Shown here: one piece after another, positions 1 to 19,174 of the stretch | Numbering within the stretch: the first letter of the stretch is position 1 | How the letters are laid out: each line of letters opens with the position of its first letter | Assembly: GCF_963676685.1 (NCBI RefSeq) | Contig: NC_092349.1 | Span: 63,518,924-63,538,097, forward strand | Direction: 5' to 3' | DNA length: 19,174 nucleotides | Origin: Mytilus edulis | Lineage: Eukaryota | The notes under the pieces: generated by a model | What the model saw: only the letters and a program-made list of their open reading frames with translations | What the model was told of the DNA's origin: nothing | Database searches by the model: none | Translations under genes and position numbers: made by a program

Positions 1-411
1 TGGATGATACTTGTTGAGTTTATTCACATAAAATATATTTTGTTGGTTTTGTAGTTCCCCCTTTTTATATGAAGAATTTCAAAGCCAATGAAGACAGCTT
101 TTTTTTTTATTATGCATAACTAATTTTAATGATGCATTTTTGTAAAATTTATTTTTGTCCACATTTCCGAATGTACAAGACATTCTTTTTTTTTTTAATA
201 TCCCTTTTATTTTGATATGAAAAAAACAAACTCAATCATTTCGAAGGCAAATTGTTAGGAAGATTCTATGAAGAAAAATCCCCAAAATTAAAAATAGTTT
301 GGAAGTACAAAACCGACGAAAACAAACAGTAATCCCGAATTACTTGTTACAAAGAAAAAAGATAGTAAAACCAAACTATACAGCGTGATTACCAAAAATA
401 CAAACCCAACC

Positions 412-440
412 AAAAAAAAAAAAAAAAAAAAAAAAAAAAA
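412..440 (+). repeat. A29 homopolymer. It may be the poly(A) tail of a retroposed element in the A-rich stretch at about 300-411.
   Basis: There are 29 consecutive A residues after an A-rich sequence. Confidence 0.5.
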
Positions 441-781
441 CAATATTGCATGAACATTTAAAAGTGGCGGAAAATAAGAAACAGGTATTAATAAACATGC
501 AAGCGTTAGCTATAGGTACATATATCACATAATGGATATGTTCTCAGACGTCTTAACTGTTTATGCATGGTTAATTTTGACACAATTGATCATATCTTGA
601 GTTAACTTATCATTACTCTTTTACTTAATAGCTTTTGGTGTTTTCCATTCATATAAATATGTATTACTATAACATTATACTTAATCATGAGGTGTTTGTC
701 ATTTAGCTTTTGCCTTACTTAGCTTCTTATAACAACTTGAAAAACTGGGATAACATTTGAAATTTAATGTTGCTTATTTAA

Positions 782-1425
782 GGTGGTACACTACATATAG
801 ATTCCTCTGTAAAAATCAGCTGAAGGTTTAAATCACATTCTTTTGTTAAGGAAATATTAAAAGTTTCTCATTGATCAAAAGTAATGTTTTTGTCAAACCG
901 TTTATTGAGAGCGTCACTGACGAGTATTTTGTAGACGAAACGCGCGTCTGGCGTATATACTCAATTTAGTACTGGTATCTATGATGAGTTTATTTATATA
1001 TCAAATGATAAAGTTTGTGGTTCGCGTATTATTAGATTTTTTTTTATATTTTTGTCAAAATTTAATGAATTAATTTTAGCCAATGTGTTTGGTATCCTTT
1101 TAAACGTCCTTTGGATAAACTATTTAGTAGTTAATCAATTGTAAATATAGCAATACCACAGGGTTGTCCCTTTTCCCGTCTATTATACTTCATGTATAGT
1201 ATGGAATAGCTACATATAATCAATAGTAACAACATCTAAAAGGTAAACGGTATTTAAACCAGAATTCTTGATAACATTTGAAATAAAATTAATTTGTGCC
1301 GTTTAAATGAACATTTGTTTTTGTAATTTATATTTTTGTCAAAGGGTCAAAGTAAAATATTTCGTACAAATTTGAGGAAAATTAAACGAGGTAAATTGAT
1401 TTTACTTAAAGCATTTGGTACCACC
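782..1425. mobile_element. Composite non-autonomous element bounded by short inverted termini (ggtggtac / gtaccacc) and flanked by TTAA on both sides. It contains repeat module X, the hammerhead unit at 909-955 and repeat module Y.
   Basis: TTAA is at 778-781 and again at 1426-1429. The termini are ggtggtacac at 782 and ggtaccacc at 1417-1425. Modules X (about 800-900) and Y (about 1290-1425) recur contiguously at 8850-9115 without the hammerhead unit. Confidence 0.35.
909..955 (+). ncRNA. Type-I hammerhead ribozyme motif of the minimal Penelope-like-element/retrozyme kind, with a 2-bp helix III closed by a palindromic GCGC loop. The catalytic core is intact.
   Basis: Helix I 5' strand aGCGUCA is at 910-916. 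The core CUGAcGA is at 917-923, with a C at the variable position 7. Helix II is gua-uuuugua-gac at 924-936. GAAAC is at 937-941, the GCGC loop at 942-945, and the GUC cleavage triplet at 946-948. The predicted cut is after 948. Helix I 3' strand UGGCGU at 949-954 pairs with GCGUCA. Confidence 0.55.
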
Positions 1426-1559
1426 TTAATATGCTTCGTTTGCATGTAGTATACATTAATTTGTGTCTTGTAGACACTACAAGGAATATCTATCTTACAA
1501 ATATAAATTAACTGTTAACAAAACTTTGAATTTTTTAAATATAAAGACTTTTCTACCTC

Positions 1560-1760
1560 AGGAATAGATTTCCTTAGCTGCATTTGTCAAAACTTTTGGG
1601 AATTTTTGGTCCTCAATGCTCTTCAACTTCATACTTTATTTGGCCTTTTGAATATTTGTTTATTCGAGCGTCACTAATGAGTCTTTTGTAGACGAAACGC
1701 GCGTCTGGCGTAAATATAAAATTTTAATCCTGATATCTATGATGAGTTTATTTATCAACA
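1560..1760 (+). repeat. Hammerhead-bearing short interspersed repeat unit (retrozyme or PLE-terminus-like), full copy.
   Basis: It shares extended similarity with 880-1010 and 11100-11235. Examples are tcctcaatgctcttcaacttcat against tcctctatgctcgtcaactttcat, and the downstream atctatgatgagtttatttat. Confidence 0.45.
1666..1712 (+). ncRNA. Second hammerhead copy from the same repeat family. Helix II is better paired (GUC/GAC), but the core reads CUaAUGA, a G5 to A change that probably inactivates it.
   Basis: The sequence gagcgtcaCTAATGAgtcttttgtagacGAAACgcgcGTCtggcgta is almost identical to the 909-955 copy. The surrounding repeat, about 1560-1760, also occurs in degenerate form at about 11100-11235. 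Confidence 0.45.
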
Positions 1761-2737
1761 AGTTGTACAGCAATTTTAAAATATGTGGTGTTGAGCTATT
1801 CGGCGATACTGACAGTTTTTATACTGACAAATTAACAGTACATTTAAGCCAAGCCAGTGCTACTTTCATTTTCGAAGTAACACGTCTTCTGATGGCTGAA
1901 AGTGTTTTGTCTATCAGCTCATAGACATATATTTTTTACGTGACCGTTATGTCATGAACGTTTTTTTATGCTTTCTCCTTGAAAATGGACCTGAGAATTA
2001 ACTTATAAGGAATGATTGTATTGATATTTCTATCTGTTCAAAATAACCTAGAAAATGTGGTGTAAACTTTAAAATAACCCGCTTTACGAGTTATTCCGTG
2101 TACATCTCATTTTTTATGTTTTTTCTTCATAGACAAAAGATGTATTACGATTCTTAAATGGCACACATTCTGGAATCGGTGTCACATAATATATAACAAT
2201 CTATCAAATATTTGAAATATGGGGTCCATCAATTTTAGTTTATAGTGCATTTTCTGAATTTAATGACCGTCATTTTTGAGACGGGCATATAATATCTTAA
2301 ATCCATCCATTAACTATATATATATTATAGTAAAATAGCACATTTCCTGAAGTGGTAATACATTCAATCTAATTTAAAACACATATGGAAAGTCCAAAGA
2401 AATTCATGAAATAGCAACAGTTACGCATATTATGAGTCGTTATTAATTTTTTGGGGGGTAAAAGTACATTCCACAAAGCTATATAATGGTATTACAGAAA
2501 CATATCTATTCATACTAGTTTACTAAGGATGACCTGCGATGTAACATTTTACCTATACATTGAATTAAAAATATGTCCAACTGAAATGTTTTACCCTGAT
2601 TAACATTTTGACCAAAACAAAATGGTGCAGCTATACAGAAGCTTACGTTACAGCAAAGACATGTAATGCGCATGCAAACTGAAAACGATTGATTTTATTT
2701 TTTATATATGTTAGCCATTACAAAATAACTCTAAAAA

Positions 2738-2790
2738 TAAAAATAAAAAAACCAACAACAACAAAAACAAAAACAACAAAAAAAAACCCA
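2738..2790 (+). repeat. Imperfect (AAC/AAAAC/AACAAA)n microsatellite.
   Basis: The sequence is aaataaaaataaaaaaaccaacaacaacaaaaacaaaaacaacaaaaaaaaaccc. Confidence 0.8.
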
Positions 2791-3487
2791 GATATACGTA
2801 ATTGTTGTATTGTAAAGAATAAGCTCAATTTTCTGATAAAGTGCAAATTGAAAAACATTTGTATTGTACTTTAAATGATTTATTTTTGATAAATGCTTAA
2901 ACGAGCGTGTATATAATACTAAGCTTTTAAGCGTTACTATGCTCTTTGTTTCTTACTTTCTTACCACTTTTGTCTTTATGGTACTCCAGTCTGCTTGATA
3001 ACCAGTAACACTCCTTAGTGTAAACATACTTTAGATTTCTTAGACGCTTTATACTTCTTTCTGCTTTAGACGGCTGATGTACATATGTGTCGTCAAAGGC
3101 TCATAGGTTAAACGCTTACAATATGTAACGCTTTTAGAATGTCCATTTGCTTATTTGGCAATTGTCTGCAATAACTGTAAGTTCAGAAATGATTTCACGC
3201 GCACATTTATAATCGTGATTCTTGCTTAAAGAACACAAATTGGTTTTAATCAATCAAATTTTAGAAAATGCAGCATACAAAAATGCTGTCACACTTAAAT
3301 ATGTTTTTTCTTATTTTTGCGTTTTAATCAAATTACAGTATTCACAATAATAAACTCGACCGAAAGACGTTCTGAATTTGCAGTAGACAAATGATGGCAA
3401 CAGCTTTGCTTGAGTCATAGCTTCTTAACACAAGTAAATAAAAAATCGAAGGCACTTCCTGTACAAAAAAATGTGTACTTTTTACAG

Positions 3488-3643
3488 GAAGTTGTGTATT
3501 ACGTCCTGTAGAAGGGGATACAACAAAATACAAAGTTTATTTAACCTCATCACGTGCTTCCGGTGAATTTAGATGCGCTGATGGAACACATTTTAATCAG
3601 GAAAAATGTTTATGTGATTGGCCACCAAGAAATAATAATTCAG
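3488..3643 (+). CDS. Internal coding exon, first resolved exon of the partial + strand gene. It encodes a cysteine-rich repeat: (G/R)SCVLRPVEGDTTKYKVYLTSSRASGEFRCADGTHFNQEKCLCDWPPRNNNS. This resembles the C-terminal half of a chitin-binding type-2 (peritrophin-A) domain.
   Basis: The acceptor is tgtactttttacAG at 3486-3487 and the donor is CAG|gtgata at 3644. Only one frame is open, starting at 3490 with two leading nucleotides. The motif C-x-x-G-x-x-F-N-x(3)-C-x-C-D-W-P matches the conserved CPxGLxFDx5CDWP end of ChtBD2 domains. The exon ends with one extra nucleotide, which is phase-compatible with the exon at 4174. Confidence 0.6.
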
Positions 3644-4173
3644 GTGATATATTATATTAACTATTAGAATAAGCGCCAAAAAATGAAAAAAATCTTGACC
3701 TAAATTTTATGTTCATCACCATCGTGATCGGATTTGTACATGGAAGAAATAAAGCAGCTGATATCATTTTATATCATAGAAATGGGAGCGAAATTAAAAA
3801 AAATCATCGTACGAAAATTTTAAGTTTTACCACCATCCGACGTGATCGGATATATAGGTTCAAATAAGATTGTCTCTTCGAAACTTACTTCAATCTTTCT
3901 ACTCTTCCTCCTCAATTGCTTGTTTTCCTTCTCTTTAATATTGATCTCTCCTGCTTTGTGCTTCTTTCGCCAACATTTAAAAAATATGAAACGTATGACT
4001 GAAAAGGGAACGTTAATATTGCTTAACAAAACATATTGGTTTATATAAGTATTAGGAATCTTGCTTTGAAGATATTTCACTACAATAAAGACAAACTACG
4101 TTTAACACCAACTTAAAATAAAGGTTTGCCCGAAATTGGTATGTGAACTGTCTTATTTATCTTTGAGCTACAG

Positions 4174-4314
4174 CTACTTTTCCAACAAGACCTAGACCAA
4201 CTACTGAACCTATCAATAGACCAGGAAATGGCAATACAAGACCGTTGGACCCAATAAGGCTTCCTGGAGAACAGAGACCTGGATTTAGACCATTTGAATC
4301 TACAACTAGAGGTC
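4174..4314 (+). CDS. Internal exon encoding a Pro/Thr/Arg-rich low-complexity linker: (A)TFPTRPRPTTEPINRPGNGNTRPLDPIRLPGEQRPGFRPFESTTRG.
   Basis: The acceptor is ctttgagctacAG at 4172-4173. A consensus donor GTAAGT lies at 4315-4320, with an alternative AG|GTCGTA at 4312. Only one of the three + frames is open. The entry and exit phases match the neighbouring exons. A - strand ORF 4113..4343 overlaps it but has no splice or domain support. Confidence 0.55.
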
Positions 4315-4384
4315 GTAAGTAACTGTTTAATAGCTATCCCCACTGTTTAATTCTTATACAGGTAACAGTAGCATCACGTTTTAA

Positions 4385-4591
4385 GGGGTAGACCTTGGTT
4401 CAGGGAGATGACTCTTAAAATCAGTTAAGCGTTTGTAAAAGTCAAGTTCATCAATGTATTTTAAGCATTTACCTGAAACAGATTGAAAATAATTTATGTA
4501 ACCTAGAAGCTTAGAATATATTTTTGAAAATGGTTGACACAAACGTACTGATGGTTTTAAGAGTTATTTCCCTTAACCTAGGTCTACCTCC
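4385..4591. mobile_element. MITE-like element of 207 bp with terminal inverted repeats of about 40 bp and TTAA on both flanks.
   Basis: The left end is ggggtagaccttggttcagggagatgactcttaaaatcag. The reverse complement of the right end is ggaggtagacctaggttaagggaaataactcttaaaaccatcag, about 85% identical. TTAA is at 4381-4384 and 4592-4595. There is no coding capacity. It sits in the intron between the exons at 4314 and 5977. Confidence 0.5.
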
Positions 4592-5689
4592 TTAAATTAC
4601 TGTAATTGAGAGAAGTTTACCAGTGGTTGATTGCACTTTAATTCATTTCCGTAAGTTTAATTGATAATCTTTGGGTAAAAAAAGGTAAAATGCCAAGAAG
4701 AATGATTGCAACTAACTTCATGTGCCTTTGGTATTTTCTGCCACTCATTTAGACTTCTTATAAACCTGTCTAGCAAAAACAAACCAACTAATTTTATTTA
4801 TCAATTTTGACTCCCATTAGGAAAAAGTTTACACAAGATTAAGATGATTTTGTTGATAATAATGTAAAGGGGAGAAAAACAGTAATCAAAACATAAAAAG
4901 GGAGATAACAACCCCAGTGTTTTCCCAAAAACAATAAGTGAAAAGAAAATACATTGATTAATTATGTCTGATTGCGGTTTTGTTGGCATTTACCTCACAC
5001 ATTTTCTGTGAAAAAAAAGAGAACACGGAGGTAAACAATGTGTTTCCTGCATTAACGAACGAGATAGAAAATAAAAGTACACACACTAGAATTTTGAAAA
5101 TACTTATAAAGCTATATAAAAGCGAAAATTTGTAACCCAAACCTTATTTTATGATAACTGTTATATGGAAAATGCGGAGAAGTAAGCAAGCTAACACATA
5201 ACTAGATACTTTTAAAAAACATGTGTCTCTTCTGTGTGCATTTCCAAAACTGAACACTGAAATAAAAAAATTACTAAGATATCCTCTTAACTGATCTTTT
5301 ATTGTAGATAATTTTTTATATGTCATGTTTCTCTTTATTATAACATTTGCCAAAATACAAATTTTGTCGATGTCTTATTACTGGTCATTTTTGCAGTTTA
5401 TAGTCATTCTTTTTCTAGTGTAGAATTTACAAAATAAACGAAAAAATAAGGATCGCCATCATAAAAGGAAAAACAACCTTTATAAGAAGTAGACTGACAG
5501 TATCGTCCATAAAATATATTTGCTGATCTTGTCCTACTACTTATTTTCACAGCATGTAATTTTACTTTATTTTCCATAGTTTTGGCTAAAATGAAAAATA
5601 ACAGGCTCTAAAGAATCCAAGTCGCTCAACTTTATTGATTTGCATCTGCAGCGGAGTTGTTTTTATATTTAGTTTACTCTATTTACTAT

Positions 5690-5880
5690 TTAATGCCGAT
5701 CACTTACTCATCCATAAAAGGGGGACGAAAGATACCAGAGGGACAGTCAAATTCCTAAATCGAAAATACACTGACAACGCCATGGCTAAAAATGAAAAGG
5801 ACAAACAGACAAACAATAGTACACATGACACAACATAGAAAACTAAAGAATAAACAACACGAACCCCACCAAAAACATAA
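5690..5880 (+). repeat. SINE-like interspersed repeat (ggggacgaaagataccagagggacagtcaaa...gacaaacagacaaacaatagtacacatgaca...), copy 1.
   Basis: It is closely related to 18712-18840 and partly to 9700-9760. Track ORF 5635..5838 lies inside it and is therefore not credible as a gene. Confidence 0.5.
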
Positions 5881-5976
5881 CCGTTTCGCCAAACTAAATA
5901 TAAAATTTTTAAAACAAAAAAATATTTAGCTTACTATAGTATTTTGTCTTGAGAATAAACTGAAGTTTCCTTTCAG

Positions 5977-6123
5977 CTTGTTTAACGTCACCAGACGCCG
6001 ACAGAAATTATTTCTCCCAATATATCCATGGATATGGAACAGTAAGACGACGTTGTCCAATTGGTACCCTTTACAATGACAGAGAATGTGGCTGTATTGA
6101 TTTAGCACCTGTAACAAGTATTT
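5977..6123 (+). CDS. Internal exon encoding the second cysteine-rich (ChtBD2-like) repeat: (P)CLTSPDADRNYFSQYIHGYGTVRRRCPIGTLYNDRECGCIDLAPVTSI.
   Basis: The acceptor is tttcctttcAG at 5975-5976 and the donor is T|GTAAGT at 6124. The repeat architecture is the same as in the exon at 3488: C-x24-26-C-x10-C-x-C with a conserved central Tyr. CPIGTLYNDRECGC aligns with CADGTHFNQEKCLC. The exon ends in phase 1, and the closing Cys (YC) is supplied by the next exon. Confidence 0.6.
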
Positions 6124-6738
6124 GTAAGTATTGATGAGTTGTAATACATATAAATGAACTATATGATCAACCTAGAGAACGGCTAAATGTTATTGATAAT
6201 TTGACTCGGTGAATTCGGATGACGGATGATACATACAAAGCAGGATGAGACGAGATACTTATCGTTTCAGCGCACCCGGTAGCGCTTCTTATGAAGTTTA
6301 TTTAATTTATATAATTTTGTTTGTAAGCCTAGGTGTATCGATACGAGATTTGAACTTCAGTTAAATACTGTTGGCTTAATTTTTCCAGAGCATTTCCTTG
6401 TATTGATGCCGCCATTTGGCTCTATGACAGGTGTTATCACTGAAGAGAACTCACTTGCTGTTTGTTATCATTATTATTATATCGACATTGAATCAGTAAT
6501 GCTCTGTTTTAATTTTTGCCAAAATAATGATGATATCCCGATGTATGTTTAAAAGCAAGTTGCATATGTCTGATATTGTTGTGTTGTAATATAATATAGA
6601 GATATGAATAAAAGGAGATGAGGCGTTTATTGAATGAGACATCATCAACCTAAAATAAATAGAACCAAAAAGACATATAGAAGTCACAGCGTAGACCTTG
6701 GCATATTGTATAGACATATCTTTTTGTAAACACGTTTT

Positions 6739-6958
6739 GTTGACCTCTAAAAGCGTCAGCTTATGTTGACCTCTAAAAGTGTCAGCTTATGTTGACCTCT
6801 AAAAGTGTCAGCTTATGTTGACCTCTAAAAATGTCAGCTTATGTTGACCTCTAAAAGTGTCAGCGTCAGCTTATGTTGACCTCTAAATGTGTCAGGTTAT
6901 GTTGACCTCTAAAAGTGTCAGCTTATGTTGACCTCTAAAAGAGTCAGCTTATGTTGAC
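6739..6958. repeat. Minisatellite with a 26-bp unit, gttgacctctaaaagtgtcagcttat, in about 8.5 tandem copies. It includes one 6-bp internal duplication and a few point variants.
   Basis: The tandem periodicity is directly visible. The array is intronic and ends about 90 bp upstream of the acceptor of the exon at 7049. Confidence 0.9.
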
Positions 6959-7048
6959 ATCGAGTTTCATTGACGTATTCCCACATCTCATTTAATAATT
7001 TTATATTTTGTTTGGTTTGAAATTCTTAAATCAGTTCTTCAATTTCAG

Positions 7049-7407
7049 ATTGCAGACCAGAAATATATTTAGACTTTGATAGTAAACCAATTATAGATAA
7101 TGGGGGCACAAACATTCCCATTGGTAATAATGGTCACGTGGATTCTGTTGCTAACGCCGGTAGATTTAACGGTATCGGACAGTTAACAATATGGATGTAT
7201 TCAAACATTGACTTTGGACAAAAATTGACAATAAGTTTGCGTTTCTACGATTTCCCAGGAGGCCCGGATGAACAAGTATTAGTTTCTAATTGTATGGATA
7301 ATGAATTAGGTGCTGTTGAAATTGCATTAGCGCCAAGAAATAAAGAAGTTATTTTTAGAGCAGATACAGTTGCTAGTGGACCTGCAGAAATCCGATTACC
7401 ATATAAG
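7049..7407 (+). CDS. Large internal exon starting (Y)CRPEIYLDFDSK... and running to ...AEIRLPYK. It encodes the N-terminal two thirds of a LamG/ConA-like jelly-roll domain.
   Basis: The acceptor is tcttcaatttcAG at 7047-7048 and the donor is AAG|GTAAGC at 7408. The frame matches track ORF 7138..7497, which carries on into the intron after the donor. The exon starts with two nucleotides that complete the TAT (Tyr) codon begun by the previous exon. The alternating hydrophobic beta-strand pattern (LTIWMYSNIDF, LTISLRFY, VEIALAP, VIFRADT) is typical of a ConA-like fold. Confidence 0.65.
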
Positions 7408-8849
7408 GTAAGCAAGCAACAAGAAGTTAGGGTCTACATATATTGGCAACTATTTTTAACATTCAGTGAAAGTTGCCATTTATGGGATTCTAGGTAATAA
7501 CAGAGGCAAATGTCAGGTTTGTTTTATGAAAATAATCTGAATAAGTGATCACACTAGAATTATGTAAAATAGCCTTAAAAGATGAAGGTTGCTTTTACTC
7601 AAATTTTAAATTAGAACGTTTATATATATTTATATTCATCATTATGCAAACTATTATAATAAAAAACGTAACCGAAATTAAAAAAAAAATGAATAAAGAC
7701 CTTGAACATACAAGCAGACAGCCCTATCACCATATCAATGTCAAACAGTGCGAAATTGCGAGCACACCTGTTGTTAGCAATGTGTCCTCAGAAAATTTCC
7801 CAAAAGTAGTTTTCGTCGGATTGACATGTATAGTGTTTTGCTATTTGATTGGGGACTTTCCGTTTTAAATTTTTCTCAGAGCTCAGTATTTTTGTGATTT
7901 TACTTTTTATATGTTGAGAGTGTTTGTTCTCATGTTCCTGACATTTCCCACAACACATACTCAAACCCTAATTTTAGTAAAGCCTTTGTTTTAAGTCATT
8001 ACCCTCCTAAATTTACAAGTTGTCGCATTTAAAACCTTAACCTTCTGACAATTACTAACATTTTCTTGTCAAATGTGTGCACTTCTGAAGCCTTTTTTTG
8101 TTAGGAAAAATGTAGTATTTTCCGAACAAATAGTTGAATAGGTTGTTTGATGTTTTTGTTGTTGTTTATACGAAGTCTATAGCTGTATTGTTTATATAGG
8201 GGTTTAAATTGAAATTTATAGAATAATAACATATGTTTTGTTGTTTTTTACGTAAATAACTTCTTGTTTATATGATAAGCCTGCATTGCTTTGTAAGTCA
8301 TAAACAATGTACGATAACTATTGCTTTAGTCATGTTGGTATCAATCATTTGTGGGTTTTTATATGTAACGTTCAGAGGAATCATTCATGGTCCGGTTTTC
8401 GTAGTTTTAATGACTGTCACCACCAAAACCGCTTTAACGTATTTAAATCAACACGAAATAAGAGCAATCATGAATTCTTCCCACGGTGTTATAATCGTAT
8501 CACTTGTATTTCTATTTGAATGATGTTATTTTAAATTTGTGATTTTACTGACTACCTCGGTAGCCAAAATTTAATTTCTGTCGCTTTTTAAGTTAACATT
8601 GTTTAACATTCTCAAAATAAGTCTACCCTGTTAATTTGTTTTGTTATCTTATAGATAATAAACCGTATGTGTTAAACTTGAAGTAAATTTTATTTGTAAA
8701 TTGCTTTATTTTTATTTCAGTCTCATGGCCTATGAAACGTTTAAAAAAAGTATAACAATAATTCTAAACTCTTATGTAAATTCACAAAGAGGAAGTCCAT
8801 AACAATTTACAAAATCAAACATTATTTATCAATTTAACAAGTGAAAACA

Positions 8850-9115
8850 ACTACAGGGAGATTACTCTGTAAAATCAGCTAAACTTTTTAATTACACTGT
8901 GTTGTAACGGAATATTAAGCTTCCCAATGATCAAAATTAGTATTTGTCAAACTGCTATATAACCAGTGTAATTTTTCTGATGAAATATTTGGTTCCAATT
9001 TTTTGAAATTTTTATATTTTTGTCAAAGGGTCAAAGTAAATACTTTGTCAAAATTTTAAGAAAATTAAACGAGCCAAATTAATTTTAGTTTAAGTGTTAG
9101 GTACCGCCTTAAATT
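8850..9115 (+). repeat. Second copy of repeat modules X and Y, contiguous here, ending ggtaccgccTTAA.
   Basis: ctctgtaaaatcagct...atgatcaaaa...tttgtcaaac aligns with 805-900. atatttttgtcaaagggtcaaagtaaa...gaaaattaaacgag...ggtaccgccttaa aligns with 1318-1429. Confidence 0.45.
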
Positions 9116-9699
9116 AAATAACTGTTTTTGTGATAAATGTCGTGCAGTTGAAGCATTGTTCTTGGTTACCCTTCACCAGAAACACTCAAACCAATACAAT
9201 GAAAGCCAGATATATATAAGTACTTCAAAACTTATTGAACTTGTAATGGCAAAAAAAAAGAAAGAAGATATTAAGTATGTACTTAGGTGAGGTTTTGGAA
9301 TTCGTGTAAAATTTTCGGACACCTTGGTTTTTTTCCATACAAAACAAGGTAAAATAGTTTGCCCCATAACACCTATTTATTTTTTCATATAAGACTAAAT
9401 AGCTCATGAAAGGTCATTTACCAAAATTTTAGAAGATTCTTAATTTTCTTTCATTTGTTTTGGGACCCAAATGATACCAATGCAAACATAAGGTAAAAGT
9501 CCGAGTCAGCCTTTTCCCGCCATATTTTAAATCTCAAATATCTCGAAAAGGAATTCCATGACCTATCAACATTTTTAGCTTATTTTGATCCTTGAAGAAT
9601 GCCCTACAAGCTAACAGTATCAATTTTAGATTCTTGATTTACTAATTTTCACCTAACCACACCTAATTCCTTAAGGTAGAAAAAAACTACACCATGGTC

Positions 9700-9760
9700 A
9701 AATGAAAAAGACAGACAAACAGACAATACTACACAGACGATTAAATTTGAGCTTCACTAT
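9700..9760 (+). repeat. Partial copy, 3' portion, of the same SINE-like family.
   Basis: catggtcaaatgaaaaagacagacaaacagacaatactacacagacg aligns with gccatggctaaaaatgaaaaggacaaacagacaaacaatagtacacatgac. Confidence 0.4.
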
Positions 9761-10021
9761 ACTCACAAAAACTCGGTGATTAACTCATCTGAACCCAAAG
9801 AGAAATGAATTCCGGTTTAACTAGCGATACTGGTTTGTAATTAACGGCAAGTTCACGTCTAAGTAAAATTTGCTCTCAACATATTATTCTTTGATACATA
9901 CATTATTTAGCCTTACAATACATGTAGATCAGACATCCATGAATCAAATGGTATAGTTTACACAAAAATGTTTGAAGCTAAATACAATTAATTATTGTTT
10001 TTTTTTTTTTTATGTAAACAG

Positions 10022-10112
10022 GATAAAGCATGGAAAAATGTAACATACGTATATGATGGAACAGCATTAAGGGCAAAGGTTGATGATGAAGAGCAGGCTG
10101 TTGCAATGAAAG
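10022..10112 (+). CDS. Internal exon DKAWKNVTYVYDGTALRAKVDDEEQAVAMK(G), the LamG-like core motif.
   Basis: The acceptor has a T14 polypyrimidine tract followed by atgtaaacAG at 10020-10021. The donor is AAAG|GTAAAA at 10113. It is in phase 0, matching the previous exon. W-x-x-V-x-x-x-Y-D-G-x(5)-V-D is the characteristic W-H-x-V-...-D-G-...-Y-V-D-G motif of laminin-G and pentraxin-type domains. Confidence 0.6.
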
Positions 10113-11099
10113 GTAAAATCAAAGTTTTATATTGTGTATAGAAATTATTAAGATTCTGTAGCAGATTAAAGAACTTAGTTCCAGTTTTATATATGATGAA
10201 ATAAGTCAAATCACATCAAAGTTTGAAGATGTCACTGTGTCACAGTGTACCTCGTGTAATATATCGACTAATCTTTATCTCTTCAATGTCAATATCAAAC
10301 TTATCTGATAGTTAGCAAATATCACGAGACACTGTTTTGTTTTGTATTCAATATATCTAAATAGGGTCTTATCATTATGTCATTATGCTAAATTTCTTTA
10401 TAATTTGTGTTATCTTTAAATGAAATCCAACATCAACTGCTTAATTTTCTATGGGTACAACTCTGTGTAGATGGATTTACATCATATACAGTAAACTTTC
10501 TATACACTAAATAATCGCACACACGATTTTTCTTGAGGTGGCCGTAGTCGAACTGGTGACCAGTAGATTATATATCCTTGTTAATACACTCAATGTCGCT
10601 ATGAAAACAAAGAAAGCAAAGACTTAGGTTGCTGATTAAAGCATTCGGTGAAAATTTGAAATACTCTACCGAATCGATTTCCAGTCTACAGTTGGATATA
10701 TTTATTGCGTACTGTGATGCTTTGCATGACATTTCTGTTTAACGAGAATAGTATTTCAAAAGAACACAATTCTTGTAAGTGATTGTCAATGCCGTTGTAA
10801 ATTTTCGGCCATGTCATATAACGTTGCTTTTTTGATAGTTAGCCATCACTTGACCTTTTTCTGTGTTTTAGGGTGTTAACTTTGATCTTATTATCAACAA
10901 AACACCAAAGGGTGTGAGATTGAATATGTGCACATTTATATGCAGACCAATACATTTTCAATAACAAGCAAAAAGCTGATGTTTTTAAATCTTTATATCA
11001 TAATAAAAGATTAACTGTTTTTCCAAATTTTGCATATTTCGGAATAATTTGATGTTCTACCCAATGAATAGATTATAGATGAATGTTGCAAAACATTTT

Positions 11100-11235
11100 T
11101 GAATTGTATGTCCTCTATGCTCGTCAACTTTCATTGACCTTTTTCAATTTGAGTGTCACTTATTAATTAAGCGAAGACAAAACGGGCGTCTAGCGTGCAT
11201 GGTATCGATAATGAGTAAACGATGATAACACATAT
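11100..11235 (+). repeat. Degenerate copy of the hammerhead-bearing repeat unit. The ribozyme core is destroyed.
   Basis: gagtgtcacttattaattaagcgaagacaaaacgggcgtctagcgtgcatggtatcgataatgagt aligns with 1664-1750, with many substitutions in CUGAUGA and GAAAC. Confidence 0.4.
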
Positions 11236-12029
11236 TCTAAAGATTAAAAAACCATTTATGAACATTGCTTTAAAATATGAAGCAAACTTTATGTCGATAG
11301 AAGGCAACAATAATTACTATGTTATATGCTAATGTACTTCAATTATAACAACTTTACCGCCCATCCTCCAATATAATGGTTATACAGCAACCATCAATCA
11401 GTAAACCAATCTTATAAAACAGTGGTATAACACCTGAACATTATATAAACTAAAATTATCAAAATGGACCCTAGTTGCCATAGGTTTAAAGTTTTTGGAA
11501 TATTTCGATTTTAAGACGTTTTTTTTATTGTTATTTACTTTATAGCCATGAGGTACTACGTTTAGATAGAATTATTTTTTCAATAAAACAATAGTAGGAA
11601 TTAAACAAAAATGACAAAAAAAAAAGAAAAAATATATTATTAAATGAAAATTAAATCTATCGCATACAAGATTGTGTAACATTGAAAATCAATCTAACTA
11701 AGAAAATACTAATCGAGATCATTCTTGATGTAACGGAAAACAAGAGGAAACATAAATAACAATTCCCATGGTATACTAACTTGTCCTACCTATAAACCAT
11801 CTCTAATGAAGCATAATGTGACAATTCATGTAAACTGTCGCTATATCATCCATCTTTATTCGACATTATAAGGTTTAAAGCTACATAATGGAATGTAATT
11901 AGATAGTCTAATACTTTTTTGTTTTTTTTACTATCATATCATGTATTACATTATAACATTAGTCAAGAATTTCGTTAGATGTTATCGAACTTTTCGCATT
12001 TTGGCCTTCTTACTATTTTGGTCTTATGT

Positions 12030-12062
12030 AGACCAAACACGCGTCTAACTTATAAGCCTGGT
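12030..12062 (+). repeat. 5'-truncated hammerhead-repeat fragment (helix II, cAAAC, acgc, GUC).
   Basis: gtcttatgtagaccaaacacgcgtctaac resembles gtcttttgtagacgaaacgcgcgtctggc. Confidence 0.3.
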
Positions 12063-12889
12063 ACATTTGACAACTATTAACAAACAAACAAAACACAATA
12101 TCAAAATACTCAGAATTAATAACTAGGATTATGATATAGTAAGAAAACGCCTTCCCTTTTATCTTATCTTAGTTAAAAGTAAAAATAACTAAAATACCAA
12201 ACTCCGAGGAAAACTCAGAACGAAAATTTTCTAGTCAAATCGCAAAATCAAAAGCTCTAAGACATCAAACGAACGGATAAAAACTGTCATATTCCTATCT
12301 AGGCATTTATGAAAATTGAAAATAGTTGATTATACAAGGATCTTTTAGCTTAAAACACCTGGTTTAATCCACTATTTTTTACTTTAAAAAAAATATGCAA
12401 CTGTCATACAATTGAGCTATCCTCACAATTGTTAGTAGACAGTTGCATTAAATTCCATTACATTTACAAAAATTGTGCGAACAAACAAATAGACATAAAA
12501 GGTACACATGTTAAAAATAGGGGTACAACAGTCAATATTTAATAACTTATTCGATTCGTGTTTCAAGTTTTTCTAGGATCTCTGAGTTAAATAAAGGCAC
12601 CAAAAAATATAAAAGGTGTATGACAGTACTAAATGAGCAAGGTTCATTCATTAAAAAACATTTAACAGACTGACATACTAATTTTTATTTGATCTCTTGA
12701 TCTTAAACTTAGAAATGATTATCTATTCGTTGTCATGATCTATCAAATTGACTTTTAAACATGTATTTTAAAACAGACATCATTTGCAAATGGACTTTTC
12801 AAATTTCAAATACACTTATAAAAGAGCAAAAACTATTTTTGGTGCTTTTGACACTTATGATTGCATGCTACGCCCGTCGCGTTTTCTAA

Positions 12890-13410
12890 GAATAAAATTC
12901 GATAACTTCTCAATGTCATATCAGAAATTTATAAAAATCCAAAGACATGTCAACTTGATAGATATAAATCAGTCACCAAAGTTTAATGAAAACTAGCACT
13001 TTGGGAATATTGTCCGAAAACTTGAAAATCACCCAATCGAATTGGAACTTACAGTAATAGATACGAACAATTCACCAAAATGTTAGGAAAACTGCCCAAA
13101 GCATTTTTGAGTTAATGTCCGAAAACTGGGAAATCTTGTTTCTTGTAATGAATAAAACCCCATAACTTGGAAACGTAAAATCTAAAATTTGTAAAAATTC
13201 AAAGGATGCTCATGTCAATATATATAAACAATTCATTATAGTTTCTTGCAAATTGGTGAAAGCGTATTTTGAGTTATTCTCAGAAAACTGGAAAATCCCT
13301 CTTTTTGTAATGAATATAAGCACAAAATCGAAAACATAAAAATCTAAAATTTATAAAAAACGAAAAGGAGCTATTGTCAATAGATATAAACAATTTGAAC
13401 GGTTTTACAC
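12890..13410. repeat. Satellite-like tandem array of three to four diverged units of roughly 110-190 bp (gtccgaaaactggaaaatc ... tgtaatgaataaaa ... aaaatctaaaatttgtaaaaa ... aaaggagct-atgtcaatatatataaacaatt).
   Basis: Blocks recur starting near 12905, 13012, 13118 and 13280. Track ORF 12784..12996 overlaps the first unit and is probably spurious. Confidence 0.55.
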
Positions 13411-14832
13411 TAGTATATTTTGGGGGCACTTTATAGCTTGCTGTTTGGTGTGAACCAAAGATCCATGTTGAAGACCGTACTTTGACCTATAATGGTTTAC
13501 TTTTATAAATTGTGAATTGGATGGAGAGTTGTCTCATTGGCAGTCATACATCATCTTCTTATATCTAAATAAAAAACATATAATCTTCGTTTTGTTCTCT
13601 TGAAAAGTTTTAATTTTAAAATAAAATAAAAAATGCTTCCCTTATTGACTTTTTCTGTGTTTTTTAATCAATGTCATTCACCTCCAAAACTTGAAATTTA
13701 ATCAACAACTTTTACAATATTTAATAAAAATATGAATATCAGTTTGAACTCAAATATGAAGATTTATTATTGAGTTACTTAAATTAACATACAAAAACAG
13801 AAATGACATATTACAATTATCTATTTTCTCTCTTATTGCTACATTATTTAAAAATAAAAATAAGGTATTGATACATACTAAATCCATTAAAATAGTTCTG
13901 GATTATTTTGGTTTGTATGTGATTTAGTATACCTGTTGAAAGAATTCTTGTGAACTTATTGTATGGTGTGAGTGCAAGACATAATTCAAAAGGGCATTTG
14001 TGCGTGATCCAATCTTTTATATATATATATATAGGTCTTTGGTCTGTTTATATTGCAAGTGAAAGTTATCTCTTTCGACGTGTGATGATAATGGCAATCA
14101 CTTCTGTTTTGCCAGTAAAAATCACATTAGCTTTTCTTGTATCTCTTTTTGTCTCATTGACAAATAATTTTTCTCATTATTCATAATGATATTTCTATCC
14201 AAGTAAATTCTGAGATACATGAATAATGTTATAATTTTGTTTTGGATACTGATTTTATCCATAAGAATATCAAGCGAGCCCGCTAGGCCGAGCTGATATT
14301 TGAACTGATGAAGTCATGTATAACAAAAATGCCATTATCCTTGTTATCGACAATTTGTCTTAACTATATATTTTTGTTCAGAATATGATGTAAAATCAAA
14401 AAATACATAAAACTACTTTTACGTAAAACGCAAAACGATGGGATCTTTATTCGGTTGTATGAATGAAGTCGCGTGCATTTTATTAACAATTAAAGCGGAT
14501 TAACATGTACACATGACCTTGCTGCTTTGATAAATTTCGTCATTGTCGTTTATGTTGGATTATCAAGACTGGTCAATGCTATTAAAACTTTAGGCAGTAA
14601 CATCAAAGTGGATGTACAAATTACCGATTAATACAAATATTTTGCTGGTTCTTTGAATATGTATTCAACACAATAAAACGAGAATATTATTCGTCTCTTT
14701 GTATTACAACTGTTAGAAAATCTGAATGTTTGTGTTGAGTGTCATTTCTTGTTTTTGTGTATATTTCATGCTACAAATGATCTAATAATCACTTATATCT
14801 ATAGTATTATCAAATGTTTGCTTGTCTTGCAG

Positions 14833-14909
14833 GACATTTAGATACACGAGCAGGGGGATTTGAGATAGGGATGTGTAATAGACGTGGATATGTTGGATAT
14901 ATTGATGAT
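14833..14909 (+). CDS. Internal exon (G)HLDTRAGGFEIGMCNRRGYVGYIDD.
   Basis: The acceptor is cttgtcttgcAG at 14831-14832 and the donor is GAT|GTAAGT at 14910. It has two leading nucleotides that complete the phase-1 end of the previous exon. F-x-G-x(7)-G-Y-V-G-Y-I-D-D fits the F-x-G-C-I-x-D-V motif at the C-terminal end of LamG-like domains. Confidence 0.6.
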
Positions 14910-15257
14910 GTAAGTTTGTACTCATAACATTTTAGAATCTGAAGGTTTATATTATTTCTAACATCTTGTAAACTCTTTTATTTGGCGGACTACATCTTTG
15001 GAATTACATGAAGTAGCTAGGCCGTACTGCAACGTGGAGAAGTATTCTCCGGTCTTTCAGAGCAGTTAATATACTTTGTATAGAAAAGGTCTTTGTTTAA
15101 ATGACAAAATTTGCATTGCACATAGTAATTGTGATAGGAATGACATTTTTGTTAACTTGATCTCATCCTAGGGTACAAAATTAATGAAATTTTATCGTTA
15201 TCGTTTTTAAAATTCATATATACACGCTTTCCTAATGCAAAAAACTCCATAACCATT

Positions 15258-15297
15258 AGTTTTTTTTTTTTTTGTTTTTTTTTGGGGGGGGGGGGGG
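15258..15297 (+). repeat. Compound T-run followed by a G14 homopolymer, intronic, about 165 bp upstream of the terminal exon acceptor.
   Basis: The sequence is ttagttttttttttttttgttttttttt then GGGGGGGGGGGGGG at 15284-15297. Confidence 0.8.
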
Positions 15298-15460
15298 TCA
15301 TTATCTGTTTTAATTGAGAAAATTTTTGTTCATAATCTGTTTTAATTGTTTTGTTGTTCTATTGTTTGAATCGTTCGTTTTTGTGTTTGTAAACTTTCCC
15401 GCATTTACATTTTTTATTCTTCTTGAAAATTGCTTACTAAACATATTTCTTTTTTTGCAG

Positions 15461-15568
15461 TTGAAGGTCCATCGTTGTGTTAATATAGACTATGTTATTG
15501 GAAATGGAAAAGGACCACTTAGTCCTTATGATGCTAGAGACTCTAACCTAGATATTGGTGGACCTTGA
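15461..15568 (+). CDS. Terminal coding exon LKVHRCVNIDYVIGNGKGPLSPYDARDSNLDIGGP* with a TGA stop at 15566-15568.
   Basis: The acceptor is tttctttttttgcAG at 15459-15460. It is in phase 0 and in frame with the tail of track ORF 15314..15568. Candidate polyadenylation signals ATTAAA and AATAAA lie at 15757-15765. Confidence 0.55.
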   Translation: MKVHRCVNIDYVIGNGKGPLSPYDARDSNLDIGGP

Positions 15569-15756
15569 AAGTTACTTCACAACTAAAACATTTTGATATT
15601 TTTTTCTGTAAATCTTATTTTGAAAATAACATGTACGTTTCTCTGCTAGGTCTGTTTGCGAGACAACTTGAGTTTTGAAATTTTATTTCAACGGAACTAT
15701 GGAATTAATACAACTTATTTAGATGTGACCAATACAGGAGTTGAACACAAGAAAAA

Positions 15757-15765
15757 TTAAATAAA
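15757..15765 (+). promoter_or_regulatory. Candidate polyadenylation signals (ATTAAA overlapping AATAAA) for the + strand gene.
   Basis: This is the first canonical hexamer downstream of the TGA stop at 15568, about 190 nt away. Confidence 0.3.
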
Positions 15766-17260
15766 AAAGAAAAAGAGGATAAACGAGGAAAACTTTCAAC
15801 TTGGTTTATACTGTTTCACATTGGTATAGGAATAAACTCTGTTATTTCCAAAATTCAATTTACAGCCGCAGCAGTTCTTTGTCTTTTTGTTGAAGTTCGT
15901 CAGAATTTGTAACAATGTTCAATTACCTACCCAAAGGATCAATTACATGGGCGATGCAGGTGAGCAATGAAAACATTTAAATGGAAGGGATAAAAGCAGA
16001 CAAACACTAACCAACGGAGCAATGCAGTGTTTAATGACACCAGTTATATTATTTTCAATTTTATCTTTCTTTGGTACCAAAAGTACTTTTGAATTGACTT
16101 ACAAAACATGTAAAAGATATAAAGCAAATTAAATTTATAGATTTTTTTTAGAAAAACAAAGAGTAAGATGTCATATTAGTTTAATACCAATGTTTCTTGT
16201 GATTTCATGTACAAAAATAATAAAATCCGTTTACATATGAATATATATCATTATGATCAAAATTATTTTGAACATATAATACCTAGTGCATACCAATTTT
16301 GTATTTTGTAGAAATGTTAGTACAGCTTTACAATGTTTATCAATATAACAAGTCACTGAATCATTGTTTTTGTTTTGAGAAGTATAAACATAGTTACCGT
16401 AAATTGAAAATAATAATAATATATCAATTAAATTTTAATATTTATCGGTAGTTGCATGTAATCTTGTTTTTATTCCGAATATATTTTACCGAAAAATATA
16501 ATCAAACCATTATTTGAAAGATGTAATACCAGTGGTGAATAAAGTGTAAATGAATTAATAACATTTATAAAACAAAAAAGGAACGACGACATAAAACAAT
16601 ACATATTTTTAGTAAAAGGCAAAAAAAAAACCAGTAATCTCAAACGAAACACAAAAATACATAGAAAAGTGTAAAAAAAAATGTGTGACCTAAAGTTATT
16701 ACGATGAGTTTGTAGTTGCCACAGAGAAAACGAATAACAAAATAAAAAGAATAAAACAAGTATGGTAAAAACAATAATTGTTTGAAGTTATATTTATATC
16801 ATATTATGCAAGTCTTTGACAAAAGACATACTAATTGTAAGTTCCTGTGTCCTACGAGTTTTACAACAAACTTGTATTTACAATCAAAATCTGTAGACAA
16901 TAGAAAGACAATATATATACAATTATATTTTTGATCACCGAGAGCAAAACAAACCGGTTGTTTTGAGCATTATTTACATACATGTAAAATGAAATTCTAA
17001 ATTAGGATTTTGCATAGTATTTTATGAGAGAGATTTGATATTAAATGCTGCAATATCTACAAAACTTGTTCTTAATTGAATTTCAATCTACTTTTTTCAA
17101 TTATTATTATCGTTAAAAAAACATAAACAAATACTAACCATGCAAGTATTTCATACATTCGACATTTCTGAACAAAAAAAAATGTATATGAATTTGTGTT
17201 TGCAGTTAACATTCAGGTCTGATATGATTCTGAATTAGCGAACTAAAAGTTAAATATACA

Positions 17261-17266
17261 TTTATT
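17261..17266 (-). promoter_or_regulatory. Candidate AATAAA polyadenylation signal for the - strand paralogue.
   Basis: It appears as tttatt on the + strand, about 155 nt downstream of the TAA stop at 17420 in the - strand sense. Confidence 0.3.
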
Positions 17267-17419
17267 TCAACTGTGTAAATACTTGAAAAATATGACATGA
17301 CACGTGTGTATGTAGGATTCCAAGATGAGAAAGAAAACAATCATGAAATATAGATCTTGAAAGTGTAAACACTTATATGTGCCTGTATACTGTTGATAAA
17401 ATGCTTGGTTGGCAGATAT

Positions 17420-17479
17420 TTAATTGAATAAGTATTCCATACTGGCTGGAATGTTGTCGCATCCGTTCCAGACTTTCCA
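17420..17479 (-). CDS. Terminal exon of the - strand paralogue: WKVWNGCDNIPASMEYLFN* with a TAA stop.
   Basis: On the - strand the acceptor is atatatttcAG and the exon is phase 0. It directly follows the phase-0 donor of exon 18536..18624. K-V-x-x-(x)-C-x-N-I parallels LKVHRCVNI in the + strand terminal exon. An AATAAA signal sits on the - strand at 17261-17266, downstream of the stop. The frame differs from track ORF 17373..17603. Confidence 0.4.
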   Translation of the reverse strand, partial: WKVWNGCDNIPASMEYLFN

Positions 17480-18287
17480 CTGAAATATATATAAGATTTA
17501 TCAAAATACATATAGGATGTGTTGTCTCCTTGAAAGATACCCCATTTTCATTCTTAATTTTATATAGAAAATTGTTAAAATATCCAGATAAAAAAGCTAT
17601 CAAAAAGTAGAATGTGTGTAAAGATATGAGTTAAATGACTTCTAAAGAACAAATGTTGCTTTATACTGACTAAAACAAATGGTTAAATGGTCAAGTGTCG
17701 AAAAAGGTTTTTTAGGTGAAGTAGCTAAGGTACTAATCCCTACGTGGAAATTTTATGCTTTACGATATCAGATAGAATCAGGGACAAAAACTATAAAAAG
17801 AAATGCAATGAATATTTTTCTTGTGAAATTTACCACGTTACAGGGTGCAAATAAAGATACACGTTCAGCATACCCTTCTACTAAAGTTACACATAGTCTT
17901 TGTTTGGAACGTGTGGTTCTTTGGTTTTTGCCAGATTCGACTAAGGTTATCGAATCTAATACTGTGGATTTCTGATTGAGTGTATTGTTTGAGGGGTATT
18001 GCTATCTTATCTTGTTATTATGCTATGTTGTTAAACTATGGCATCTGTTTAAGAGCAGAATTTAGGGCTCACAAGTATATACAGCTCCGGCACAGTATGT
18101 GTATGTGCATGATCAACATTAAGAATCTATAATATAATGGTTTCTGCAGATTTCTGTCACTCATATTTGTTTTTTATTTTCTATAAATTTTTCATTCGAA
18201 CATTTTAGTAGGATTTTAAACCCCTAACGTTTATTGTCATAGCAAAATTTGACACAATAAGACCCTTCAACGTTGTAGACCTTGTAA

Positions 18288-18345
18288 ATTGATTTGAGTG
18301 CCACAAATGAGTCTGATGAAGACGAAACATGCGTTCTCTCATCTT
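18288..18345 (+). repeat. Divergent hammerhead-like motif (CaaAUGA-guc...gac-GAAAC-augc-GUU). The core is degenerate. It lies in the intron of the - strand gene.
   Basis: gagtgccacaaatgagtctgatgaagacgaaacatgcgttctc. The helix II and GAAAC spacing is conserved, but conserved core positions are mutated. Confidence 0.3.
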
Positions 18346-18535
18346 CCATAGAAGGTTCATAATTATTTCAAACTAGCATGTTCTTGTCTGTATATGCACG
18401 TCTCAACGCGAAATAGACTTTATGCGCTGATGTGACGTAAAACAAACACTAATCAAAAGTGTAATCACGTTAATTTTTACATTCACATTTTCACAAAGAT
18501 AGTTAATCAATATTTACAAAAATAACTTTACTTAC

Positions 18536-18624
18536 GTCATAAATATCGCCTACAAATGGTCCATTTCCACCAAAGGGTTGTCCAACATTTAATGCTCCAT
18601 TACATGCAAGGAAATCTTTTGGAG
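18536..18624 (-). CDS. Penultimate exon of a paralogous - strand gene: (x)PKDFLACNGALNVGQPFGGNGPFVGDIYD.
   Basis: On the - strand the acceptor is ttttattatAG and the donor is GAC|GTAAGT (acttac on the + strand at 18530-18535). Only one frame is open. The exon has the same phase structure as the + strand exon 14833-14909, with two leading nucleotides and a phase-0 end. F-G-G-N-G-P-F-V-G-D-I-Y-D parallels G-G-F-E-I-G...G-Y-V-G-Y-I-D-D. Confidence 0.45.
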
Positions 18625-18711
18625 CTATAATAAAATTAATCGTGTATTAGTATGATCATATAGAAATTATAAAAAAAATTGTCATTGGCGTCTCTAAATT
18701 TTCTTCAATCT

Positions 18712-18840
18712 GTTCAAAGGAGGGGCGAAAGATACCAGAGACACAGATAGAAAACAAACTGACAACGCAATTGGCCAAAAAAAGGAACCAGACAAATAAT
18801 AGTACACACGACGGAACACAAAAATCTTAAGACGTAAGCA
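18712..18840 (+). repeat. SINE-like interspersed repeat, copy 2.
   Basis: ggggcgaaagataccagagacacag...actgacaacgcaattggccaaaaaaaggaaccagacaaataatagtacacacgac aligns with 5710-5840. Confidence 0.5.
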
Positions 18841-19174
18841 ATATCGGTGTGACCAACGTCATTGATTTAAATAGGTTGACGTGAAATAAGGTAGTGTTTT
18901 TCATTCAATAATCACTGAAGGGACATTACTAATCGATATGTGTATCCAAATCAGTAAACTGATACCGGTAATACAATTTCAGTTTAACATTTTATGTATA
19001 CTATAACACACCCGCGAAATCGCGGGCATTCAGAGCGTGATTGAAAGTATGTAAAGAATTTTGTAAAAGATGTAATAAGTGGAGAATTTCAGGAAAAGTA
19101 TCAAAAGTCATAGGTATTTGGGGACAGGAAAATGTTTTTTTTATCCCTCCTTTATTTCCAAAATTCCCCTTTTT

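Follow-up and report, generated by a model that had tools for sequence, protein, structure and literature searches.

What are the five hammerhead-like motifs that lie within 19,174 nt of the Mytilus edulis genome (NCBI RefSeq assembly GCF_963676685.1, contig NC_092349.1, positions 63,518,924 to 63,538,097; this whole stretch is called the window below), and could any of them still act as a ribozyme? In this work, we have used direct reading of the sequence, covariance models, energy calculations and blastn comparisons to address this question. Our results indicate that, taken as a whole, the motifs are best explained as relics left by insertions of a known retrozyme, the mussel non-LTR element, a reading that we consider very probable. 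The ribozyme, the repeat that carries it, its self-cleavage and its circRNA products are already known, having been published for Mytilus in 2020. Cervera and de la Peña (2020, NAR 48:5054) cloned and tested a non-LTR retrozyme of M. galloprovincialis, Mg353 (PMC7229834). The mussel family comprises about 5000 hammerheads in repeats of ~350-390 bp, the Mg353 construct with its single hammerhead self-cleaves co-transcriptionally with a kobs of ~0.1 per min, and the retrozyme circRNAs are abundant on northern blots (PMC7229834).

The first-pass annotation of this DNA had placed two near-identical hammerheads at 909-955 and 1666-1712, both in the order 5'-helix I strand, CUGAnGA, helix II hairpin, GAAAC, GCGC, GUC, helix I strand-3', and direct reading confirmed this layout. 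The two copies share 88% identity over 59 nt and 87% over 99 nt. The hammerheads proper are:

911-954, + strand: copy 1 hammerhead, type I (RF00163, 30.4 bits, full model)
1668-1711, + strand: copy 2 hammerhead (RF00163, 24.9 bits; sequence read directly)

In copy 1, helix I is formed by 911-916 and 949-954 (6 bp, including two G·U pairs), the core box CUGACGA occupies 917-923, helix II and its loop 924-936 and the GAA 937-939. Helix III consists of the pairs A940-U947 and C941-G946 under a GCGC cap (942-945), so that the 2-bp helix III with a palindromic tetraloop described beforehand is borne out both by reading and by the RF00163 alignment. The GUC lies at 946-948, and cleavage is predicted between C948 and U949. 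Copy 1 had also been said to keep every invariant core position, with C at position 7, and this is correct (CUGACGA, GAAA, GUC): the conserved type-I core (C3 U4 G5 A6 N7 G8 A9; G12 A13 A14; A15.1; U16.1; H17) is complete. The third pair of its 4-bp helix II is an A926·G934 mismatch, however, and the A at 926 is found in copy 1 only among 14 aligned copies, the intact family members all having C at this place. Thus, of the proposed range from intact to decayed members, the decayed end stands, whereas at the other end copy 1 is only nearly intact. The ribozyme of Mg353 differs from that of copy 1 at two positions, N7 and 10.3, and in relative energies of the imposed hammerhead fold, the only energies compared, copy 1 reaches +0.7 kcal/mol against -5.7 for Mg353, which puts the helix II defect at 6.4 kcal/mol. 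Judged from its sequence, copy 1, if transcribed, might still cut after C948, and the mismatch in helix II probably slows any such cleavage.

Copy 2 has the same layout, with the core box CUAAUGA at 1674-1680, the GUC at 1703-1705 and C1705 as the equivalent of the cleavage site. The inactivating G5 to A change attributed to it was read directly as CUAAUGA; it lies at position 1676 and is the point at which the type-I core fails. This is also the one position at which the copy 2 ribozyme differs from that of Mg353. Because of this change, copy 2 should be inactive.

With cmscan, RF00163 (Hammerhead_1) matches both copies across model positions 1-45, including all three helices. Copy 1 gives an E-value of 2.6e-5 in a 951-nt search and 5.2e-4 in a search of the whole window, and copy 2 gives 0.0017 and 0.035, respectively. 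The gathering threshold of RF00163 is 34 bits, and at this threshold no match is reported for the window copies. A covariance-model score below threshold had been named beforehand as grounds for rejecting the motifs, and formally the 30.4 bits of copy 1 are such a score. It carries no weight as a refutation because family members with the consensus ribozyme, which belong to an experimentally active family, themselves score only 33.0-33.3 bits; the threshold therefore shuts out the whole active family. A search for the pattern CTGANGA-N6-30-GAAACGCGCGTC found a single instance in the window, and none turned up in 200 dinucleotide-preserving shuffles. Among the 14 aligned copies, standard pairs fill 91% of the cells in register, a value that falls to 20-48% once the partner is displaced by 1-3 columns. 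No pair is altered on both sides in these 14 near-identical copies, most of them picked by an exact 18-mer, so the helices are without covariation support within the mussel family; near-identity and this mode of selection make the covariation test uninformative. Thermodynamic folding favours the hammerhead in no copy, Mg353 included, and since an alternative hairpin has the better minimum free energy even in this experimentally active sequence, such predictions cannot be used to judge activity.

The identity of the elements was established by blastn against Mg353 and the 393-nt M. galloprovincialis circRNA consensus, both taken from the supplement of PMC7229834. The corresponding fragments are:

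909-997, + strand: copy 1 retrozyme fragment, hammerhead plus 48-nt 3' tail (93% over 88 nt, E 5e-27)
1485-1759, + strand: copy 2 retrozyme fragment, 5'-truncated (80% over 285 nt of the consensus, E 8e-62)
11000-11216, + strand: copy 3 retrozyme fragment (66% over 217 nt, to Mg353 26-240, E 4e-20; blastn match at 11000-11196)
12000-12082, + strand: copy 4 retrozyme fragment, second family variant (82% over 34 nt of the consensus, 12021-12054)
18289-18334, + strand: copy 5 retrozyme fragment (76-78% over 45-46 nt, E 1e-4)

In the numbering of the circRNA consensus, copy 1 (909-996) runs from 354 to 393 and then from 1 to 48. Copy 2 runs from 167 to 393 and then from 1 to 52, without the central domain (~53-166); its 1495-1753 segment aligns with Mg353 24-281 at 85% over ~260 nt (E 2e-70), and it is 79-81% identical to two copies from public metagenomes, L011 and L028. 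The M. galloprovincialis ribozyme reads GAGCGUCA-CUGAUGA-GUCUUUUGUAGAC-GAAAC-GCGC-GUC-UGGCGU, and helix III of Mg353 is the same as in the window hammerheads. Compared with this ribozyme, copy 1 differs by a C at position 7, which is allowed, and by the A·G in helix II, and copy 2 by the G5 to A change. On either side of the ribozyme, the published element and the window copies also share the upstream arm and the downstream tail (85-93% identity), and both are non-coding and low in GC. The loop variants TTTTG and TTATG match the two described in the supplement, HHR A and HHR B (PMC7229834). The repeat family in itself points to the genome of a mytilid mussel, probably Mytilus.

The three further, degenerate copies that had been listed in the first-pass annotation are real, as shown by their blastn matches to the published retrozyme. 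Against Rfam, E 5 is reached by none of them, their type-I core is broken at several positions and, judging by these lesions, all three are dead. In copy 3, which is old, the core box is CUUAUUA, GACGAAAC is replaced by GACAAAAC and GCGC by GGGC. Copy 4 bears the marks of the second variant, a TCTTATG loop and a TTTGATAACTATT tail, and is 78-80% identical over 62-73 nt to L011, L028 and L060; the 5' half of its hammerhead, comprising the helix I strand and the CUGANGA box, is deleted. Copy 5 has the core CAAAUGA and the loop AUGC, with GUC changed to GUU, and may extend upstream to ~18163, where blastn gives a weak match (18163-18257, 63%, E 0.05).

A public scan with the exact 18-mer GTAGACGAAACGCGCGTC returned 115 metagenome and prokaryote-genome loci, 7 of which are retrozyme copies (L001, L011, L024, L028, L031, L060 and L077), L011 being a tandem array with 355-nt spacing. 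The other loci lack similarity to the retrozyme consensus at an E-value of 1e-5, and the 18-mer presumably occurs in them by chance, in unrelated sequences that are mostly bacterial; the viral collection scanned with the same 18-mer gave no matches. The GC content around the window copies is 28-30%. Open frames in the retrozyme consensus are short, the longest having 63 aa, and those across the tail are without a start codon. Open frames in the window are likewise short. The window copies share with the published element that they are non-coding, low in GC and without LTRs, primer binding site or polypurine tract. A protein-coding element around the motifs had been named beforehand as a ground for refutation. 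The repeats match the non-coding retrozyme, and none of the ten frames scanned, selected from a stop-to-stop listing, has a Pfam match above threshold. By eye, none of the ORFs of the window resembles a reverse transcriptase or a GIY-YIG endonuclease. Two other observations concern the coding potential of the window: a weak candidate for a chitin-binding-domain exon lies at 3442-3657 (+) and a coding-like frame at 7030-7494 (+), and the ORF at 7138-7497 has homologues in Logan, ENA and JGI assemblies.

None of the five window copies is in tandem or full length, and tandem units of ~350-390 bp with one hammerhead each, which characterize the published family, do not occur in the window; its copies are solo, 5'-truncated and without ~53-166. 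The hammerheads of copies 1 and 2 lie 757 nt apart with other repeat DNA between them. We considered whether these copies are the ends of a 757-nt unit or of a decayed trimer, and rejected this, since what lies between them resembles other repeats rather than the retrozyme. Searches for the central domain (consensus 45-175) beside all the regions tested gave no match (z <= 1.3). The features in the neighbourhood of copy 1 are:

790-1104, + strand: unrelated interspersed repeat around copy 1 (self-blast)
874-910, + strand: left arm of a tentative target-site duplication, an imperfect direct repeat flanking copy 1
1000-1036, + strand: right arm of the same (local alignment)

The interspersed repeat pairs 790-898 with 8850-8952 (77% over 109 nt, E 4e-16) and 1006-1104 with 8978-9113, the matches on the 3' side being weaker, and no hammerhead is recognisable in the paralogue at 8850-9113. 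That this repeat and its paralogue form a diverged retrozyme subfamily was also rejected: only an 'ATAGATT' anchor aligns, and consensus 45-175, aligned locally with the flanks, scores no better than shuffles. The direct repeat flanking copy 1 has a score of 12, compared with a shuffle mean of 7.7 (sd 1.6), and 2.1% of 1000 shuffles reach it. No flanking direct repeat was found at the other four copies. The assignment as a target-site duplication, seen at one copy in five with p ~0.02, is tentative.

The ends of the solo copies follow a common rule. In eight of them (three in the window and five in public contigs), the 3' ends fall 44 to 52 nt after the cleavage site (+48 in copy 1), and the flanks beyond are unrelated. 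Tandem copies, in contrast, continue past the tail into CACTGGGTCGATGCC. The 5' ends vary, lying at consensus ~167 in copy 2, ~354 in copy 1, ~229 in the L011 array and within the hammerhead in L060, and a short extent from ~354 to +46..52 is common to copy 1, L024 (minus strand) and L001. Shared 3' ends together with variable 5' ends in these eight copies suggest reverse transcription primed at a fixed site.

In the published cycle, transcripts of tandem genomic units (~350-390 bp each) are cut by the type-I hammerhead 3' of the GUC, an RtcB-type tRNA ligase closes the units into circles and the circRNAs accumulate; an autonomous element, with Penelope-like elements (PLEs) as the favoured candidate, would then supply the reverse transcriptase that copies them back into DNA (PMC7229834). 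According to a 2020 review, the mobilising partner could not yet be deduced, as no conserved motif was known in the repeats. The window copies would be products of the copying of circRNA into DNA and not sources of circRNA, and no window copy can release a unit-length circle, as none has a partner ribozyme one unit away. We suppose that target-primed reverse transcription could start from a fixed site in the RNA, and that early termination would leave the variable 5' ends. A possible model, which we put forward tentatively, is that integration is primed at a single site, 44-52 nt beyond the point of hammerhead cleavage (...UUUAC(AC)), with variable 5' truncation, that the mobilising reverse transcriptase recognises hammerhead and tail together as its 3' element, and that stubs like copy 1 are the commonest product.

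How else could these motifs be explained? The solo copies might represent a separate linear, SINE-like element whose hammerhead sits ~50 nt before the 3' terminus; the circular tandem retrozyme would then be derived from this element or related to it. All eight solo copies have one 3' end and variable 5' ends, as in SINE and LINE insertions, the central domain is absent from every window copy, and copy 1, L024 and L001 share a nearly equal short extent. However, the L011 array and L060 run from the tail into the central domain, and the tail is therefore also internal to the circular unit, and 260 nt of copy 2 align collinearly with the cloned retrozyme. Fixed priming on a circular template leaves the identical pattern, so the solo-copy data by themselves cannot separate the linear from the circular model; overall, we find a linear element rather unlikely. 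A greater distance separates the data from an origin in the pseudo-LTRs of a PLE, of which the motifs would be minimal hammerheads. PLEs do bear type-I hammerheads close to the 3' end, frequently lose their 5' part and are found together with retrozymes in mussels, and their mode of insertion resembles the fixed 3' end and 5' truncation described here. Their hammerheads are nevertheless devoid of helix III and loop 3, whereas in the window copies helix III is present, with 2 bp and a tetraloop, the flanking sequence aligns with a non-coding retrozyme over ~260-285 nt, and no reverse transcriptase or GIY-YIG endonuclease frame was seen in the 19 kb. This origin is thus largely refuted, and we give it very little probability.

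Copy 1 could alternatively have been domesticated to cut a host transcript, lying on the same strand as possible downstream exons. Its catalytic core is complete, the five fragments, the 3442-3657 candidate and the 7030-7494 frame are all on the + strand, and in amniotes type-I hammerheads located in introns are known to have a part in mRNA biogenesis. Yet copy 1 bears a private destabilising change in helix II and is one unremarkable motif among the ~5000 of its family, and five fragments out of five on one strand would occur by chance about once in 16 times; we regard domestication as highly improbable. The least probable proposal, to the point of being negligible, is that AT-rich DNA happens to resemble the hammerhead consensus at these places. 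The scores below the Rfam gathering threshold would fit with it, but the E-value of copy 1 over the whole window (5e-4), the absence of the pattern from 200 shuffles, the near-identity to an experimentally active ribozyme and a homology that reaches hundreds of bases further all oppose it, and the blastn homology to the published retrozyme refutes it. Relic insertions of the mussel retrozyme thus continue to be our preferred reading.

As for the place of these motifs among known hammerheads, the architecture had been likened to that of both PLE termini and retrozymes, and only the second half of this comparison holds, since helix III is absent from the minimal PLE type. The window hammerheads are of the 'canonical' retrozyme type. 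The minimal hammerheads of PLEs and Terminons have in common with them that they are type I, belong to metazoan retroelements, lie near the 3' end of the element and suffer frequent 5' truncation (PMC4209133), and PLEs are the proposed mobilisers of retrozymes. In the minimal motifs, helix III and loop 3 are missing, helix II is longer and helix I shorter, cleavage in vitro is poor and the location is within pseudo-LTRs that flank an ORF for a reverse transcriptase and a GIY-YIG endonuclease (PMC4209133), none of which holds for the window copies. The hammerheads of the newt and axolotl satellites (retrozymes) are also type I with a very short helix III and a palindromic tetraloop, but have no sequence in common with the mussel ribozymes outside the core. 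The amphibian motifs need two tandem copies for efficient cleavage, the monomer reaching 6-22% in one hour. The mussel ribozyme cleaves as a single copy, and the hammerheads of invertebrate retrozymes have been set against the dimer-dependent ones of amphibians (PMC7229834). Hence, action as dimers across tandem copies, as proposed earlier, is not required in this family, Mg353 cleaving with one hammerhead, while the description of the repeats as non-coding, non-autonomous and ranging from nearly intact to decayed is upheld.

Plant LTR retrozymes are likewise non-autonomous retroelements whose hammerheads release circRNA intermediates. They differ in having type-III hammerheads, LTRs, a primer binding site, a polypurine tract and a high GC content, with 4-bp target-site duplications and mobilisation by Gypsy elements. 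The hammerhead repeat of Schistosoma is SINE-like. Its sequence is unrelated to the mussel retrozyme. As far as Ferbeyre et al. (1998) are cited in PMC6155905, the Schistosoma repeats are, as here, interspersed and non-coding with an active type-I hammerhead. The Schistosoma ribozyme has the classical tertiary contacts between loops 1 and 2. In the mussel ribozymes, the nucleotides conserved for these contacts are largely missing (PMC7229834).

What do these relics mean for the mussel family? The value of the locus as a discovery is small, the Mytilus ribozyme and its circRNAs having been published in 2020. Since the active family misses the gathering score of Hammerhead_1 by about 1 bit, default scans under-report thousands of mussel hammerheads. 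Most genomic matches of this kind are dead, truncated stubs and not genes for circRNAs. Our data suggest that the common 3' end of the solo copies is a small addition to the published work; if true genome-wide, it would provide a handle on the enzyme that mobilises animal retrozymes. If priming does occur at a fixed site, a comparison of the hammerhead-tail module with the 3' ends of Mytilus PLEs or LINEs would identify the autonomous partner.

The five fragments of the window belong to an already known and experimentally characterised retrozyme family, which is represented here solely by decayed and truncated insertions. Two Mytilus galloprovincialis references, the genomic clone Mg353 and a 393-nt consensus of cloned circRNAs, appear in the supplementary material of Cervera & de la Peña (2020, NAR 48:5054, PMC7229834). 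Both were compared with the window by blastn, and the matches assign the copies to this family:

909-996, copy 1: consensus 354-393 then 1-48, 93%
1495-1753, copy 2: Mg353 positions 24-281, 85%, E 2e-70
1485-1759, copy 2: consensus 167-393 then 1-52, 80%
11000-11196, copy 3: Mg353 positions 26-240, 66%, E 4e-20
12021-12054, copy 4: consensus, 82%
18289-18334, copy 5: consensus, 76-78%

Copies 3 to 5 bear out the three further degenerate copies proposed in the first-pass annotation, whose overall reading, on blastn and on the Rfam Hammerhead_1 model (RF00163), was essentially right: the feature is a known retrozyme hammerhead. The GC content of the window is 28-35%, its open frames are only short, and a search for tRNAs in it found none. 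Judged by its repeat family, the window most likely stems from a mussel genome.

The ribozyme published for the family is GAGCGTCACTGATGAGTCTTTTGTAGACGAAACGCGCGTC/TGGCGT (PMC7229834). Direct reading of copy 1 gave the elements below, in the order that had been proposed for 909-955 and 1666-1712, with the two-pair helix III and its GCGC cap:

911-916, first helix I strand
917-923, core box CUGACGA
924-936, helix II hairpin
937-939, GAA
940-947, helix III (A940-U947, C941-G946), capped by GCGC at 942-945
946-948, GUC
949-954, second helix I strand

Copy 2 has the same layout, except that its core box at 1674-1680 reads CUAAUGA, that is, the G5 to A change (at 1676) already noticed in the first reading. 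The window contains a single instance of the pattern CTGANGA...GAAACGCGCGTC, which was absent from all 200 dinucleotide-preserving shuffles. In a permissive Rfam search copies 1 and 2 covered RF00163 over the whole model with 30.4 and 24.9 bits (E-values: 951-nt search, 2.6e-5 and 0.0017; whole window, 5.2e-4 and 0.035), while the search of the window at the gathering threshold of 34 bits gave no match. The first-pass annotation had proposed that a score below threshold would refute the motif; this criterion has no force here, because copies of the active family that carry the consensus ribozyme also fall below it. Scanning public metagenome and prokaryotic genome contigs for GTAGACGAAACGCGCGTC gave 115 loci, only seven of which match the retrozyme consensus; the remaining loci lack such a match and presumably share the 18-mer by chance, in DNA that is unrelated and for the most part bacterial. 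One of the seven, L011, is a tandem array with 355-nt spacing. The consensus-ribozyme copies at L011, L028 and L031 reach 33.0-33.3 bits, likewise short of 34, so that the curated threshold excludes the whole mussel family by about one bit, and default Rfam annotation would overlook this experimentally active family.

The M. galloprovincialis genome holds about 5000 type-I hammerheads of two closely similar variants, usually set in repeats of about 350-390 bp (PMC7229834). Action as dimers, which the first reading had suggested, goes back to how canonical metazoan hammerheads were described in 2014 (PMC4209133) and is not required in the mussel family, where a genomic construct of one unit, hence one ribozyme, self-cleaves co-transcriptionally at ~0.1 per min (PMC7229834). 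Invertebrate retrozyme hammerheads, with a 2-bp helix III and a tetraloop, are active alone, whereas those of amphibians need two tandem copies (PMC7229834). The minimal hammerheads of Penelope-like elements, unlike the window copies, have no helix III at all and are therefore of a different kind (PMC4209133). CircRNAs from retrozyme repeats are abundant in mussel tissues; circularisation is ascribed to an RtcB-type tRNA ligase, not to the ribozyme, and the circles are proposed to be copied by a reverse transcriptase that an autonomous element supplies, with Penelope-like elements as the favoured candidate (PMC7229834).

No copy in the window amounts to a functional retrozyme unit. The central domain (consensus about 53-166) was undetected beside the regions tested (local alignment z <=1.3), and the hammerheads of copies 1 and 2 are 757 nt apart, separated by another repeat family. 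Copy 1 does keep every invariant core nucleotide, as had been claimed, with a C at position 7, a permitted base that is in fact the Rfam consensus. At position 926 the alignment shows A in copy 1 versus C in the 12 copies whose ribozyme is recognisable; the A turns the third of the four helix II pairs into an A·G mismatch, and the energy of the imposed hammerhead fold is +0.7 kcal/mol for copy 1 versus -5.7 for Mg353 and copy 2. From the mismatch and this modelled energy we infer that the copy 1 ribozyme is weakened, not necessarily dead. Even the active Mg353 is predicted by minimum-free-energy folding to form a different hairpin instead of the hammerhead, so this folding is no guide to activity. 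No compensatory pair was found among 14 aligned family ribozymes, nor would any be expected, since they are recent copies of one master sequence and most were picked by the exact 18-mer. Changes of G5, as in copy 2, are strongly inactivating in classical hammerhead mutagenesis. Copy 3 has several core positions changed, the 5' half of the ribozyme is missing from copy 4 and the GUC from copy 5; the hammerhead core is described as highly conserved (PMC6155905).

Several other features accompany these fragments. An unrelated interspersed repeat (790-898 resembling 8850-8952; 1006-1104 and 1318-1429 resembling 8978-9113) shows 77-83% identity between members; copy 1 sits in the middle of the member at 790-898/1006-1104, and in place of copy 1 the paralogue (8850-9113) carries AT-rich sequence of 25-70 nt that cannot be aligned. 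A further dispersed family (5716-5857 and 18716-18840, ~13 kb apart) shares several collinear 31-47-nt matches at 72-84% identity, and a 162-nt unit is repeated at 13098-13395 (1.8 tandem copies, 80% matches). At 6738-6958 lies a tandem repeat of a 26-nt unit (TGTTGACCTCTAAAAGTGTCAGCTTA, 8.3 copies). The Logan contig L116 (SRR29152243, 95% identical) covers 5850-6773 and 6923-7872 and is unaligned over most of this array, so array length may differ between copies or individuals. The coding-like open frame at 7030-7494 (+, 155 aa stop to stop) has no Pfam match and eight homologues (64-97% identity) in Logan, ENA and JGI assemblies, two of which share a single 1.8-kb contig; the frame may represent an exon or belong to a multi-copy element. 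Another frame, 3442-3657 (+), on the strand of all five retrozyme fragments, may be an exon; it has a weak partial match to chitin-binding Peritrophin-A (CBM_14; 20.8 bits, cut-off 22.1, E 4e-4).

We mapped the point at which each copy ceases to resemble the full unit. All eight solo copies terminate at ...TTTAC(AC), +44 to +52 nt past the cleavage site:

window copy 1, +48
window copy 2, +52
window copy 4, +45
L001, +52
L024 (minus strand), +46
L028, +46
L031, +44
L077, +44

Beyond these ends each solo copy has its own, unrelated flank, while the tandem copies (L011 twice, L060) run directly into CACTGGGTCGATGCC, the central domain. The 5' ends differ, lying at consensus ~167 (copy 2), ~354 (copy 1), ~229 (first unit of L011) and within the ribozyme (L060). 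By our calculation, the chance of eight ends in one 9-nt span is of the order of 1e-10, for random placement in a unit of ~353 nt or more. Among the public contigs, L077 (CALHGI010000550.1, 'uncultured cyanobacterium' MAG, GC 53%) carries its mussel-type 'ribozyme plus tail' fragment at 200-280, near the contig start, and is probably chimeric or contaminated with host DNA. The metagenome contig L024 carries opposed fragments at 1799-1816 (+) and 2643-2660 (-), ~830 nt apart, reminiscent of the inverted layouts reported for Penelope-like insertions.

Target-primed reverse transcription characteristically leaves a constant 3' end and truncated 5' ends, and the pattern of ends suggests that retrozyme reverse transcription is primed at a fixed site; such priming would commonly leave 'ribozyme plus tail' stubs like copy 1. 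On either side of this copy lie the arms of an imperfect ~37-nt direct repeat (874-910 and 1000-1036), whose score is reached by 2.1% of shuffles; the repeat may be a target-site duplication, and no flanking direct repeat was found at the other copies. The shared 3' terminus is the only part worth pursuing: according to a 2020 review no conserved motif is known that indicates the mobilising element, and so this end, although seen in few copies (n=8), may offer a modest new handle on that element.

Follow-up and report, generated by a model that had tools for sequence, protein, structure and literature searches.

Gene structure at the Mytilus edulis locus

The window (the whole stretch of 19,174 nucleotides of contig NC_092349.1 that was analysed) contains, on the plus strand, seven coding exons of a real, spliced gene (Table 1). 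These exons had been proposed by a sequence-only reading as one open frame with consensus splice sites, ending with the TGA at position 15568. AG/GT is present at all boundaries, and the joined exons (1079 nt) are open from offset 2, giving 358 amino acids without in-frame stop. The earlier length of 359 aa counted 359 codons including the stop and is therefore one residue too long. The 358-aa translation is an exact substring (residues 26 to 383, 0 mismatches) of the RefSeq protein XP_071180021.1, the 383-aa M. edulis "shell matrix protein-like isoform X2". The search by tblastn with the 385-aa M. edulis protein (P0001) gave 100% amino-acid identity at every exon. The reading of exons by eye had recovered the correct eukaryotic gene model, for a gene whose sequence, protein and family are already known from public databases and papers.

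Table 1. Features of the gene in the window (positions of the window).
Feature	Coordinates	Strand	Support
3' part of intron 1	1..3487	+	MQGLFLSVCIVISSYLHTCISQRM unmatched in any frame; exon 1 placed upstream via L001
Coding exon 2: Cys repeat 1, reduced CBM14-like module, C-x26-C-x10-C-x-C-D-W-P	3488..3643	+	phase 1-1; CBM_14 23.3 bits
Coding exon 3: Pro/Arg/Thr/Asn-rich linker	4168..4314	+	acceptors 4168/4174; phase 1-1
Coding exon 4: Cys repeat 2, reduced CBM14-like module	5977..6123	+	phase 1-1; AF2 model and CBM14 fold matches
Coding exon 5: first ~120 residues of the LamG/ConA-like jelly-roll, from C-R-P-E-I	7049..7407	+	translation, tblastn, model, L002
Coding exon 6: LG domain, D-K-A-W-K-N-V-T-Y-V-Y-D-G	10022..10112	+	translation, tblastn, L002
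Coding exon 7: LG domain, G-F-E-I-G-M-C-N-R-R-G-Y-V-G-Y-I-D-D	14833..14909	+	translation, tblastn, L002
Last coding exon: final LG strand L-K-V-H-R-C, 28-residue Gly/Asp/Asn tail, TGA 15566-15568	15461..15568	+	translation, tblastn, L002

The gene had been described as partial, with 5' exons coding for a signal peptide and possibly a VWA domain that might lie upstream of the window. The first part of this expectation is borne out. The signal-peptide sequence was not found in the six frames of the window, even with up to 8 substitutions allowed, and exon 1 was localized at positions 10001-10073 of the M. edulis locus sequence L001, where window position 14 aligns to position 10361. This places exon 1 ~0.3 kb before the start of the window. 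It encodes only the 24-residue signal peptide (M...QRM) and is the sole coding exon missing from the window. The VWA part does not stand: the 358-aa product has no Pfam match to VWA, and in the full-length proteins P0001 and P0191 Cys repeat 1 begins immediately after the signal peptide.

RefSeq annotates several isoforms, with three lengths for M. edulis (385, 383 and 333 aa) and a form of 331 aa for M. galloprovincialis. Exon 3 displays a tandem acceptor: an additional AG precedes the one at position 4174 by 6 nt, so that a start at 4168 is possible. This start adds two residues and corresponds to isoform X1, while the start at 4174, used in the first model, corresponds to isoform X2. The exon of Cys repeat 1 is a cassette, skipped in isoforms X3/X4.

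The splicing was compared with L002, a 1294-nt transcript contig that contains no introns and comes from a different mytilid; its alignment blocks end at the proposed exon edges. Four of the six proposed junctions are matched, two exactly (6123/7049 and 14909/15461) and two within a few bases (7407/10022 and 10112/14833). The alignment stops short of the two others, 3643/4174 and 4314/5977, and leaves the linker exon 4174-4314 between them unaligned; the blocks at 3490-3624 in the first Cys-repeat exon and from 5979 in the second indicate that the upstream exons are spliced as well. Comparison of two Mytilus haplotypes gave 99.7% identity in the exons (1082/1085 nt) against 90-98% in the introns, and across bivalve orders the protein is kept at 40-89% identity (56% with Pecten, 49% with unionids). 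A model built only by eye could have been a fortuitous reading frame, or a pseudogene, put together from GT/AG sites. This scarcely credible reading is refuted by the identity of the translation with the annotated protein, its conservation across bivalve orders, an exon conservation well above that of the introns and the spliced transcript of a related species.

The rest of the window revealed no tRNA, no Rfam family at gathering thresholds and no Pfam match in its ten longest non-exon open reading frames. Neither the introns nor the flanks gave evidence of a further gene or of a transposon protein.

Cysteine repeats, linker and LG domain

The pattern C-x26/24-C-(A/P)-x-G-T-x-(F/Y)-N-x3-C-x-C is present in two exons, as had been described, and its assignment as ChtBD2/CBM14-like holds. 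The support from Pfam is marginal: repeat 1 scores above the CBM_14 cutoff (23.3 bits against 22.1), the match covering only positions 25-48 of the model (24/53), and repeat 2 alone has no Pfam match. The AF2 model of repeat 2 has a pLDDT of 84, and its fold matches above noise level are all CBM14; on this modelling, the Cys repeat is predicted to adopt the CBM14 fold. Among 98 homologous repeats, 17 match CBM_14 and, besides one marginal match to DUF5401, no other family was found. A sequence search of the PDB with the family profile gave only a non-significant match, to the CBM14 of an insect chitinase (E 0.54).

Each repeat contains four cysteines (C-x26-C-x10-C-x-C and C-x24-C-x10-C-x-C) versus six in canonical CBM14, and the family consensus shows the same four-cysteine pattern. 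The first three cysteines of ChtBD2 had been considered as not visible; the reduced module is a feature of the family and does not result from missing exons. The half-ChtBD2 pattern is a real reduced CBM14 fold and not a truncated domain. The Trp of C-D-W-P is absent from repeat 2, which makes chitin binding uncertain.

The reduced repeat could represent a distinct module outside Pfam, fused to LG as a conserved unit across molluscs, with a copy number tuned by regulated exon skipping. We consider this proposal unlikely but worth stating. Parts of the repeat plus LG architecture are carried by 750 profile matches, and elsewhere the reduced repeat forms arrays of 8-15 copies. In the M. edulis gene each repeat lies on its own phase 1-1 cassette exon. 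Isoforms without repeat 1 are annotated in Mytilus (X3/X4), and one without repeat 2 in Saccostrea (X2), so that regulated skipping of these exons could set the number of chitin-binding modules in the secreted matrix protein. If the cassette isoforms are regulated, the gene would be a small model for tuning the valency of chitin attachment in shell matrix assembly.

The Pro-rich linker that had been announced is present in the translation of exon 3, between the two repeats, and is disordered in the AF2 model (pLDDT 30-35). The C-terminal LamG/ConA-like domain also proved to be correctly identified, with the landmarks W-K-N-V-T...Y-D-G and G-Y-V-G-Y-I-D-D. Laminin_G_3 (PF13385) matches with 21.0 bits (E 4e-4), below the Pfam cutoff of 27.6; close homologues exceed this cutoff (28.3 bits for P0027 and 31.4 bits for P0096), and PF13385 is precomputed for the homologues P0007, P0008, P0010 and P0012. 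The LG model is all-beta, with pLDDT values of 78-95 over residues 212-357. The fold search retrieved 564 matches in the PDB at E <= 1e-3. Foremost among them are NELL, laminin alpha1/alpha2 LG4-5, neurexin and agrin (Foldseek E ~1e-7), together with pentraxins; the model thus assigns a jelly-roll beta-sandwich fold to this region. The LG domain is uninterrupted over residues 176-357, with neither low-complexity nor acidic insert. It is followed by a short Gly/Asp/Asn tail only, in agreement with the absence of an acidic tail noted before. The calculated pI is 7.1 for the mature protein and 5.2 for the LG domain.

Relationship with Pif, BMSP and the LamG3 class

The architecture had been likened to that of Pif and BMSP, and this is correct for one module of these proteins. 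Repeat 2 plus LG and the C-terminal module of VWA-CBM14-LG shell proteins are homologous; the identity with the M. coruscus shell protein AKS48157.1 (VWA, CBM_14 and LG) is 32% over 246 aa (E 6e-35). Many of the 750 relatives likewise carry the repeat and LG at the extreme C-terminus of proteins with VWA and/or CBM_14. The C-terminal LG consensus of Pif/BMSP (Suzuki 2013, as quoted in PMC11291548) matches the mussel protein (E 7e-9), and the N-terminal one gave no significant BLASTP match to it. The region of the N-terminal consensus aligns by eye and lies within the 246-aa alignment with AKS48157.1. Four long relatives (2161-2374 aa), checked for the four VWA domains of BMSP, contain CBM_14 and LG and no VWA; BMSP itself was therefore not identified among the top matches.

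This homology could mean that the window holds the 3' portion of a true Pif/BMSP gene whose VWA-encoding exons lie further upstream, and a gene with a faint VWA match indeed lies in the M. edulis assembly, ~9 kb downstream and on the opposite strand. No LG-like sequence was found in the terminal exon of this neighbour (L001). Such a reading is very improbable and effectively refuted: the independent annotations of M. edulis, M. galloprovincialis, M. trossulus, M. californianus and M. coruscus, as well as transcript-derived orthologues from Perna and other bivalves, are of 331-405 aa, and in all of them the signal peptide leads directly into Cys repeat 1. The short coding content of exon 1, the uninterrupted LG domain and the neutral pI argue in the same direction.

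By its domain architecture, the gene belongs to the VWA-less class with CB modules and LG ("LamG3" or "shell matrix protein-like"), a branch of the molluscan Pif/BMSP/LamG3 group: CB-type modules and a C-terminal ConA-like/Laminin_G_3 domain are present and VWA is absent. This class was defined by Bai et al. 2023 (PMC10543319); the name LamG3 is used somewhat differently by Setiamarga/Yoshida et al. (PMC9635652). The label of partial Pif/BMSP gene is corrected to that of a complete VWA-less CB+LG gene, a result of small significance beyond annotation.

Putative role in the shell matrix and comparison with known proteins

According to its sequence, the product is a secreted, near-neutral protein of ~40 kDa. 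Behind the signal peptide, two reduced four-cysteine modules flank a disordered Pro/Arg/Thr-rich linker, and the chain ends with the uninterrupted LG jelly-roll and a short tail. Its orthologue in Perna viridis, Unigene2638 (73% identity over the full length), comes from the mantle transcriptome and is represented by three peptides detected in nacre by mass spectrometry (PMC6641155). The same shell proteome also lists many intracellular proteins, or cellular contaminants (PMC6641155); the three nacre peptides are therefore supportive and not decisive. In M. galloprovincialis, the protein P86860 (the "Shell matrix protein" of M. californianus) has been detected in nacre as well as in the myostracum and fibrous prism (PMC4517812). 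It shares only 27% identity over 226 aa with the M. edulis protein (E 3e-17) and is therefore a paralogue. The RefSeq name "shell matrix protein-like" comes from P86860. For the other RefSeq name, "asparagine-rich protein", a literature search gave only unrelated text on Haliotis GAAP.

Taken as a whole, these data describe an annotated VWA-less CB+LG gene whose secreted product probably has a role in the chitin framework of the shell matrix. The mantle epithelium would secrete the protein into the extrapallial space, where the two small disulfide-stabilised modules may attach to the chitin/glycan framework of the matrix. The flexible and probably glycosylated linker would keep the two CBM14-like modules apart, and the LG jelly-roll could present a further surface to which another component of the matrix binds. 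The protein would act as a cross-linker or adaptor of the framework rather than as an acidic crystal-binding nucleator.

In an unlikely alternative, the product would instead be a secreted CB+LG matrix or lectin-like protein with a main role elsewhere than in shell mineralisation and an incidental detection in nacre; the candidates are the chitinous matrices of periostracum, byssus or gut, and immune glycan recognition. Many LamG3/Pif genes are indeed not mantle-enriched and their ancestral role may well not have been biomineralisation (PMC10543319). The family is also found in the shell-less octopus, obvious contaminants occur in the Perna shell proteome, and the neutral protein has neither acidic nor low-complexity mineral-binding regions. 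Against this, the orthologue comes from mantle and has peptides in nacre, and P86860 and AKS48157.1, the nearest relatives that have been characterised, recur in shell proteomes. We thus favour the role in the shell framework.

Compared with the CBM14/ChtBD2 peritrophin-A domains (PF01607, SM00494), and especially with Der p 23 and Blo t 12, which are reduced forms, the mussel repeats have the pattern C-x24-26-C-x10-C-x-C with four cysteines instead of six, and most repeats of the family score below the Pfam threshold. The Pif/BMSP proteins (Pinctada Pif177, Mytilus BMSP and the "sushi-like protein" AKS48157.1) share the C-terminal CBM14-like repeat and LG. However, they contain VWA, a low-complexity/acidic insert splitting the LG and a long acidic CaCO3-binding region, all absent from the mussel protein, and they measure from ~840 to >2000 aa against 383-385 aa. 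The LamG3 proteins are also molluscan, with a signal peptide, CB module(s) and a C-terminal ConA-like/Laminin_G_3 domain, and some are shell matrix proteins; the CB modules described here differ in being of the reduced four-cysteine type and not canonical six-cysteine CBM_14. P86860 likewise joins a reduced Cys repeat immediately to a Laminin_G_3-type domain, but as printed it has a single Cys repeat and lacks the C-x-C pair and the Pro-rich linker. Unigene2638 of P. viridis, although from a different genus and with a longer Pro-rich linker, has the same architecture and cysteine pattern as the mussel protein.

Gene model and transcript support

The sequence-only reading had proposed a gene of seven spliced exons on the forward strand. 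All its intervals are preceded by AG and followed by GT, except the last one, whose end is the stop codon. Once joined, they form 1079 nt; from offset 2 this reads open without a break for 358 residues up to the TGA at 15566-15568. The G+C content of the window is 30%. The translation is an exact substring (0 mismatches out of 358) of the M. edulis protein XP_071180021.1, annotated as "shell matrix protein-like isoform X2". A search in a large protein collection gave as top match a Mytilus edulis protein of 385 aa (99% identity, 100% coverage), and detected orthologues in Mytilus coruscus (89% identity), another mytilid transcript (75%), Pecten (56%), unionids (49%) and Saccostrea (40%). Every exon was recovered in the window by tblastn with 100% amino-acid identity to the M. 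edulis protein. The sole discrepancy concerns the proposed start of exon 3: position 4174 matches isoform X2, but position 4168 is also allowed by an alternative acceptor. These tandem acceptors are 6 nt apart, AG 4166-4167 leading to isoform X1 (start 4168, 385 aa) and AG 4172-4173 to isoform X2 (start 4174, 383 aa), which differ by two linker residues, Thr-Ala. Examples of tryptic peptides of the protein are NYFSQYIHGYGTVR, AGGFEIGMCNR and ADTVASGPAEIR.

A contig of 1294 nt from the public run SRR26950820 contains an uninterrupted ORF of 380 aa, orthologous to the window gene. Since the gene covers 16 kb of genome, the contig evidently derives from spliced RNA. It aligns with the window in six blocks. 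Among the proposed junctions, 6123|7049 and 14909|15461 are exact and 7407/10022 and 10112/14833 agree within a few bases, whereas 3643/4174 and 4314/5977 are not reached, the blocks ending short of them. The divergent linker exon (4174-4314) is unaligned in the contig, and the blocks 3490-3624 and from 5979 onwards join both Cys-repeat exons in the same transcript. Compared with the M. edulis locus L001 (CAJPWZ010000098.1, another haplotype or assembly), the exons are 99.7% identical (1082/1085 nt) and the aligned introns 90-98% identical, with many indels. The junction support from the contig and the exon versus intron conservation between haplotypes place the observation far beyond chance, and it is confirmed. 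The identical protein is already annotated and the family has been described.

The full-length proteins start with MQGLFLSVCIVISSYLHTCI(S/A)QRM-R-SCVLRP. The signal-peptide exon was searched in all frames and is absent from the window. It comprises 24 codons and one further base and is found at L001 10001-10073; because L001 10361 is the equivalent of window position 14, the exon lies about 0.3 kb upstream of the window start. The idea that 5' exons lie upstream of the window is therefore correct for the signal peptide, but no VWA (von Willebrand factor A) or other domain is present there; the gene is complete in the window apart from this small exon. A diverged second copy of the signal-peptide exon, with 83% identity to residues 2-23, occurs at L001 7747-7815, some 2.2 kb before exon 1; it may have arisen by duplication or serve as an alternative first exon.

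The introns contain several repeats. A minisatellite at 6738-6958, in the intron between 6123 and 7049, comprises about 8 copies of the 26-bp unit TGTTGACCTCTAAAAGTGTCAGCTTA (90% matches). A unit of 162 bp is tandemly duplicated at 13098-13395 (1.8 copies, 80% matches); the adjoining 170 bp or so (13394-13566) represent an interspersed repeat, since two more copies occur in L001 (31188-31358 and 3146-3240). Short interspersed repeat families are located at 909-967, 1666-1724 and 11151-11209; at 1355-1429 and 9038-9112; and at 8844-9090, the last matching L001 1190-939 on the opposite strand. One intronic family, GAGCGTCACTGACGAG...GACGAAACGCGCGTCTGGCGTA, is present three times (61-100% identical to the reference copy). 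The intron ORFs of the window yielded no transposon protein.

Features of the 5' part of the gene in the window
Feature	Position	Strand	Remarks
Intron 1	1-3487	+	signal-peptide exon placed upstream via L001
Cys repeat 1	3488-3643	+	phase 1-1 symmetric exon, one module
Pro/Arg/Thr/Asn-rich linker	4168/4174-4314	+	P 20%, R 18%, T 14%, N 12%; phase 1-1
Cys repeat 2	5977-6123	+	phase 1-1 symmetric exon, one module

Cys repeats and C-terminal domain

The mature protein has a mass of about 40 kDa, a pI of 7.1 and 12 cysteines: each repeat contributes four, and the remaining four lie within the C-terminal domain or at its edge. Two disulfides are predicted for each repeat, and the C-terminal domain is predicted to contain disulfides as well. 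The exons of the two repeats and of the linker have lengths divisible by three, and the introns on either side of them are of phase 1. The annotated isoforms make use of this symmetry: repeat 1 is skipped in the Mytilus RefSeq isoforms X3 and X4, and repeat 2 is missing from the Saccostrea isoform X2. If regulated, the skipping of such cassette exons would be a way to vary the number of putative chitin-binding modules. Among mytilids (comparison of 4168-4314 with the Perna orthologue and the relatives P0002 and P0004), both the length and the repeat content of the linker differ strongly, with additional TRPRP/RPIKT-like units in M. coruscus and 14 more residues in Perna; the flanking modules are highly conserved.

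Repeat 1 matches Pfam CBM_14 with 23.3 bits (cutoff 22.1), covering only positions 25-48 of the 53 of the model, and repeat 2 alone has no Pfam match. The two repeats are nevertheless homologous, since an HMM built from either one detects both. When 98 diverse repeat instances from relatives were searched singly, 17 matched CBM_14, and the sole other Pfam match was one marginal DUF5401 (E 0.005). An AlphaFold model of repeat 2, obtained from the family repeat alignment, has a mean pLDDT of 84. All its Foldseek matches in the PDB with E<1 are of the CBM14 type (E 0.03-0.7), namely Avr4, the CBM14 of human chitotriosidase, Aplysia EHEP, Der p 23 and Blo t 12. Such modest fold and profile scores are expected for a domain of only about 45 residues. 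Profile and fold methods thus concur on the CBM14 type, in agreement with the "ChtBD2-like" label given to the repeats from sequence alone. The first three cysteines of ChtBD2, reported as invisible, are truly absent; however, this is a feature of a reduced module and no sequence is missing, the family consensus C-x(24-27)-C-(A/P)-x-G-T-x-(F/Y)-x4-C-x-C having four cysteines and not six. The Trp of C-D-W-P is absent in repeat 2. This reduced four-Cys module may merit its own family definition. The relatives P0017, P0019, P0022 and P0154 are separate proteins consisting mostly of arrays of 8-15 reduced repeats, and the best-scoring profile stretches of the first three lie in the repeat region; the reduced repeat is an independent mobile module.

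The last four exons account for a domain of some 180 residues and a tail of 28 residues. The Laminin_G_3 score (21.0 bits, E 4e-4) is under the cutoff of 27.6, and several homologues are above it. In a full-length AlphaFold model (12-sequence alignment, overall pLDDT 61.6), the linker is disordered and the C-terminal part is all-beta, with pLDDT of 78-95. Foldseek returned 564 PDB matches at E <= 1e-3 for this domain, the best (E ~1e-7) being NELL, laminin alpha1/alpha2 LG4-5, neurexin, agrin, perlecan LG3, pentraxins and clostridial toxin Hc domains. The C-terminal domain proposed as LamG/ConA-like is accordingly such a jelly-roll, with no low-complexity insert. The N-V-T sequon of W-K-N-V-T (10022-10112) is invariant in the 12 aligned bivalve orthologues and may represent a conserved site of N-glycosylation or else a motif with a structural role in this laminin-G-like (LG) domain. 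An older M. galloprovincialis model, P0003, omits 10022-10112 and 14833-14909 (168 nt, in frame); this is probably an annotation artefact, since the loss would gut the LG domain.

Probable shell association and relation to Pif and BMSP

The RefSeq name evidently goes back to P86860, the Mytilus "Shell matrix protein", detected by mass spectrometry in nacre, myostracum and fibrous prism (PMC4517812). It shares the Cys-repeat and Laminin_G_3 module with the window protein and, being only 27% identical to it (E 3e-17), is a paralogue. In Perna viridis the true orthologue is Unigene2638, a mantle-transcriptome sequence with 73% identity over the full length; it was identified in nacre through the peptides ADTLSNGPAELR, AGGFEIGMCNR and NYFTQYIHGYGTVR (PMC6641155). 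This detection is supportive and not decisive, because the same proteome also lists intracellular proteins. The main rival reading, a secreted chitin-binding (CB) and LG protein with a non-shell role, appears unlikely; it retains some weight since a lack of mantle specificity is reported for many LamG3 genes (PMC10543319).

In a shell matrix, the signal peptide would direct secretion, and the two disulfide-stabilised reduced CBM14 modules, with an extended, probably glycosylated Pro/Thr/Arg linker between them, would attach to a chitin or glycan framework, and another matrix partner would be bound by the LG jelly-roll. In Pif80 and BMSP100 an acidic insert gives CaCO3 binding. The window protein, in contrast, is near-neutral and has no such insert, which makes a role as framework adaptor more likely than one in crystal nucleation. 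On this model the repeats would bind chitin, and strong CaCO3 binding would not be expected.

When 1.84 billion representatives were searched with a profile, 750 relatives had E <= 1e-3, of which 231 reached E <= 1e-10; all the named ones are molluscan (bivalves, gastropods and octopus). Many are long proteins whose extreme C-terminus consists of the repeat and LG module. An N-terminal VWA is present in some (XP_063396371.1 of M. trossulus; AKS48157.1 of M. coruscus, composed of VWA, CBM_14 and the module), others have canonical CBM_14 domains without VWA, and a few are arrays of 8-15 repeats. At its C-terminus, AKS48157.1 aligns with 32% identity to the window protein over 246 residues (E 6e-35), and the C-terminal LG segment published as conserved in Pif/BMSP and quoted in PMC11291548 also matches the window protein (E 7e-9). 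The likeness to Pif/BMSP is thus genuine homology at the level of the module. However, Pif and BMSP have a VWA and their LG is split by a low-complexity or acidic insert, both of which are absent from the window protein. The proposed Pif/BMSP-like interpretation is partly supported. A neighbour gene (L001 35356-36190, minus strand, about 5.5 kb past the window 3' end) encodes a product of 563 aa with a faint VWA match, and in M. trossulus the VWA...LG protein XP_063396371.1 shares a chromosome with the orthologue of the window gene; these arrangements recall the published Pif/LamG3 gene cluster.

Comparable shell proteins that combine CB and ConA-like domains have been listed for Tridacna (PMC8217771) and Haliotis (PMC6003135). 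"LamG3" proteins, which have CB and LG without VWA, were described by Bai et al. (PMC10543319) as Pif homologues derived from an ancestral VWA-CB-LG gene, some of them being shell matrix proteins. With CB and LG and no VWA, the window protein has the same architecture as this already named LamG3 class.
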